Shown here in pieces: positions 1 through 64,000 of a DNA stretch of 64,000 nt (within the stretch, counting starts at the first letter, position 1; every line of letters begins with the position of its first letter). This stretch comes from Candidatus Cloacimonadales bacterium. GTDB lineage: Bacteria; Cloacimonadota; Cloacimonadia; Cloacimonadales; JAIOQZ01. The position numbers and the translations under genes were made by a program. A model generated the notes under the pieces. That model ran no database searches. It saw only the letters and a program-made list of their open reading frames with translations, and had not been told where the DNA came from. The DNA lies in contig OY762463.1 in NCBI GenBank assembly GCA_963665815.1, forward strand, positions 1,984,001 to 2,048,000, written 5' to 3'.

Positions 1-523
1 AGTAATTGGAACAGAAAACTTGAAAGGCTGGACAAGCGGAATTCTTGCTTCAAATCATATGTCATATCTTGACCCTCCTCTTCTTGGTAGTGTTTCTACC
101 TTCCCGATTCATTTTGTCGCTAAAAAAGAGCTTTTCCAAATTCCGGTTCTTGGTTATATTATCAGGAAGCTGAACGCTTTCCCTATACGTCGGGGAACAA
201 TTGATAGAAAAGCACTTACTCACATGTCAGGTTTAATCGAGAATGGTGAATCAGTTTTAATTTTTCCAGAAGGAAGCAGAAAGAACTTCAGTGCTCGACC
301 TGGAATTGGAAAAGTAGCAATAACAGCTCAAAGTCCTGTACTACCTATCAAAATCGAGAACAGCAACAGATTAATGTCTGTAATTTTCGGTAAAAGAAAA
401 CTAAGAGTATTTATAGGTAAACCTGTGCAACCTGTTCAGGTGAAAGACACCGATAACGTAAAAGATATTTACAGAGAGTATTCGAAGAATATTCTCAGTT
501 TGATAAATTCACTAGGAAAATAG
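1..523 (+). CDS. plsC: 1-acyl-sn-glycerol-3-phosphate acyltransferase (5'-truncated by window edge)
   Basis: NHxSxxD (NHMSYLD) and FPEGSR acyltransferase motifs; frame is open to the window start. Confidence 0.9.
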   Translation, partial: VIGTENLKGWTSGILASNHMSYLDPPLLGSVSTFPIHFVAKKELFQIPVLGYIIRKLNAFPIRRGTIDRKALTHMSGLIENGESVLIFPEGSRKNFSARPGIGKVAITAQSPVLPIKIENSNRLMSVIFGKRKLRVFIGKPVQPVQVKDTDNVKDIYREYSKNILSLINSLGK

Positions 524-1426
524 ATGTGTATATGTAAGTATTCCATATCAATAGCCAAAAATTCCGGCTTTTGTTTTGGAGTAAAACGTGCAATAAAAAT
601 TACTTTGGAAGCCGCTGAACAGTACAAAAAGATTCAGACAATCGGACCATTAATACATAATCCTCAGATGGTGGAAAAACTTAAAGCCAACGGAGTGAAT
701 TATGTCAGTTCAATTGATAATGTTAAATCTGATTCCACAGTAATTATCCGATCACACGGAATCACAAAAGGCGCTTACAAAGATTTATCTGATAAGAAAG
801 TCAAAATTATAGACGCGACATGTCCATATGTCGCCAAGACTCAGCAATTTTGCAAAGAATTAAGTGAAAATGGTTTTCAGGTGGTAATTCTTGGAGACAG
901 GAACCATCCTGAAGTCGTAGCTCTGGAATCTTTTGTTAAAAGTAAAGCTATCATAGTATCCTCAGCTGAAGAACTTCCTCATGCAAATTACAAGAAACTG
1001 GGCATTATATCTCAAACTACCCAGACTTTCGATAAGTTTTCAGATTTAGCCAATAAGGCAATAGCCATGGCAAAGGAAGTTCATGTTGTTAACACAATAT
1101 GTAACGCAACAGATATAAGACAGCAATGTACATTGAAGTTAGCAGAAAAAAGCGATATAATGATAGTGATCGGGGGAAAAAACTCATCAAACACCAAGAT
1201 GCTGGCAAAAATCAGCAGCTCTGTAGTTTGTACTCATCATATCGAAACAAGCGATGAGCTTGATATGAAGTGGTTTGAAGGAAACCACAAAATTGGCATA
1301 ACAGCAGGTGCAAGCACACCTGACTGGATAATACTGGATATATATAATAAAATAATAGAACGATTGTGTGGCAGGAATCTTCAAGTCGCAGACATTGAAG
1401 AAATTCCTGGATACAAGGAGGAATGA
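524..1426 (+). CDS. ispH: 4-hydroxy-3-methylbut-2-enyl diphosphate reductase
   Basis: GFCFGVKRA, IHNP, DATCP, TICNAT, SSNT and GITAGASTP motifs. Confidence 0.95.
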   Translation: MCICKYSISIAKNSGFCFGVKRAIKITLEAAEQYKKIQTIGPLIHNPQMVEKLKANGVNYVSSIDNVKSDSTVIIRSHGITKGAYKDLSDKKVKIIDATCPYVAKTQQFCKELSENGFQVVILGDRNHPEVVALESFVKSKAIIVSSAEELPHANYKKLGIISQTTQTFDKFSDLANKAIAMAKEVHVVNTICNATDIRQQCTLKLAEKSDIMIVIGGKNSSNTKMLAKISSSVVCTHHIETSDELDMKWFEGNHKIGITAGASTPDWIILDIYNKIIERLCGRNLQVADIEEIPGYKEE

Positions 1427-3223
1427 ATGTTGTTTCAAGATCAAATGAACCAAGAAGAAATTGAAATTCAAAACGAAGTAACTGAACAGGAAACAGAAAA
1501 AACTGAAACTGAAGTTGCTGAAGAAAAAACCAAAGAAATGACCGAAGAAGAAAAAATGATGATGCTTTATGAAGAAACCTTCAGCAACATCAAACCCGGT
1601 CAGATAACAGAAGGTACTGTTATCAGCACAAACGAGAAAGAAGTTCTCGTTGATATCGGATTTAAATCTGAAGGATCTATTCCTATCTCAGAATTCTCCG
1701 ATGGTCATTTACCTGAAAAGCTTACCAAAATTCATGTGTTTATTAACGCAATTGAAGATGGTGAAGGAAAACTCAAACTTTCTAAAAAGAAAGCTGACTT
1801 CCTTCTTAATCTTGATAAGCTTCAGGGAATCTTCAAAAACGGTGAAACTGTTACCGGTAAGTTAAAACGACGTGTTAAAGGTGGAATGATTGCAGATATT
1901 TTCGGTCTGGAAGCATTTTTACCGGGATCTCAAATTTCTTTAAAGCCTATTCCTAATCTTGACCAGTTTATCGGTAAAGAAGCTGATTTTAAGATTATTA
2001 AGCTTGATCTCGACAGAAGAAATATTATTGTATCCAGAAAACTTGTTCTTGAGAAAGAACTTGAAGTTAAAAAGGAAACACTCAGAGAGCGTATCCAGCT
2101 GAACAAAGAACTCGATGGTGAAGTTAAAAACATTACAGATTATGGTGCATTCATTGATCTTGGTGGTATTGACGGTCTTCTTCATATCACAGATATGTCA
2201 TGGGGAAGAATAAAACATCCTTCCGAAATGCTTAACATCGGTGACAGACTTAAAGTCAAAATCATCGATTATGATGAAGAAAACGATAAGGTTTCCCTTG
2301 GACTTAAACAACTTGTTCCACATCCATGGGAAAACATCGAAAGCAAATATCCTGAAGGACACATTATTTCAGGAAAAGTTGTGAATATCACAAATTACGG
2401 TGCTTTCGTAGAACTTGAACCTGGTGTTGAAGGACTTGTTCATGTTTCAGAAATGTCCTGGACAAAGAAAGTCAACCATCCTAATCAAGTTGTTAAAGTT
2501 GGTGATAATGTTAAAGCTGTGGTACTTTCAGTATCAAAAGAAAAACAAAAAATTTCACTCGGTATCAAACAAATGGAACCAAACCCATGGTTCACAATTG
2601 ATACTCGTTATCCTGAAGGAACAACTGTAACACGTAAGATTAAAAACATCACTCCATTTGGTGTGTTTGTTGAACTTGAAGATGATATTGACGGACTTAT
2701 CCATATATCTGATATCTCCTGGACAAAACGTATTTATCATCCAAAAGAAGTTTACAAAGTGGGACAGGAAATTGAAGCTAAAATTATTACAATCGACAAA
2801 GCAATGCACAGAGTAGCACTCGGTGTAAAACAGCTTCATGATGATCCATGGAATAACCTTGATGAAAAACTTCCTGTAAATACAGAAGTTACCGGTGTTG
2901 TTTCAAAACTTATACCTAAAGGTATTCTCGTTGATGTAAATATCGACGATTCTATTGTTGAAGGTTTTGTACCAATGTCTCACCTCGGTATTCCTAAAAC
3001 CGAAAACATCCAGTATGCTTTTGATGTGAACGAAGAACTTCCACTTAAAGTAATAGAACTGGATATCGAAAACAGAAGACTTATTCTTAGTGTAAAAGCC
3101 TTCTTCTTTGGAAAAAACAAGGACGAAAAAGTTGCATATTTCCGTGAACATGAGCAGAGAATTCAAGATAGAATCAACTCAGATCATACACCAATGGAAA
3201 TCAGTGACGAAGAACCTCACTAA
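1427..3223 (+). CDS. rpsA: 30S ribosomal protein S1
   Basis: Repeated S1 domains (YGAFIDLGGIDGLLHITDMSW); AAGGAGG RBS. Confidence 0.96.
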   Translation: MLFQDQMNQEEIEIQNEVTEQETEKTETEVAEEKTKEMTEEEKMMMLYEETFSNIKPGQITEGTVISTNEKEVLVDIGFKSEGSIPISEFSDGHLPEKLTKIHVFINAIEDGEGKLKLSKKKADFLLNLDKLQGIFKNGETVTGKLKRRVKGGMIADIFGLEAFLPGSQISLKPIPNLDQFIGKEADFKIIKLDLDRRNIIVSRKLVLEKELEVKKETLRERIQLNKELDGEVKNITDYGAFIDLGGIDGLLHITDMSWGRIKHPSEMLNIGDRLKVKIIDYDEENDKVSLGLKQLVPHPWENIESKYPEGHIISGKVVNITNYGAFVELEPGVEGLVHVSEMSWTKKVNHPNQVVKVGDNVKAVVLSVSKEKQKISLGIKQMEPNPWFTIDTRYPEGTTVTRKIKNITPFGVFVELEDDIDGLIHISDISWTKRIYHPKEVYKVGQEIEAKIITIDKAMHRVALGVKQLHDDPWNNLDEKLPVNTEVTGVVSKLIPKGILVDVNIDDSIVEGFVPMSHLGIPKTENIQYAFDVNEELPLKVIELDIENRRLILSVKAFFFGKNKDEKVAYFREHEQRIQDRINSDHTPMEISDEEPH

Positions 3224-3241
3224 GAAAATCATATATTATAT

Positions 3242-3278
3242 AAAAGAGACTGGCGTAATCCAGTCTCTTTTTTTTTTT
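3242..3278. terminator. Bidirectional intrinsic terminator
   Basis: AAAAGAGACTGG-cgtaat-CCAGTCTCTTTT followed by a T run, between convergent genes. Confidence 0.85.
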
Positions 3279-3295
3279 GAAAATCTTCTTACTCA

Positions 3296-3883
3296 TTAAG
3301 AGAATGCTCTCATGCACCAGTTGTAATAAAATGCTCTCAGCTCTTTCTTCTTTTCAGTAAGCTCAACATAGTAACTTACCTGTAATCCGATAAAAGTCTT
3401 CACTACTGCGTTGATGATATCATTCCTGTGAAGCTGATTAACCATAGCGACTGTTTTTGTACCTATAATTCCATCTACAACCAGATCATCTCCAAATCGA
3501 TTCCTCTTGTTTGCATAGTTTAACGATCTCTGAAGCACTTTCACACCATTCTGAGTCCCCGCATTAAATGAGAACTCGTAGAGCTTCCAGGCAATCAATT
3601 CGCTACTCAGAAGATTACACTTATGATCCTTCCACCATGAATAATAGAAATCTCTAACAAGTTTCATAAAACCGGGATCTGATTCCAGATGGTTTACAAT
3701 ATCTTCCGTTCCGAATTCTGCTTTCACACTATCCAGTTTATCCCATAGCTCTTTGTAATTTTCTTCATGAAATCTTCTGCTTATTCCGAAAATTGTTTCC
3801 TGCCCGGGATCAACAGGATTATTTGCATAACCACCCTCTAACTTCCTTAGCTTAACATAACATTTGTTGAAAAAGTCATTCAT
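3296..3883 (-). CDS. Glycoside hydrolase family 108 lysozyme with peptidoglycan-binding tail
   Basis: LEGGYANNPVDPGQETIFGIS and VDGIIGTKT motifs; start moved to MNDFF, which follows a GGAG. Confidence 0.8.
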   Translation of the reverse strand: MNDFFNKCYVKLRKLEGGYANNPVDPGQETIFGISRRFHEENYKELWDKLDSVKAEFGTEDIVNHLESDPGFMKLVRDFYYSWWKDHKCNLLSSELIAWKLYEFSFNAGTQNGVKVLQRSLNYANKRNRFGDDLVVDGIIGTKTVAMVNQLHRNDIINAVVKTFIGLQVSYYVELTEKKKELRAFYYNWCMRAFS

Positions 3884-3912
3884 ACATACTCCACTTTCCT
3901 TACATTGTTCCT

Positions 3913-3947
3913 CAAAAAAAAGGAGTCCTCCAGTACAGGAGAACTCC
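3913..3947 (-). terminator. Terminator of the rnf operon
   Basis: GGAGTTCTCC...GGAGGACTCC hairpin followed by a T run on the minus strand. Confidence 0.7.
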
Positions 3948-3966
3948 ATATATGTTTATTGAATAA

Positions 3967-4860
3967 TTAAGCGTTTTCTTCTGCTTTCTTTTTGGCAGCA
4001 AGTGCAGCTTCAGCTTTTTTCTTTGCTTCTGCTCTCTTCTTAGCTCTAATTTCTTTAAGAGGATCGAATATCGCACTTGTTGGACATGCATCGGCACATA
4101 AACCGCAGTTTATACACTTATCATAGTCTATTGTTGCCAGGAAATTTTCAACTTTGATTGCATCTTTAGGGCATTTTTTAACACAAATACCACAACCGAT
4201 ACAAGCAGTTTTATTTCCGCAATTTTTACGGGCTACAGCCCCCATATCTTTAGACATGCACATTATATGAACACGTTTTTTCTCACTGACAAGTTCAATA
4301 AGATGTCTTGGACATGCTTTAACACAAGCACCGCAACCGGTACATTTTTCCTTATCAATTACACGCATTCCGTTTTCATCAATTGAGATTGCATCAAACA
4401 GACATACATCCATACAATCGTTTTGATAAACACATCCGAAATCACAGAGGTTTGGTCCACCTGCAACCTGAACAGCAGCTTTACAGGTAGGAATACCTTC
4501 ATACTCGAATCTGAAGTAAGTATTGTTTGTTCCACCGCTCTGACAGTGAATAACAGCAATCTTCTTATCTCCTGCTTCTGCAGATTGCCCCATGATATCA
4601 GCAATCTTTCCGACAACTTCTGCCCCACCCGGAGCACATTTATTCAGTTGATTACCTTCGTTAACAATTGATTCTGCGTATGCTCCACAACCCGGAACTC
4701 CACATGCACCACAATTTGCCCCCGGAAGAGCTTCAATAATCTGTTCTATCTTAGGATCAACTTCCACGTAGAATGCTTTGGAAGCAATTGCCAGAAACAG
4801 ACCATAAGCAAGCCCGAGAACTCCAACAACCGCAGCTGGTATTAATATTACAGTCATCAT
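3967..4860 (-). CDS. rnfB: Rnf complex subunit B
   Basis: [14 protein letters not shown] motif and several CxxCxxCxxxCP ferredoxin motifs. Confidence 0.93.
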
Positions 4861-4866
4861 TCCCCC

Positions 4867-5472
4867 TTAGAATTTCATGCCTGCGAAACCAAGGAAAGCA
4901 AGAGCCATACATCCGGCAATAATGAATGCAATAGGCATACCTTTCATGGTTTCAGGAACTTCTGCTTTTTCAAGTCTTTCACGGATTCCGGCCATCAGAA
5001 CAAGTACTAATGTAAAACCAACTCCCGCGAAAAATCCCTGAAGGGTTGAATAAATGAAATTATATGATGTGCCATCAGCCCATTTTGAATCAATATTAAG
5101 AATAGAAACACCAAGTACAGCACAGTTGGTTGTGATCAACGGAAGGAACACACCAAGTGATTTGTAAAGAGCAGGTGCCATTTTCTGAATTGCCATTTCC
5201 ACAAACTGCACCAGAGATGCAATTGTCAGGATAAAGGTAATTGTCTGTAAATACTGAATATTAAGTGGAATAAGCACATAATATTGTAAAATATATGTTA
5301 TGATAGACGCAAGCGTCATAACAAAAATAACTGCCATACCCATTCCAGCAGCGGAATCGAGTTTTTTAGATACACCAATATAAGGACATAATCCAAGAAA
5401 ACGGGCAAGCACATAATTCTGTACGAATATAGAGGCAATAGCAATCGCTACGATTTTTCCTAAAAATTCCAT
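4867..5472 (-). CDS. rnfA: Rnf complex subunit A
   Basis: FLGLCP and LPLITTNCAVLG motifs. Confidence 0.93.
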   Translation of the reverse strand: MEFLGKIVAIAIASIFVQNYVLARFLGLCPYIGVSKKLDSAAGMGMAVIFVMTLASIITYILQYYVLIPLNIQYLQTITFILTIASLVQFVEMAIQKMAPALYKSLGVFLPLITTNCAVLGVSILNIDSKWADGTSYNFIYSTLQGFFAGVGFTLVLVLMAGIRERLEKAEVPETMKGMPIAFIIAGCMALAFLGFAGMKF

Positions 5473-5483
5473 GTACTACTCCC

Positions 5484-6077
5484 TTATTTTTTCTTCTTGC
5501 TTAAGATGTTAATCAATCCCATCAGCAGGCCAAGAGTAAAGAATGCTCCCGGAGCCAGAATAGCGGCAAGCATTGGCTGATAGCTTGAAGGCAGAACATT
5601 AATGCCGAGGAATTGACCTGCACCGAGTACTTCACGAATTGCTGCAAGTACAACGAGTGCAAATGTAAATCCGAAACCCATTCCAAAACCATCAATAATG
5701 GATGAAAGAACATTATTCTTGCTGGCAAAAGCTTCCGCTCTACCAAGAATAATACAGTTCACCACAATAAGCGGTATGAATAGACCAAGACTCTTGTGAA
5801 CCTCAGGCACATATGCGTGCATCATCATATCCACAATTGTTACGAAAGATGCAATGATTACTATATAAGCAGGTATTCTGACTTGAGATGGAATTACTTT
5901 TTTTAATAATGATATAAAGATATTAGACATTACAAGTACGAATGTAGCTGCAAGTCCCATACCTATAGCATTCATAACCGATGATGTCACAGCAAGTGTA
6001 GGACAGAGACCCAATGCCATAACGAAAACAGGATTTTCTTTTACGAATCCTTTAGTAAACTCTTTCATTAAAGACAT
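5484..6077 (-). CDS. rnfE: Rnf complex subunit E
   Basis: LGLCPTLAVT and IPLIVVNCIILGRAEAFA motifs. Confidence 0.93.
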   Translation of the reverse strand: MSLMKEFTKGFVKENPVFVMALGLCPTLAVTSSVMNAIGMGLAATFVLVMSNIFISLLKKVIPSQVRIPAYIVIIASFVTIVDMMMHAYVPEVHKSLGLFIPLIVVNCIILGRAEAFASKNNVLSSIIDGFGMGFGFTFALVVLAAIREVLGAGQFLGINVLPSSYQPMLAAILAPGAFFTLGLLMGLINILSKKKK

Positions 6078-6085
6078 GTTTCCCC

Positions 6086-6619
6086 CTATTGAGCTGCAAC
6101 AGCATCTGACAATGATTTGATTCCGGCACTTATAGATTTTGTGATAGCTCTGGTTGTAATTGTTGCTCCTGTAATACTGGCAATTTTACCACCATCTTTA
6201 TCAACTTTAAGTGTTGGCATTGTCTGTTTCTCGAAACGAGGAGCAAAATCGTCTTTCACACAATTAGCACCAAGTCCCGGAGTTTCAGATTGATATATTA
6301 TTTTGATATTCTGAACTTCAAGAGCAGTATTAACACCGACCATTGTCTGAATTGTACTGCTGTAACCAGGTCCGTAAGCTATAAAAGTATAGCCGATAAC
6401 ATTACCATTATCATCCAGACCGTCAAAGTACTTGAATCCGTCTTTTTCATGTTCAGCAAAATCTTTTGCTTCGGACAATACGTCTGATCGGGCTATTCTT
6501 TCAGCTTCAGCCTGATTTTTCTTAATTATAGGATCTGTTAACTGGTTTACATACGCGAGTATACCACTGGCAATACCTGCGATCAAAAGCAATACTACGG
6601 AAAGTCTTACAAAATACAT
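6086..6619 (-). CDS. rnfG: Rnf complex subunit G
   Basis: ETPGLG and FMN-attachment ITGATIT motifs. Confidence 0.92.
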   Translation of the reverse strand: MYFVRLSVVLLLIAGIASGILAYVNQLTDPIIKKNQAEAERIARSDVLSEAKDFAEHEKDGFKYFDGLDDNGNVIGYTFIAYGPGYSSTIQTMVGVNTALEVQNIKIIYQSETPGLGANCVKDDFAPRFEKQTMPTLKVDKDGGKIASITGATITTRAITKSISAGIKSLSDAVAAQ

Positions 6620-7674
6620 TATTTCCTTACCTCCCCGAACGCTTTTGGAACAGTGAATCTGTCAATAAGCGGAACTGCAATGTTCATAAGCAGAATTGAG
6701 TATGAAACACCTTCAGGATATCCACCGACAAATCTGATAATGATTGTCAGAAGTCCACATCCGAAACCAAAAATCAAACGTCCTTTTTTAGTTACAGGTG
6801 AAGTCACCATATCTGTTGCCATGAAGAATGCACCGAGGATAAGTCCACCTGCGAATACGTGGTACAGACCAATTGAGAAAGTACCGCTGAAAGGTCCTTT
6901 TACTCCACCAAAAATATATGCTAATACAAATACTGTTACAATGTAACTGACCGGAATTCTCCATTCAATAATTCTTTTGAATGCAAGATATGCTGCACCA
7001 ATAAGCAGAGCTGCAACGGAAACTTCCCCGATAACTCCACCAATATTACCCCAGAACAGATTTGATAATGTGTCCATTCCGGTAATCTGGTTCATGGCAT
7101 TGTAAGCAACTTCCTGTGAAACCTGAGTAGTATCTCTTAATGCTTTTACTACTCCGAGAGGTGTTGCTGATGTAACGAGATTAGATACTTTTTCGGTTAA
7201 TCCCGCAGGATTAATACCACTGATTGATTCAAATTTTGTAGCAGTCCATCCTGCAGTTGTAAGAGTAGGCCAGGATGCAACTAAGAAAGCTCTACCAAGA
7301 AGGGCAGGATTCATTGGGTTATGACCAAGTCCGCCAAATACCTGTTTACCGATTGCTATTGCAAATACAGAACCAACAACAGGCAGCCACCAGGGTGAAG
7401 CTACATTAATATTAAAAGAAACCAACATTCCGGTTACAACAGCACTACCATCGGCTATTGTGACAGGAAGTTTGCGAAATTTTTGTATGGCTGCTTCAGT
7501 AAGACATGCTGCAATGATTCCGTACAGTGTAAGGAAAAGAGCATTAATGCCGAAAATAATAACACTGGCAATTAATGCAGGAACAAGTGCAATTGCAACC
7601 TGCCACATAACAGAAGCTACAGAATTCTTATCGTGCAAATGAGGTGATGCCGATACAACGTAGCCTTTATTCAT
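6619..7674 (-). CDS. rnfD: Rnf complex subunit D
   Basis: SPH, KQVFGGLG.NP.NPAL, SATPL and FMATD motifs. Confidence 0.93.
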   Translation of the reverse strand: MNKGYVVSASPHLHDKNSVASVMWQVAIALVPALIASVIIFGINALFLTLYGIIAACLTEAAIQKFRKLPVTIADGSAVVTGMLVSFNINVASPWWLPVVGSVFAIAIGKQVFGGLGHNPMNPALLGRAFLVASWPTLTTAGWTATKFESISGINPAGLTEKVSNLVTSATPLGVVKALRDTTQVSQEVAYNAMNQITGMDTLSNLFWGNIGGVIGEVSVAALLIGAAYLAFKRIIEWRIPVSYIVTVFVLAYIFGGVKGPFSGTFSIGLYHVFAGGLILGAFFMATDMVTSPVTKKGRLIFGFGCGLLTIIIRFVGGYPEGVSYSILLMNIAVPLIDRFTVPKAFGEVRK

Positions 7675-7685
7675 ACATCCTCCAT

Positions 7686-9011
7686 TTATTTCTTAGCTTT
7701 TTTCATTTCGTAAATTTTATTCTTACCTATATCTATCCACTGAATAAGTTTAATGTGTGATGGACAGACATAAGCACAGCTTCCGCATTTCATACAATCC
7801 ATACATCCTGCCTTATCAGCAGTTTCGAAGTCATTGTACTTAACAGCAGATGCTATCATACTTGGAACGAGATTAAGAGGACATATATCTACACAGCTTC
7901 CGCATCTGAGACAAGTATGCTCCTCACTTTTCTTTGCCATTTTCTTATCAAAGAAAAGCAGTCCTGAACTGGTTTTAGCTACCGGAGGCTCCAAAGATGA
8001 AATAGCAAATCCCATCATAGGTCCACCGGAAATTATTTTTCCGATTTCCTCAGTTGTACCACCACAGAACTCAAGAAGGTTCGAGAATGGTGTTCCAACT
8101 CTGGCAAGCAAGTTTTTAGGATCCTTTACAATTGAACCTGTAACCGTGATTACTCTCTGGATACATGGTTTCTTGTAGCGAACTGCTTCGTAAACTGCAG
8201 CCGCTGTACCGGTATTATCAACAACAACACCGCAATCCATCGGAAGACCACCCTTGTTAGGAACTTTTCTCCTGGTTGCAGCATAGATAAGTTGTTTTTC
8301 AGCACCTTGTGGATACTTGATTTTCAATCCGACAACACTGATATTTGATTCACTTTTAACAAGATCATTCATGTGCTTGATAGCATCAGGTTTATTCGCT
8401 TCAATACCGATAAATCCCTTTTTTGCATCTACTATCTTCATGATAATCTTCAATCCGTTAATAATCTCTTCTGCGTTTTCAAGCATCATTCTGTAGTCTG
8501 CAGTAAGAAACGGCTCACATTCAACTCCATTCAGAATAATTGTGTCGATAGGCTTGTCTTTCGGAGGAGAAAGTTTCACATGAGTTGGAAATCCGGCTCC
8601 ACCCATTCCGCAGACTCCGGCTTCCTGGATTCTTTTTTTCATCTCGTCAACTGACAGATTCATGTAATCCTTATCATCAACTGTTTCTACCCACTCATCT
8701 TCACCATTTCCAGTAATTTCGATCGCCATTCCAGATGTTCCGGAAGGATGAGGGAATTTGCCAATCTTTGTTACCGTTCCTGTTATGCTGGAATGCATGG
8801 GAATGGAAACAAAACCGCCTGCTTCAGCAATAAGCTGCCCGGTTTTTACCTCGTCTTTTAGTTTCACGACAGGCTTTGCCGGAGCACCAATATGCTGAGA
8901 CAATGGTATAATTACCTTGCCTGGCAATGGGGGTTGTTCAATTGAAGCTTTTTTGGAAAACTCTTTGTAATCATGTGGATGGACTCCACCTGGAAAAGAT
9001 TTTAATCCCAT
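7686..9011 (-). CDS. rnfC: Rnf complex subunit C
   Basis: GGVHP, QHIGAPA, GMGGAGFPTHVK and ECEP motifs; two 4Fe-4S motifs. Confidence 0.94.
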   Translation of the reverse strand: MGLKSFPGGVHPHDYKEFSKKASIEQPPLPGKVIIPLSQHIGAPAKPVVKLKDEVKTGQLIAEAGGFVSIPMHSSITGTVTKIGKFPHPSGTSGMAIEITGNGEDEWVETVDDKDYMNLSVDEMKKRIQEAGVCGMGGAGFPTHVKLSPPKDKPIDTIILNGVECEPFLTADYRMMLENAEEIINGLKIIMKIVDAKKGFIGIEANKPDAIKHMNDLVKSESNISVVGLKIKYPQGAEKQLIYAATRRKVPNKGGLPMDCGVVVDNTGTAAAVYEAVRYKKPCIQRVITVTGSIVKDPKNLLARVGTPFSNLLEFCGGTTEEIGKIISGGPMMGFAISSLEPPVAKTSSGLLFFDKKMAKKSEEHTCLRCGSCVDICPLNLVPSMIASAVKYNDFETADKAGCMDCMKCGSCAYVCPSHIKLIQWIDIGKNKIYEMKKAKK

Positions 9012-9250
9012 AATATCTCCATATTTTATAGTTATGTATCTTTAATATTCCATTTGAAACTGATAAAAAAAATCTGAATTTGTGATGTAGTTGATGCACT
9101 CTCTGACAATGAGTTAACAGATTGCACCTATTCAATAATTTTTTATCAATTAAATCAATGACAATATTTTCATGTATTTTAATTTGTCAAAGCATTATTA
9201 TGTAAGAAAGTGCAGTTTATTTACAAGCATATTTAAAATGGTAAATCAAT

Positions 9251-9405
9251 GAGAGCTGTACACAATAGCAAAAACAAGTAGCTTTGGTGAAAAAATTCGA
9301 TGAGATATTTGTAATCAACAGGAAAACCTCTTAGAAATGCTAATTTTGAGTTAGAATCTGATGGATTATGAAATCGGTCGCTGCCTCCAATTGTAAAATG
9401 CTCTC
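9251..9405. mobile_element. MITE family B, copy 1 (~155 bp)
   Basis: Imperfect TIR GAGAGC...GCTCTC flanked by TCAAT on both sides; similar along its length to 21034-21189. Confidence 0.7.
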
Positions 9406-9441
9406 TCAATATGTATTTCATAGATTCAAAAGCTAATAACA

Positions 9442-9466
9442 AAAAAAGAGCCCCTCAGGGCTCTTT
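9442..9466 (-). terminator. Intrinsic terminator with no annotated upstream gene
   Basis: AAAGAGCCC-ctca-GGGCTCTTT preceded by an A run on the plus strand. Confidence 0.65.
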
Positions 9467-10226
9467 ACCTTAAACCGACGTTTGATTTTGAAATTAATAA
9501 AACTAAAAAACAATTAAACTTTCGAATATGAATATTCCGGGATATTTTTTCATGTACTTTTCAAGAATCACACTTTTTATATATACATGTTCTGTGCCAA
9601 TTGCCTGATCCTGAAAAAATATCACATTTTTAATTTTATATTACTTAATTTTCACAGAGCATGCAAAAATCCGATTTCACGCACTCCTCAAACATATTCA
9701 GAGTATAGTCATCAGGTTTAAATTATTAGACAAATAGCTACATATTCCCCGATTTAGAAGAATGGAATAAATTTAATGAGAAAACATTGCCTACCTTAAT
9801 CCGAACCTTCATTATTCGTTTTCGCATACCCGATATCGAATACCGTCTTCGATATCGAAGAATAACCCCCTCCTTTATGCTGAAAAAAAGTCTTTTCCGT
9901 AAAAAAAACGATATATGAGCTCAATTTGTCGTTTGAAAAATAAGTTTATTTTCACACTTCCACAACCGGTATTTATCGGCTGTTTTTTTTGTGCCCCAAA
10001 AAAATTTCTGTAAAAAAAGACACCGCAAAATACAAACCATGTCAATTGACAATCCGACCACTGCAAACTGAACTTATTACAATTTCTTAATCAAGAATGT
10101 GCAATATACTGTCTAACTTCATTTCATTTTAATCTGATCATTCTGATTATGTATCTTTTTGTATTTACATATTTTTACATGGTTATTTAAACAATTTACA
10201 CCTATGCTTTTACTGAATTATTTGTC

Positions 10227-10255
10227 TTGACGCTCCTTGAACCAATTAGTATATT
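10227..10255 (+). promoter_or_regulatory. Sigma70-type promoter (repeated at 11612-11640)
   Basis: TTGACG-N17-TATATT in both duplicated units. Confidence 0.65.
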
Positions 10256-10287
10256 TTCAATGTGTGGAAATTAATATCGGAGGTAAA

Positions 10288-11325
10288 ATGAAAAAAATTA
10301 TTTTATTAATTTCTCTTATCTGCCTTACTGCATTGCTGGCTGCATACAATGAAACAGAAGGAAATGATACTCAAGGGGAAGCTAATGTAATCCCTACAGG
10401 TTCAAATATCGTAACAATATATGGAGAAACATCTTCAGCAGATACCGACTGGTTCCAGTTCTCTGCAATTGGTCAAGATCACTTTGAAGTAAATTTGGCT
10501 TCTAATACTAATCTGGTTATACAGTTCAGAAATCAATCCAACGGTGCTGAATTAACAATGTTCATAGGTGAAACTACCGGGCAATTTGACATTACAGAAC
10601 CGTCAGGACTCGTTAACTGGACAATAGAAATTTTTGCATTAACTGGAACAGAAGCATATGAATTAACTCTTACTAATGCTGATAACAATACTCTTCCGGT
10701 AACCCTGAGTTCCTTCAATGCAGCAAATACAACAGAAGGCACAGTAGAACTGAAATGGACTGTTCAATCTGAGACAGAAATGCTTGGCTATAACCTGCTC
10801 AGAAATGCAACAGATAATGAAGAAACCGCTATAGGCATTAACGGTACTCCAATCCCTGCTCTTAATACTTCATTCGAACATTCATATTCATTTGAAGATA
10901 TTGACGTTGAAGTTAATACTACATATTATTACTGGATTGAAAGTATTGAAATCGACAACAATGTAACATATCACGGACCTGTTCAGATTACTGTAAAACC
11001 GGAAGATGAAGAACAGGATGCAGAACTGATCAAATACACTAAAATCACAAAGAACTATCCAAATCCATTCAATCCACAAACAAAAATCAGCTATGATCTA
11101 AGTGGATATACTGACACTGAAGTCCCTGTATCTCTTATAGTATATAACATAAGAGGACAGAAAGTGAAAACCCTGATTGATGGCTACCAGACACCTGGTA
11201 AAGGAAAATCCATTGACTGGTTTGGAAAAGATGATAATGGCAATGACTGTTCAAGCGGAGTATATTTCTATGTACTCAAAACTAATGATACAGTCAAAAC
11301 CTCAAAAATGACATTATTGAAATAA
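10288..11325 (+). CDS. Secreted protein: PPC-like N-domain plus C-terminal FlgD-Ig/T9SS-like domain (paralog 1)
   Basis: Signal peptide after GGAGG; ETEGND and DTDWF motifs; LPVTLSSF linker; NYPNPFNP...SGVYFY tail. Confidence 0.8.
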   Translation: MKKIILLISLICLTALLAAYNETEGNDTQGEANVIPTGSNIVTIYGETSSADTDWFQFSAIGQDHFEVNLASNTNLVIQFRNQSNGAELTMFIGETTGQFDITEPSGLVNWTIEIFALTGTEAYELTLTNADNNTLPVTLSSFNAANTTEGTVELKWTVQSETEMLGYNLLRNATDNEETAIGINGTPIPALNTSFEHSYSFEDIDVEVNTTYYYWIESIEIDNNVTYHGPVQITVKPEDEEQDAELIKYTKITKNYPNPFNPQTKISYDLSGYTDTEVPVSLIVYNIRGQKVKTLIDGYQTPGKGKSIDWFGKDDNGNDCSSGVYFYVLKTNDTVKTSKMTLLK

Positions 11326-11674
11326 TCAACTTTATTTCCACACTTTCACAGCCGGCATATGTCGGCTGTTTTTTTTGTACCCCAAAAAAATTTCTGTAAA
11401 AAAGACACCGCAAAATACAAGCAATGTCAATTGACAATCCGACCACTGCAAATTGAACTTATTACAAATTCTTAATCAAGAATCTGCTATATACTATTTA
11501 ACTTTATTTCATTTTAATCTGCTCATTCTAATTATGCATCTTTCTGTATTTACATATTTTGACATGGTTATTTAAATAATTTACACCTATACTTTTTCTG
11601 AATTATTTGTCTTGACGCTCCTTGAACCAATGAGTATATTTTCGTTGTGTGGAAATATATTTTGGAGGTAAGAA

Positions 11675-12712
11675 ATGAAAAAGTTATTTTTCATTGTATT
11701 TATTATCTGTTTCACCGTAGCCATTACTGCATACGATGAAACTGAAGGAAACAACACAAAAGTTGAAGCTGATGTAATTCCTGTTGGTTCACCGGTTGTT
11801 ATTGTAAACGGGACAGCAGAATCAGGAACAAGTGACTGGTTTGTTTTCCAACTTTACGGACAGGATAATTTAGAAGCCAGCTTAGCTAATCCTGGTATTG
11901 AAGTTGTTTTCTATGATGAAAACGACACCATGATGGATGTTATTAACACGGTAGATAATCATGGAGGATTTCAGGCATCCGAACTCGACACAGGCACCAT
12001 GTACAATTATTACATGGAAGTAAGAAACGGTACCGGACAAGCATATACAATTACTTTAGACAATCTCGACAACAATACTCTCCCTGTTACTCTCAGCTCC
12101 TTCAATGCAGCTAATACTGTAGAAGGTACTGTAGAACTGAAGTGGACTGTTCAGTCAGAAACAGAAATGCTTGGCTATAACCTGCTTAGAAACGCAACAG
12201 ACAATGAAGAAACCGCTATAGGCATTAATAGTACTCCAATCCCTGCTCTTAATACTTCATTCGAACATTCATATTCATTTGAAGATATTGACGTTGAAGT
12301 TAATACTACATATTATTACTGGATTGAAAGTATTGAAATCGACAACAATGTAACATATCACGGACCTGTTCAAATTACTGTAAAACCGGAAGATGAAGAA
12401 CAGGATGCAGAACTGATCAAATACACTAAAATCACAAAGAACTATCCAAATCCATTCAATCCACAAACAAAAATCAGCTATGATCTAAGTGGATATACTG
12501 ACACTGAAGTCCCTGTATCTCTTATAGTATATAACATAAGAGGACAGAAAGTGAAAACCCTGATTGATGGCTACCAGACACCTGGTAAAGGAAAATCCAT
12601 TGACTGGTTTGGAAAAGATGATAATGGCAATGACTGTTCAAGCGGAGTATATTTTTATGTACTCAAAACTAATGATACAGTCAAAACCTCAAAAATGACA
12701 CTATTGAAGTAA
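11675..12712 (+). CDS. Secreted protein with FlgD-Ig/T9SS-like tail (paralog 2)
   Basis: Same architecture; C-terminal ~210 aa nearly identical to paralog 1. Confidence 0.8.
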   Translation: MKKLFFIVFIICFTVAITAYDETEGNNTKVEADVIPVGSPVVIVNGTAESGTSDWFVFQLYGQDNLEASLANPGIEVVFYDENDTMMDVINTVDNHGGFQASELDTGTMYNYYMEVRNGTGQAYTITLDNLDNNTLPVTLSSFNAANTVEGTVELKWTVQSETEMLGYNLLRNATDNEETAIGINSTPIPALNTSFEHSYSFEDIDVEVNTTYYYWIESIEIDNNVTYHGPVQITVKPEDEEQDAELIKYTKITKNYPNPFNPQTKISYDLSGYTDTEVPVSLIVYNIRGQKVKTLIDGYQTPGKGKSIDWFGKDDNGNDCSSGVYFYVLKTNDTVKTSKMTLLK

Positions 12713-12959
12713 CTTTGTATATTTCCACACTTTCACAGCCGGCATATGTCGGCTGTTTTATTGTTACATACAATTTTTCTTTTTTGTTGACTTCTAATCG
12801 CAGTATTTAACATTTATACTATTGAGAATTTTGTATAATTGAAGCAACCAGGAATTTTTCGACTTTATCCGAATCGATTCGAAAGTTCATAAGATTTTAA
12901 GTTAATATTAAAAAATTGTTTTCAGGCAAAGATCTCATAAATTCTGATCTGGAGATTTG

Positions 12960-13991
12960 ATGGATATTATATATTCTAATATATATGTTAATTTCATAAT
13001 TATTGCAGCTGCATTTTACATATTGTTTAAAGCAGCTGATTTATTTGTTGATGCTGCAATTGGCATTTCAAAGGAACTTCATATACCGAAATTCATTGTA
13101 GGAGTTATAATTGTGGGATTTGCTACAACAGCCCCGGAAATAACTGTATCAGTAATATCTGCAATGAAAGGCCAATCTGAGTTTGCTCTTGGCAATGCCT
13201 TGGGTTCTGTTATTGTTGATGATGGAGTAGCACTTGGACTTGCAGCAATTCTTGCCCCCGTTCCTATTGTAGTACACAGAATGACAATGTTTAAAATGGG
13301 ATCATTTCTGCTCGCATCACTGGGCTTAAGCTATATTCTGGCAGCTAACGGAATTATTTCCAGATCTGAAGGAGCAATTCTCGTCGTCATGCTTTTTTCA
13401 TACTGGGGGAAAGTCGTATGGACAGAAGCAAAAAACTGTAGAGAGAGAAATAAACAGGCTTGTGAGGTTGATCAGAATACAGAAAAGGGTGATGTAAAAT
13501 CTCATCTTGTTAAATTTCTGATAGGTTTAAGTGGAGTAATCATTGCCAGTCATTTTATTGTTGGTGCTGCCGAGCAGATTGCATTGTTCTTCAGCGTTCC
13601 AAAAGTTATTATTGGATTAACGGTAATAGCAATCGGAACATCTCTCCCTGAAATCAGTACAGCAATTATTGCTGCACGTAAAGGTGAAGGCGAAATTGCT
13701 GTTGGTAACATTATTGGAGCTGACTTGCTGAATGTTTTATGGATAATAGGTGTATCATCACTTGTAAGACCAATAAATATTTCCCACGATAGAATTACAG
13801 TAAAACTATTTAAACTTGTTTTCGAGAACATTCCATCTGTGCACTTTTCATTCATCTGGTCTTCCATATTCTGTTTTCTTGCCGTACTTTTTATAATTAC
13901 AAGACAGAAGCTGGTTCGCTGGGAAGGATACGTACTACTTGGACTATATGTTGTTTATTTTTATATGAATTTCTCTATGTTTACAGGATAG
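12960..13991 (+). CDS. Calcium/sodium antiporter (YrbG-like)
   Basis: Two alpha repeats (GFATTAPE and AIGTSLPE; GNIIG). Confidence 0.88.
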   Translation: MDIIYSNIYVNFIIIAAAFYILFKAADLFVDAAIGISKELHIPKFIVGVIIVGFATTAPEITVSVISAMKGQSEFALGNALGSVIVDDGVALGLAAILAPVPIVVHRMTMFKMGSFLLASLGLSYILAANGIISRSEGAILVVMLFSYWGKVVWTEAKNCRERNKQACEVDQNTEKGDVKSHLVKFLIGLSGVIIASHFIVGAAEQIALFFSVPKVIIGLTVIAIGTSLPEISTAIIAARKGEGEIAVGNIIGADLLNVLWIIGVSSLVRPINISHDRITVKLFKLVFENIPSVHFSFIWSSIFCFLAVLFIITRQKLVRWEGYVLLGLYVVYFYMNFSMFTG

Positions 13992-14005
13992 GCTGAACAA
14001 TCAAA

Positions 14006-15229
14006 ATGAATCTTACAGGTTTATATTTTTTAAAATCACTAAAAAGCACAGGACAGTTTTTCAAAGTTCAGAACTTTTACCCTTTGATAGGACTTATAAT
14101 CTCAACAGCTGTTCTGACAGTTGCATTCTCTGTTTTTGACGGATACGAAGATGCACTGAAAAAATCAATTCTTAATTCAAGTTCTCACGTATACATTTTT
14201 AAACAGGGACGAGAAGATCTCAGTAATGAAAACATTGTTGGTCTAAGGAATTACCTGAAAGGTAAAGAACAGATTGCCAGCCAATCCCCTATTGTTATTA
14301 CTCAGGGAATGCTGAGAAAAGACGGAAGAATTAACAGTGCTTCAGTGCACGGTATTCCTTACGGTTATCACTCTAAAAAAACACCCTTCAATAGCTTTGT
14401 TATAGAAGGAAAAGCAAGCATTGAAAACGAATACGAAGCAATAATCGGAAATAAACTTGCACAATTGCTTAATGCAAAAGTCGGTGATACCGTTACTCTG
14501 CTCAGTCCACTTAAACCCCGAATAACTCCGCTGGGAATTAAAACTCCATCTCAAAAACTAACAGTAACCGGTATTTATAAATCAGGCATGTATGAATATG
14601 ACAGTCATTATCTGTTTGTAAACCTTAAAACTGCCCAGAAATTTTCGACTGAATCAGATCAGATTACTATGATGGAAATTTTTCTAAAAGACAAGTATAT
14701 TGATGAGGCAGACATCTTATCTTCAGACTGGAATTATGATCTTGGACATGAATATCAGGTCTTATCATGGCAATTTTACAATAGTAATCTTTTTCAGTTG
14801 TTGAGCCTGGAAAAGAAAATTCTTTTCATAGTCCTCAGTTTTCTGATCCTGATAGCATCCTTCCAGCTTATATCGGCTACTTCAACAATTATTCTGGAAA
14901 AACAGCATGATATAGGTATAATGAAGGCTTATGGTGTAAAAGATATCGAAATACAGAAAATGTTTTTGTTAAGGCAGGTATCTTCATCTGTGATAGGCAT
15001 AATTATAGGAATTCTGACCGGTTACGGAATAGGCTGGTTACTGATTGTACAGGATATTTACCACCTCAAGGGTGACGTTTATCAGATTGAGGATATCAGT
15101 TTCAGTTTTTCATTGCTTAATGCAGCACTGATCTTTTCATCCGCTTTATTTATAATCATCTTTTCCATAGTACTTCCACTAAGAAGAATATCGAGAATGA
15201 ACATAACTAATTTGCTCAGGAGGAATTAA
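14006..15229 (+). CDS. LolC/E (FtsX/MacB-family) ABC permease
   Basis: N-terminal TM, periplasmic domain with GIYKSGMYEYD, three C-terminal TMs; adjacent to a LolD-like gene. Confidence 0.82.
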   Translation: MNLTGLYFLKSLKSTGQFFKVQNFYPLIGLIISTAVLTVAFSVFDGYEDALKKSILNSSSHVYIFKQGREDLSNENIVGLRNYLKGKEQIASQSPIVITQGMLRKDGRINSASVHGIPYGYHSKKTPFNSFVIEGKASIENEYEAIIGNKLAQLLNAKVGDTVTLLSPLKPRITPLGIKTPSQKLTVTGIYKSGMYEYDSHYLFVNLKTAQKFSTESDQITMMEIFLKDKYIDEADILSSDWNYDLGHEYQVLSWQFYNSNLFQLLSLEKKILFIVLSFLILIASFQLISATSTIILEKQHDIGIMKAYGVKDIEIQKMFLLRQVSSSVIGIIIGILTGYGIGWLLIVQDIYHLKGDVYQIEDISFSFSLLNAALIFSSALFIIIFSIVLPLRRISRMNITNLLRRN

Positions 15230-15898
15230 TTGGAAATTCTTAGAGCTGAAAATATACATAAAAAATTTATTGACTGTAACACAACACTGCACATCCTGAA
15301 AGGAACTGATTTCATAGTTTCAACCGGTGATCTTGTAAGTATTCAGGGACAATCGGGATCAGGGAAAAGCACACTGCTGCATATACTGGGTCTTCTCGAC
15401 ACACCCAACGAAGGTGAAGTTTTCTATAATGGTAAGCCTATAGTATATAATAAGAATCTGGCTGAACTCCGGAACAGGAAAATTGGTTTCATCTTTCAGT
15501 TTCATTATCTTCTTGAGGATTTTGATGCAACGGATAATATTGCTATGCCTATGTTCGTCTTAACCGGAGATCTTAAAAAAAGCAGAACAAAAGCAAATGA
15601 GCTTCTGAAAAAGCTGGACATCTATGATCGACGTAATCATTATCCAAATCAATTGAGCGGTGGCGAGCAGCAGAGAGTAGCCATTGCCAGAGCAATGATT
15701 AACAGTCCGGAGATAATTTTTGCCGATGAACCAACCGGCAACCTTGACCCTGATCATAAAAACGAAATAATGGACATTGTGTTGAGCATGAACAGAGAAT
15801 ATAATCAGACATTTGTTATTGTTACTCATGATGATATTATTGCTGACAAAATGAAAACTAATTATATCCTGAAAGACGGAATAATAAAAAATAAATAA
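15230..15898 (+). CDS. lolD: Lipoprotein-releasing ABC ATP-binding protein
   Basis: [30 protein letters not shown] and ADEPTGNLD motifs. Confidence 0.8.
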
Positions 15899-15915
15899 CA
15901 GAAACAGGAAGATAT

Positions 15916-18900
15916 TTGAAAAAACACAAGTGGTTATTCATAATAGTTTCATTACTTATTCTGGTAAACCTGCTTTTTCTCATTTTCGTGAAATCAGGAT
16001 ACCTTTCAAATTATATTGAAAACCGTTTTATATCTATACTGGAAGATAATCTTGATGCAGATGTATCATACGGTGTATTCAACTTCAACGAACGGCAGCT
16101 GAGTATTCACGATCTATCAATGTATTCTGCCGACAGCAGTTTTTCTGCTGAGATTTCCAGTATCAGAGCAGATTACAGTATATGGGATATAATACTGCAT
16201 GGTGTTTCCAGAAATGGTATCATTGAGAAAATTGAAATCAACAAACCAGTAATCTCTCTTTCTGTTAAGCCATCTACAAAAACACAAAAAAACAGTAAAA
16301 ATAAATCGGATACGGTATTTGATCCTGATAATATAGAGTTAAAACCACTATTTATGGTTAACACTGCTAAAATTGTTAATGGTTCTTTTGATGTAGAATA
16401 TATCAGTAAAGAAGTCAGCCTTAAGCAGAAACTGACAAACATTAACATGAATATGAACGGTGATAAATTTAAAACTGTTGAACTCACTGCAATGACGTCA
16501 AAGGGTAACATTGCCGTTGCAACCGAATTAAGTACAAAATCCATAAGCTATGCTGATCTTATAATCAAGAATTTTACCATAGACAGCCTTAATGTAAATA
16601 AAATCGATTACCTGAAACTCGGAGTTTCGACAAACGTACATTACGAAGATAAAGAGATTACTTATTCAGGTGCACTGGAAAATATCATCGCAGAAGTAAT
16701 GGACTACAAAGTCAAAACTGACAAAATAGTATTTGCAGGATTGAATGATTCAATCAGAATATTATCTCCACATATTGCTGTGAATGACGATATGCTCAAG
16801 TTTGATGCAGTTATCACAAATTTGCTTTATGATGATAGAATTGTTGATGCTGACGTAAATTGCCGGGTTACTTTAGATCCTTTCCTGGAGGATCTAAGCG
16901 GGAATGTAGAAGCTCAATTTAAAGTTAACGGAAAAATTCTGAATCCTACTGCAGAATTCAATGTATATCTTCCTGAAACAAAGTACCAGACTCATGTTGT
17001 CAAAGCTTGCAGCCTTTCCGGTACTTACGCAGATAATGTTGTGGACTTCAATCTGAACAATATTGAATATATGGGAAACACTCTAAAAGGTAAAGGGTCA
17101 GCCAATACTAACGGAGACTTCACTATTGACATATCAGGTAAATCCCTTGCTTATTCTCAGGAAGGTACCGATTTAAAATCGAATATTAAAGCCTCGTTTG
17201 CTTTTATAGACAAGAAAATGGAAGGTTATGCAAAACTGACCAATCTAACAATAAAAAACAAAACACTGGATGTTAAAAACCTTACCGGTACAGCTGAGAT
17301 AAAAAATGATATAGCCAAAGTCAATCTTATAACACGAACACGCCGAACAGGTGAAAAGTTTGAGTGCACAGCTGAATACAACATTAAAGATCAGTCTTAC
17401 AAAGGAAATATAAACCTGAAGAGATTTGGGCTTAATGATATTCTGACAAAAAAGATATCTCAACTCAATCCATCTTTCAACGGAAAACTGGAATTCAACG
17501 GCAGCAAAAAGAACATAAATATTGAATCGAGTATTAGGTTTTACGATAAAAGTTTCGGGAAACTTGATGGTTATCTGGATTCAAGAATCGCACTTGATTT
17601 TGTGAGAAAAAGCAGTCTCATTACTTTGCGAACTAATAACGCAAAATATAATTACGAAAGTTTCAGTCTAAACCTTATGGCAAGAGGAAATCTGGACAGT
17701 CTGCGTTCAGTAAGATGTAAAATTAACAGAGATATTTCCATAGACTTCAAGGTAGTTCTTACTGAAGCAAAAAGGCTTGCATTTAAGATTAAGGCAAAAA
17801 GGCTTCCACTGAACAGATATCTTCGTTATATGGATGCAAGTTCATCATCAAGAAATACATTTGGAATTGTTAGCACGGAACTAACATTTGACTCGGCAAA
17901 AAGAAATGCCGTAAATGGAAAAATCACAATTGAAAACCTGAATTTTGACGGTGAAAAGTATGGTAGTTTCGGATTTAAGATATCCGGACGTCAGGACTCT
18001 TTAAGAATACACAATATCTCTCTGAAAGGTGTTGGGAGTACAACTTTTACTGGCGATGTCACACTTGATGCAACAAAAGGTAAACTTAAATCCGCTCAGC
18101 TTCTGATGAACAAACTTGATCTCAGTTATATTCTCCTGAATAATGAGGATTTCAAGGGCACATTAACAGGAAAGCTGAATTTCTCGGAAAGCAATAACAC
18201 GTTCTCCCTGAGAATGAATGCTGAAGACCTGAATCTGATGTCTTATCCAATTGACGATGTAAACATTGATATTCAGCAGAGAACAAGAAAGCTCATAATA
18301 AAAGACTTTTTTGTAAAAAACTCGTATAATAACCTGAGAATTACAGGATCCCTTGATCATAACTTTATTGACAACACAACCTGGGGCAGCAGAGAAAAAT
18401 TGATTGTAGCCTATAATGGTGACCTTATGCGAACAATGTCGGATAACATTCCCCCACTGCACCATGGCCGTTCCAAGAGTTCCGCTGTAATTGAAGTTGG
18501 TGTGAAAGATGAAAATATATCTCTTCTTCGTGGTGAAATAAAAATTGAAGATGGTCTAATTGAAATTGATGATCAGCCAACAAATATTACTGAACTTTTC
18601 AGTAACATCATTATTGTTAATGACACTCTTAAAATAAACAGATTTGATTTCCTTATGGGCTCAGGAAGAGTTCATATATTCAACACTGACTGGGGCAGCG
18701 AAAATCAACTAGCACTTAATAACCTGCAGCTTGGAAACGTCAGAATGAATACTGATCCGGAAGGTATTCTGGTTCATATTCCTGATTTTATGCCTAATAA
18801 GAGAATTGTAAATGTTGTTGTTAAAGGCAAGAAAAGCGATTATTTTGAGATCAACGGACCATTTGATGACATGAAAATCACCGGAGATGTGATCGTCTCA

Positions 18901-19923
18901 AATGGTGACTTCATTTTCCCGGCAGGAGTTAAGAGTCTGGTTAATCTGATTAATCAGAAAAACACTATGAATCCTGCCCAGACCAGCAAAGAAATGGCTA
19001 ATCTGCCGTTCAAGCTTGATCTGACAGCGAGAATAGGTAAACAGATACGTTATGTAACTCATCCTGCCAATGTAACAATGGATCAGGGAGGTTATCTCAA
19101 TGTTGTTTACGATGACAGTGAATTCATTGTTAAGGAAGCTCATTTCAGCTCTGAAAAAGGTACCCTTGATATGTTCGGAACTACTTTCAAAGCCAGCACT
19201 ATCAATGTTAACCTGAATCAGTTCAATCCTGAACCGGACCTGGAGATTGTCTTCGAGAAAAAAATCTCTGACGGAACTACAATCAGTCTCGCTATTCAGC
19301 CTGACGACAATAACTCTTTGCAGTTCAAGCTGGAAAGTGATAACTCCGATGATAACACTATTTCTGATATTCTGGCTAAATTACGTTATGATAGTGGCTA
19401 TGACCAGTTATCCAGCAAACAGAAACAATCCCTCATGCAGGATGATGCCATAGAAATTGCCGGATATAGTATTGAGAATGTCCTGATTTCACCTGTACTG
19501 TCCCCTATTGAAACAAGATTCAGAAAGTGGTTCAAACTTGATTATATTTATATTCAGCCCGGTTTCATTCAAAATCTGTTCCATATGTATTACAATAATG
19601 ATACAGCAGAAGAAGAAATCAATCAGCAGTCCGGCGTCAGTACGGGAGTACTTCTCAGTAATCTTTCTTTAAGCTTTGGTAAAAACATATATGATAACAC
19701 ATTCGTTCACTATAAAGGTATTATTCAGGAAATAACTGACTTGAGATCTGAAAGACTTAAACTATCCCACACCTTGAGACTGACATTCGATCTACCCGGA
19801 AAATACCAATTCTCTTATTCATATATTATAGATGAAGAAGATGAATTGAAATCACACGAAGTCAAGCTGGAGAAATCCTTTAAGTTCTCTTTTAACGGAG
19901 TGAATACAATATTTGATAAATAA
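15916..19923 (+). CDS. Large AsmA/TamB-like periplasm-spanning protein
   Basis: N-terminal membrane anchor and 1335 aa of beta-rich sequence; envelope-biogenesis context. Confidence 0.55.
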   Translation: MKKHKWLFIIVSLLILVNLLFLIFVKSGYLSNYIENRFISILEDNLDADVSYGVFNFNERQLSIHDLSMYSADSSFSAEISSIRADYSIWDIILHGVSRNGIIEKIEINKPVISLSVKPSTKTQKNSKNKSDTVFDPDNIELKPLFMVNTAKIVNGSFDVEYISKEVSLKQKLTNINMNMNGDKFKTVELTAMTSKGNIAVATELSTKSISYADLIIKNFTIDSLNVNKIDYLKLGVSTNVHYEDKEITYSGALENIIAEVMDYKVKTDKIVFAGLNDSIRILSPHIAVNDDMLKFDAVITNLLYDDRIVDADVNCRVTLDPFLEDLSGNVEAQFKVNGKILNPTAEFNVYLPETKYQTHVVKACSLSGTYADNVVDFNLNNIEYMGNTLKGKGSANTNGDFTIDISGKSLAYSQEGTDLKSNIKASFAFIDKKMEGYAKLTNLTIKNKTLDVKNLTGTAEIKNDIAKVNLITRTRRTGEKFECTAEYNIKDQSYKGNINLKRFGLNDILTKKISQLNPSFNGKLEFNGSKKNINIESSIRFYDKSFGKLDGYLDSRIALDFVRKSSLITLRTNNAKYNYESFSLNLMARGNLDSLRSVRCKINRDISIDFKVVLTEAKRLAFKIKAKRLPLNRYLRYMDASSSSRNTFGIVSTELTFDSAKRNAVNGKITIENLNFDGEKYGSFGFKISGRQDSLRIHNISLKGVGSTTFTGDVTLDATKGKLKSAQLLMNKLDLSYILLNNEDFKGTLTGKLNFSESNNTFSLRMNAEDLNLMSYPIDDVNIDIQQRTRKLIIKDFFVKNSYNNLRITGSLDHNFIDNTTWGSREKLIVAYNGDLMRTMSDNIPPLHHGRSKSSAVIEVGVKDENISLLRGEIKIEDGLIEIDDQPTNITELFSNIIIVNDTLKINRFDFLMGSGRVHIFNTDWGSENQLALNNLQLGNVRMNTDPEGILVHIPDFMPNKRIVNVVVKGKKSDYFEINGPFDDMKITGDVIVSNGDFIFPAGVKSLVNLINQKNTMNPAQTSKEMANLPFKLDLTARIGKQIRYVTHPANVTMDQGGYLNVVYDDSEFIVKEAHFSSEKGTLDMFGTTFKASTINVNLNQFNPEPDLEIVFEKKISDGTTISLAIQPDDNNSLQFKLESDNSDDNTISDILAKLRYDSGYDQLSSKQKQSLMQDDAIEIAGYSIENVLISPVLSPIETRFRKWFKLDYIYIQPGFIQNLFHMYYNNDTAEEEINQQSGVSTGVLLSNLSLSFGKNIYDNTFVHYKGIIQEITDLRSERLKLSHTLRLTFDLPGKYQFSYSYIIDEEDELKSHEVKLEKSFKFSFNGVNTIFDK

Positions 19924-19933
19924 TGGAGATATT

Positions 19934-21025
19934 ATGAGAAAACGGATCAGCGTAGAAAATTTATACAGATTTATGCAGGATGTTTTTGTTGGTCTCGGCG
20001 TACCAGCCGATGAAGCAAAAACCTGTGCAGATGTACTCATTCAGTCAGATCTTCATGGCATAGAGTCACATGGAGTAGGTCGTCTGAAAATGTACTATGA
20101 TAGAATCAAAGCAGGAATCCAGTTCGCGGAAACAAAAATTGATGTAATCAATGACAGAAAAGCTGTTGCAGTCTGGGATGGTAATCATGGCATGGGACAT
20201 GTTATTGCAACAAGAGCTATGCAGGAAGCAATCGATAAAGCTAAAAACTATGGTGTTGGATCTGTAGTTGTCAGAAATTCTACACACTATGGAATTGCAG
20301 GATATTATGCAAAAATGGCAATAGATCAGGATATGATAGGTATTACATTTACCAATGCCCGACCTTCCATAGCACCAACATTCTCAACCTCCCCTATGCT
20401 GGGAACAAACCCGATCTGTTTTGGCTGCCCTTCCAATCTTGAATATCCTTTCCTTTATGACGCTGCTACATCAATCTCTCAAAGAGGTAAAATTGAAGTC
20501 TTTGACAGAGAGTTCAAGGATACTCCCTCAGGCTGGGCTATTGATAAAGAAGGAAATCCCTTTACCGATACTAAACAGCTTCTGAAAGACCTTGTAAGTA
20601 AAGACGCTGCCATGCTGCCGCTTGGTGGTCAGGGTGAACTTCTCGGTGGTCATAAAGGTTACGGTCTCTCTGTAATGGTTGAAATACTCTCAGCTGCTCT
20701 GCAGAATGGTTCTTATCTGCATGGACTCCATGGATGGGAGAAAGGAAAACGTGTTCCATACAGACTCGGTCATTTCTTCCTGGCACTTAATATCGATTTC
20801 TTCACAGATATTGAAGACTTCAAGAGAATTACCGGGGATATAATGACACAGCTCAAAAATGCTGATGTTGAACCGGGTAAAGAGAAAATCTACATTGCCG
20901 GGGAAAAAGAATACTATAACACAATCGATGTTAAAGAAAACGGAGTTCCGGTTAACGAAGAACTGGAAAAAAATATAAAAATAATGCAGGAAGAACTGCA
21001 GATTGAAGATTACCTCTTCAACTAA
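19934..21025 (+). CDS. Ldh_2-family (malate/L-sulfolactate-type) dehydrogenase
   Basis: GIESHG, RNSTHYG, LGTNP and GHKGYGL motifs; GGAG RBS. Confidence 0.88.
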   Translation: MRKRISVENLYRFMQDVFVGLGVPADEAKTCADVLIQSDLHGIESHGVGRLKMYYDRIKAGIQFAETKIDVINDRKAVAVWDGNHGMGHVIATRAMQEAIDKAKNYGVGSVVVRNSTHYGIAGYYAKMAIDQDMIGITFTNARPSIAPTFSTSPMLGTNPICFGCPSNLEYPFLYDAATSISQRGKIEVFDREFKDTPSGWAIDKEGNPFTDTKQLLKDLVSKDAAMLPLGGQGELLGGHKGYGLSVMVEILSAALQNGSYLHGLHGWEKGKRVPYRLGHFFLALNIDFFTDIEDFKRITGDIMTQLKNADVEPGKEKIYIAGEKEYYNTIDVKENGVPVNEELEKNIKIMQEELQIEDYLFN

Positions 21026-21033
21026 TAAAGAAT

Positions 21034-21189
21034 GAGAGCTTTGCATAATAGTAAAATTAAACAGCTTCGATGGAAAATTTCGATGAGATTTTTGAATTCC
21101 TCAGAAAAGCTATTAAGCGAAACTCATTTTGAGTAAAAGTTTGATGAATTCTAAAATCGAGTCAACTGCACCATTTATGCAAAGGTCTC
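21034..21189. mobile_element. MITE family B, copy 2
   Basis: TIR GAGAGCTTTGCATAA / TTATGCAAAGGTCTC; GAAT on both flanks; similar to 9251-9405. Confidence 0.75.
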
Positions 21190-21192
21190 TGA

Positions 21193-23526
21193 ATGTTAAA
21201 GCCTGAGTTATCCATTTCTGTCAGAAATCTGGTCGAATATGTATATCGGTCAGGTCACTATGATGCTACCTATAAAGGACCCTCCAGAGCTTTGGAAGGA
21301 ACCCGGGCACACCAGAAAGTTCAGAAATCCAGACCGGATAACTACACAGCAGAAGTCTCACTGAAACATGTTCATGAAACAGAAAAATTTGATCTTGTTC
21401 TACAGGGGAGAATCGACGGTATTTTCTTTAATGAAAGCAGTATCATACTCGAAGAGATAAAATCGACTTTTCTTCCCTCGGAACACATTACTGATGGTAA
21501 CATTGTCCACTGGGCTCAAGTGTTGCTCTACGCATATGTATACTGTCTCCAGAACAATCTCGAATCTGTAGATGTGTCATTAACCTACTACCAGATTGAT
21601 GAAGAAAAAGAAGTCACCTTCAACAAACTGCAAACATTTGCACAGCTCAAAGACTTTTATAATGAGACGATCAATGAATACCTGAAGTGGGCAGAGATAA
21701 TTGTAAACAACAGAAATAAAAGAGACATAAGCATTGAAAATCTCAATTTTCCGTTTGTATTCAGAGAAGGACAACGAAAGCTTTCTGTATATGTGTATAA
21801 AGCTATTCAGGAAGAGCGGAATCTGTTTCTCGAAGCTCCAACTGGAACAGGAAAAACAATCGGCACCATCTTCCCCACTCTGAAGCATCTCAAGGATAAC
21901 CAGAAAATTTTCTACCTTGCAGCAAAGACCACCGGAAAGAATATAGCTCTTAATACACTTAGAATCCTTTCCGAGAATGGACTGAAGGCAAAGATTCTGC
22001 TATTAACAGCAAAGGATAAAGTTTGTTTTCTTGAAACCACCCAATGCTATCCGGAAAAATGTCCCTATACTATTGATTTCTACACAAAACTGAATGGAGT
22101 TACAAAAAAGCTCCTGGAAAATGATGTACTTACTACCGAACTGATCAGCCAGATTGCCGAGGAAGAGAAGGTCTGCCCTTTTGAGCTGGCACTGGAAGCT
22201 TCCCTCTACTGCGATATTATCATCTGTGACTACAACTATGTGTTTGATCCGGTTGTGTTTCTCAGACGCTTCTTTATGGATTCAGCCAGAAGATATTACT
22301 TCCTGATAGACGAAGCCCATAATCTGGTAGACAGAGCCAGAAGCATGTATTCGTCGGATATCCTGAAATCAGAAGTAATGGATCTGAAAAAACTGATGAA
22401 ACCGATATCTAAAGCTGTTCACAATAAACTGCAGGGAATCAATAAACAGTTATTGCAGATCAGAAAAGACATTGATAATGCAAAGCAGGCATCAATCAAA
22501 GACAAACCGGAAAGTCTGATCAGGAGCATTACAAAGTTCTACAAGGAATGCGAAGCCTGGTTAGCAGAGAATCAGGAATCTGAATTTAAGAATGATGTTC
22601 TGGAGTTTTTCTTCAAGTGCAATAACTTCCTGAAAATCAGTGAGATTTACGGTGATAACTACACAACATTGATAACCAATTCGAGTAGAGAACTCCGTCT
22701 GGAGCTGTTCTGCATCGATCCTGCCAGACATCTTGCTGAGTGCCTTAAAAAATCCATATCAGCAGTATTCTTCTCTGCTACCTTCCGACCTGTACAGTAT
22801 TACAGGGATCTGCTTGGCGGCACAGAAGAAGACTGGATGCTTTATCTGGATTCTCCTTTCCCACGTGAGAGCACCTCAGTATTAATATCATCATATGTGA
22901 ATACCAGATATCTGGTTAGAGATTCAAGTTACAAACACATTGCAGAAGTGATACAATCAGCTTACAAGAGCAAAGAAGGGAACTATCTTGTGTTTTTCCC
23001 ATCATACGAGTACTTGCAGAATGTTCTGACCGAGCTTGAGCCTTTACCTGATAACTTTGTTATACAGGAAAGGGATATGTCTGAGGATGAGAGAACTGAT
23101 TTTATTGAAAGATTTGAGCAGAAGCAGAACCAGATTGGTTTTGCAGTGATGGGTGGAGCTTTCGGAGAAGGAATTGACCTGACAGGAGACACACTGATAG
23201 GTGCAATTGTGATTGGGGTAGGATTACCCCAGATAAGCTATAAGAAAAACATAATAAAGGAATACTATAACGAACAGGAAGCTGATGGATTTCTGTATTC
23301 CTACTTATACCCGGGAATGAACAGAGTTCTGCAGGCTGCCGGACGTGTAATCCGAACCATGAATGATAAAGGCACAATAATTCTTTTGGACGATCGTTTT
23401 CTGACAATGAGATACAGAAATCTGTTCCCGGAAACCTGGAAGCACTATAAAGTATTCAGAAATATTGACAGCTTTGAAACAGAATGTACAGAATTCTGGG
23501 AATCGAAGAACGAGGAGGAAGAATGA
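21193..23526 (+). CDS. DinG/XPD-family Fe-S helicase with N-terminal PD-(D/E)XK nuclease domain
   Basis: GRIDG...EEIKS...Q..Y nuclease motif; APTGTGKT; Cys cluster; DEAHN; QAAGRVIR. Confidence 0.88.
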   Translation: MLKPELSISVRNLVEYVYRSGHYDATYKGPSRALEGTRAHQKVQKSRPDNYTAEVSLKHVHETEKFDLVLQGRIDGIFFNESSIILEEIKSTFLPSEHITDGNIVHWAQVLLYAYVYCLQNNLESVDVSLTYYQIDEEKEVTFNKLQTFAQLKDFYNETINEYLKWAEIIVNNRNKRDISIENLNFPFVFREGQRKLSVYVYKAIQEERNLFLEAPTGTGKTIGTIFPTLKHLKDNQKIFYLAAKTTGKNIALNTLRILSENGLKAKILLLTAKDKVCFLETTQCYPEKCPYTIDFYTKLNGVTKKLLENDVLTTELISQIAEEEKVCPFELALEASLYCDIIICDYNYVFDPVVFLRRFFMDSARRYYFLIDEAHNLVDRARSMYSSDILKSEVMDLKKLMKPISKAVHNKLQGINKQLLQIRKDIDNAKQASIKDKPESLIRSITKFYKECEAWLAENQESEFKNDVLEFFFKCNNFLKISEIYGDNYTTLITNSSRELRLELFCIDPARHLAECLKKSISAVFFSATFRPVQYYRDLLGGTEEDWMLYLDSPFPRESTSVLISSYVNTRYLVRDSSYKHIAEVIQSAYKSKEGNYLVFFPSYEYLQNVLTELEPLPDNFVIQERDMSEDERTDFIERFEQKQNQIGFAVMGGAFGEGIDLTGDTLIGAIVIGVGLPQISYKKNIIKEYYNEQEADGFLYSYLYPGMNRVLQAAGRVIRTMNDKGTIILLDDRFLTMRYRNLFPETWKHYKVFRNIDSFETECTEFWESKNEEEE

Positions 23527-23915
23527 TTAAGCAAGTTATAAATATTCGTACTGACCGAAAAGACCAGATGAAGAATATCACAAGTCATTTACGTGATTTC
23601 ATCCGAGAGAACGGTATTGAAGAAGGCAGATTGACTGTGTTTGTTCCACATACAACTGCTGCCGTGACGATAAACGAGAATGCTGACCCTACAGTTCAGT
23701 CTGACATGCTGTACTCTCTGGACAAGATTTCTCCGGACTATCCTGCATTCCGCCATATGGAAGGCAACTCCGATGCACATGTAAAAAGCTCATTGATTGG
23801 CTGTTCTCAGGATGTATTTGTGTTTGATGGAAGCCTGATGCTGGGAACCTGGCAGGGAGTATATTTCTGTGAGTTTGACGGACCGAGATCCAGAAAGTTC
23901 TATATTGTCGGATGA
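23523..23915 (+). CDS. yjbQ: YjbQ/UPF0047 family protein
   Basis: HTTAAVTINEN, H.EGNSDAHVK and LGTWQG...EFDGPR motifs. Confidence 0.9.
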   Translation: MIKQVINIRTDRKDQMKNITSHLRDFIRENGIEEGRLTVFVPHTTAAVTINENADPTVQSDMLYSLDKISPDYPAFRHMEGNSDAHVKSSLIGCSQDVFVFDGSLMLGTWQGVYFCEFDGPRSRKFYIVG

Positions 23916-23974
23916 TTTTGAGTAGTAATTATTGTTCATCTTCGCATTTACCTGCTGAAGGATTCCATGCAAAT

Positions 23975-24009
23975 CACCTTCGGAATGGTTGAAAACCTTC
24001 CGAATGGTG
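23975..24009. repeat. Bulged palindrome, copy 1 (others at 25647-25681 and 31025-31059)
   Basis: CACC-TTCGGAA-T-GGTT-GAA-AACC-TTCCGAA-T-GGTG. Confidence 0.7.
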
Positions 24010-24057
24010 TGACTGGTAATGCTGATAATATAAAATCGGAAACTTAATGCACACCAT

Positions 24058-24082
24058 GAGACACAAGATGTTGTGTCTCTAC
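24058..24082 (-). repeat. GTAG-type REP
   Basis: Reverse strand reads GTAGAGACACAACATCTTGTGTCTC. Confidence 0.7.
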
Positions 24083-24123
24083 AATTATTGGAAGACAATG
24101 TGACGTTAAAACGTCACTCCCAT

Positions 24124-24258
24124 GGGGGGACTGCTTCATCTGTACAAAATATAATTTTGAACTTTGATAAAGAAGGATAATAATCCCATGAACAATTTTC
24201 TTGACCATTTGCCGTTAATGAGCTCAATTTTACTATATTATGGAGTAAGGAGACAGGA
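24124..24258 (+). promoter_or_regulatory. Conserved Rhs-cassette leader (also 26264-26399 and, shorter, 28268-28351)
   Basis: Shared TTGACC...GCTCAATTT...ATGGAGTAAGGAG...GGA then TTG start before each cassette. Confidence 0.7.
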
Positions 24259-25205
24259 TTGTACGTAGGAAATAACGTAACGAATTTACAGGAAGACCAT
24301 TATTATCCACTGAGCAGGTTTGGAATGAGACTTGGAGGATTATCCTCTACCAATGGAGATAAATCCAATAAATTCATTTACAACGGAAAAGAATTTGAAG
24401 ATGAGAATAATGTACCTCCTATGGTCTTCGAACTGACGTTCTATAGACTTCGGAGTGGAGACTCTCGCCTGCGGCTACGAGCTCTTTTTTGGAGACTTTC
24501 GGGCTTTACCCTGCAAGCTCGTAGCTACCACTACGGAGTGCGTTATTACGACCCACAGCTTGGGCGCTGGCACGCTATAGACCCGGCTGAGGAATTCTTT
24601 AGCCCTTACAATTATTGTGCTAACAATCCTATTATGTTTGTTGACCCGGATGGGGCTATGTCAACTGCTGCTTTACCTTTAGCAGCTTTTGAGATCGGTT
24701 TAGGTTCAACTGCAGCAGCAGGGGCTGGCCTTATAGTGATTTTTGGTATTTCTTTTTATGTAACAGACTGTATTATGGATGAAATTCAAGAAAAGAATTT
24801 GCGGAAGCCCAAGCAGAAGAAAATAATAAAGGAGTTGCTTTTATTCATGCTTGTAAGTTAGAGGGACAATCCACTCCTCATGTTTCAATTGAAATTTGGG
24901 GACTGAATTCGGAGCTTTCGGTTGATGATTCCAAAAATACCTATGTACAAATTGTAAAAAACCACAACTTGGAGATAAGAAAGTTGACTATATTGGAACA
25001 ATTCCAGTTGTTGTTAACAATCCAGTAGCTCTATCTGAATATCAGTCAAGCACTCTATATCAATCAAGAGGACAATGGAATTCTGGAAATAATTGTCTAA
25101 CTTATGTTATGGAAGTTTATAAATGCAGGTGGTTCTAACTACAAAAGCAGAAAGATAACAAAAGATCTAAAAATGAATAACAAAAAAATGAATCCAACAT
25201 GGTAA
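24259..25205 (+). pseudogene. Mini Rhs-core toxin 1; papain-fold-like C-terminus broken by three frameshifts
   Basis: YNGKE...[12 protein letters not shown]...NNPIMFVDPDG core; continuation in other frames (PHVSIEI; NNCLTYVMEV; NAGG...PTW*). Confidence 0.75.
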
Positions 25206-25227
25206 AACAAGAGAGAAGGAGATAAAT

Positions 25228-25554
25228 ATGCCACCAACAAAGTGCTCAAAACATGGCAAAACCTTTGCAATTTCCTTGTGCAAGCATGTAGAACAAGCTT
25301 TAAATAAGGATATTCCTATTGACATTGTTCATGTATGCATTGATTTTTTTGAGGAATATATGTGTCTCTCGTGCTTTGAACTTTATAAAGATTGTAATAC
25401 ATTGGAAGATATTGAAAAAGTTGCCACAAAAGATTCTTGGAATGCCAAGTGTGTCGACTGTTTCAGAGAATATCTTGCCAGTCATAATATTATTCCTCTA
25501 AAACATTTTGTTAATACTTTTTTTGGTGAGGAATGTTCGTTTCTTACAGGCTAA
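25228..25554 (+). CDS. Putative immunity protein 1 (Cys-rich)
   Basis: AAGGAG RBS directly after the toxin end; CxxH, CxH and two CxxC motifs. Confidence 0.6.
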   Translation: MPPTKCSKHGKTFAISLCKHVEQALNKDIPIDIVHVCIDFFEEYMCLSCFELYKDCNTLEDIEKVATKDSWNAKCVDCFREYLASHNIIPLKHFVNTFFGEECSFLTG

Positions 25555-25572
25555 TCTATGATTTATATACAT

Positions 25573-25599
25573 CAAGCCAGAAACAAGTTTTCTGGCTTG
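25573..25599 (+). terminator. Shared cassette terminator (also 28201-28223 and 30951-30978)
   Basis: AAGCCAGAAAC-nn-GTTTTCTGGCTT hairpin found after each cassette. Confidence 0.75.
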
Positions 25600-25763
25600 T
25601 TCTGTTTGAACCTTGATTTTCATGATTGAAGTATTGCTCACCTGAACACCTTCCAAATGGTTAAAGACCTTTTGAATGGTGTGACTAACTGCTGTTTTTT
25701 GGTGAAATTAATACTGTGAAGTACCCCCTTCAACGAATAGGAATAGTACATCCTACGTTGTTT

Positions 25764-25786
25764 GTAGGGAACAAATATATTTGTTC
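25764..25786 (+). repeat. GTAG-type REP (homologue at 31171-31193)
   Basis: GTAGGGAACAAATATATTTGTTC. Confidence 0.65.
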
Positions 25787-25827
25787 AGAATTTTAAACCC
25801 TCTGTCTCGTAAACTCGACATCTCTAC

Positions 25828-26015
25828 CAGACTGTGTAAAAACGGGTTGTGATAGAAAACTAATCCTTATTTTTGTCGCAGATTTCGACTCCGCTCAATC
25901 AACTTAATCTGTTATAATCAATAGAGTTATAAGTTTCCTGAGTCCCGATAAAGTCGGAAAAGGGAATATGATGTGAACAAAAGAAACGACAATAATTACG
26001 TTTTTACACAGTCTG
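25828..26015. mobile_element. MITE family A, copy 1 (188 bp), nested inside a palindromic repeat
   Basis: Perfect 17-bp TIR CAGACTGTGTAAAAACG / CGTTTTTACACAGTCTG; similar to 35252-35454. Confidence 0.85.
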
Positions 26016-26100
26016 TCCGTAGATGTTTCTGTTAGAACACCTCCATAGATGCATTAGGGAGAACTTTGTCTGTACGAGCTTGTACAGTTCTGATATACGC

Positions 26101-26155
26101 GTAGAGACAAACGGCCGTTTGTCTCAGAATTAGACGTTGCATGCAACGTCTCTAC
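26101..26155. repeat. Inverted doublet of GTAG REPs (REPIN/BIME-like)
   Basis: GTAGAGACAAACGGCCGTTTGTCTC followed by GACGTTGCATGCAACGTCTCTAC; related single REP at 31307-31330. Confidence 0.75.
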
Positions 26156-26399
26156 AGAGACTAGAATCAGGATTTACCTGAGTAAATCGACTATGCCTAT
26201 TTCACATTGACATTCCAAGCCCCCCATTCGCAAGGACAGGTCCATTGCGAAGGGGGCTATATATGGGGGTACTGCTTTAGCTGTACAAAATATAATGTTG
26301 AACTTTTATAAAGAAGGATTGTAATCTCAAGAATAATTTTCTTGACCTTTTGCCACTAATGGGCTCAATTTAGCGATAAAATGGAGTAAGGAGGTAGGA

Positions 26400-27287
26400 T
26401 TGAACGTAGGAAATAACGTAACGAATTTACAGGAAGACCATTATTATCCACTGAGCAGGTTTGGAATGAGACTTGGAGGATTATCCTCTACCAATGGAGA
26501 TAAATCCAATAAATTCATTTACAACGGAAAAGAATTTGAAGATGAGAATAATGTACCTCCTATGGTTCTCGGATTCAAATCCTACGAACTTCGGAGTGGA
26601 GACTCTCGCCTGCGGCTACGAGCTCTTTTTTGGAGACTTTCGGGCTTTACCCTGCAAGCTCGTAGCTACCACTACGGAGTGCGTTATTACGACCCACAGC
26701 TTGGGCGTTGGCATTCCATAGATCCTGCTGATGAGTTCTTTAGCCCTTATGTGTATTGCCACAACGACCCAGTGAACTTTGTTGATCCGGATGGGGCGGA
26801 AAGAGAAAGTAAATACAATGTGAATGATTTCTCAGCACAAGACATAGCTGATCTACTCAAAAACAATGGATATGAGGAAACAAAGAAAAAATTTGGAGAA
26901 GTTACAAGTTATTCAATAGTTGCTTTATTGGTTGCAGTATGGAGGGAAACTCACAACAAACGTTATTCAGAATTTCTAACTTGTGATATAGAACCAGAAG
27001 AAAAACTCTATTCTCTTCAGAAACACAATACTACTGATGATGCAAGTAAGAAATCTGCTGATACAGGGAATGGTATGTGGAAAGCATATGCAATAATGTT
27101 TGTATCTGGAGTTGTAGGAGGAATATCTTATGGCTTGCAATGGGTTGGACTTATTACTACAGGAGGGAATGTTGCTGTTGATTCAAAATCAGCTGTGGAT
27201 TTAGCAAAGGATAATGATGACAAGCTGGAAGAAGCTGCAGATATTTATAATGAAGAAAGAGGATACTATGATGATGATGAAGATTAA
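26400..27287 (+). CDS. Mini Rhs-core toxin 2 (C-terminus of unknown type with a Gly-rich hydrophobic segment)
   Basis: Rhs core ending FVDPDG, then unique sequence. Confidence 0.78.
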
Positions 27288-28176
27288 TTTATTCGCAATT
27301 TGTTTTATATGCTTTTTATGTAATATATCTAGTTTGGGCTGTCAGGTGACTGATAAAGAAAAAAGATGTAAGGAGCTTGAAGCAAGATTTGATAGTGTTA
27401 ACACAATACATGATTACAATTATGTATTGGATAATGAAGCTGATATTGAATGGTTAGTAGAGAATTCAGATAATTTTCAAGTCAGAAACTTTTATGCTGT
27501 GAGACTTCTAGAAGCTAATTTCATAATGAAAAATTATAATAAATCGTTACAATTTGTAGAGATATTGTTAAATGATCTACCATTTGAAGAATTTGAACAA
27601 TATCAGCTTAAAACTAAGTTTATAATTGACTATAGACTGAACTCAGCTATCAATAACGAACTTTTGAATAAGTTGGAATTGAATAATATAACAACATTAG
27701 ACAATATAATTTTTGCATTACATATTAATAGGCTAATCAATTCAGATTTTAATCCCGTTAATTTCTTGGAAAAGTACAATATAGAGATTAATTATCCGCC
27801 ATATCAAGCAGTCTACATCTATCTATACTTAGCTAGTCGTGCAATTGAGACTAATGATTATTTAAGTGCAAAAGAAAATTTAGTTCTTGCAGAGAAAAAA
27901 ATTGAATCCATGGCTAATATTTCTGAAGCAAGCAGAAATGTTTATTTTGTTAAACTTATACTATGGAAAAGTATTGTTGCCTATAAGGAAAACAGAATTG
28001 AAGATGCTAAGCAATTTTATTCAAATGCAATAGAATTGAGCAAAACAATTTGCATGATAAAGACAAGTACTATTGATCACCTGCTTGATTTCTATACAAT
28101 TGTTGAAGTTAATAATGAATTTAAAGATATAATCAGAGAGCTTGATAAGTCATACAGGAAAGAACAGAAAAAGTAG
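27271..28176 (+). CDS. Putative immunity protein 2 (signal peptide, helical/TPR-like)
   Basis: Overlaps the toxin stop; GAGGA RBS; hydrophobic N-terminus ending SLGC. Confidence 0.6.
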
Positions 28177-28351
28177 TTCAGCTACTGTAAATAATACTAC
28201 GCCAGAAACATGTTTTCTGGCTTATTTTTCCGTGTCCTTTAGTGTATTCCATGTTTGAATCCTAATGGGATTGTAATCCCATGAACAATTTCCTTGACCA
28301 TTTGCCGCTAATGAGCTCAATTTTGCTACATTATGGAGTAAGGAGACAGGA

Positions 28352-29356
28352 TTGTATCTGGGAAACACAGCTTTAATAGTGCAAGAAGACCATTATTATC
28401 CACTGAGCAGCTTTGGAATGAGACTTGGTGGTATCTCCTCTGATACCGGGCAGGAAAACAAGTTCCTCTACAACGGAAAAGAATTTGAAGATGAGAATAA
28501 TGTACCTCCTATGGTCTTCGAACTGACGTTCTATAGACTTCGGAGTGGAGACTCTCGCCTGCGGCTACGAGCTCTTTTTTGGAGACTTTCGGGCTATGCC
28601 TTGCAAGATCGTAGCTACCACTACGGAGTGCGTTATTACGACCCACAGCTTGGTTCTGGGAGACTTTCGGGCTATGCCTTGCAAGCTCATTGCTGGATGG
28701 CAGTTGACCCGGCTGATGAGTTCTTTAGTCCTTATGTGTATTGCCATAACGACCCGGTTAATTTTGTTGATCCGGATGGCAGAATAGTACGAGTAAACCA
28801 AGATTTTGCCCAAACCAGAACATACAAACTTTATTCAAGTACTGAAGGAGGAAAAGCCCAATTAGCACAATTCCAAGCTGGAGGTAAATATGAACATCAT
28901 GTACTTGAAATTGGTTACAAAAGGAAAATGTGGTCTTCAGGTTCTCAAAGCTCAGGTACATATAATTCACAGGGAGTTTTTGTCAAAGCTGATGTCGGAG
29001 TTCCATTTGGTGAAAGAAGCATAGTGTTTAAAATTAATATTAATAAAGAAATGAACGAACGCACCGAACAGCGTTCAAAGTGTGATTATAGAGTGGCTTC
29101 AATGGTTGAAACAGTTAGCCATGAAGTCGACCACTCTATTGACGAAGCCAATGCAGGTTATAATCTACCTTTTAGAGAAGGTGAAAACAAAGTGTCAGAG
29201 TATAATTCTGTTCATAACAGAATGAATATTATTCTTGATGTTTTTATAATGTTGGGAACAACAGATTTCTATCCTGAACCAGATAAAGCAGCTTACGAAA
29301 TTGCAACCGATCACTTGAATCATAATGAGGATGTTTACAATGAAACAAAACCTTAA
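28352..29356 (+). CDS. Mini Rhs-core toxin 3 with HExxH metallopeptidase-like C-terminus
   Basis: Rhs core ending FVDPDG; VETVSHEVDH motif. Confidence 0.78.
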   Translation: MYLGNTALIVQEDHYYPLSSFGMRLGGISSDTGQENKFLYNGKEFEDENNVPPMVFELTFYRLRSGDSRLRLRALFWRLSGYALQDRSYHYGVRYYDPQLGSGRLSGYALQAHCWMAVDPADEFFSPYVYCHNDPVNFVDPDGRIVRVNQDFAQTRTYKLYSSTEGGKAQLAQFQAGGKYEHHVLEIGYKRKMWSSGSQSSGTYNSQGVFVKADVGVPFGERSIVFKININKEMNERTEQRSKCDYRVASMVETVSHEVDHSIDEANAGYNLPFREGENKVSEYNSVHNRMNIILDVFIMLGTTDFYPEPDKAAYEIATDHLNHNEDVYNETKP

Positions 29357-30092
29357 AATTTTCTTTTTTGCCTGTATTTTGTGTAGCTTTTTACCATTAT
29401 GCTGTCAAGAGTTCTTAGTGTACAACTTTGATTCAGATATAAGTGATTGCTATTATTTTGAGAGATGGAAACTCCTACATAACATTAGTGATGATGACGC
29501 TGATATTAAACATAAGAAGATAAATGAAGTTAACTCAAAGTACTTAGGATATGGAAAAGAATTCTACTCTAAGTTGACATCTGGGAGAAAAGGTGTTTCA
29601 AAAACAATATTCGAAACTAAGGATGAAAAAATATCCGGAAAAAACTATGTTCGATACTCAAAAGCATGGTCTTGCTCTGACAGTCAGATTCCTTTTACAT
29701 TTGAAGGAAACAGAATTAGGTGTAGAATAGGAAAATCACCTTTCTTTAGTAGACCTTTTTTTGTTTCAAAAGATTTTGAGAGTTTGGTTTCTTACTTTTT
29801 TTCGACAACTCATGATTCTCTTTTAATTTTTAAAGACAATGAATGGATTACATTGTTCTCAAAAAGCGAAACTAATTCTTGCTTAGAAAATATATTTGGG
29901 AAAATTTATCATTTGGGCTCGTATTCGAAAAAGAATTTTTTTGATTATGTTTACTCAGATATTGATGAGTTTCTAGTTATCTCAAACTTAAATGGTTATT
30001 TGACATTTAGTCTTGTATGGTTTAATGAAAGGTGGGAGATTCTGAGAATTGAGTCTTCAGATAATCAATTCGGTGTCTTGAGAATCCCATAA
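29340..30092 (+). CDS. Putative immunity protein 3 (signal peptide)
   Basis: Overlaps the toxin stop; GAGGA RBS; MKQNLKIFFFACILCSFLPLCC leader. Confidence 0.6.
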   Translation: MKQNLKIFFFACILCSFLPLCCQEFLVYNFDSDISDCYYFERWKLLHNISDDDADIKHKKINEVNSKYLGYGKEFYSKLTSGRKGVSKTIFETKDEKISGKNYVRYSKAWSCSDSQIPFTFEGNRIRCRIGKSPFFSRPFFVSKDFESLVSYFFSTTHDSLLIFKDNEWITLFSKSETNSCLENIFGKIYHLGSYSKKNFFDYVYSDIDEFLVISNLNGYLTFSLVWFNERWEILRIESSDNQFGVLRIP

Positions 30093-30256
30093 CTAAGTAT
30101 TGTAAGCCGACTCTATTTACGTTTATGTCCATTTTTCTGTAGCCTTTCTGTAAAATAGAAAGGCTACAATTATAATTCTAGGAATATTTCTCCTCCTATT
30201 GAGTCTACCCCATATTTTGTACTAAGTCTAAGTTTGGTAAGTTTGAGTTATTCTGA

Positions 30257-30430
30257 TTAATTTTATTTTCATATATCAAGAGATATTCCATTGGTAATAT
30301 CATAACAAAGAAAAGCTGTCAAACCAGTGTATCAGCAGCTTTACGAGAAATTGATGGTTTTAAAGATATTTCTCATAAAGTATTGCCAGCTAGTCTGGGA
30401 AGACAATTATCCAAAAAAGAAGGAGTGTAA
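30257..30430 (+). pseudogene. Probable toxin C-terminal remnant (no start)
   Basis: Frame reads RYSIGNIITKKSCQTSVSAALREIDGFKDISHKVLPASLGRQLSKKEGV*, abutting the next ORF. Confidence 0.45.
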
Positions 30431-30431
30431 A

Positions 30432-30884
30432 TTGAAGAATATGTTCTCTTTAAACAAGATCAAAATTAAATACTGTGAATTTAAAAAATATGTTGCTTTT
30501 AACTTGATATATGCAATAATTGCAAGTGTAGCATATATAAAATACAGAATAGATTTAATTGATTTCAACCTTTATGATCTGGCAGCATTTCTGATAGTAT
30601 TTTCGATTATGTCATTTGTTCTATCTCCAGCAAATTTCCTGATATGCAAATTTCCTAGTAAAAAAGGAATAGTTATTTTGCAATTAATTTTTGCTTCTTT
30701 GTATTCATTAACTTTATTTTCCATCATCTGTTATGAAAGCGAAAATCTTGATATTAGTTTCATTTATATACTAAAAAGATTTTGGAGAGATTATCTGGAT
30801 TTCTTCAAATTCTCATTGCTTTACTCTGCAGGATGGGATTTTTTTATGTGTCACAAATTCAGAAAAAAAAGGATAGTGTTCTAA
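30432..30884 (+). CDS. Membrane protein, putative orphan immunity
   Basis: AGGAG then TTG start at 30432; 3-4 hydrophobic segments; lies before the shared terminator. Confidence 0.55.
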   Translation: MKNMFSLNKIKIKYCEFKKYVAFNLIYAIIASVAYIKYRIDLIDFNLYDLAAFLIVFSIMSFVLSPANFLICKFPSKKGIVILQLIFASLYSLTLFSIICYESENLDISFIYILKRFWRDYLDFFKFSLLYSAGWDFFMCHKFRKKRIVF

Positions 30885-31658
30885 TATGCGTATATTCAAG
30901 AATTTAGCTATGTGAGAAACATAATTAGGAAATGAATAATATTCAGCTACAAGCCAGAAACTCGTTTTCTGGCTTTTTCTGTCTGAACCTTGATTTTCAT
31001 GATTGAAGGATTGCTTTGGAATAAGCCCTTGCGCATGGCTGAAAGCCTCCGCAATGGTGGATTTAAACCAGGGAAAATGGGGGAAATAAATGCGGTTTCA
31101 CCACCCCGTCTTCGATTTTAAATCGAATTAACACCGCCAGCGGATGGAAATTGACGCTATTGCGTTGTTTGTAGGGAACAATAATCATTGTTCCGGATTT
31201 TAAACCCTCTGTCTCGCACGCTCGACATCTCCCCGTAGATGTTTTCGAAGAAATACATCCAGAGAAAGACGAGGGAGAACCAATAACCTGTGTAGTCCTG
31301 CTATGCGTAGAGACAACCGGACGGTTGTCTATGATTGGAATGTGTTCTACACACCTCCCGCCTTCTGCATACTCCCGTAGTGTTTAACCTGAATTGTCAG
31401 GTAAAGTAACAGAATTCCGTGCAGAACGTGCAGTATTATTTTGGAATTTCTTCCATGTAGAGTAGAAACAAATAAACATTAGAAAGGCGAAGATATTAAA
31501 TACAATAAGATCATTTCAGCACTGAAAGAAAATCAATCCCGATATGCAATCTGTATAAACTCACTTCCACAAAATCGGTCTTAACCATTAAAAAATTGAA
31601 ATATTGACATCAGAATCCGGTTTTATATGTTGGAAGAAAAATTATTCAGGAATAAAAT

Positions 31659-34600
31659 ATGATTGGATTACATAAAAAAATTTACATGTCTTTGTTGATA
31701 ATAGTGTTAGTTACCGGTTTATTTGCGTCTGTTAACGATAAATATAAATTCGGGCTTCAGATGTTTAAGGATGCCCTCTATGAAGAAGCTATACTCGAGT
31801 TTGAGAAGATTATTGAAGAAGCTCCAACTTCCACTGAAGCACAACAATCACTATTCTATATAGGTGAATCTTACCGTTTAAGAGAAGACTTTGTCAAAGC
31901 AGAAATATATTACAAGAAACTGCTTGATGGTTATCCCTCTAACTCCGGTAGAGACCGAACTCTATTTTACTATGGTAATGTCCTTTCTGCACAGAAGAAA
32001 TATTCCACTGCACAGGGAGTATATTCGGAACTTGTAGAGAAATACCCAATGTCCGAGTTCACAAAGAAATCCTTGTTATTCCTGTTAGAGAGCTTCTATT
32101 ATGATGAAAAGTACAACGAAGTAATCCTTATGTCACTAGATCTTGAAAAAAACTATGCTGACAATAAAGCAATTGCAGATGTACTCCTCATGAAAGCGAA
32201 AGCATACTTCATGAACAATTCACCGAATGAAGGACAGGCTACACTCGAGAATCTGATTAAAAGTCACAAAAATTCAGATACTCATTGGGATGCGATTCTA
32301 TTCCAAGTGCAAAGAATCAAAGTTAAATCAGGAAATGTTGCGGCTGCAGATAAACTCAGTTCTTATATGTCCGGTTCAATTCCAAGAAAATATCAGGAAA
32401 TTTTCGGTAAGGAACTCGCAGATCTCTATATAGAAATCCATGAGTACGATAAAGCACACACTCAGTTAATGGCAATGATCACCAAGTTTGATAATTCTGA
32501 CAGATTCCCGGAATACCTCAGAAATCTGTTCCTCGTTAAAAACAACCTTAAGAAATATCAGGAAGTTGTCACTCTGGCAGGTAAGACAGACAAAATCATA
32601 GAGCACTCCAAATTAAAAACTGAGCTTCTGCTTGAACTTGCTAAAGCTGAATTTAATCTTAAAAAATTCAAGGATGCCGAAAATACTATCGTTGAAATCA
32701 TAGCATCTGAACCTAATGAAGCTGTGTTAATTGAAACAAAGCTTCTTTCAGCTGAAATAGACGAAGGAAAAAGGTTCCTGAACAAGGCTATAGACAAGTA
32801 TCTTGCGTTATTGAATAAGGATAACTTCGATCGTAAAGACAAAGTTATCTATACAATAGCAAATATTTATTTTAACGATTTATCACAATACAGAACAGCG
32901 TTAAAATACTACCAGCTGATATCCACAAACTATTCGAGTTCACAATATAATGCTTCTGCATATTTCCAGATAGCTCTCTGTTATGAGTATCTCGGAGAAT
33001 ACGATCTGGCACTGGCATCTCTACAGTCTATTCCCATGGAAACAGTTAATGATAAACAATTCAGGGAAAAGGTGTCTAACAAAATGGAGTATATAAGGAA
33101 TTTCCATATAGTAGATTATAAGAAAGCATTCACAAAACTTCTCATATCAATGAATGATTATGTTACAACAAACGATAAAATCGCTTTGAAAAAGGGTATG
33201 GCAGAAGTAATGTCACAGCATCTCAAGGATTTTGACAGTGCTGTAAGCATTACTGACGGAGAATCAGACGAACAGTTATTCTATGTAACAGCAAAGACTT
33301 TCCTTAAGGCTGCCGAAAAGGCTAAATGGGAAAAGAATCAAAAGGTATTTGCTGAAAATGTTGCAGGTGCTCTTGCTCAAATCAACAAAATGAAAGAGTC
33401 TGCAGAGACTACAGAACTTAATCTCTATGCAGATCTTCTCAGAGCGGATAATCCTGCAATGGTAATTCCATCAATAGAACAGTTTGTGAAGAACAATCCG
33501 GATTATTCACGAGTAAACAACTATCTATACAGGTTAATCAGATATTATGACTCATCAGATAATATTGAAAAAGAAGCTGAATATCTCAATCTTCTCAAAC
33601 AAGATGATTCAATTGCCGATGCGGATTATATGAACGCTAAAATCAAGCTTGCAGAGTATTATTACGGTAAAAACGATTTTGCCAACGCTCTCGTTAACTA
33701 CGAAGCTACTTCCGCATTGATCTCACTTTCCAGACCTTCCGTGCTTTACCATTACACAATAGCACTCAACAAGGCAGGGAATAAAACAAAATCCATGGAT
33801 AAATTAGTATTCCTTCTTAACAATGCCGGTGGTTTCCCGGAGTACTCAGAAGCTGTGAATACTTTGACAGGCTATTATATAGAATCGAGTGAATTCAAAA
33901 AAGCCCTGAACTACTATCAGCAGATTCCTGAAAACGAAAGAAATGATGCGTACTACAGAAGACTCTACACAATATATTCAGGACTGAATAATATAGAGGA
34001 ATCCAAACGTGCACTCCTGACTGTTCAGGATAAGAATTTCGACGAACTGGCTTCTGTTGCTGAGCTTCACATAAAAACACATGATTACTCACTCGCAGAG
34101 TATACATACAAACAGCTTATAGAGAAAGATCCGGGCAATAAATTTGCATACAGACTGGCGATTGCGAATCTGGCATACGACCAGGAAGACTACAGCAAAT
34201 CAATTGAGTATTTCAAGAAAGTCACAAATGAATACATAATGGGACAAGCAAACAAGAAAGAATTGGCTAAGAAGAATATTATATCATACTATCATATTGA
34301 TAATAGACCTAAAGCAGAAGAAATTCTTAAAAAGATGAAACCTATAATAGGTGAAGATCCTGATATTCAGGCAGAGATTAAAATACACGAAGCAATCTAC
34401 TATTCAAAAATAGATATCAAGAAAGCACGCAAGATAGTTGGTAAAGTTATTAAGAATAAAAAAATAGCCGGAACAATTGTCAATACAGCTCATTTCTGGC
34501 GTGGAACATTCCTGCTCAAAGAGAAAAATTCTGAAGATGCAATAAAAGATTTTTCTGTGGTGCTGAATTCTTCGAATAAAGCACTGGTAAATCAGGCTAA

Positions 34601-35186
34601 TCTGAAACTGGGAACATTATATTTTTCTCAGGAGAAATATGAACAGGCTCTGGATCATTATTTCAAGGTTATTAACGGAGACGAAACAGGTAAACTTGCA
34701 CTTGATGCCGCCCGGAATTTTGCATTTGTCTGTAAGACAATCGAAGAATGGGATAAGGCTATTTCAGCCTATGAACTGATTATGGATAAATGGGGTGACA
34801 AAGAATTGGAGTCCGATGCTGTCTTTAATATTGCATACTGTTATTATCGGGATAAGAGCTACCCTAAAGCTGTTTCCATGTTCGAGAAAGCTCTGCAGTT
34901 GATTGACTCTGAAGAACTGAAAGCAGAATCGCAGTATTGGATTGGTGAATCCTACATGGGAATGTACATGTATAATGAAGCTGTCACAGCATTTCTCAAG
35001 GTCAGCTATAACTACCCTGACCAGACAAGATGGTCTGCTACTTCCGAGCTTCAGGCTGCCGAGGCATATATTAAGCTGAAGAAATACGAAAGAGCTTTAA
35101 CACGTTTGAAATCAATAATAGCCAAGTACGGTGCCGGTAGTAACTGGGGAAAAATAGCTCAGGAAAAGATCAGTATAATTCAGTAG
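31659..35186 (+). CDS. Large secreted tetratricopeptide-repeat protein
   Basis: Signal peptide and many TPR-like helical repeats (e.g. AESQYWIGESY). Confidence 0.85.
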   Translation: MIGLHKKIYMSLLIIVLVTGLFASVNDKYKFGLQMFKDALYEEAILEFEKIIEEAPTSTEAQQSLFYIGESYRLREDFVKAEIYYKKLLDGYPSNSGRDRTLFYYGNVLSAQKKYSTAQGVYSELVEKYPMSEFTKKSLLFLLESFYYDEKYNEVILMSLDLEKNYADNKAIADVLLMKAKAYFMNNSPNEGQATLENLIKSHKNSDTHWDAILFQVQRIKVKSGNVAAADKLSSYMSGSIPRKYQEIFGKELADLYIEIHEYDKAHTQLMAMITKFDNSDRFPEYLRNLFLVKNNLKKYQEVVTLAGKTDKIIEHSKLKTELLLELAKAEFNLKKFKDAENTIVEIIASEPNEAVLIETKLLSAEIDEGKRFLNKAIDKYLALLNKDNFDRKDKVIYTIANIYFNDLSQYRTALKYYQLISTNYSSSQYNASAYFQIALCYEYLGEYDLALASLQSIPMETVNDKQFREKVSNKMEYIRNFHIVDYKKAFTKLLISMNDYVTTNDKIALKKGMAEVMSQHLKDFDSAVSITDGESDEQLFYVTAKTFLKAAEKAKWEKNQKVFAENVAGALAQINKMKESAETTELNLYADLLRADNPAMVIPSIEQFVKNNPDYSRVNNYLYRLIRYYDSSDNIEKEAEYLNLLKQDDSIADADYMNAKIKLAEYYYGKNDFANALVNYEATSALISLSRPSVLYHYTIALNKAGNKTKSMDKLVFLLNNAGGFPEYSEAVNTLTGYYIESSEFKKALNYYQQIPENERNDAYYRRLYTIYSGLNNIEESKRALLTVQDKNFDELASVAELHIKTHDYSLAEYTYKQLIEKDPGNKFAYRLAIANLAYDQEDYSKSIEYFKKVTNEYIMGQANKKELAKKNIISYYHIDNRPKAEEILKKMKPIIGEDPDIQAEIKIHEAIYYSKIDIKKARKIVGKVIKNKKIAGTIVNTAHFWRGTFLLKEKNSEDAIKDFSVVLNSSNKALVNQANLKLGTLYFSQEKYEQALDHYFKVINGDETGKLALDAARNFAFVCKTIEEWDKAISAYELIMDKWGDKELESDAVFNIAYCYYRDKSYPKAVSMFEKALQLIDSEELKAESQYWIGESYMGMYMYNEAVTAFLKVSYNYPDQTRWSATSELQAAEAYIKLKKYERALTRLKSIIAKYGAGSNWGKIAQEKISIIQ

Positions 35187-35251
35187 TTTTCATTTTCTTG
35201 GATTTTACAAACTTAACTTGTAAAAAAATAAGGACTTGATTGTTTCCCTGA

Positions 35252-35454
35252 CAGACTGTGTAAAAACGCAGGCTACACCTTATTCTATACTCTATTAGAA
35301 TTTATGTCGCATATTTTCCCGATTCTTCGGGACTCATTCAACTTAAGTTACTGACATATTTAACTTTGCAAGCTCCCTGAGCCCCGATGAAGTCGGGAAA
35401 GGGAATAAGGTTTGAAACAAAGGGACGACAAAATTTACGTTCTTACACAGCCTG
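35252..35454. mobile_element. MITE family A, copy 2
   Basis: (TGA)CAGACTGTGTAAAAACG ... CGTTCTTACACAGCCTG(TCA); internal CCTGAG.CCCGAT.AAGTCGG.AAAGGGAATA shared with copy 1. Confidence 0.8.
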
Positions 35455-35758
35455 TCATTCAACTTATCTTTTAGCTCGGAAATGAGTTTCAGGTATTCCA
35501 GTGGTATACTTTTTTGAGTCGAGTCATTTTTTTTGAATTGATCATTAATCCCGATCGTTATAAAGGTGGATAATGAACTCACTAAGCAGTAAATAATTTT
35601 TGTGAAATAAGATTGACATTTCTTTTGAGTTATTATCATATTAAAATGGTTGAAAATCTGATTAATTGTACATTAATCATCTCGAAATTCCTGCATCGTC
35701 TGTAGAAGTTACGAATCACGTCCATGCAGGATTTCATCATTTTATTCTGGAGTAAAGT

Positions 35759-37132
35759 ATGAACACAAAACTTGGTACAGTCCTTATTGTTGATGATAAT
35801 GAAGACATCCTTTTCTCACTGGAACTGCTTCTTAAAACATCTGCCGAAAAAATAATCACCTTGAATAAACCTGATAGAATTATTAATATATTAAAGAATG
35901 AAACCATAGATGTAATCCTGCTGGATATGAATTTCAACGATGATACTATCAGCGGAAAAGAAGGTTTTTACTGGCTTGAAAAAATTCTGGAACAGGATTC
36001 TGAAGCAGTAGTGCTGTTCATAACAGCTTATGGAGGAGTGGATCAGGCTGTTAAAGCTGTTCATGCCGGGGCAACGGACTTTGTTCTCAAACCCTGGAAG
36101 AACGAAAAACTGATGACAACTATTGAATCTGCCAGTAAACTACGCAAAACACGTCGGGAAGCTCGACAGCTTAAAGAAAAGCAATCAGAACTGATCAATG
36201 TTACCAACAGTTCATTCCACGATCTTATAGGTATATCCAATGAAATGAACACTGTCTTTTCCACTATAAAGAAAGTAGCGAAAACCGATGCTAATATTCT
36301 TATTCTTGGAGAAAACGGTACAGGAAAAGAACTTGTTGCCAGAGCACTGCATAAAGCATCCGAAAGGTCTGACCAGATTTTTGTAAATGTTGATTTGGGA
36401 GCTATAAGCGAAACACTTTTCGAAAGTGAGTTATTTGGGCATGTGAAGGGCGCATTTACTGATGCCAAAAAAGACAGAATCGGTCGATTTGAACTTGCAT
36501 CTGAAGGAACGATATTTCTGGATGAGATTGGCAATCTTTCATTACCGCTTCAATCAAAACTTCTGCATGTCCTTGAGAATGGTAAAATTGTCAGGGTAGG
36601 TTCTAACAGGCAGATACCGGTCAATGTGAGATTCATCTGTGCAACAAACATGCCTTTATATAAAATGGTTCAGGAAAACACATTCCGTCAGGATCTTCTC
36701 TACAGAATCAATACTGTGGAAGTAAATTTACCTCCCCTGAGAGAACGCAGAGAAGATATAAAGCTTCTCGCTGATCATTTCCTGCAGCAGTTCGCAAAGA
36801 AATACAAAAAAAACATACGAAAAGTAAGTAAAAAAGCTATTCATGTTCTGGAAGAATACTCCTGGCCGGGAAACATCAGGGAACTGAGGCACTCAATTGA
36901 AAGAGCTGTAATTCTAAGTGATTCCGATCAGCTTAATGAAACTGATTTCCATCTGACACACGCTGTCGAATCCATAGATAACCATATTATGAGTTACAAT
37001 CTGGAAGAAGTGGAAAAGCAGACGATAAAGAAAGTAATCCGTAAGTATAAGGGAAATGTAACCAAAGCTGCCAAAGAACTTGGACTGACCAGAACATCTC
37101 TTTACAGAAGACTCGAAAAATACGGATTGTAA
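35759..37132 (+). CDS. Sigma54-dependent NtrC-family response regulator
   Basis: Receiver domain; GENGTGKE, ESELFGH.KGAFTDA and WPGNIREL motifs; Fis-type HTH. Confidence 0.93.
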   Translation: MNTKLGTVLIVDDNEDILFSLELLLKTSAEKIITLNKPDRIINILKNETIDVILLDMNFNDDTISGKEGFYWLEKILEQDSEAVVLFITAYGGVDQAVKAVHAGATDFVLKPWKNEKLMTTIESASKLRKTRREARQLKEKQSELINVTNSSFHDLIGISNEMNTVFSTIKKVAKTDANILILGENGTGKELVARALHKASERSDQIFVNVDLGAISETLFESELFGHVKGAFTDAKKDRIGRFELASEGTIFLDEIGNLSLPLQSKLLHVLENGKIVRVGSNRQIPVNVRFICATNMPLYKMVQENTFRQDLLYRINTVEVNLPPLRERREDIKLLADHFLQQFAKKYKKNIRKVSKKAIHVLEEYSWPGNIRELRHSIERAVILSDSDQLNETDFHLTHAVESIDNHIMSYNLEEVEKQTIKKVIRKYKGNVTKAAKELGLTRTSLYRRLEKYGL

Positions 37133-37133
37133 T

Positions 37134-38489
37134 ATGCTGAATCATTCTTTCAGACTGAAGTGTATACTGAGATGTGTACTTCTCTTTGCATCAATTATGC
37201 TGATATTCCATCTGCATTACAGTACATCCCTTATATATACCAAGCTGCTTCTTTCCCTTGTGATCATTTTTCAGGTAATAGACCTTATTCATTTCGTGGA
37301 ACGTACAAATTATATTGTTTCAACTTTCCTGCAATCCATAAAGTACTCCGAATTCCGACAGTCTTTTGAAGTAGCAGATCTGGGAATATCTTTTCAGGGA
37401 CTCAAAGAAGCATTCAATAATGTTATTGTGGATTTCCAGAAGATGCGATCAGAGTCTTCGGAACATTACCAGTATCTCCAGAATGTAATACAGCATATTG
37501 GTATCGGACTGATTGCTTTCAGACATGATGGAAAAATAGAATTCATGAACAAAGCTGCTCAAAAGCTTTTCAAGCTCAAAGATCTGACTTATATTCAGAA
37601 ACTAAGTATCATTAGCAAAGATTTACCGGGAATTCTCTTCAAGATGAAGTCAGGAGAGAAAATCCTGATTAAGGCTGTTGATAAGCACAGAGAGCTTCAA
37701 CTCAGTTTAAATGCTACCGAATTCAAGCTTAGCGACAGATTCATTACGATTGTCAGCTTTCAGAATATAGGCAGCGAACTCGAAGAAAAAGAGCTTGAAG
37801 CCTGGCAGAAACTTATCCGTGTTATGACACATGAAATCATGAACTCAATCACTCCAATATCATCTCTTACGTCTACCGTAGATACTATGCTTGGAGGAAT
37901 TGCAGATCAGTGCAGTACAGAAAAAAACGCTGTATGCTCCCAGATATCTGACATACAGAGAGCAGTTAAAACTATCCAGAAAAGATCTGAAGGCTTAACT
38001 CATTTCGTGCAGTCATACAGAAATCTTACACATATCCCTGAGCCTAAATTTTCTAATGTATCAATCAATGAGTTGTTCAACAGAGTTATCCTGCTTATGC
38101 AGAATGAGCTGAGAAATGCCGGAATTGCAATAGCCGGACAATGCGATCCTGAAACTCTGGAAATTACAGCAGATGATGAATTAATAGAACAAGTTCTGAT
38201 AAACCTGATAAAGAATAGTATTAATGCTCTTTCCGGCAGAAGAAACGGTAATATAAACCTCTCAGCATTTCTGGCTGAAAACGGTATTGTTCAAATTAAC
38301 GTAACTGATAATGGAACAGGTATTCTGCCAGAGATTCAGGAAAAGATTTTTATCCCGTTTTTTACAACTCGTCAGCAGGGTTCAGGAATCGGTCTCAGCC
38401 TCACAAGACAGATTATGAAGCTGCATGGCGGAGCTATCAAAGTTAACTCTGAACAAAATGAAGGCACAACTTTCTCATTACTTTTCTAA
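37134..38489 (+). CDS. Sensor histidine kinase
   Basis: THEIMNS H-box; NLIKN, DNGTG, PFFTT and GSGIGL motifs. Confidence 0.92.
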   Translation: MLNHSFRLKCILRCVLLFASIMLIFHLHYSTSLIYTKLLLSLVIIFQVIDLIHFVERTNYIVSTFLQSIKYSEFRQSFEVADLGISFQGLKEAFNNVIVDFQKMRSESSEHYQYLQNVIQHIGIGLIAFRHDGKIEFMNKAAQKLFKLKDLTYIQKLSIISKDLPGILFKMKSGEKILIKAVDKHRELQLSLNATEFKLSDRFITIVSFQNIGSELEEKELEAWQKLIRVMTHEIMNSITPISSLTSTVDTMLGGIADQCSTEKNAVCSQISDIQRAVKTIQKRSEGLTHFVQSYRNLTHIPEPKFSNVSINELFNRVILLMQNELRNAGIAIAGQCDPETLEITADDELIEQVLINLIKNSINALSGRRNGNINLSAFLAENGIVQINVTDNGTGILPEIQEKIFIPFFTTRQQGSGIGLSLTRQIMKLHGGAIKVNSEQNEGTTFSLLF

Positions 38490-38534
38490 TCTTCTTTAAT
38501 CCATATATATCTTTTTTAACAAAATCAAAAAAAA

Positions 38535-38560
38535 TGAACAATATCCTTTCTGAATCGTTT
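38535..38560 (+). promoter_or_regulatory. Putative ECF-sigma promoter
   Basis: TGAAC-N16-CGTT upstream of an operon that contains an ECF sigma gene. Confidence 0.55.
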
Positions 38561-38634
38561 TAAAGATAAAAGAAGATATTTTGCGACATCATGAAATCCA
38601 GATTTCATGATGCAAGGTTATCAAGGAGTAAAAA

Positions 38635-39771
38635 ATGAAAAGAATATTATTAATCATCTGTCTCGTTATTTTTGCTGTAGTACAGCTGTCAAGTGCAGAG
38701 CTTCAGACTGTCAGATCAATGAGAAGAGTTTCTTTCAGTGGAGAGGAGTACATTAATCTATCGAAGTCCTGGCAGGAAAAATGTGTTGAGGAACCCGGCA
38801 ATCTTGAGAACTGGATCAATCTTTTTTTTGCTGTGAAATACTCGAAATTCGATAAAAAAACAGGAGTCTTCGGTAAAGACAAAGACACAAATCTGAAATA
38901 TGTCACTAAAGGTATAAAAAGAAATTTCGGAGAAAATTACTTTTACTGGTACACTGTAGGGGAAACAACAAAATATCCGGATAATATTGATGCTCTGAAA
39001 AAATCCTTTAATCTAAATAAACAGTTTGATGAAACAATTGTTTCCATGTTGACCTGGTACATTAGACAGAACGACGACAAAAGGGTGAAAGAGTTCTGCC
39101 AGAGACTCTATGATATCAGAAGCTATCCGGATTACTTTCTGCACATGGGCTATAACTATCTTGTTGGTACAGAAAAAAATGCAATTGTTTTTACAAATGG
39201 CGACAATGATACATTTCCACTATGGCTGCTTCAGTATGTGAAGGGCATAAGGCAGGATGTAACTGTACTTAACGTAAGTTTAAGCTATGATCAGGATTAT
39301 CTCGAAGACTTCCTGCAATCAAGAGGGATAGACTGGAAAAAGAAGAAAAATTATCAGTTTAAAGATTTGTTAGATTACCTTGTGAAAAATCAAAAAGACA
39401 AAGCATTATACTTTGGGATCACAGTTGCTCCATCCTATAAAGAAGGCTTTAGTGAAAAGCTGTATAGTGAAGGTTTTCTGGAAAAATACAGTGAAAACAA
39501 ATATGATAACTTCGCTGTATTCATTAATAACATGGAAAATAAGTATCTGTTTGATCACCTTAAAATGAACTATTATGAAGAAGATATACTTGAAAGAGAG
39601 CTTATCGATAAAAGAATGAACATGAATTATCTGGCTTTAGCTGCCAAGCTGTATGAACATTATAAAAAATCAGGTAACTCAGGGCTTGCAGATAAATGGA
39701 AAAGACTTAGTATCTCTCTGGCGGAGAAAACCGGCAGGAAGAACATTGTTGAACTTATAAAAAAGCAGTAA
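38635..39771 (+). CDS. Secreted protein resembling the soluble C-terminal part of DUF2723/TMEM260-like proteins
   Basis: Signal peptide; NAIVFTNGDNDTFPLWLLQ...RQDVTVLN motif. Confidence 0.6.
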   Translation: MKRILLIICLVIFAVVQLSSAELQTVRSMRRVSFSGEEYINLSKSWQEKCVEEPGNLENWINLFFAVKYSKFDKKTGVFGKDKDTNLKYVTKGIKRNFGENYFYWYTVGETTKYPDNIDALKKSFNLNKQFDETIVSMLTWYIRQNDDKRVKEFCQRLYDIRSYPDYFLHMGYNYLVGTEKNAIVFTNGDNDTFPLWLLQYVKGIRQDVTVLNVSLSYDQDYLEDFLQSRGIDWKKKKNYQFKDLLDYLVKNQKDKALYFGITVAPSYKEGFSEKLYSEGFLEKYSENKYDNFAVFINNMENKYLFDHLKMNYYEEDILERELIDKRMNMNYLALAAKLYEHYKKSGNSGLADKWKRLSISLAEKTGRKNIVELIKKQ

Positions 39772-40316
39772 TGAAAGATTATTCCGATGAAAAGCTCGTT
39801 CAGCTTTTGAGTTACAGAGATAATGAAGCGTTAAATGAGCTGTATTTACGATACAGCTCAATGATGTTTTCTTTTTTTCTCAGCATGTCAAAGTCGAGAG
39901 AACTGGCAGAAGATCTGACTCAAGATATTTTTATCAAACTTATTGATAAAGCAGACAGATACAAACAGAAAATTTCTTTCAAATCATGGCTATTCAGAAT
40001 GGCAAGGAACATGTATCTCGATAAATACAGATTTTTCAAGATGGAGATGCGAAAACTTGATATTGTGAAGCATAAATCTGATAAGATTGATAATGAGACA
40101 GATGATATCAGACATATTGTGATAAAGCATCTGGATTGTCTTAAACCTAAGAAAAGAATGTGCTTTGTTATGCGGTATCTTCATGACTTCTCTATCTCGG
40201 AAATTGGCGAGATAATGAAATGTTCTGAAGGAACAGTGCGTTCAAGACTGCATTATGCAAAAGAAGAGTTGAAGAAAAAAATTGGTAGCAATATTGGAGA
40301 TTACTATGAAAGATAA
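39771..40316 (+). CDS. ECF RNA polymerase sigma factor
   Basis: AEDLTQDIF, FKSWLFRMARN and SEGTVRSRLHYA motifs. Confidence 0.9.
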   Translation: MKDYSDEKLVQLLSYRDNEALNELYLRYSSMMFSFFLSMSKSRELAEDLTQDIFIKLIDKADRYKQKISFKSWLFRMARNMYLDKYRFFKMEMRKLDIVKHKSDKIDNETDDIRHIVIKHLDCLKPKKRMCFVMRYLHDFSISEIGEIMKCSEGTVRSRLHYAKEELKKKIGSNIGDYYER

Positions 40317-40668
40317 ACAAAACGAAAAGCTGGATAATCGAATCTCTGAGATTTTGAAAGCTGAGTTTTCAGAGAAACCGGATATAAAAGTCTTTGAAGG
40401 TATTTCTGAACATTTCGAAAAAACAAAAGGCAGAAAGTCTGCAAAAGTTACGACATTTATGAATTCTTTTTACAAGATTGCTGCGGGTTTTGCCTTATTT
40501 CTTGTCGTAACTTTCTACACAATGGGTTATCTGAAGGATGAAAGTAAGCAAATGAGTATCAGGCAAAGTCTTCCTGAATTGTATTCTCGTGCCTCCTGGA
40601 ATATAGGAACCAGCATTGTACAGGATTCGCTAAAATTTGTACAGGCTTCCGTTTTAGAAATCAGGTGA
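40306..40668 (+). CDS. Putative single-TM anti-sigma factor
   Basis: Overlaps the ECF stop; GGAG RBS; one central TM. Confidence 0.55.
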   Translation: MKDKQNEKLDNRISEILKAEFSEKPDIKVFEGISEHFEKTKGRKSAKVTTFMNSFYKIAAGFALFLVVTFYTMGYLKDESKQMSIRQSLPELYSRASWNIGTSIVQDSLKFVQASVLEIR

Positions 40669-43600
40669 CAGTGAGAAATAATATCCAGGTTTAGTAGTTT
40701 CCTGAAAATCACTTGTCCAGGCTATATCCAGCTTCAGTGTTATGAAACCAAGACCGACTCTCGGACCAAAACCAAATCCGAAAACAAGATCATGCAGTTT
40801 GTCTTCCTTATAACCCCGGAAATCATCCCATTCGTCCCAGACGCTTCCAACATCTGCAAACAAAGATCCACGTATGTTCTGTAACGTAATAGGCAGTGGG
40901 AACCCAAGCTGCAGATAATCAACAAATGGATATCTCAATTCAAGAGTTGCCATAGTCTTAAATCTGGCATCATCATCTTCATCATCCGGAACAGTATAGC
41001 CCCTTATACCTTCGTAACCTTCCAGAGTAAATTCCTGTGGATTCTTTCCAAAACTCGCTGCTCCAACAAATCTGCCTGCAATGGCAAACCGTTTAGCAAA
41101 AAAGAAGTACTTTCTTAAATCTAGATAACCTGTAGAGTGTTCAAATTCTTTTGAAAAATTTCTGTTAACAAGACAGATACCCCGCCAACCCTGTATTGGA
41201 CCGGTTGAAGCATAAAGAACATTATCATGAACTAATCTGAACTGGGGCATATACAGTTCGTCTTCTATTTTATCTACAAATGTAACAGGATCTTCATAGT
41301 GATACAAATCGGTTACCCGGTATTCTTCCCTGCGCTTCAGTATGTAATTCTCCATATCAATACGCCAGAATTTGTTAAATGGATAACTTATCAAAGAATA
41401 AACACCAAATTCTTTCTCAATCTCCTGAACTTCTTCAGTTTTAATATAGTATGTACTGCCCGGGTATCTGCGGTAAATATCTATATTATCTTCATCGTAA
41501 AAGTGAATTATACCAAAACCATAATCAATTCTATGAGGTCTGTATATGTAGTTCAGAATCAAATCCGAATTCTTGAATGTACCGTTAATTCCGGTTCTTA
41601 CACCAAGCCCATGGTCACCCATCAGATCACTCATACTAAACTGAATATAACCTACTGCTCCGAGGCTGGAAGAATATCCCATACCTCCCCAGAATCGATC
41701 CAGAGAGAATTTCAGTTTGTATGGTTCCGGAACAGGCGGTTTGCTTATTGAATCAGGTTTACTGTCAATCCTGCTGTTATGTGAATCCGCAACGGAATCG
41801 GAATGTGCTTCTTTTCTGAAACTTATGGTTGTGACATTCCTGTTTGAATAATCAGGACGTTTTTTCTTAAATTCACGTTCTTTAAATCCATAGTATTTAT
41901 ATCTGTCTATTTTGAATTTTTCTTCAAAGTCATCCTGAAATAGAAATTCCTGAGGTATTTTATAGTCAAAGTATTCAAGACTGTCCAGGGGAGACTCATA
42001 AATATAAATATTCCAACCATTATCAAAGAAAGATGAAAAAACCATAAGGTTATCATCATTACCAATATCTCCATTCATAATACCAGTGAGAGATCTTGTA
42101 ACAGATGCTCTTTTACCGGTTTCAATGTTAACCAGATCGTAATTGGCAATATCTTCTCTTTCTGTGACAAAGAGAATTGATTTACCGTCTGCTGTCCACA
42201 TTGGAGCAAAGTTTCTGTAATCATCCGTGGTTACTGAATAGAAATTACTATCTGCAAAATCAAAATAAAAAATGTTATCTGTCATCGCATAGAAAACATG
42301 CAGACTATCCACCGGAATTGAGTTAAGATATCTCTCAGAAGTAAAAACTATTTTTGCGTCATCAGGAGACCAGCGAGGAGCCGAATCATCATATCTGTCA
42401 TTTGATAACTGCTGTATCTGTTTACTGTTGATGTCATACACGTAAATATCTGTTGCCATGTTTTTCTGACCTGAAAACGCAATTTTGTTTCCTTCATGGT
42501 TAACATCTATCTCATAAATATTGCTGAACTCAGACAGAATTATCTCATTAATAATCTTTTTCTTTTCTGAATCAAAAATGTAAATGTAATCACCTCTGGA
42601 TGTCTTGCCTACAAATGCAAATCGTTTCCCATCCGGGAACCATGAAATGTTATTTCTCTGAAAGTGAAATTCTTCAATTGAACCGTTAATTTCTCCGGTA
42701 ATAAGCTTTTTATCTTTTTTAATCCCAAGGACAGTAGATTCCCAGATACCTGTTCTCAGATTCCTGTTACTAAAATATGCATACTTGTTTCCCAGAGGAC
42801 TTATTCTCGGAGCAACATTCATATTTGCTTCTGTTTTCTTATGATCTGTTCTTTTCTCGAAATTTTCAAAAGGCAGAGTAAATTTTTTCAGCAGTTCAAG
42901 GGAGTTCTTTTTCTCATAAATTCTCCACTGTTTCTGAACATCTTCAAACTTTAAACTGAACACTTTTTCGCATACAGCATCAATATCGTTCATTGTAAGA
43001 AGTGTATAATAGAAATCCATAACAGTTTCGGAACCGTATTTTTCTCTGACAAAATTCAGGAAAGCTTCTCCTTCTCTGTAAGCATAATACCCACCAACAT
43101 AATCTAAGGGAATAAGATAATCATTGATGATCATGTCTTTGATAAACATGTTGTTGTAAACAGTATTTCCACCAATCGAAAGGTGCTCGGGAAGACCTTC
43201 GCTGAACCAGAACGGCAATGATCCGTTTCCCACAGAATACATCGATGATCTGGATGAAGACTGCATAGCTTTATCATAAGCATGAGTGAGCTCATGAATC
43301 AATACTTTCTCCAGCTTTACATAGCTACCGTCAAACGGAACAACCACTCTGTTCTTTTCATGTTCTGTAAAGCCCCCTACTCCTTCGCTCAGCAATGGAT
43401 AAATGATATTTGTTGATTCGAAAGCTGTATGGGAGTCATAGAAAATAACAGGGATTCGATACATAATAGGTTTTTTAAAGTTTTGTTTAAGATAATAATA
43501 TGCGTTCTCAGACATTAGTGTGGCAATTTTTCCGAATTCTTCGGCATCTTTTTTGAAGTAAATATCAAAGTGCATAGTTTTAATCATAGACCATTCCATC

Positions 43601-43695
43601 TTCTGGTCCTGAACTTTGTTTTTCCCGAAATTAATACAATTTAACGCTGCTATAGATATTAACAGCATCATAATGATGATTTTTCTTTTATGCAT
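40654..43695 (-). CDS. Peptidase MA-like domain + PD40/TolB-like propeller + BamA/Omp85-like barrel
   Basis: HELTH and WFSEG motifs; PRWSPDD and PMWTADG repeats; IRGY and C-terminal F. Confidence 0.8.
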   Translation of the reverse strand: MHKRKIIIMMLLISIAALNCINFGKNKVQDQKMEWSMIKTMHFDIYFKKDAEEFGKIATLMSENAYYYLKQNFKKPIMYRIPVIFYDSHTAFESTNIIYPLLSEGVGGFTEHEKNRVVVPFDGSYVKLEKVLIHELTHAYDKAMQSSSRSSMYSVGNGSLPFWFSEGLPEHLSIGGNTVYNNMFIKDMIINDYLIPLDYVGGYYAYREGEAFLNFVREKYGSETVMDFYYTLLTMNDIDAVCEKVFSLKFEDVQKQWRIYEKKNSLELLKKFTLPFENFEKRTDHKKTEANMNVAPRISPLGNKYAYFSNRNLRTGIWESTVLGIKKDKKLITGEINGSIEEFHFQRNNISWFPDGKRFAFVGKTSRGDYIYIFDSEKKKIINEIILSEFSNIYEIDVNHEGNKIAFSGQKNMATDIYVYDINSKQIQQLSNDRYDDSAPRWSPDDAKIVFTSERYLNSIPVDSLHVFYAMTDNIFYFDFADSNFYSVTTDDYRNFAPMWTADGKSILFVTEREDIANYDLVNIETGKRASVTRSLTGIMNGDIGNDDNLMVFSSFFDNGWNIYIYESPLDSLEYFDYKIPQEFLFQDDFEEKFKIDRYKYYGFKEREFKKKRPDYSNRNVTTISFRKEAHSDSVADSHNSRIDSKPDSISKPPVPEPYKLKFSLDRFWGGMGYSSSLGAVGYIQFSMSDLMGDHGLGVRTGINGTFKNSDLILNYIYRPHRIDYGFGIIHFYDEDNIDIYRRYPGSTYYIKTEEVQEIEKEFGVYSLISYPFNKFWRIDMENYILKRREEYRVTDLYHYEDPVTFVDKIEDELYMPQFRLVHDNVLYASTGPIQGWRGICLVNRNFSKEFEHSTGYLDLRKYFFFAKRFAIAGRFVGAASFGKNPQEFTLEGYEGIRGYTVPDDEDDDARFKTMATLELRYPFVDYLQLGFPLPITLQNIRGSLFADVGSVWDEWDDFRGYKEDKLHDLVFGFGFGPRVGLGFITLKLDIAWTSDFQETTKPGYYFSLSPDF

Positions 43696-43763
43696 AGTAC
43701 CTGCTTTAATTACAATTTTTTATAAGATAAGACTGCTTCAGATGTACAAATATCTATTTTATA

Positions 43764-44666
43764 TTAAAATACACTGAATTTAAGATATTTCTTCGGATTT
43801 TTTTTGATATCTTTCACAAGAGAATCAAGAGAATTCACAGATCGGAACATAGAGTCATACATTTCCTTGTCATTAATCATATTTGATATTGAGTTATCTC
43901 CACTATCAATCTTTGTGGATATGCTGGACACTGTGTCAGTAAGATCTCCAACTTTTACAATCAGTGTTTTCATTTCAGATAAATTTGCACTTAATGAATC
44001 AACTATTGAATAAAACTCGTCCTTATTGTCTGCTGTTATTGTTTTCAGCATAACGGTCAATTCTGATATATTACTGATGGTTTTTTCTATAGATCCTTCA
44101 TTCTCAGACCAGAATATCTTCAACGCCTTTGCAATATCTTCCGTATTAGAACCAATATTTTCAAGCTTTGTCAATAATCCCTTATCGCCGGACAGATCAT
44201 TCATCATATCTTCAAATTTATCAGCAATTACAGATGCCTTATTCACAAGTTGCCCAAAACCCTTTCGTGTATGTCCGGAAATTAAGGTTTTGGGATTAAT
44301 TCCTTTACCTGAACTGCCTTGAATTATCTCAATTTCATGACCTTTCATTATACCTGAGTCCTGATTCCAGAATTCAGTATCCCAGGTTACAGGATATTTA
44401 TTGTCTACCATTACATCAGCAATAATGCCATTTTTACCAATACTCAGTTTGTTGACTTTCCCAACTTTCAGACCGTAAAGCTTAACCGGATCACCCGGTT
44501 CCAGTCCATTTGCATGCTCAAAATGCACCTGATAACTGTTATAGTGTCTTGACATAAACATGTCATTAAGCCAGAAATATCCTGCAATCAGTATAATACT
44601 GCCAATTATAGCGAACAATCCGACCTGAAACTCAATCTTGTTCTTATCTCTATAGAAAACACTCAT
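43764..44666 (-). CDS. MlaD/MCE family protein
   Basis: ANGLEPGDPVKLYGLKVGKV motif; coiled coil; DIKKNPKKY end. Confidence 0.85.
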   Translation of the reverse strand: MSVFYRDKNKIEFQVGLFAIIGSIILIAGYFWLNDMFMSRHYNSYQVHFEHANGLEPGDPVKLYGLKVGKVNKLSIGKNGIIADVMVDNKYPVTWDTEFWNQDSGIMKGHEIEIIQGSSGKGINPKTLISGHTRKGFGQLVNKASVIADKFEDMMNDLSGDKGLLTKLENIGSNTEDIAKALKIFWSENEGSIEKTISNISELTVMLKTITADNKDEFYSIVDSLSANLSEMKTLIVKVGDLTDTVSSISTKIDSGDNSISNMINDKEMYDSMFRSVNSLDSLVKDIKKNPKKYLKFSVF

Positions 44667-44690
44667 ATTCTCTACCTGTTATCAGTTTGA

Positions 44691-45956
44691 TTAAAATTCA
44701 AGCTGATGTCTTTTGTATAACATTTTGCCTTTTTTGAAAACAGAGTCCACATTGTTTGAACCAAAATGATAAGGAAGAAACTTATAGGAAGGCATATCCA
44801 TTATAAGAATATCCGCATATTTCCCAACCTCAAGAGATCCGACTTTATCTCCAAGCTCCACAGCATGCGCAGCATTAATTGTTGCTGCGGTAATAGCTTC
44901 TGCAACTGTCATTTTCATCTGTAGCGTAGCCAGTGTAACAACAAACTGCATACTATCACAATTGCAGCTACCCGGATTATAATCTGTTGCCAGAGCTACA
45001 GGCAATCCTTCTTCTATCATTTTTCTTGCTCTTGCATATTTTGAAGAACCAAGACTGAATAGTGTTCCCGGTAATAATACTGCAACAACACCTGCCTTAC
45101 TCATCTGTCTTATACCTTCATCAGATGCTGCACCGAGGTGATCTGCCGAAACAGCTTTCATTTCCGCAGCAAGCTCAGCACCACCGATCGGTTCAATCTC
45201 ATCGGCATGCATTTTAATTTTCAATCCAGCCTGCTTTGCCGCATTGAGTATTATTCGTGATTCCTCAATTGAGAAAACATGATCTTCTGTAAAAATATCA
45301 CAATAATCAGCAAGTCCCTGTTCAATAACAGCAGGAATCATTTCATTTATCAGTATATTAATATATTCTTCATGGTTATCTTTATATTCTACCGGATATT
45401 CATGTGCTCCCAGAAATGTACTTTTAATGTCAATCGGAAGGGCTTCTTTCATAGAGTTAATAACTTTAAGCATTTTGAGTTCACTCTCTGTTGTAAGTCC
45501 GTATCCGCTTTTTGCTTCGATAGATGTTGTACCATATTCTATCATTCTTTTAACACGTTTCATTGCAAGCTCAAGCAGAAAATCTTCGTCAGCATCTACA
45601 ACAGCCTTAATGCTGGACCTGATTCCACCTCCACTCTGAGAAATTTCCACATATGATTTTCCCATTACACGCATTTCAAATTCGTTTTCACGTGTGTTAA
45701 CAAATACAGGATGTGTGTGAGGATCAACAAATCCCGGCATGACAACTTTGTTGTCAGCATCTATTATTCTATCTGATGTATACTTAGCGAGAATTTCTTC
45801 TGTTGTCCCAATAGCCGCAATAAGCCCATCATTAACGGCAACTGCACCATTTTTAATGATGCTGAGATCATTCATATCCTTACCGGCTCTTGGTGCAGGC
45901 GAACCACTTAATGTCAGCAGTTCTCCGGCATTCTTTATAATCAAATCAATTTTCAT
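44691..45956 (-). CDS. hutI: Imidazolonepropionase
   Basis: PGFVDPHTH, EAKSGYGL, FLGAH, HADE, SADH and ATDYNPGS motifs. Confidence 0.94.
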   Translation of the reverse strand: MKIDLIIKNAGELLTLSGSPAPRAGKDMNDLSIIKNGAVAVNDGLIAAIGTTEEILAKYTSDRIIDADNKVVMPGFVDPHTHPVFVNTRENEFEMRVMGKSYVEISQSGGGIRSSIKAVVDADEDFLLELAMKRVKRMIEYGTTSIEAKSGYGLTTESELKMLKVINSMKEALPIDIKSTFLGAHEYPVEYKDNHEEYINILINEMIPAVIEQGLADYCDIFTEDHVFSIEESRIILNAAKQAGLKIKMHADEIEPIGGAELAAEMKAVSADHLGAASDEGIRQMSKAGVVAVLLPGTLFSLGSSKYARARKMIEEGLPVALATDYNPGSCNCDSMQFVVTLATLQMKMTVAEAITAATINAAHAVELGDKVGSLEVGKYADILIMDMPSYKFLPYHFGSNNVDSVFKKGKMLYKRHQLEF

Positions 45957-46055
45957 TATTCCTCCATTATCAAAACGACAGAAAAACGATTATATAGCAA
46001 GATTTTTTTTGTTTTGTACAGATGACTGACAGTTATCAGGTTTAATGTATAGTTT

Positions 46056-46071
46056 TGGAATTATAATTGCA
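46056..46071 (+). promoter_or_regulatory. Putative sigma54 -24/-12 promoter
   Basis: TGGAATTATAATTGCA fits GG-N10-GC. Confidence 0.4.
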
Positions 46072-46217
46072 TCTATTTATAGTCATTGATGCATAATTGT
46101 ATCAATAATAGAATTGTCATTAAGTAAAGTATCATTGAATCGACAAAAAAATGATGATATTCTTGACAATTTATGCATATTCAAGTTTAGTATACATTGT
46201 ATAAAAATGGAGGTATT

Positions 46218-46934
46218 ATGCTTTCAAGAATAGCTTTGATAATAATATTTCTGAGTTTGCTTACATTATGTACAGCAGAGAACCTCAGTATTATAGAAAT
46301 TCAGAAAACCATAGATCCGGGAGTAGATTATACATATCCTTCTATTCACAAAGGTGAAACCGTCACTACAGAAGGAATAGTAACCTCTCTTGGCGGATCT
46401 GACAATTCTGTTATTTATTTATCAGAATCTCAGGGTGGTTACTGGAGTGGGATAGCAGTAGACATTTCCGGAACAGGGAAAAGTTTTACTGTGCGAGATA
46501 AAATAAAGATTACAGGTGTTGTTGAAGAGCGATTTGGTATGACAGTGGTGACCAATCTCTCAGAAGCAAAACTTCTTTCTTCTCACAATCGTCTACCTCA
46601 ACCGGTGTCTGTTACTGCCTGTGAAGTAGCAAAAGAAGAAGCTCTGGAATCATCTTTTGTCAGACTTAGAAACAATACTGTTGTAAGTTCTGCTGATAGC
46701 AGGATTATTGTTAAGGATGGCACCGGAGAATGTTCTGTCAGAAATTCTCTTGTTGATTTCTCATCTGTTTCCGGAAAACTGAAAGAAGATCTTGATGTAT
46801 CAATTTCCGGAATAGTAACATACAGCTTTGGTGAATTCTCTGTTCAACCACGTTTTGTTACAGATATTACAGTTCAGAGAATGCTTAATAACTCCAAGAA
46901 CTCCTGGGGACGTGTTAAGTCATTATACAGATAA
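46218..46934 (+). CDS. Secreted OB-fold-like protein with C-terminal SWGRVKSLYR motif
   Basis: Signal peptide; I.EIQ, V.TEGIVT and QPR...D motifs; terminal WGxxK motif. Confidence 0.65.
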   Translation: MLSRIALIIIFLSLLTLCTAENLSIIEIQKTIDPGVDYTYPSIHKGETVTTEGIVTSLGGSDNSVIYLSESQGGYWSGIAVDISGTGKSFTVRDKIKITGVVEERFGMTVVTNLSEAKLLSSHNRLPQPVSVTACEVAKEEALESSFVRLRNNTVVSSADSRIIVKDGTGECSVRNSLVDFSSVSGKLKEDLDVSISGIVTYSFGEFSVQPRFVTDITVQRMLNNSKNSWGRVKSLYR

Positions 46935-46976
46935 TTATTTTAGAAAAACGATATAAGAAGATATTTTGGAGGTATC

Positions 46977-47369
46977 ATGAAAAAATTTTTTGGTAAATTA
47001 ATCCGATTCATCATCATTTCTGTTATAGCTTATTTCTTTTACAAATTCTACAAGAGAGCTAAAGCTGTTAAGAATATGAGTAAATCATTACCACTTTTCC
47101 TTAAAAACACTCTCGGTGAAAAACCGGAACTTTCAATTAACATGAATTTCAATAAAGTTGAAATCAAACTTGGTCTCCCTGCTGAAATACTTGAAGGTGA
47201 CGAAGATATCGAACAACTTGTTGAAGAATACATTAACGACTTCTATCCTGCTTTCAGTGGAATGCATATCCTCATTGGGACATACGAAACAGATGCTGCA
47301 ACTGAAGAATCTGAAGAGGAAACAGTTGAAGAAGAAGCTCCGGCAGAAGAAACCAAAACAGAAGAATAA
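46977..47369 (+). CDS. Hypothetical membrane-anchored protein with acidic tail
   Basis: GGAGG RBS; N-terminal TM. Confidence 0.7.
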   Translation: MKKFFGKLIRFIIISVIAYFFYKFYKRAKAVKNMSKSLPLFLKNTLGEKPELSINMNFNKVEIKLGLPAEILEGDEDIEQLVEEYINDFYPAFSGMHILIGTYETDAATEESEEETVEEEAPAEETKTEE

Positions 47370-47559
47370 GAAGATTTTTTGCAGTTCTCAGGTTAAAACC
47401 TGACTCTAATTCATAATCCATGGTTTCTATGTTCAAGAGATTAAAACAGTTAGTATTATAATTTTAAATAAAATGACTTGACACAGGTTGCTCTCCTTTA
47501 GAAAAGGGATATTCAATATAAATTATATTTTAAATTAAATACACTGAAGGAGATGTGAC

Positions 47560-47856
47560 ATGACAAAGGCTGATTTAGTAAGAATAATTTCTACAGAAAC
47601 TGGAATTATCAGAAAAGATGTTGCTATAGTAGTTGATACTTTTTTAGAAGCTGTTAAAGACAGCATGAAAGATAACAACCATATTGAAATCAGAGGTTTT
47701 GGTACATTCAAACTTAAAGTAAGAAAACCAAGAATCGGACGCAACCCAAAAACTGCTGATAAAGTTCCTGTTCCTGAAAGAGTTGTACCAACATTCAAAT
47801 TCTCAAGAGCTTTCAAAGACGAAATTGCTGACTCTAACAAAGACTTGATAAAATAG
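47560..47856 (+). CDS. HU/IHF family DNA-binding protein
   Basis: MTKADLV, IRGFGTF and GRNPKT motifs. Confidence 0.93.
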   Translation: MTKADLVRIISTETGIIRKDVAIVVDTFLEAVKDSMKDNNHIEIRGFGTFKLKVRKPRIGRNPKTADKVPVPERVVPTFKFSRAFKDEIADSNKDLIK

Positions 47857-47865
47857 GGAGGTTCG

Positions 47866-47958
47866 ATGCCTTGTGGAAAGAAGCGAAAAAGACATAAAAT
47901 TAATACTCATAAGAGGAAAAAACGTCTTCGCAAAAATCGTCATAAAAAGAAAAAATAA
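47866..47958 (+). CDS. 30-aa basic protein, bS22/AURKAIP1-COX24 (mS38)-like
   Basis: GGAGG RBS; MPCGKKRKRHKINTHKRKKRLRKNRHKKKK; missing from the ORF track. Confidence 0.85.
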   Translation: MPCGKKRKRHKINTHKRKKRLRKNRHKKKK

Positions 47959-48004
47959 TTAGCTAATTATAGATAGGGCAGGATTTTTTCCTGCCTGTTT
48001 ATAA

Positions 48005-48982
48005 TTATTGAACAACTCCTATCTGCTCACCCATCTGAATTTTCACTTCCAGTTTTTCCAGCGTTCTTCTGATTAAATCCTTATCCGGCTGTACAGTTCC
48101 TTCAGGGAATAATAATACAACTGTCGATCCACCAAAATAGAAATATCCCTTTTCATCACCTTTTTCAACATAGTCATCAGGAATATAAGTCTGCTCTATA
48201 CCGCCAACCATCGTTGCTCCAACATCAATATAAGCATATCTCCAATTCTTGTCCGTATCAACAAGAGTAATCTCGCGTTTATTCTGTACAAAGACTTCTG
48301 CAACTTTACGTAAAGCAACTGGGGATACTGAAAAATAATCACCATCTATTTTGCGTGCCTGATCAGGTACACCGGGATAAGGGAAATGATATCTGTGATA
48401 ATCCACCGGTGCAAGCCTGACAATATACATTGTTCCGTTATCGAACTCATTTGCCAACTCTGATGAGCCTAAAAATTCCTCGAGTGTAAAATCCAATCCT
48501 TTCATGAAAAACTTGTTCTCAGGCTTTATATGAGTGAACACAAGTATCTTTCCATCTGCCGGCGATACGATAATGCTGCTGTCCGGATTGACAGGTCTGA
48601 ATTGAGGTTTAATCTTACGTGTAAAGAACTCGTTGAATGACTTATAGTCCTGCTTTACATACTGATACATTGGAATATCATACTGCCTGATAAATGGCTG
48701 AATAAGTGATACTGACTCAGGATCATCCATTTTCTTACCATAGTATTCGGAAATAAACTTTCGCTTTGCAAGAGTATGCAGTGCAATAGAACCAAAAGGA
48801 TCATTGTACAGCCATTGAATCCATTCCTGCTTGTAAACAGCTTCTGTTTTAATGTCATCACTGTTTCTCAAAACATAGTGTATTGGTTTAAATGTTCTGG
48901 AGTTTGTTGATACAAATGCTGAAGCTGAAATTATTATTATAAGGCTGATTAACACAGTAGATATAATTTTTATTTTTTTCAC
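48005..48982 (-). CDS. psd: Phosphatidylserine decarboxylase proenzyme
   Basis: SFNEFFTRK, SPADG, RLAPVDYHRYHFP and FGGST autocleavage motifs. Confidence 0.88.
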   Translation of the reverse strand: MKKIKIISTVLISLIIIISASAFVSTNSRTFKPIHYVLRNSDDIKTEAVYKQEWIQWLYNDPFGSIALHTLAKRKFISEYYGKKMDDPESVSLIQPFIRQYDIPMYQYVKQDYKSFNEFFTRKIKPQFRPVNPDSSIIVSPADGKILVFTHIKPENKFFMKGLDFTLEEFLGSSELANEFDNGTMYIVRLAPVDYHRYHFPYPGVPDQARKIDGDYFSVSPVALRKVAEVFVQNKREITLVDTDKNWRYAYIDVGATMVGGIEQTYIPDDYVEKGDEKGYFYFGGSTVVLLFPEGTVQPDKDLIRRTLEKLEVKIQMGEQIGVVQ

Positions 48983-49298
48983 AGATTTCCCCCTGTCTTA
49001 GGATAATCAAATACTATGTATTTTCTTATTGAAAGTCAATTCATTTTATATACACAAGCTGAGATACTCTCAGATAGAACATGTTATTATATTATATATC
49101 TATGAATTATTGTTATTGTCAAATCCAGTATTTTATGATTTGGAAAATTGTCAATACTTAACATCGTAAGAGCTTTATACATAAAATAAATAACAGTTAT
49201 TCCCTACATAGCCTACGACTCTAAGATAATTTATGGCAACCCAAATCGAAAAAATTTTCAATTCTTCCCCTATTCAATAGAGGGAATTTTAAAAAGGA

Positions 49299-49328
49299 AA
49301 GCCTGCTGAAAATAAATCAGCAGGCTTA
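49299..49328 (-). terminator. Hairpin ending the DUF6754-type operon
   Basis: AAGCCTGCTGA-N7-TCAGCAGGCTT. Confidence 0.65.
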
Positions 49329-49355
49329 TAATTATATATTTCAGGAAAACCTGAA

Positions 49356-49952
49356 TTATTTTATGAAACCGAGCCAGTCTCCCATAAGGAACTGGATACG
49401 ACCAATAAGTAATGAGATACGTGCCATAACGGTGTAACCGAAGGATGCACCGAAACCGATCATCATGTACCATACACCAATTTTGGTTACTTTTCCGTAA
49501 AGTCCTGAATGAGCTTTAGAGAAGTAGAAGTACATGAGGATTGTAATTGTACCGATGAATATAAGTACTGTATTAAGGTTTTCAAATGGAATCATAGCTG
49601 TACGCATCTGTACGAGAACTTGAGAGTTCATTGACAGCGGAATAGACATACCGGTGATAACCATAAAGAAAACGATCGGGTATCTTGATAACCAGTTCAG
49701 GTTTTTACTGAATCTGAAAAGGAAAAGAATACCGATGATTGCAGGTATAATCATAATGTAATTATGCATTACGAAAATTGGTTTGTATACGAATGGAATA
49801 AAAGAAAGTTCCCATGCAAGTGGAATACCATATCCCATTGAAACACCGACGAAAAGGTGTTCAGCGAATTTATAGAATGGATTATCCTTATAAAGGAATG
49901 AGAATATACACAATGTTAAAAACGCTGCTACCCAAACTCCAAATCTTTCCAT
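49356..49952 (-). CDS. Conserved membrane protein of the DUF6754-type operon
   Basis: About 6 TMs; SFLYKDNPFYKFAEH and FGASFGYTVMAR motifs. Confidence 0.7.
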   Translation of the reverse strand: MERFGVWVAAFLTLCIFSFLYKDNPFYKFAEHLFVGVSMGYGIPLAWELSFIPFVYKPIFVMHNYIMIIPAIIGILFLFRFSKNLNWLSRYPIVFFMVITGMSIPLSMNSQVLVQMRTAMIPFENLNTVLIFIGTITILMYFYFSKAHSGLYGKVTKIGVWYMMIGFGASFGYTVMARISLLIGRIQFLMGDWLGFIK

Positions 49953-49964
49953 TATTTTCCTCCT

Positions 49965-51047
49965 CTATTGTTGTTCTTTCTGCTCTTTACGCTTTTGAAT
50001 GAAGAAACCAATGTTACCGAGTATAATGAAAACAATAATCATTATGTGAGCAACATTCTGTGCATTCATACCGATACGGGCAGTTTTAAACTTGTAGAGT
50101 AAATTCGGGTCATCGATTCTAACGATTGTAGATTTAGCGATTTCCTTGGAAAATTCTCGAGGTTTTGGGATCAATTTTACATCTTTCATAATTACGGTAC
50201 CTGATTTATCTAGAACATCATTGTTATCGTTAATCACGTAACCTTTCTGCATTGAGCTTCTCTTACCATATTTATCTTCAACGATAAGATTACCTTTATC
50301 ATCTCTGAGTTTATTTGAAGCAAAAACATCAACAAGTTTTTCGTACTCAGCGGCACCTTTAAGTCCGCCAAAAATACCTACGAGCTGACCTGACTGGATG
50401 AATGGGTAGGCATCGGCTGCCATCACAGCAGTGATACCGGCCGCAACATTGGCTCCGAATTTTGATCTTGCATAAGTGATCCAACCATATCCGAAACCGG
50501 AAGCTGAAAACTCAATCACAAGATTAAGCTCATTGTAGTTTTTGATACCTTTCATGATATCGAGGTTATCAAGTTTTTTACCTTCTGCGTCAGTTTCAAC
50601 AGCTTCAGCAATATCATCACCCATACCAAGAATAATAGGCATGTAAAGTGCACCCGGTTTGTAACCAATATTACAATAGTCTCTACCGGACTGGATGTCA
50701 GGGAATTCTTCTTTAACAGTATTAATTGCATAATCAATCAGAGGAGCTGCAGCAGGAATAAAAGTAAGAGTGAAAACTTTTACATTTCTTTCAAAGCAGT
50801 GTCTGAGAACAGCAATTTCCATTGGAAGAAGTTCCGCTGTTGTGGAAGCATCGTGTTGGAAAGTAAGAAGGATAGCACGATCATCTCTACCTGAGAATGA
50901 GTCTATCATCTTATAAATATTTTCAACAGGTTCTGTTGTATAAGTATTTGAGTGGAATGTTTTCAGGAATGGAACAATAATACATATTGCAACAACAATA
51001 TATATATATCGTCTATCCACATTTTGCAGTTTATCGAAAAAATTCAT
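49965..51047 (-). CDS. Conserved membrane-anchored protein of the DUF6754-type operon
   Basis: DRRYIY, YPFIQSGQLVG and GGLKGAAEYE motifs; terminal TMs. Confidence 0.7.
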   Translation of the reverse strand: MNFFDKLQNVDRRYIYIVVAICIIVPFLKTFHSNTYTTEPVENIYKMIDSFSGRDDRAILLTFQHDASTTAELLPMEIAVLRHCFERNVKVFTLTFIPAAAPLIDYAINTVKEEFPDIQSGRDYCNIGYKPGALYMPIILGMGDDIAEAVETDAEGKKLDNLDIMKGIKNYNELNLVIEFSASGFGYGWITYARSKFGANVAAGITAVMAADAYPFIQSGQLVGIFGGLKGAAEYEKLVDVFASNKLRDDKGNLIVEDKYGKRSSMQKGYVINDNNDVLDKSGTVIMKDVKLIPKPREFSKEIAKSTIVRIDDPNLLYKFKTARIGMNAQNVAHIMIIVFIILGNIGFFIQKRKEQKEQQ

Positions 51048-51048
51048 T

Positions 51049-51675
51049 CTAGTCTCCTCCACCTAAATAGGTTCTCTCAATTCCAAGTATAACTTTGAGA
51101 GAAGTTGCAACCATACCGAGTCCCACACCAAGTGCGATTCCTCTTTTAGCTGCCAGGTTTGGAACGTTAAGAATCCAGTTTGTAGCTTCCGGTAAACCAA
51201 TATTAAGTGCTTGACCGATAGAAACACGACCGAGCATCACAATAATTGCAGCTACGAGAAGTACAGTAGCTTCGGGAGATCTTGCACGGAATGCTTTATA
51301 TGCAGCTGAAGCAATATAGAATGCGAGCAGTGAGAAGATTGTTGCCCCCATTGGAAGCTGAATATTTTCGAATATCCACATATATGGAGTACCGTCTTCT
51401 CTACCCCAGGCGAAACCTGCAACTGCTGTTCCAAGCAGACCAACAATTGTTACAATACTGTAAGGCCAGTTATTGGCTCTTCTTCTAATTTTTGTCACAT
51501 GTACATGAAGAAGTGAGAATATCCCGAGTATAACTCCAAATGGAGAAGCGGCTTTAACCCATTCTCTGTACCAGACATTGTAGAAATCCTGAGATATTTT
51601 ATGGGGAATAAATGTATGTGCCACAAAAAGGAAACCCAGAACAATAACTATAATTAATGGTATTTGTCTTTTCAT
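51049..51675 (-). CDS. Conserved membrane protein of the DUF6754-type operon
   Basis: About 6 TMs; FSLLAFYIASAAYKAFR and LGIERTY motifs. Confidence 0.7.
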   Translation of the reverse strand: MKRQIPLIIVIVLGFLFVAHTFIPHKISQDFYNVWYREWVKAASPFGVILGIFSLLHVHVTKIRRRANNWPYSIVTIVGLLGTAVAGFAWGREDGTPYMWIFENIQLPMGATIFSLLAFYIASAAYKAFRARSPEATVLLVAAIIVMLGRVSIGQALNIGLPEATNWILNVPNLAAKRGIALGVGLGMVATSLKVILGIERTYLGGGD

Positions 51676-51683
51676 TTAATCTC

Positions 51684-54557
51684 CTATTTTGTTGGGAACC
51701 AGTTAATAATTTGAGTGAAGTGAACAGTTGCACTCAGTGAACCGGTAATAATAAAGAACAGGATAAAGAACTTGAAGTAATCCTGAGCTTTAAGTGTACC
51801 AAGCATAAGCGGCTGACGAGCTAGGTAAGCTGCAGCGGCATATAGTTCTTCACCAATAAGTGTGTAGTCACAGGTTGTAATAAAGAAAGGAATCTGAGTT
51901 ACAGCATCAGTACCGGAAATCTGAATAGCTCCGGTTGAACTACCTGTCTCAGTCATAATAAGTGACTCTGCGAAGAACATTCCCATATAGAAGTTTGTTG
52001 CAGTCTTTTCACGAATCATAACACCGTTAACACCTGCAACGAATGCAAATTGAGATGTTGTGATAAAGAATACACTGTCTTTTTCGAATGTATCAGGTCT
52101 TCCTGCTTCGTAATGAGCTTCACGTACAACTTCCTGAGCAATCGGAAGTACAATGTAGTCTTTACAAGGAACAAGAATTTTAGTATCATATTCAGCTGCT
52201 TTTTTTGCAACTCTACCAAGGATGGCAAGTGCTGCCAGAGTAGCAACGTCATTAATACCGGAAAGTCCGGGAACGAACAGAATAGGTTTACCCATTTCAG
52301 TTGCTCTACCGATAGCATTATCAATTTCATGAATACCGGCGATTGGTCTAATATAAAGGTCTTCACCTTTACGGGCTTTACCGATCATTATAAACACAAG
52401 AGCTCCGAAGAGAAGTGTTGCAATAAGCATTGGTAATTTTTCTGTATCAAACCAGTTTGATTCAGGGAAGAAGTACTCGTTACCATTTTCATCTTTAAAG
52501 ATAGGTGTTTCGTTGAAGATACCTTTTTTGTTGGTTTTTACGAGTTTGTACAGGAAGGTTCTTTTTTCTCTTTCTCTGTTTTCAGCTAACATTTTAACTC
52601 TTGCTTTTCTACCAAGTTTGTTGGCTGCCTGCATAAGAGGGCTGTTTTCAGCGAGTTTAACAGAATTTTCCATTGAAGCAATTCTTGCTTCAAGGCGAGC
52701 TTTCATAGGACCGGTTGTTGTATCAGCCTGAGCTTTAAATTTTGCAATTTGTTCTTTCTGTTCGTTGAGAGCTTTTGCAGCATGATCTTTGTAGATCGAT
52801 GTAGAAAGAGATGCTCCTGTTTCAGCATCATATTCTATACCTGTAAGTGTGGGGTCTACAAGAATACATTTTTTTGATTTGTTATACCCGGAAATAGGTT
52901 TATAAATATTTGATTCGTAAGCAACGTTATCATCCCAGCCTCTTTGAGTACCGGAAAGTCTTTTTACTTCTCTATATACTCCGCCATTGTAACACTCTTT
53001 ATAAAGGAAATAGCTATAGGTATCTACATCTTCATTGTCTTTTCCAAAATAAAGATTTCCAGGACGAAGTGCTTTGGCTTCATCACTGTAGCTGAGTGTC
53101 TGAGTGAAGTAATAATCTTTTTCATCAAGATCATGTGCATTAATTGTCATTACTACTTTAAGCTTCTGGAGAAGATCTGATCCTTCAGGAGCGGTGATTT
53201 TTATCTTATTATCTTTGAAGAATTCATCGATCGTATCAATCTCTCTACCTTCTTCATCATAAACTTTGAAAACTATGTTTTTTAATTTGTCTTCTTCATA
53301 AAAAGGATTTGTATAGTATTCATAGTTAACAAGAATTTTAGATTTCTTGCTGTTAAGGAAAGTTGAGTTTGTGAGTTTTACAACAGGTTCTCCCCATTGT
53401 ACCTGAATTCTGTCACCTTTATCATTTGGTTTGTCTCTGACATCAAGTGTCGGTAAAGCAGGAAGATCTGATTGATCAATAACATTAACAGGTTTGATTA
53501 AACTGAAAGTTTCATTCCCGGAATAATCATACAGAGAAATTACAAAAGAATACTGATCGATATTCTCTGTATCAATCTGGACATCAATACCTTGATTTGC
53601 ATCTACGACTTTACCCATGTCAAGATTTACAATAGCTTTGTTCTCAGAAGTATAGGAAGACGTATTTCTTCTGAATACTAATTGAGCAGGGTTTTGAGGA
53701 GCTTCAATACCTTCGATTTTCTCAGGATTGATCTCTGCATTAACATTATAATCAATATATTCTTCAAGTTTTGATACATCATTATTATTGATCATGTATA
53801 TAGAGAACATCGCAATATCTGATGCTGATGGAAGAGTCCATTCAAACTGAAGCCTGTCCATCCCATTTACATATACAGGATAAAATGATTTTGTTACCTC
53901 AGGTGAGTTCTCAACAGGTGAGCCTGAGACAATCTCAGCATGAGGGAAGAATTTTCTTTGTTTGTTAATAGCAAGTACTGTATAATAATACTTAACTCCC
54001 GGTTTAAGTTTTGCAAGTAATGTAACCTGATAGTTTTTCAGACCTGCAAGTACTTCACCGTCTTTCTCAATCTTGGTTGTACTGTAGTAGAAATTATCCT
54101 TTGGAATCATAGCCAGAACTGTGTAATCATCAAAATAACGACTGCTTACACTGAAGTCTTTTGGCATATCACTGTATAAAGGACTGTTAGCATCCTGCTT
54201 TTCTTCTTTCTTAAGTTTAGCAGGTGAATCAACGTTAGCAAAAAGACCATAGCCTTTGTCGTAATAGTACATTACATCAGAAGCTACTCCGATCTTCGCA
54301 TTTACCGGAATTTTACCGGCGTAAAAGAGAGTATCAGGACTGGTTCCTCTGTAGACGCGGTACTCAATGATACGTTTGTCTTTACTCAGAGGTTCCCAAC
54401 TGAGCTGAAGTCCGGAACCGTCATCATCCGGAACATCATCAATTTTTAGGTTTTTCACAATATAATCACTGTCTGCGGCGAAAGCGAATACACTGCAAAA
54501 TAAAAAAAGGATTGTCAGCAAAATTGTATGCGTGACAAAACGGGTTAGTTTAACCAT
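51684..54557 (-). CDS. Exported Fn3-like repeat protein with C-terminal DUF6754-like domain
   Basis: Signal peptide; two D.P.D.G..(L/I)...W motifs; TM; IRPIAG...AIGRATEMG and CDYTLIGEELYAA motifs. Confidence 0.7.
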   Translation of the reverse strand: MVKLTRFVTHTILLTILFLFCSVFAFAADSDYIVKNLKIDDVPDDDGSGLQLSWEPLSKDKRIIEYRVYRGTSPDTLFYAGKIPVNAKIGVASDVMYYYDKGYGLFANVDSPAKLKKEEKQDANSPLYSDMPKDFSVSSRYFDDYTVLAMIPKDNFYYSTTKIEKDGEVLAGLKNYQVTLLAKLKPGVKYYYTVLAINKQRKFFPHAEIVSGSPVENSPEVTKSFYPVYVNGMDRLQFEWTLPSASDIAMFSIYMINNNDVSKLEEYIDYNVNAEINPEKIEGIEAPQNPAQLVFRRNTSSYTSENKAIVNLDMGKVVDANQGIDVQIDTENIDQYSFVISLYDYSGNETFSLIKPVNVIDQSDLPALPTLDVRDKPNDKGDRIQVQWGEPVVKLTNSTFLNSKKSKILVNYEYYTNPFYEEDKLKNIVFKVYDEEGREIDTIDEFFKDNKIKITAPEGSDLLQKLKVVMTINAHDLDEKDYYFTQTLSYSDEAKALRPGNLYFGKDNEDVDTYSYFLYKECYNGGVYREVKRLSGTQRGWDDNVAYESNIYKPISGYNKSKKCILVDPTLTGIEYDAETGASLSTSIYKDHAAKALNEQKEQIAKFKAQADTTTGPMKARLEARIASMENSVKLAENSPLMQAANKLGRKARVKMLAENREREKRTFLYKLVKTNKKGIFNETPIFKDENGNEYFFPESNWFDTEKLPMLIATLLFGALVFIMIGKARKGEDLYIRPIAGIHEIDNAIGRATEMGKPILFVPGLSGINDVATLAALAILGRVAKKAAEYDTKILVPCKDYIVLPIAQEVVREAHYEAGRPDTFEKDSVFFITTSQFAFVAGVNGVMIREKTATNFYMGMFFAESLIMTETGSSTGAIQISGTDAVTQIPFFITTCDYTLIGEELYAAAAYLARQPLMLGTLKAQDYFKFFILFFIITGSLSATVHFTQIINWFPTK

Positions 54558-54717
54558 AGTGTAGACTCCTTTATTTATTAATTTATAGTAATATATAAAA
54601 TACTGATTTACATCATATTAGAACTTACCATAATAAACTACATGTTTTCCTGTGTAAATATATGTTGTCAAACTCTTTTTGAATATTGCAGCTTCATTAT
54701 TTATGTCTGAGCGGCAC

Positions 54718-57700
54718 TTATTCAAATACAATTACCTGAGGACGCTTTACTCCTGCTCTTATCTGGGTTTCTCCGTTTATATAAGTATCTTTCCCTGAAT
54801 GATTCCTGAATACAGACTTCTGATCATTACTTAAATAATGACTTCCAAATCCATTCATTATTATCAATGGGAATGGAATGTTTTCATTACCGGTCAGAGC
54901 GACTCCTATTTCATCATTGATAAACTCTGTCAGCACGCTCATTTCAATACCCGGTACAATTAAACCTTTTATCTGCTCTGTTTTCAGATGATTCAGTTTT
55001 TTGATTCCCGGACATTCATTGACTGCCAGAATTTTACCCATCGAATCTGAATTTGATATTTCCTTAAATGTCTCATAGTACATAAAAGGAGCACTACTTT
55101 CACTGCCAAAACCTATTTTTCCTTTTATATGTATCCCGCTATATTCAATAACTACCGACCTGCCATCTTTTACATCACTAACTTTCCCAATACAATGAGA
55201 AATCAGCCTCTTAGGTTTCTTCTCATACTGTATTGTAATAATGCCCTTCTTGAAATCAATGTCCTTTACAAGTCCTGTGGTTGGTGAATTGCAGATTGTC
55301 GGACTGGACGTTTCCATCTTCGATGCCAGTACTTCTCCCGTATAAACCATATCACCGACATGCTTCTTCAAATATCCTCTTATTGCCTTAGGTTTAGTCA
55401 TAAGTCTTTCAGCAAGATTGATCTTTACTGGCTTCTCAGAGTAATCCTGATACTCCCGGACAAATATTGTACCGTTTTCATAGTTTATACTTTCAACTAT
55501 ACCTGTTACGGGGCAAGTGTATATTTTACGTCTTCCCTTAAGCTCATCTGACAGTGAAGTTGCTTTATTATCGAATATTACCTGACCGGATTTTACGAAA
55601 TCACCTGCATTGATTGAAAGGATCTGCCTGAATGCTGCCGTATCAGTTGTAAATCCGGTTTGCTTGAACAGCGATAATATAAATATCCTCGGTGGTTCAT
55701 AGTTGTTAACACCTATCTCTGTATCCTGATCAACATTATCCCCGATTTTTACATGAATATCACCAGGATATGGCAATGTTTTCACTATCTTCCCTGTCTT
55801 TACCGATTCATCAGGCTTCAAATAATTAAGATCCTTGATAGTACAGTCATTATTTGAAAAAGAGTCATAAGCTCCTATCTCAGCAAACTCTTTTCGATAA
55901 AGATATTGTTTATCCAGAACAGAATCTAAGTAAATTGGCAAATTTGTAGTAAACTTAACAGATCCTGCCTCACTGCTGACAAAAATATTTTTTTCAAGTT
56001 CTATTTCGATGCTTCTGCTTTCTTTATTAACATTATCAATAAAAAGGAAGTCTCCGACTTTTATATCATACCTGTTACCGTTAATTTTCAATATACCAAG
56101 CAACTGTCCATTTTTCTTAATGTTACCAAAAGGCTTGATATGCAATCCGATTTTCTCAAAACAAGTTTCAACAAGCAGCTTTTCGGCAAGGTTACTGTCA
56201 ACATCGCTCAGTTTACCAAGATGAGGACTGATGAATTCCTTATCCCGCCATAATTCTGTGATCCCCGAAGGATTCAATGAGCGAATCAGCATCAGTGCTG
56301 CCTGTCGTGTGTTTTGCACGTGAGAGAATACCCCACCGGAGCCTATCATGATATCTATGTCTTTTTCATGAAATTTACGTTCTTCCATTTTCTTCTCAAC
56401 ATACATGATTTCCAGGAATTTATCCATTTTTTCCTGTTTTTTCATACGATCAAGAAAACCAATTTTTTCAGTGTTGAAATGCATACTCATATGATGATGT
56501 TTTGACATTTTGATTGCATGATGCGCCATAGTATGTTCTATGAAAAGCTGAGTTGAATTTTCCGGGATTTTGTCAGGATTAAGCATTTTGTTACCACAAT
56601 AGTTTCTGACAAGATTTATATCCAAATCCATTGGAAAATCAGAATTTATCCATTCTTCTCCCGAATCCTTAACTACATTTGTTATACTGTAACTCATACC
56701 ATAGTTAGCACTGACAGTTCTGTAGTAATGTCCTAGAATATTCGAAAAGACATCTGTCGTAGCTCCTCCGATATCAACTGTAATTACGTTTTTCTTCATT
56801 TTTGAACTGATCAGTTCCAGTGATTTTATAACCCCGAGAGGAGTAGGTATAATTGAATCATGAACAATCTGTTTCACTTTAGAATATCCCGGAGCTTTCT
56901 CCATAACAGAATTCATGAAAATGTTATGAATTTTCTCTCGAGTCGGTTCAAGATTTTCCTTTTTCATCTCAGGTCTGAGATTGGGCACAAAATTCATTTC
57001 GTAATGCTTACTCAGTGATGATTCAATAAAATGTCTCGCTTTTACGTTTCCGGCAAAAATAAGAGGAGTTTTACTTTCACCAAGAAATTTTCCTTTAAGC
57101 TCAGCAATACTCAGCAATTCAGCGAGTCTCACAATTCCACTGATTGCTCCGCTGTCAGTACCACCACTGAAAAGTATCATATCAGGATGCAGAGACTGCA
57201 TTGCTTTCATCTGCTCTATAGCAGATCTTTTATCGTCAATAGCAAACGTATCGAGGATAACTCCCCCTGCCCCATAGGCTGCTCTTTTCGCACTACTTGC
57301 CGAATCAAACATTGTCAGCCCGATTACAGCAATCTGTAACCCCCCCCCTGCACTGCTTGTGCTGAGATAGAGAATATCCTCATTCAATTCAAGAGCTTTA
57401 TCACTTATAAGCAGCTTAACTCCAGATAATTTCTCAAGTTTTTCAAGAGCTTTGCGTAAACCAATCACAACATCTTCTGCTGGTGATTCCACAGTAGTAA
57501 GAGCTGTTTCATATCCTTTATCGATCCATTTTCCGTTTTCCTTTTGCAGCAGCAGACACTTTGTTGTTGTACTTCCAATATCTGTAATAAGAATTTTTGT
57601 TTTGTTTTGCATTTTTTGATCCTTTTCCAACCAATAGGGAATATTTTTAAGATTGTCAGAAATCATTTGTGAGCTGATCTCTCTATTAAGATTCAATTTA

Positions 57701-57846
57701 CTTACGAAATCATTTTCCAGATTAAGCTTAACAGATGACATATTATTATGAAAACCATTTGCACCTCTGCATCTGCTGCAAATTTCCACTTCATCAGAAG
57801 TATTCAGAATTCTACCGCAGCTTTTACATGTCCTCAATTTACTCAT
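54718..57846 (-). CDS. Glutamate mutase L (GlmL/MutL)-like ASKHA ATPase fused to barrel-sandwich-like repeats
   Basis: DIGSTTTK, TSSAGGGL, GGTDSG, VDIGGATTDVFS and RTVSANYGMSYS motifs; C-terminal V..GD.V repeats and TQIRAGV.RP. Confidence 0.75.
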   Translation of the reverse strand: MSKLRTCKSCGRILNTSDEVEICSRCRGANGFHNNMSSVKLNLENDFVSKLNLNREISSQMISDNLKNIPYWLEKDQKMQNKTKILITDIGSTTTKCLLLQKENGKWIDKGYETALTTVESPAEDVVIGLRKALEKLEKLSGVKLLISDKALELNEDILYLSTSSAGGGLQIAVIGLTMFDSASSAKRAAYGAGGVILDTFAIDDKRSAIEQMKAMQSLHPDMILFSGGTDSGAISGIVRLAELLSIAELKGKFLGESKTPLIFAGNVKARHFIESSLSKHYEMNFVPNLRPEMKKENLEPTREKIHNIFMNSVMEKAPGYSKVKQIVHDSIIPTPLGVIKSLELISSKMKKNVITVDIGGATTDVFSNILGHYYRTVSANYGMSYSITNVVKDSGEEWINSDFPMDLDINLVRNYCGNKMLNPDKIPENSTQLFIEHTMAHHAIKMSKHHHMSMHFNTEKIGFLDRMKKQEKMDKFLEIMYVEKKMEERKFHEKDIDIMIGSGGVFSHVQNTRQAALMLIRSLNPSGITELWRDKEFISPHLGKLSDVDSNLAEKLLVETCFEKIGLHIKPFGNIKKNGQLLGILKINGNRYDIKVGDFLFIDNVNKESRSIEIELEKNIFVSSEAGSVKFTTNLPIYLDSVLDKQYLYRKEFAEIGAYDSFSNNDCTIKDLNYLKPDESVKTGKIVKTLPYPGDIHVKIGDNVDQDTEIGVNNYEPPRIFILSLFKQTGFTTDTAAFRQILSINAGDFVKSGQVIFDNKATSLSDELKGRRKIYTCPVTGIVESINYENGTIFVREYQDYSEKPVKINLAERLMTKPKAIRGYLKKHVGDMVYTGEVLASKMETSSPTICNSPTTGLVKDIDFKKGIITIQYEKKPKRLISHCIGKVSDVKDGRSVVIEYSGIHIKGKIGFGSESSAPFMYYETFKEISNSDSMGKILAVNECPGIKKLNHLKTEQIKGLIVPGIEMSVLTEFINDEIGVALTGNENIPFPLIIMNGFGSHYLSNDQKSVFRNHSGKDTYINGETQIRAGVKRPQVIVFE

Positions 57847-58435
57847 TACATCCTCCTCCATAAATCATAAAATTCAGCACTTCAATCAAGTCGTCCTTTT
57901 TTCCCAGGATTATCGACTCCTTATAATTAAGTATTTCTCTGAAGTTCAAATAATGAATAATTAGAGAAAAAATATGCTGTATTATAACTTCCGGTTTCAT
58001 CGCAGTACTTATACCGTTAGCTGAAAGAAAGTTTTCAAACATGTGCAGAACATAAAGCTCAATTATGGAAAACCTGTAAACAATCAGATTCCTGAGATTT
58101 TGATTAACAATGGACAGTTCTCTGAACACTACTGAGAAAAAAGGTTCATGCTCAACGAGAAGATCCAGCAGACTGTTGATCACACAATGAAACTCCTGGT
58201 TGCTGTTTATCTCAAGAAATTGCTTCTGAAAATCCTCTAATTTCCTATTCAAAATAGTTTCTACCAGAATATCACGTGTTTCGAAATGAGAAAATAAAGT
58301 ACCATGGGCGACTCCGGCAGCTTTAGCTATGTCAATTGTTTTTGTACTGACAATTCCCTGAATCGCGAATAATTTTTCAGCGATATCAATAATTTTGTTT
58401 CTTGTAGCCGTCTTCTGCGCATCTCTCTTATTCAT
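57839..58435 (-). CDS. TetR/AcrR family regulator
   Basis: DIAKAAGVAHGTLFSHF HTH. Confidence 0.9.
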   Translation of the reverse strand: MNKRDAQKTATRNKIIDIAEKLFAIQGIVSTKTIDIAKAAGVAHGTLFSHFETRDILVETILNRKLEDFQKQFLEINSNQEFHCVINSLLDLLVEHEPFFSVVFRELSIVNQNLRNLIVYRFSIIELYVLHMFENFLSANGISTAMKPEVIIQHIFSLIIHYLNFREILNYKESIILGKKDDLIEVLNFMIYGGGCNE

Positions 58436-58444
58436 AACACCTCG

Positions 58445-58474
58445 TTGAGTTCATACTCAATGAGTAATAACTCG
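58445..58474. promoter_or_regulatory. Putative TetR operator (tandem palindromes)
   Basis: TTGAGT-tcat-ACTCAA adjoining TGAGT-aata-ACTC, just upstream of tetR and downstream of a minus-strand TTGACT. Confidence 0.6.
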
Positions 58475-58771
58475 AGTAAAAACAGTCAAGTTTTTTTCTG
58501 AATAAAAAAATCTGTTTGTATGATTAATGTCGATTATGCTGTACAAGACCCAACATAAAAAAAAGTGAATGAAGATTCGGACAAGTGTATACAATTAGAC
58601 TCAGAGAACATATGTTTGTCTAATATTCAATAGTAATGATTCTCGGGAAATTTATGTTACAGGTTTTCAAAATAGAATTTGACAATTTTTTCACGTAAGT
58701 ATAATTAAGGATATATTAAATCTAAGATTTTTTTGATTCTGAATCAAAATAAAAAATACCGGAGTATATCA

Positions 58772-59212
58772 ATGAGTAGACCAAAGAAAAAACGAGAAAT
58801 CTGTAATCCACCTATGTTTAACAGATTCAAACCAGTTGCAAAAAAGAGCAAGAGTTCTCACATTGTAGAACTCAGCATTGATGAATATGAAGCTATCAGA
58901 CTTGCTGATTACCTTTCATATGATCATGTAACATCCGCAGAACACATGAAAGTTTCAAGACCCACTTTCTCAAGATTGATTGAAAGTGCAAGAGCAAAAG
59001 TTTCCACAATGTTAATTGATGGTCAACAGCTTGTCGTGAATGGCGGACAAATTTACTTCATCAATAACATTATTGAATGTAAGAAATGCGGTCACAAACA
59101 CACTGTGAAAATGGATGTTGAACTGGAAAAATGTGAAAACTGTGGAAGCAATGATTTATTTGATCATGCTAACTTCTACGGTCATGGCAAATGCTGCCTT
59201 GAGAAAAAATAA
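58772..59212 (+). CDS. DUF134 (UPF0251) HTH protein with Zn-ribbon tail
   Basis: MSRPKK.R, EYEAIRLAD and VSRPTF motifs; CxxC...CxxC. Confidence 0.85.
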   Translation: MSRPKKKREICNPPMFNRFKPVAKKSKSSHIVELSIDEYEAIRLADYLSYDHVTSAEHMKVSRPTFSRLIESARAKVSTMLIDGQQLVVNGGQIYFINNIIECKKCGHKHTVKMDVELEKCENCGSNDLFDHANFYGHGKCCLEKK

Positions 59213-59231
59213 TTTCTCAAACCCTTTTTGA

Positions 59232-59259
59232 AAGCCTGTCTTCTCGACAGGCTTTTTTT
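59232..59259 (+). terminator. Intrinsic terminator
   Basis: AAAGCCTGTC-ttctc-GACAGGCTTT followed by a T run. Confidence 0.8.
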
Positions 59260-59786
59260 CTTCCTCAAACTAATCCAGCATATAACTGACATAAAATTCA
59301 AACAAAAAAACCTTAAAGATATTTTAGGCATCCCCCCGAAAACCAAATACAATGTATGTATAACTTATTATAAATAAAAGTTTTGAAACAATAAATCAGT
59401 GGAAAATATGAATCAATGTAATAGCTTTGAACTAAGTATGATTGTTTTGCATTGATGATAGCATTTTCTCTTTTTTACTGTATAATAAATTTAACCGTTA
59501 AGAAATCCTGAAGCCTTGGAAGGATTTTAGGAAAAATTTATGGTTCCAGTTTACTGGAAATACATTTTAAAAAGAGTGCCTTTCTTTTGTTTCGTTTTCT
59601 TTGGCACCAAAGAAAATGAAGAATGCATTTTTCTAAGAAATGTCTGCTAAAAATCCTTCCAATTTTCTTGAAGTCAGATTTTCAAGAAAAAAACGGGGGG
59701 GGGGATTCCATCTTAAAGATATTTAATTTGACACAATACCGTTAAAATACATCTAATTTCACATATTCATACAAAGGATTCCTGTT

Positions 59787-60848
59787 ATGATCAAAAATCA
59801 CAGTCTTATGTTAATTTTCCTCTCCATTGTTACTCTGCTCTCATCAAAGGGCAGCAACGGATTAGATATTATTGCAAATGATTCGGCTTTGAACAACATA
59901 GTATTGGGACATGTATATGATTGGGATGAACTCTCAACCAAATCTCAGGATTCACTGCTGATTGCTGTAAAAAAATTCGTAAATCTTGTTGGGGAAAACA
60001 AAATTGAAGAATCTTATAATTCAACTCATTCAAGATTTAAAAAAATTGTAAACACTCAGCAGTACTATGGTTTCTTTAATGTTATAAGTTCAACATTAAC
60101 AAGTTATGACAATCTGACATTTATAAAAGGCAAGAAAGCTGTCTTTAACAATCCTCCCGTCATGGATCAGTTTATCTCCGGTGGATCAATGGATGAGACC
60201 AGTCCCAACCACCTTAAAGTACAAGTAATAAAAGGAATTAAATCACAGGCAACCCTGATTTTCGAGAACACAGAAAGAAAAGTATCTTACTATTTTGTTG
60301 CTGTCCTGGGTATTGAAAATGGAGAATACAGATTGTACCATCTTGGACTTAATCCATCCTCAGTACATGGAAGAAGCTTTCACTTCTACAGTAACTACGC
60401 CGATAAATGGACAAAAGAAGGCAAATACCTACCGGCTATCTTTGCAAGATTATTTGCGTTTAAATTGGTTTCATATGCCAGTACAACTCAGGATAACAAT
60501 ACAGTATCACAAATAACAGAATTCACAAAATTAGCAGAGAAAAATCCTGAAAAGTCAACTGAATCCTGGATTGTTAATGGAGAAAAAATAACGTATATTG
60601 AATTTGATGTACAGGAACTGGAAGATGATGTCGTACTGGAAATAAAATATGTTTCAAACAAAGAGCTTATTCAGGAAAATGCCACTGAGGAAGCAAGAAA
60701 ACTTATGACGCTCCTGAATAATCAATTTCCTGAGCTTAAACAAGTTTTCCCAAGAATTCTGTTTACTGCTTATGATAAATACCCTGAAGAAGGAATTCAT
60801 TTCAAGACATTGAGAACTCCATTATATTTCAATATTGAGAGTAATTAA
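59787..60848 (+). CDS. Hypothetical exported protein
   Basis: Long ORF with signal peptide and AAGGA RBS. Confidence 0.65.
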   Translation: MIKNHSLMLIFLSIVTLLSSKGSNGLDIIANDSALNNIVLGHVYDWDELSTKSQDSLLIAVKKFVNLVGENKIEESYNSTHSRFKKIVNTQQYYGFFNVISSTLTSYDNLTFIKGKKAVFNNPPVMDQFISGGSMDETSPNHLKVQVIKGIKSQATLIFENTERKVSYYFVAVLGIENGEYRLYHLGLNPSSVHGRSFHFYSNYADKWTKEGKYLPAIFARLFAFKLVSYASTTQDNNTVSQITEFTKLAEKNPEKSTESWIVNGEKITYIEFDVQELEDDVVLEIKYVSNKELIQENATEEARKLMTLLNNQFPELKQVFPRILFTAYDKYPEEGIHFKTLRTPLYFNIESN

Positions 60849-61528
60849 GAGAATAAACCTGTTAACATTTTAATTTTATATAGAGCATAGATAATCAGTA
60901 TTATCCCTGACAGCTTTTTCAATATTGATCCAACCTTACCGTGATTTCCTGAAAAACTGAATTTATCCCAGAAGTATCCCATCAGGATTATCAATATACT
61001 ATGTCCAAGTGAAAACGACAATATAACTGAAACAGAAAAAGCAGGTCTCTGTGCAAATGAGCTGATTATAATGCCTAATACTGGAGCAATAAATGCAAAT
61101 GTGCAAGGTCCCAGAGCAAATCCGAAGATGAATCCGGTAATAAACGCCCCGGCAATACCTTTCTTGACTCCTTTAAGTCCGGAGCCTCCGATCATTGGCA
61201 GAACATCGTAACAGGCAAGTCCAAAGTATAGCAGACAGGTTATCAGCAGAATGTCTCCCCATATTCCCAGATTGCCAAGCATCATGCCCAGTAGTCCGGT
61301 TACAATTCCCAGCACAATTATCGAGATGAGTACAGCAAAGGCAAACACTGTTGTCAGTATAACAGGTCTGGTTTTTGTGTTCTCCCTCGACAGGAGTGTT
61401 ACAGCTAGTGGGATGCTTGTGAGATGGCACGGAGACAGAACAATAGATGCTACACCCCAGAGGAATGAGGCAAATATAAGTATAATGGACTTCTCTGAAT
61501 AAATAACGTTATTAAGAAAATCCCACAT
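60845..61528 (-). CDS. CcdA/DsbD transmembrane electron-transfer protein
   Basis: LSPCH and GPCT motifs; about 6 TMs. Confidence 0.85.
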   Translation of the reverse strand: MWDFLNNVIYSEKSIILIFASFLWGVASIVLSPCHLTSIPLAVTLLSRENTKTRPVILTTVFAFAVLISIIVLGIVTGLLGMMLGNLGIWGDILLITCLLYFGLACYDVLPMIGGSGLKGVKKGIAGAFITGFIFGFALGPCTFAFIAPVLGIIISSFAQRPAFSVSVILSFSLGHSILIILMGYFWDKFSFSGNHGKVGSILKKLSGIILIIYALYKIKMLTGLFS

Positions 61529-61529
61529 T

Positions 61530-61919
61530 CTATTTTGTTTCTACCGGTTTCTTTTCTAATTTAATCCCGTTTTCCTTTAACACTTCCAGAACTTTGTCGA
61601 GAGGTAAAAAACCTTCATGGCGATAGATTTCTTTTCCGTCCTGATCCAGAAAAACTTGTGTAGGGATAAGCCTGATTTTGTATTTGCCGGCAATTTCACG
61701 GGTTTCTTTCAGTTTCACATTATGGAATACAACATTGACCTGATCAGAGTATTTTTCTTTTACTTCTTCCAGAATGGGTTCCATTTTTTTACAGGGAACA
61801 CAGGTGGTAGACCCGAACTCAAGGAAAGTCAGTTTCGGCTTAATCTTTTCAGTCTCGCAGAACAATCCTGAGATCACAGCGGTTAGAACGAGCAATACGA
61901 TTAATCTAAGCTTAAACAT
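61530..61919 (-). CDS. Exported thioredoxin
   Basis: Signal peptide; CVPC; IPTQ; HEGF. Confidence 0.88.
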   Translation of the reverse strand: MFKLRLIVLLVLTAVISGLFCETEKIKPKLTFLEFGSTTCVPCKKMEPILEEVKEKYSDQVNVVFHNVKLKETREIAGKYKIRLIPTQVFLDQDGKEIYRHEGFLPLDKVLEVLKENGIKLEKKPVETK

Positions 61920-62145
61920 TGAGCATCTCTTTTATCTGCTTAACGTTAAGGACTTTCCCGACAGTTTTCACTTCATCATTGATAACCAAAGCAGGAATTG
62001 ACATTACACCATAACCGATTATTGTCTGCATATCAGTTACTTTATCGATTTCTGCTTCAATACCGAGTTCTTCAACAGCTTTTCTGGCATTTGCTTCCAG
62101 TGATTTACATTTTTTACAGGCAGCACCGAGTATTTTTATTTTCAT
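61912..62145 (-). CDS. Small redox-active disulfide protein (Thioredoxin_3 / MTH895-like)
   Basis: IKILG..CKKC and YGVMSIPALVI motifs; AAGGAG RBS. Confidence 0.88.
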   Translation of the reverse strand: MKIKILGAACKKCKSLEANARKAVEELGIEAEIDKVTDMQTIIGYGVMSIPALVINDEVKTVGKVLNVKQIKEMLNV

Positions 62146-62279
62146 GTTGACTCCTTTGTAAAGTTTGGTTCGATTTATGCTAAGCATTAATTAACAACAG
62201 ACCGTACTGCTGTCAAGATTTTGCATATATTACTTTGAAAAATGCAGAATTTCCCTATAATCTTATTGAGGTTAATCCA

Positions 62280-62762
62280 ATGAAATTAATTACAAAAACC
62301 AAAATAGAAGTTCTGATTATAATAATCCTGAGTATACTAATTTTTATTATTTCTTCACAAATTGATTTGTTTGAAATGATTCATGAATTTATTGAGAGTC
62401 ATGAAAGCTGGGAATTGGATGAAATTTTACCTGTTTTGATTTCTCTCAGCATATTTCTTCTTATCTTTTCTGTGAGAAGACTTCTGGAAAACAAAAAAGC
62501 GCTGAAGAAGCTTGAGAAAAACCATATGGAACTGCAAGAAGCACATAATGAGATCAAAACACTGTCCGGGCTGCTCCCTGTATGTTCAAAATGCAGAAAA
62601 ATTAAAAACAGTGAGGGCTATTGGCAGTCGTTGGAAACATACATTATGAAGCATACGGATGCTCTCATAACCCATGGTCTTTGTGAAGACTGCGTTAAAG
62701 AACTTTATGGAGAAGAATTTCTGGAAGATATCAAACAGTCTGAAGATCATATTAAAGAATAA
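62280..62762 (+). CDS. Membrane protein with C-terminal LLP.C..C..I...HG.C..C domain
   Basis: Two TMs, coiled coil and a Cys motif seen on signalling proteins. Confidence 0.7.
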   Translation: MKLITKTKIEVLIIIILSILIFIISSQIDLFEMIHEFIESHESWELDEILPVLISLSIFLLIFSVRRLLENKKALKKLEKNHMELQEAHNEIKTLSGLLPVCSKCRKIKNSEGYWQSLETYIMKHTDALITHGLCEDCVKELYGEEFLEDIKQSEDHIKE

Positions 62763-63637
62763 GTCATTCCTGTTCTGCTATCAATAAATTTAACTGCATC
62801 CGGGTGAATTTTATGAAGCATTCCATGTCGTAAACCAAGACTACTGATTTCTGCATCCATTATTCCTGTTACTTTCATTACAGCTTTAATAATCAGTGCA
62901 CCTCCGAGAATAATATCTGCTCTATCCGAAGGAACCCCCTTAAACTCTTTCCTGGTTTGAAGATCAAGCATACTAAATTCTCTGATAAACTTGTTCAATT
63001 GTAACAGAGAGATACTTGAGTTTCCTGTAATATTGTTCATTATACCGGCAGATCCACCTGTCAGAACAAGATTGGAATATCTGCTGCAAAGTTTGCTCAA
63101 ATCTATTTTACTCAGTACATGCAATATTGCAGAATTGATTGTTGCTCTGCCTGTTGGCTTATTCAGCTCGAACTTTTCAGTGAGATTCACTGCTCCCAGA
63201 TCAACAGATTGAAAACAGTCGGCTGACACAAGTTCCGTAGACATTCCTCCTGAATCCACCAGCAGAAAATCTTTTGATTTCTGAACGAGGCTGTTAACGT
63301 TATATATCAGTTTCGCTTCTTCATCTGCAGACAATACATTTATACAGATATCTGTTTCTCTTTCAATAAGTTCAATTGTTTGCTCCGTATTTACAGCAAT
63401 ACGGAATACTTCCGTACCACTTGCATGAATTTTTTCAATATTATATTTTTTGTGAAAACTATTCAGATATTCAATTGTGAGTTCGACCTGTTTCACACTA
63501 ATGTATTTCTGCTCATTGTTGAAAGCTCCAAATCTGTTTGGAAAATATAACTCATCTATAATACTTAAGGTTTCTGATTCAATCTCATAAATAACTGCTT
63601 TTAAGGAATTTGATCCGAAATCAAAATAAATATTCAT
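62747..63637 (-). CDS. Ppx/GppA family phosphatase
   Basis: DFGSNS, EEA, DSGGMSTE, RADII.GG and GLRHG motifs. Confidence 0.85.
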   Translation of the reverse strand: MNIYFDFGSNSLKAVIYEIESETLSIIDELYFPNRFGAFNNEQKYISVKQVELTIEYLNSFHKKYNIEKIHASGTEVFRIAVNTEQTIELIERETDICINVLSADEEAKLIYNVNSLVQKSKDFLLVDSGGMSTELVSADCFQSVDLGAVNLTEKFELNKPTGRATINSAILHVLSKIDLSKLCSRYSNLVLTGGSAGIMNNITGNSSISLLQLNKFIREFSMLDLQTRKEFKGVPSDRADIILGGALIIKAVMKVTGIMDAEISSLGLRHGMLHKIHPDAVKFIDSRTGMTYSLI

Positions 63638-63743
63638 TTTTCACTCTTTTTTTCCTTGTTAAAATCTCTTAAATATTTCTTTATTGACAGCTTGCTTTTG
63701 TAATTATTAATTAAAGTAAAATAAAAAAAATACTGGAGGATAT

Positions 63744-64000
63744 ATGAAGAAATATTTATATTTCATATTTTTTCTCTTACCGATATTCTGTTTTGCGGCA
63801 GGAACAGGAGATATAGCCGGTAAGGTAAAAGAAGCAAAGACACAACAACCTGTTGAATACGCTACAGTTATGATTCAGGGAACAAGTATTGCCACTTATA
63901 CCAATGAGAAAGGTTCATTTGTATTAAAAAACGTTCCTGTTGGCAAGTACAAATTACTCGCCAGAAAACTGGGATATGCAGAAATCGTACTGGAAATTGA
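63744..64000 (+). CDS. Probable TonB-dependent receptor or carboxypeptidase-regulatory-domain protein (3'-truncated)
   Basis: GGAGG RBS; MKKYLY...GDIAGKVKEAKTQQPVEYATV...TNEKGSF..KNVPVGKY...LGY; missing from the ORF track. Confidence 0.7.
   Translation, partial: MKKYLYFIFFLLPIFCFAAGTGDIAGKVKEAKTQQPVEYATVMIQGTSIATYTNEKGSFVLKNVPVGKYKLLARKLGYAEIVLEI

Follow-up and report, generated by a model that had tools for sequence, protein, structure and literature searches.

A small modular palindromic repeat in the core tips of Rhs toxin cassettes, restricted to one genus of Cloacimonadota

A structured 114-nt segment interrupts the core of three Rhs cassettes in the 64,000-nt stretch of DNA analysed here (the window). 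We consider it probable that this segment belongs to a family of small, modular palindromic repeats that is genus-restricted and previously undescribed, and that spreads among Rhs cassette tips as a selfish element and is read through. The mode of spread, the translation of the insert and its selfish rather than useful nature are the parts of this explanation that we infer.

The first-pass annotation had placed the segment, in frame, in all three Rhs cores of the window, and both coordinates and sequences were confirmed (Table 1). The conserved unit begins about 6 nt before the start first given (24412), at AATAAT (24406). The hosts are indeed Rhs cores, but all three are orphan cassettes and none is a full-length rhs gene. 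Likewise, the description of three hairpins per insert holds for cassettes 1 and 2, whereas cassette 3 contains four modules, the additional one being another copy of C. This solo C (28654-28689) is a direct repeat of the C module at 28582-28610 and lies in frame within the core, with QLG before it and W after it (QLG-SGRLSGYALQAHC-WMAVDP). Modules B and C of cassette 2 show no differences from those of cassette 1, and module C of cassette 3 is mildly degraded (GGGC/GCCT with a G-T, and ATC in place of CTC). The leader preceding cassette 1 has a copy at 26263-26399 and a more diverged copy 5' of 28352.

Table 1. Insert segments, modules and host reading frames in the window
Feature	Position	Strand	Details
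Insert segment, cassette 1	24412-24525	+	114 nt, in frame in ORF 24259-24861
Insert segment, cassette 2	26553-26666	+	114 nt, in frame in ORF 26400-27287
Insert segment, cassette 3	28502-28615	+	114 nt, in frame in ORF 28352-29356
Composite A-B-C element, orphan cassette 1	24406..24525	+	
A domain, cassette 1	about 24416-24455	+	P1 CTCC/GGAG, P2 GTCT/AGAC, P3 GAAC/GTTC
B domain, cassette 1	24458-24484	+	
C domain, cassette 1	24492-24520	+	
Composite A-B-C element, orphan cassette 2	26547..26666	+	
Hairpin A, second allele, cassette 2	26565-26589	+	GTTC..GGAT/ATCC..GAAC
Composite A-B-C element, orphan cassette 3	28496..28615	+	
Extra solo module C, cassette 3	28654..28689	+	36 nt
Orphan Rhs cassette 1 ORF	24259..24861	+	Starts with TTG; comprises the last Rhs repeat, an interrupted core and a short C-terminal region
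Orphan Rhs cassette 2 ORF	26400..27287	+	
Orphan Rhs cassette 3 ORF	28352..29356	+	HEVDH motif in C-terminal region
Conserved cassette leader	24122..24258	+	TTGACC..., AAGGAG, then TTG start

The three cassette ORFs match the TIGR03696 (Rhs_assc_core) profile with 61.1, 62.8 and 41.9 bits (cut-off 32.5), in each case only over profile positions 29-75 or 38-75, downstream of the insert. Since the match begins only at position 29 or 38, the insert interrupts this domain. Insert-free Rhs cores have 3 residues at the same place (...DDYN-LNW-YHYG), which agrees with the figure of about 3 first proposed for a typical core. A Pfam search of the three cassette proteins and three downstream ORFs gave no match. 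The AlphaFold2 model of cassette 2, built from 23 sequences, was too poor for placing the insert (mean pLDDT 53.5, pTM 0.25); confidence was low over the insert, but the model is poor as a whole.

Each module is an interrupted hairpin made of an outer helix, TC opposite TRY, an inner helix and a loop. In cassette 1, hairpin A reads GTCT-TC-GAAC-tgac-GTTC-TAT-AGAC (24424-24448), while B is CTC-TC-GCC-tgc-GGC-TAC-GAG and C is CTT-TC-GGG-cttta-CCC-TGC-AAG; a further CTCC/GGAG helix encloses module A, and GAG/CTC encloses modules B and C. The common design was borne out by RNAfold, which for the 79-nt A-B part returned exactly the proposed helices together with the outer CTCC/GGAG helix, at an unexceptional stability (z of -1.1 to -1.3; sense-strand values overall range from -0.7 to -1.8). 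Perfect matches to the design with at least 8 stem pairs numbered 28 across the genome's two strands, compared with 1-2 per strand in three shuffled genomes, and the hairpin design is thus beyond chance. No Rfam covariance model matched the region 23900-29500 of the window at E values up to 1.

The swap of hairpin A between cassettes was also as first described. In cassette 2 it reads GTTC-TC-GGAT-tcaa-ATCC-TAC-GAAC (26565-26589), differing from cassette 1 at 11 of 25 positions, and 8 of these substitutions make up 4 compensatory pairs; the identical flanks, claimed to exceed 100 nt on each side, extend over 161 nt upstream and 118 nt downstream. Covariation persisted in a larger alignment, where 92% of the cells are paired (24–52% in slid controls) and 11 of 20 pairs change on both sides, a value reached by 0 of 500 shuffles; as the copies are related by duplication, the counts of copies and covarying cells overstate independent events, and roughly 5-6 independent stem changes are represented. 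Only 2 of 439 cells are G-U and no pair shows one-sided variation, which fits a hairpin at the DNA level. The unpaired stretches are near-invariant while the helices covary, and the TC/TRY asymmetry is kept in nearly all copies. The peptide, on the other hand, changes freely (it is variable between copies in hairpin A), and some copies are out of frame or non-coding. Together these observations support the first-pass view that the constraint acts on nucleic-acid pairing and not on the peptide.

The 3.96-Mb genome contains 24 A-B composites, of which 23 are in Rhs cassette arrays, all in sense orientation, and one lies outside any Rhs locus; the hairpins thus show strong enrichment in Rhs cassettes. 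The B/C pattern occurs 24 times, versus 0 for a reversed control, and B units at orthologous places number 5 versus 2. Architectures comprise A-B, A-B-C, A-A'-B, A-x-B, solo B, solo C and A-Bx5, distributed over at least 7 distinct sites within about 200 bp of two Rhs tip families; one copy neighbours a fragment of an unrelated gene, and another lies in intergenic DNA that is not part of an Rhs locus. The element sits just 5' of the variable toxin portion; eight silent cassettes have it right against the LDG boundary. The reading frame is open through the insert in 8 cassettes; a further 8 composites lie, with stops, upstream of CT ORFs and 4 lie between cassettes. Of the possible frames, that of the cores is most frequently open (17/22 units), and peptide and frame differ by site (VPPMV... 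versus EGVSYGSR...). One copy with a 3-nt loop allele is frameshifted, several are decayed, and two C copies have evidently mediated a deletion. Both full-length rhs genes of the genome are without the element. Longer, full-length proteins carrying the insert did not turn up when searched for, a finding of little weight, and L014, suggested as a carrier by match length, proved on inspection to be without it. Short-read contigs break at the repeats, and joints in such contigs, considered as excision products, are instead paralogous forms present elsewhere, e.g., the uninterrupted main-gene tip.

The family is restricted to one genus of Cloacimonadota. A covariance-model search detected it in 2 of 151 genomes of the order, namely its own genome and that of one sister species (8 A-B composites), the other 149 being without it. 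A pattern search matched 3 of 203 genomes, the third match not being a hairpin, with none in the 201 others, and among 5.8 billion proteins only those of the own and sister genomes bear the insert. In metagenomes, 111 stretches fitted the junction pattern, and the 80 loci scanned gave a single weak match of 27 bits; we attribute these pattern matches to chance. Moreover, 17/17 Rhs tips of the sister genus are uninterrupted, in equally large arrays, and 16/16 other Rhs-core proteins have no insert. The insert is dispensable, given its absence from the main genes, the sister-genus tips and these other proteins.

Between cassettes, the element is 0.89 identical, compared with 0.74 and 0.76 for its coding flanks, and 0.96 once the core of hairpin A is left out; in 29 of 36 pairs its identity is above that of both flanks, and between the two species, too, it is better conserved than its coding surroundings. 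The alleles of hairpin A do not track flank similarity, and the homology breakpoints between cassettes 1 and 2 fall in the tip and not at the hairpins. Instead of being simply inserted, the element takes the place of about 13 nt at the main site, and neither a clean target duplication nor a consistent terminal inverted repeat was found at element sites. Two solo modules have YTGG on both sides; a general 'TGG' target preference was rejected with only 4 of 7 right junctions fitting, as was an outer helix P0 or terminal inverted repeat (AATAAG/CTTATT), which fits one site only.

No mobilising enzyme for the element was found in the genome. Of two Y1_Tnp genes, the RAYT-like one (genome positions 2133692-2134183) is flanked by a different repeat family, and the model search found no element copy near the second. 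Four integrase genes (PF00589) are present, one of which, a tyrosine recombinase gene, is located 1.5 kb from an array end; no HUH enzyme is encoded near the Rhs arrays. Co-occurrence with a tyrosine recombinase or a HUH/RAYT nuclease, suggested at first as a check, was thus not seen, none being consistently adjacent.

The family lives almost solely in the core tip, the constant 5' part of Rhs toxin cassettes, and we propose that it spreads between cassettes at a small number of preferred sites. The likely routes are template switching or short-patch gene conversion between tips that are paralogous, along with occasional true insertion and tandem slippage. Such spread would keep the copies more alike than their hosts. 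Translatable hosts would retain only stop-free copies that add a multiple of three bases, and the surviving in-frame copies would be read through as an extra loop of 25-38 residues at the turn before YHYG. Almost exclusive occurrence in a single gene class, fixed sense orientation and near-invariant unpaired stretches exceed what is expected of a selfish element with random targets, and would also fit a function.

We weighed a functional, cis-acting role for the modules as a signal of the cassette system, which we regard as unlikely. As DNA, such a signal could be a folded single strand or cruciform by which gene conversion and the exchange of cassettes are provoked or guided at the core tip; as RNA, it could tune expression of the independently started orphan genes, e.g., with the CCTCC/GGAGG helix as an anti-SD/SD mimic. 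The narrower proposal that the folded DNA modules are a homing or recombination signal, inserting or provoking gene conversion at one fixed place of the core tip, seems to us quite unlikely. A signal would account for the sense-oriented Rhs-array composites, the constancy of unpaired stretches beside covarying helices, conservation above the coding flanks, between the two species too, the location next to the toxin part and the LDG boundary, the deletion between C copies and the recombinase gene near an array end. It would leave unexplained why both full-length rhs genes, the expected recipients of exchange, and all sister-genus tips, despite equally large arrays, are without the element. Neither the sites nor the module number nor the reading frame is constant, several of the copies have decayed, only one of the four integrase genes and no HUH enzyme is near an array, and the breakpoints between cassettes 1 and 2 lie outside the hairpins; the near absence of G-U pairs is also unlike most RNA structures. 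On these grounds a dedicated recombination site or a regulatory RNA, two of the three options of the first-pass annotation, is weakened and not upheld as stated. The third, a gene-targeting REP-like element, fits best.

Very unlikely, in our judgement, is an element with no mobility of its own: a single ancestral insertion or de novo quasi-palindrome, passively duplicated and homogenised by gene conversion, whose compensatory changes arose mechanically via intrastrand template switching. Most copies do have site and flanks in common, the replacement-type junction at the main site fits conversion, every change is Watson-Crick to Watson-Crick without one-sided intermediates, and hairpin alleles are reshuffled relative to the flanks. 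Against passive copying stand the number of distinct sites in two diverged tip families, the copies beside an unrelated gene fragment and in intergenic DNA, and the existence of solo B and solo C modules; moreover, quasi-palindrome correction should erase the TC/TRY asymmetry, yet it is kept. A role as a protein feature, with the insert selected as a linker or loop in the Rhs core, is suggested by the open in-frame cassettes and the preferred open frame, but it is extremely improbable and largely refuted by covariation and the many non-coding copies, the peptide being unconserved, the second site read in another frame and all other Rhs cores examined being without the insert.

In-frame palindromic repeats are known mainly from Rickettsia. 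What the present family contributes is a clear three-helix design of the modules, in which helices covary and unpaired bases are fixed, a near-total confinement to a single class of genes (the constant tips of cassettes for Rhs polymorphic toxins) and a conservation between cassettes above that of the surrounding coding sequence. The family offers a compact natural system for asking how repeats spread, by conversion, template switching or an unknown enzyme, and whether hairpins in a recombination-prone constant region alter the rate of toxin-cassette exchange. If merely selfish, the element is a tidy new example and no new principle; if it were a homing or recombination signal, it would drive exchange and concerted evolution of toxin cassettes, a form of cassette shuffling that is neither plain homologous recombination nor of the integron attC kind.

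REP/REPIN sequences are short imperfect hairpins, extragenic and often in inverted doublets, with GTAG at the 5' foot and a flanking cognate RAYT. The present modules are likewise short imperfect hairpins, in a genome that encodes a RAYT-like Y1 protein. On the minus strand a GYAG tetranucleotide (GTAG or GCAG) is present at the foot of the inner helix, extending across the internal loop instead of standing outside the stem. Unlike REPs, they are often intragenic and arranged head to tail on one strand without inverted doublets, and no Y1 gene is flanked by them. MITEs are marked by terminal inverted repeats and a target-site duplication; the present elements show no consistent terminal inverted repeats, have YTGG on either side of the solo modules and replace sequence at the main site. 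Integron attC sites have RYYYAAC / GTTRRRY core sites and an adjacent IntI; this identity was rejected, with the core sites absent by eye and only 1 of 4 PF00589 genes within 1.5 kb of an array end. Kink-turns, hammerheads, type III antitoxin repeats and translational bypass were likewise set aside by eye, since the covarying Watson-Crick pairs, the lack of core motifs or the gene context speak against them; a CTGATGA in one variant had prompted the hammerhead idea.

Pneumococcal BOX elements are named by module as boxA-boxBn-boxC. The likeness is an analogy of build only: both are modular, with a variable number of middle modules, extensive secondary structure and a narrow taxonomic range, whereas BOX elements, judged in the available text to be parasitic with slow transposition, are dispersed in intergenic DNA genome-wide and the present composites are nearly all in Rhs arrays, many inside ORFs (PMC3049150). 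Rickettsia palindromic elements (RPE), as described in the text available, are about 150 bp long, occur in many unrelated genes and have a conserved peptide per family (PMC10969869). Like RPE, the element is multi-copy, hairpin-forming, non-autonomous and in frame in coding genes without a known transposase; RPE are read through, and the present insert probably is too (PMC10969869). In contrast to RPE, its modules are 25-45 nt long and combinable, it encodes no conserved peptide and, compared by description, its hosts are essentially one gene class, the Rhs cassette tips (PMC10969869).

A literature search on structured or palindromic inserts in Rhs genes, aimed at Rhs and not at Cloacimonadota repeats, found nothing relevant. 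The closest setting is that of orphan rhs-CT/immunity cassettes, for which recombination with the main rhs gene is described (Koskiniemi 2014, PMC3967940): as there, orphan core-tip, toxin and immunity arrays lie downstream of a main gene and the constant region is common to main gene and orphan modules. Internal promoters in rhs have also been described (PMC7043789). The available text of both papers mentions no structured insert in the constant region, and the orphans studied here differ further in carrying a leader of their own together with an SD-like site and a start at TTG (PMC3967940, PMC7043789).

Each of the three Rhs cassettes of the window, which belongs to a single-contig genome of 3.96 Mb (36% G+C), combines a final Rhs repeat and the Rhs-associated core with its own C-terminal region and with an ORF of unassigned family downstream; the best related locus, L013, comes from a Cloacimonadales genome. 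With only ~106-107 open codons upstream of each tip, they are orphan cassettes, a kind whose recombination with the main rhs gene has been described (PMC3967940), as have promoters internal to rhs (PMC7043789). All three share a leader, whose conserved motifs suggest that the orphans may be expressed on their own rather than being silent fragments. Orphan cassettes of this genome and of the sister species all begin with this leader, the translated artefact of which reads 'PFATNELNLAIIWSKE'. The TIGR03696 match is split at about profile position 28/29 by the 114-nt hairpin segment, exactly where the first-pass annotation had placed it in the three cassettes. Tips without the insert have three residues here (DDYN-LNW-YHYG in a full-length gene), a similar spacing is found in 16/16 Rhs-core proteins from other organisms, and at this main site the element replaces ~13 nt of the uninterrupted form.

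The segment is a repeat family rather than a feature of three genes. BLAST of the genome returned 23 merged places, the covariance model of the element (R1) 24 strong composites of modules A and B, and the B/C pattern 24 occurrences against none for its reversed control. Eleven composites lie in YHYG-family tips, where eight cassettes remain open through the insert to the toxin part, one composite is truncated, another has lost the frame through the 3-nt loop of its hairpin A allele, and one cassette carries a second composite at another site and in another reading frame. Eight composites occupy a second tip family upstream of C-terminal ORFs, with most of the tip replaced and stops present; four are inter-cassette, adjoining a fragment of an unrelated gene; and the last, in a non-Rhs intergenic region, includes five tandem B-like units. 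Hairpins scattered without Rhs enrichment, which the earlier annotation had named as the outcome contrary to its proposal, were not what we found: 23 of the 24 composites are array-associated, all 23 in the direction of the cassettes. The non-Rhs copy borders another repeat of ~178 nt (GGYACCCCCGGCGCGATTAGC...), tandemly multiplied in the sister species.

Coordinates of the cassettes, dispersed modules and neighbouring features
Feature	Position	Remarks
Cassette ORFs	window 24259-24861, 26400-27287, 28352-29356	Rhs core (TIGR03696), own C-terminal region each
Cassette leader	window 24122-24258, 26263-26399, ~28262-28351	TTGACC, AAGGAG, TTG start
Non-Rhs copy	genome 3455700-3456210; L104 in sister species	B-like units of 30 nt, 5 vs 2
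Solo module C	window 28654-28689	in cassette 3
Solo module B copies	genome 335242, 337943, 2082373, 2395350	
Membrane-protein gene fragments	genome 2780-3040, 1057870-1058010, 2110560-2110700, ~3358100-3358280	
Y1-flanking palindromic repeat (CACCTTCGGAATGG.../CCATTCGCAAGG...)	window 23975-24014, 25647-25686, ~26219-26258	

Beside Rhs cassettes elsewhere in the genome, the opposite strand carries pieces of a membrane-protein gene's 3' end, which directly adjoin the hairpin element in four places; the gene is intact at genome 2104002-2104445 (end ...RPDINITGVIGKTLILEFKG...). A tandemly repeated stretch of ~190 nt (genome 1058012-1058851) directly follows the truncated cassette at 1057794.

Module content varies. 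The two C copies of cassette 3 flank a 13-residue stretch; two cassettes (genome 1054828-1055001 and 2107952-2108059) lack it, with the C module fused directly to CWMAVDP, the form that would be expected from deletion between two C copies. The C-terminal region of L121, a longer orphan fragment of the sister species (G001:C8:104063-104142) bearing an A-B unit in which hairpin A is decayed and has an in-frame TAA, matches that of the cassette at genome 2106467, which holds A-B-C in frame, so that module content differs despite a similar-looking toxin-coding start.

To describe the fold, 22 A-B units were aligned (17 from this genome, five from the sister species). Their left end is AATAAKGTR, followed by domain A in the order P1, TATG, P2, TC, P3 with its loop, the 3' strand of P3, TAY, the 3' strand of P2, TTC and the 3' strand of P1. 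Helix P1 is CTCC/GGAG, with longer versions (GTCTC/GAGAC, GTTTCC/GGAAAC or ATCTCC/GGAGAT) in some copies; domain B reads GAG-A-CTC-TC-inner helix-TRC-GAG-CTC, and module C is its homologue. For the 79-nt A-B part, RNAfold gave the proposed fold as both minimum-energy and centroid structure. Pairing was found in 92% of 439 cells, only two of them G-U, as compared to 24–52% in slid controls. Constraint at the nucleic-acid level, as the first-pass annotation had proposed, is borne out by both-sided change in 11/20 pairs, one-sided variation in none, and 0/500 shuffles attaining the observed values; because the copies are related, the independent stem changes are counted as ~5-6, not 53. Fold stability is unexceptional (z -0.7 to -1.3 for sense RNA, -1.8 for sense DNA), and z is -3.3 for antisense RNA over the full 127 nt. 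Constraint acts on pairing and the encoded peptide is a by-product; a protein-level role of the insert is nearly excluded. P1 pairs an anti-Shine-Dalgarno-like CCTCCT (window 24415-24421) with an SD-like GGAG(G)TGA (24452-24459), and likewise in other copies.

The element is restricted to one genus. The covariance model, under stricter filters beyond 40 genomes, found it in 2/151 genomes of the order, namely the present genome and the single congener (eight matches); BLAST recovered the same two among 41, and a pattern search gave 3/203, the third match not being a hairpin. Among 5.8 billion proteins, insert-bearing ones number six from this genome and one from a sister-like genome, and of 111 metagenome stretches with the A-B junction pattern, 80 were scanned and one matched the model, at 27 bits. 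The element is also dispensable for Rhs arrays: the sister genus has large arrays, yet 17/17 full tip matches are uninterrupted (14, one and two in G006, G005 and G003). Four tips are uninterrupted and 10 split in this genome, two and two in the congener. Both full-length rhs genes (tips at genome 2111602 and 2085024, with 1112 and 2936 open codons upstream) are insert-free, a comparison of two genes with ~26 orphans that carries no statistical weight.

Across nine YHYG-family cassettes (36 pairs), mean identity in the A-B element is 0.89, or 0.96 without the 25-nt hairpin A core, against 0.74 and 0.76 in coding flanks of ~110 and ~128 nt; the element exceeds both flanks in 29/36 pairs. High identity starts at most 15 nt upstream and stops ~5 nt downstream. 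Hairpin A alleles do not follow flank similarity: cassettes 1 and 2 agree at 111/111 upstream bases and differ in allele, that of cassette 2 being identical to the one at genome 2110380, and cassette 1 shares 78/79 element bases with the copy at genome 3361483, their flanks being 68% alike. The hairpin swap first described is thus one family allele exchanged for another. The element is young or homogenised. Taken together with the ~13-nt replacement, these data suit a recent spread, at one site, into cassettes that had already diverged; it would proceed by short-patch conversion or else a site-specific process. Strong constraint on the nucleotides would suit the data too.

A role in cis, in recombination or as RNA, is a weakened and rather unlikely alternative. 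One of four tyrosine recombinase genes lies 1.5 kb from an array end, and R1 has no match near either of the two Y1_Tnp genes; the check for co-occurrence with such enzymes suggested earlier gave no consistent adjacency. On both sides of the RAYT-like member of this pair, at genome 2133692-2134183, lie copies of a different repeat family (CACCATTCGCAAGG...), also present in the window. Further short palindromes lie in inter-cassette spacers (window ~24056-24080, 24100-24117, 26104-26125, 26133-26151). That a single ancestral insert was copied by passive conversion is still less probable because the element occupies many sites.

We found nothing relevant in the literature on structured inserts in rhs genes, and we favour, with some reserve, reading the element as a modular palindromic repeat family not described before. 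Its way of working would resemble that of Rickettsia palindromic elements (PMC10969869), pneumococcal BOX repeats (PMC3049150) and RAYT-linked REP hairpins, from which it differs by specialisation to Rhs cassette tips.
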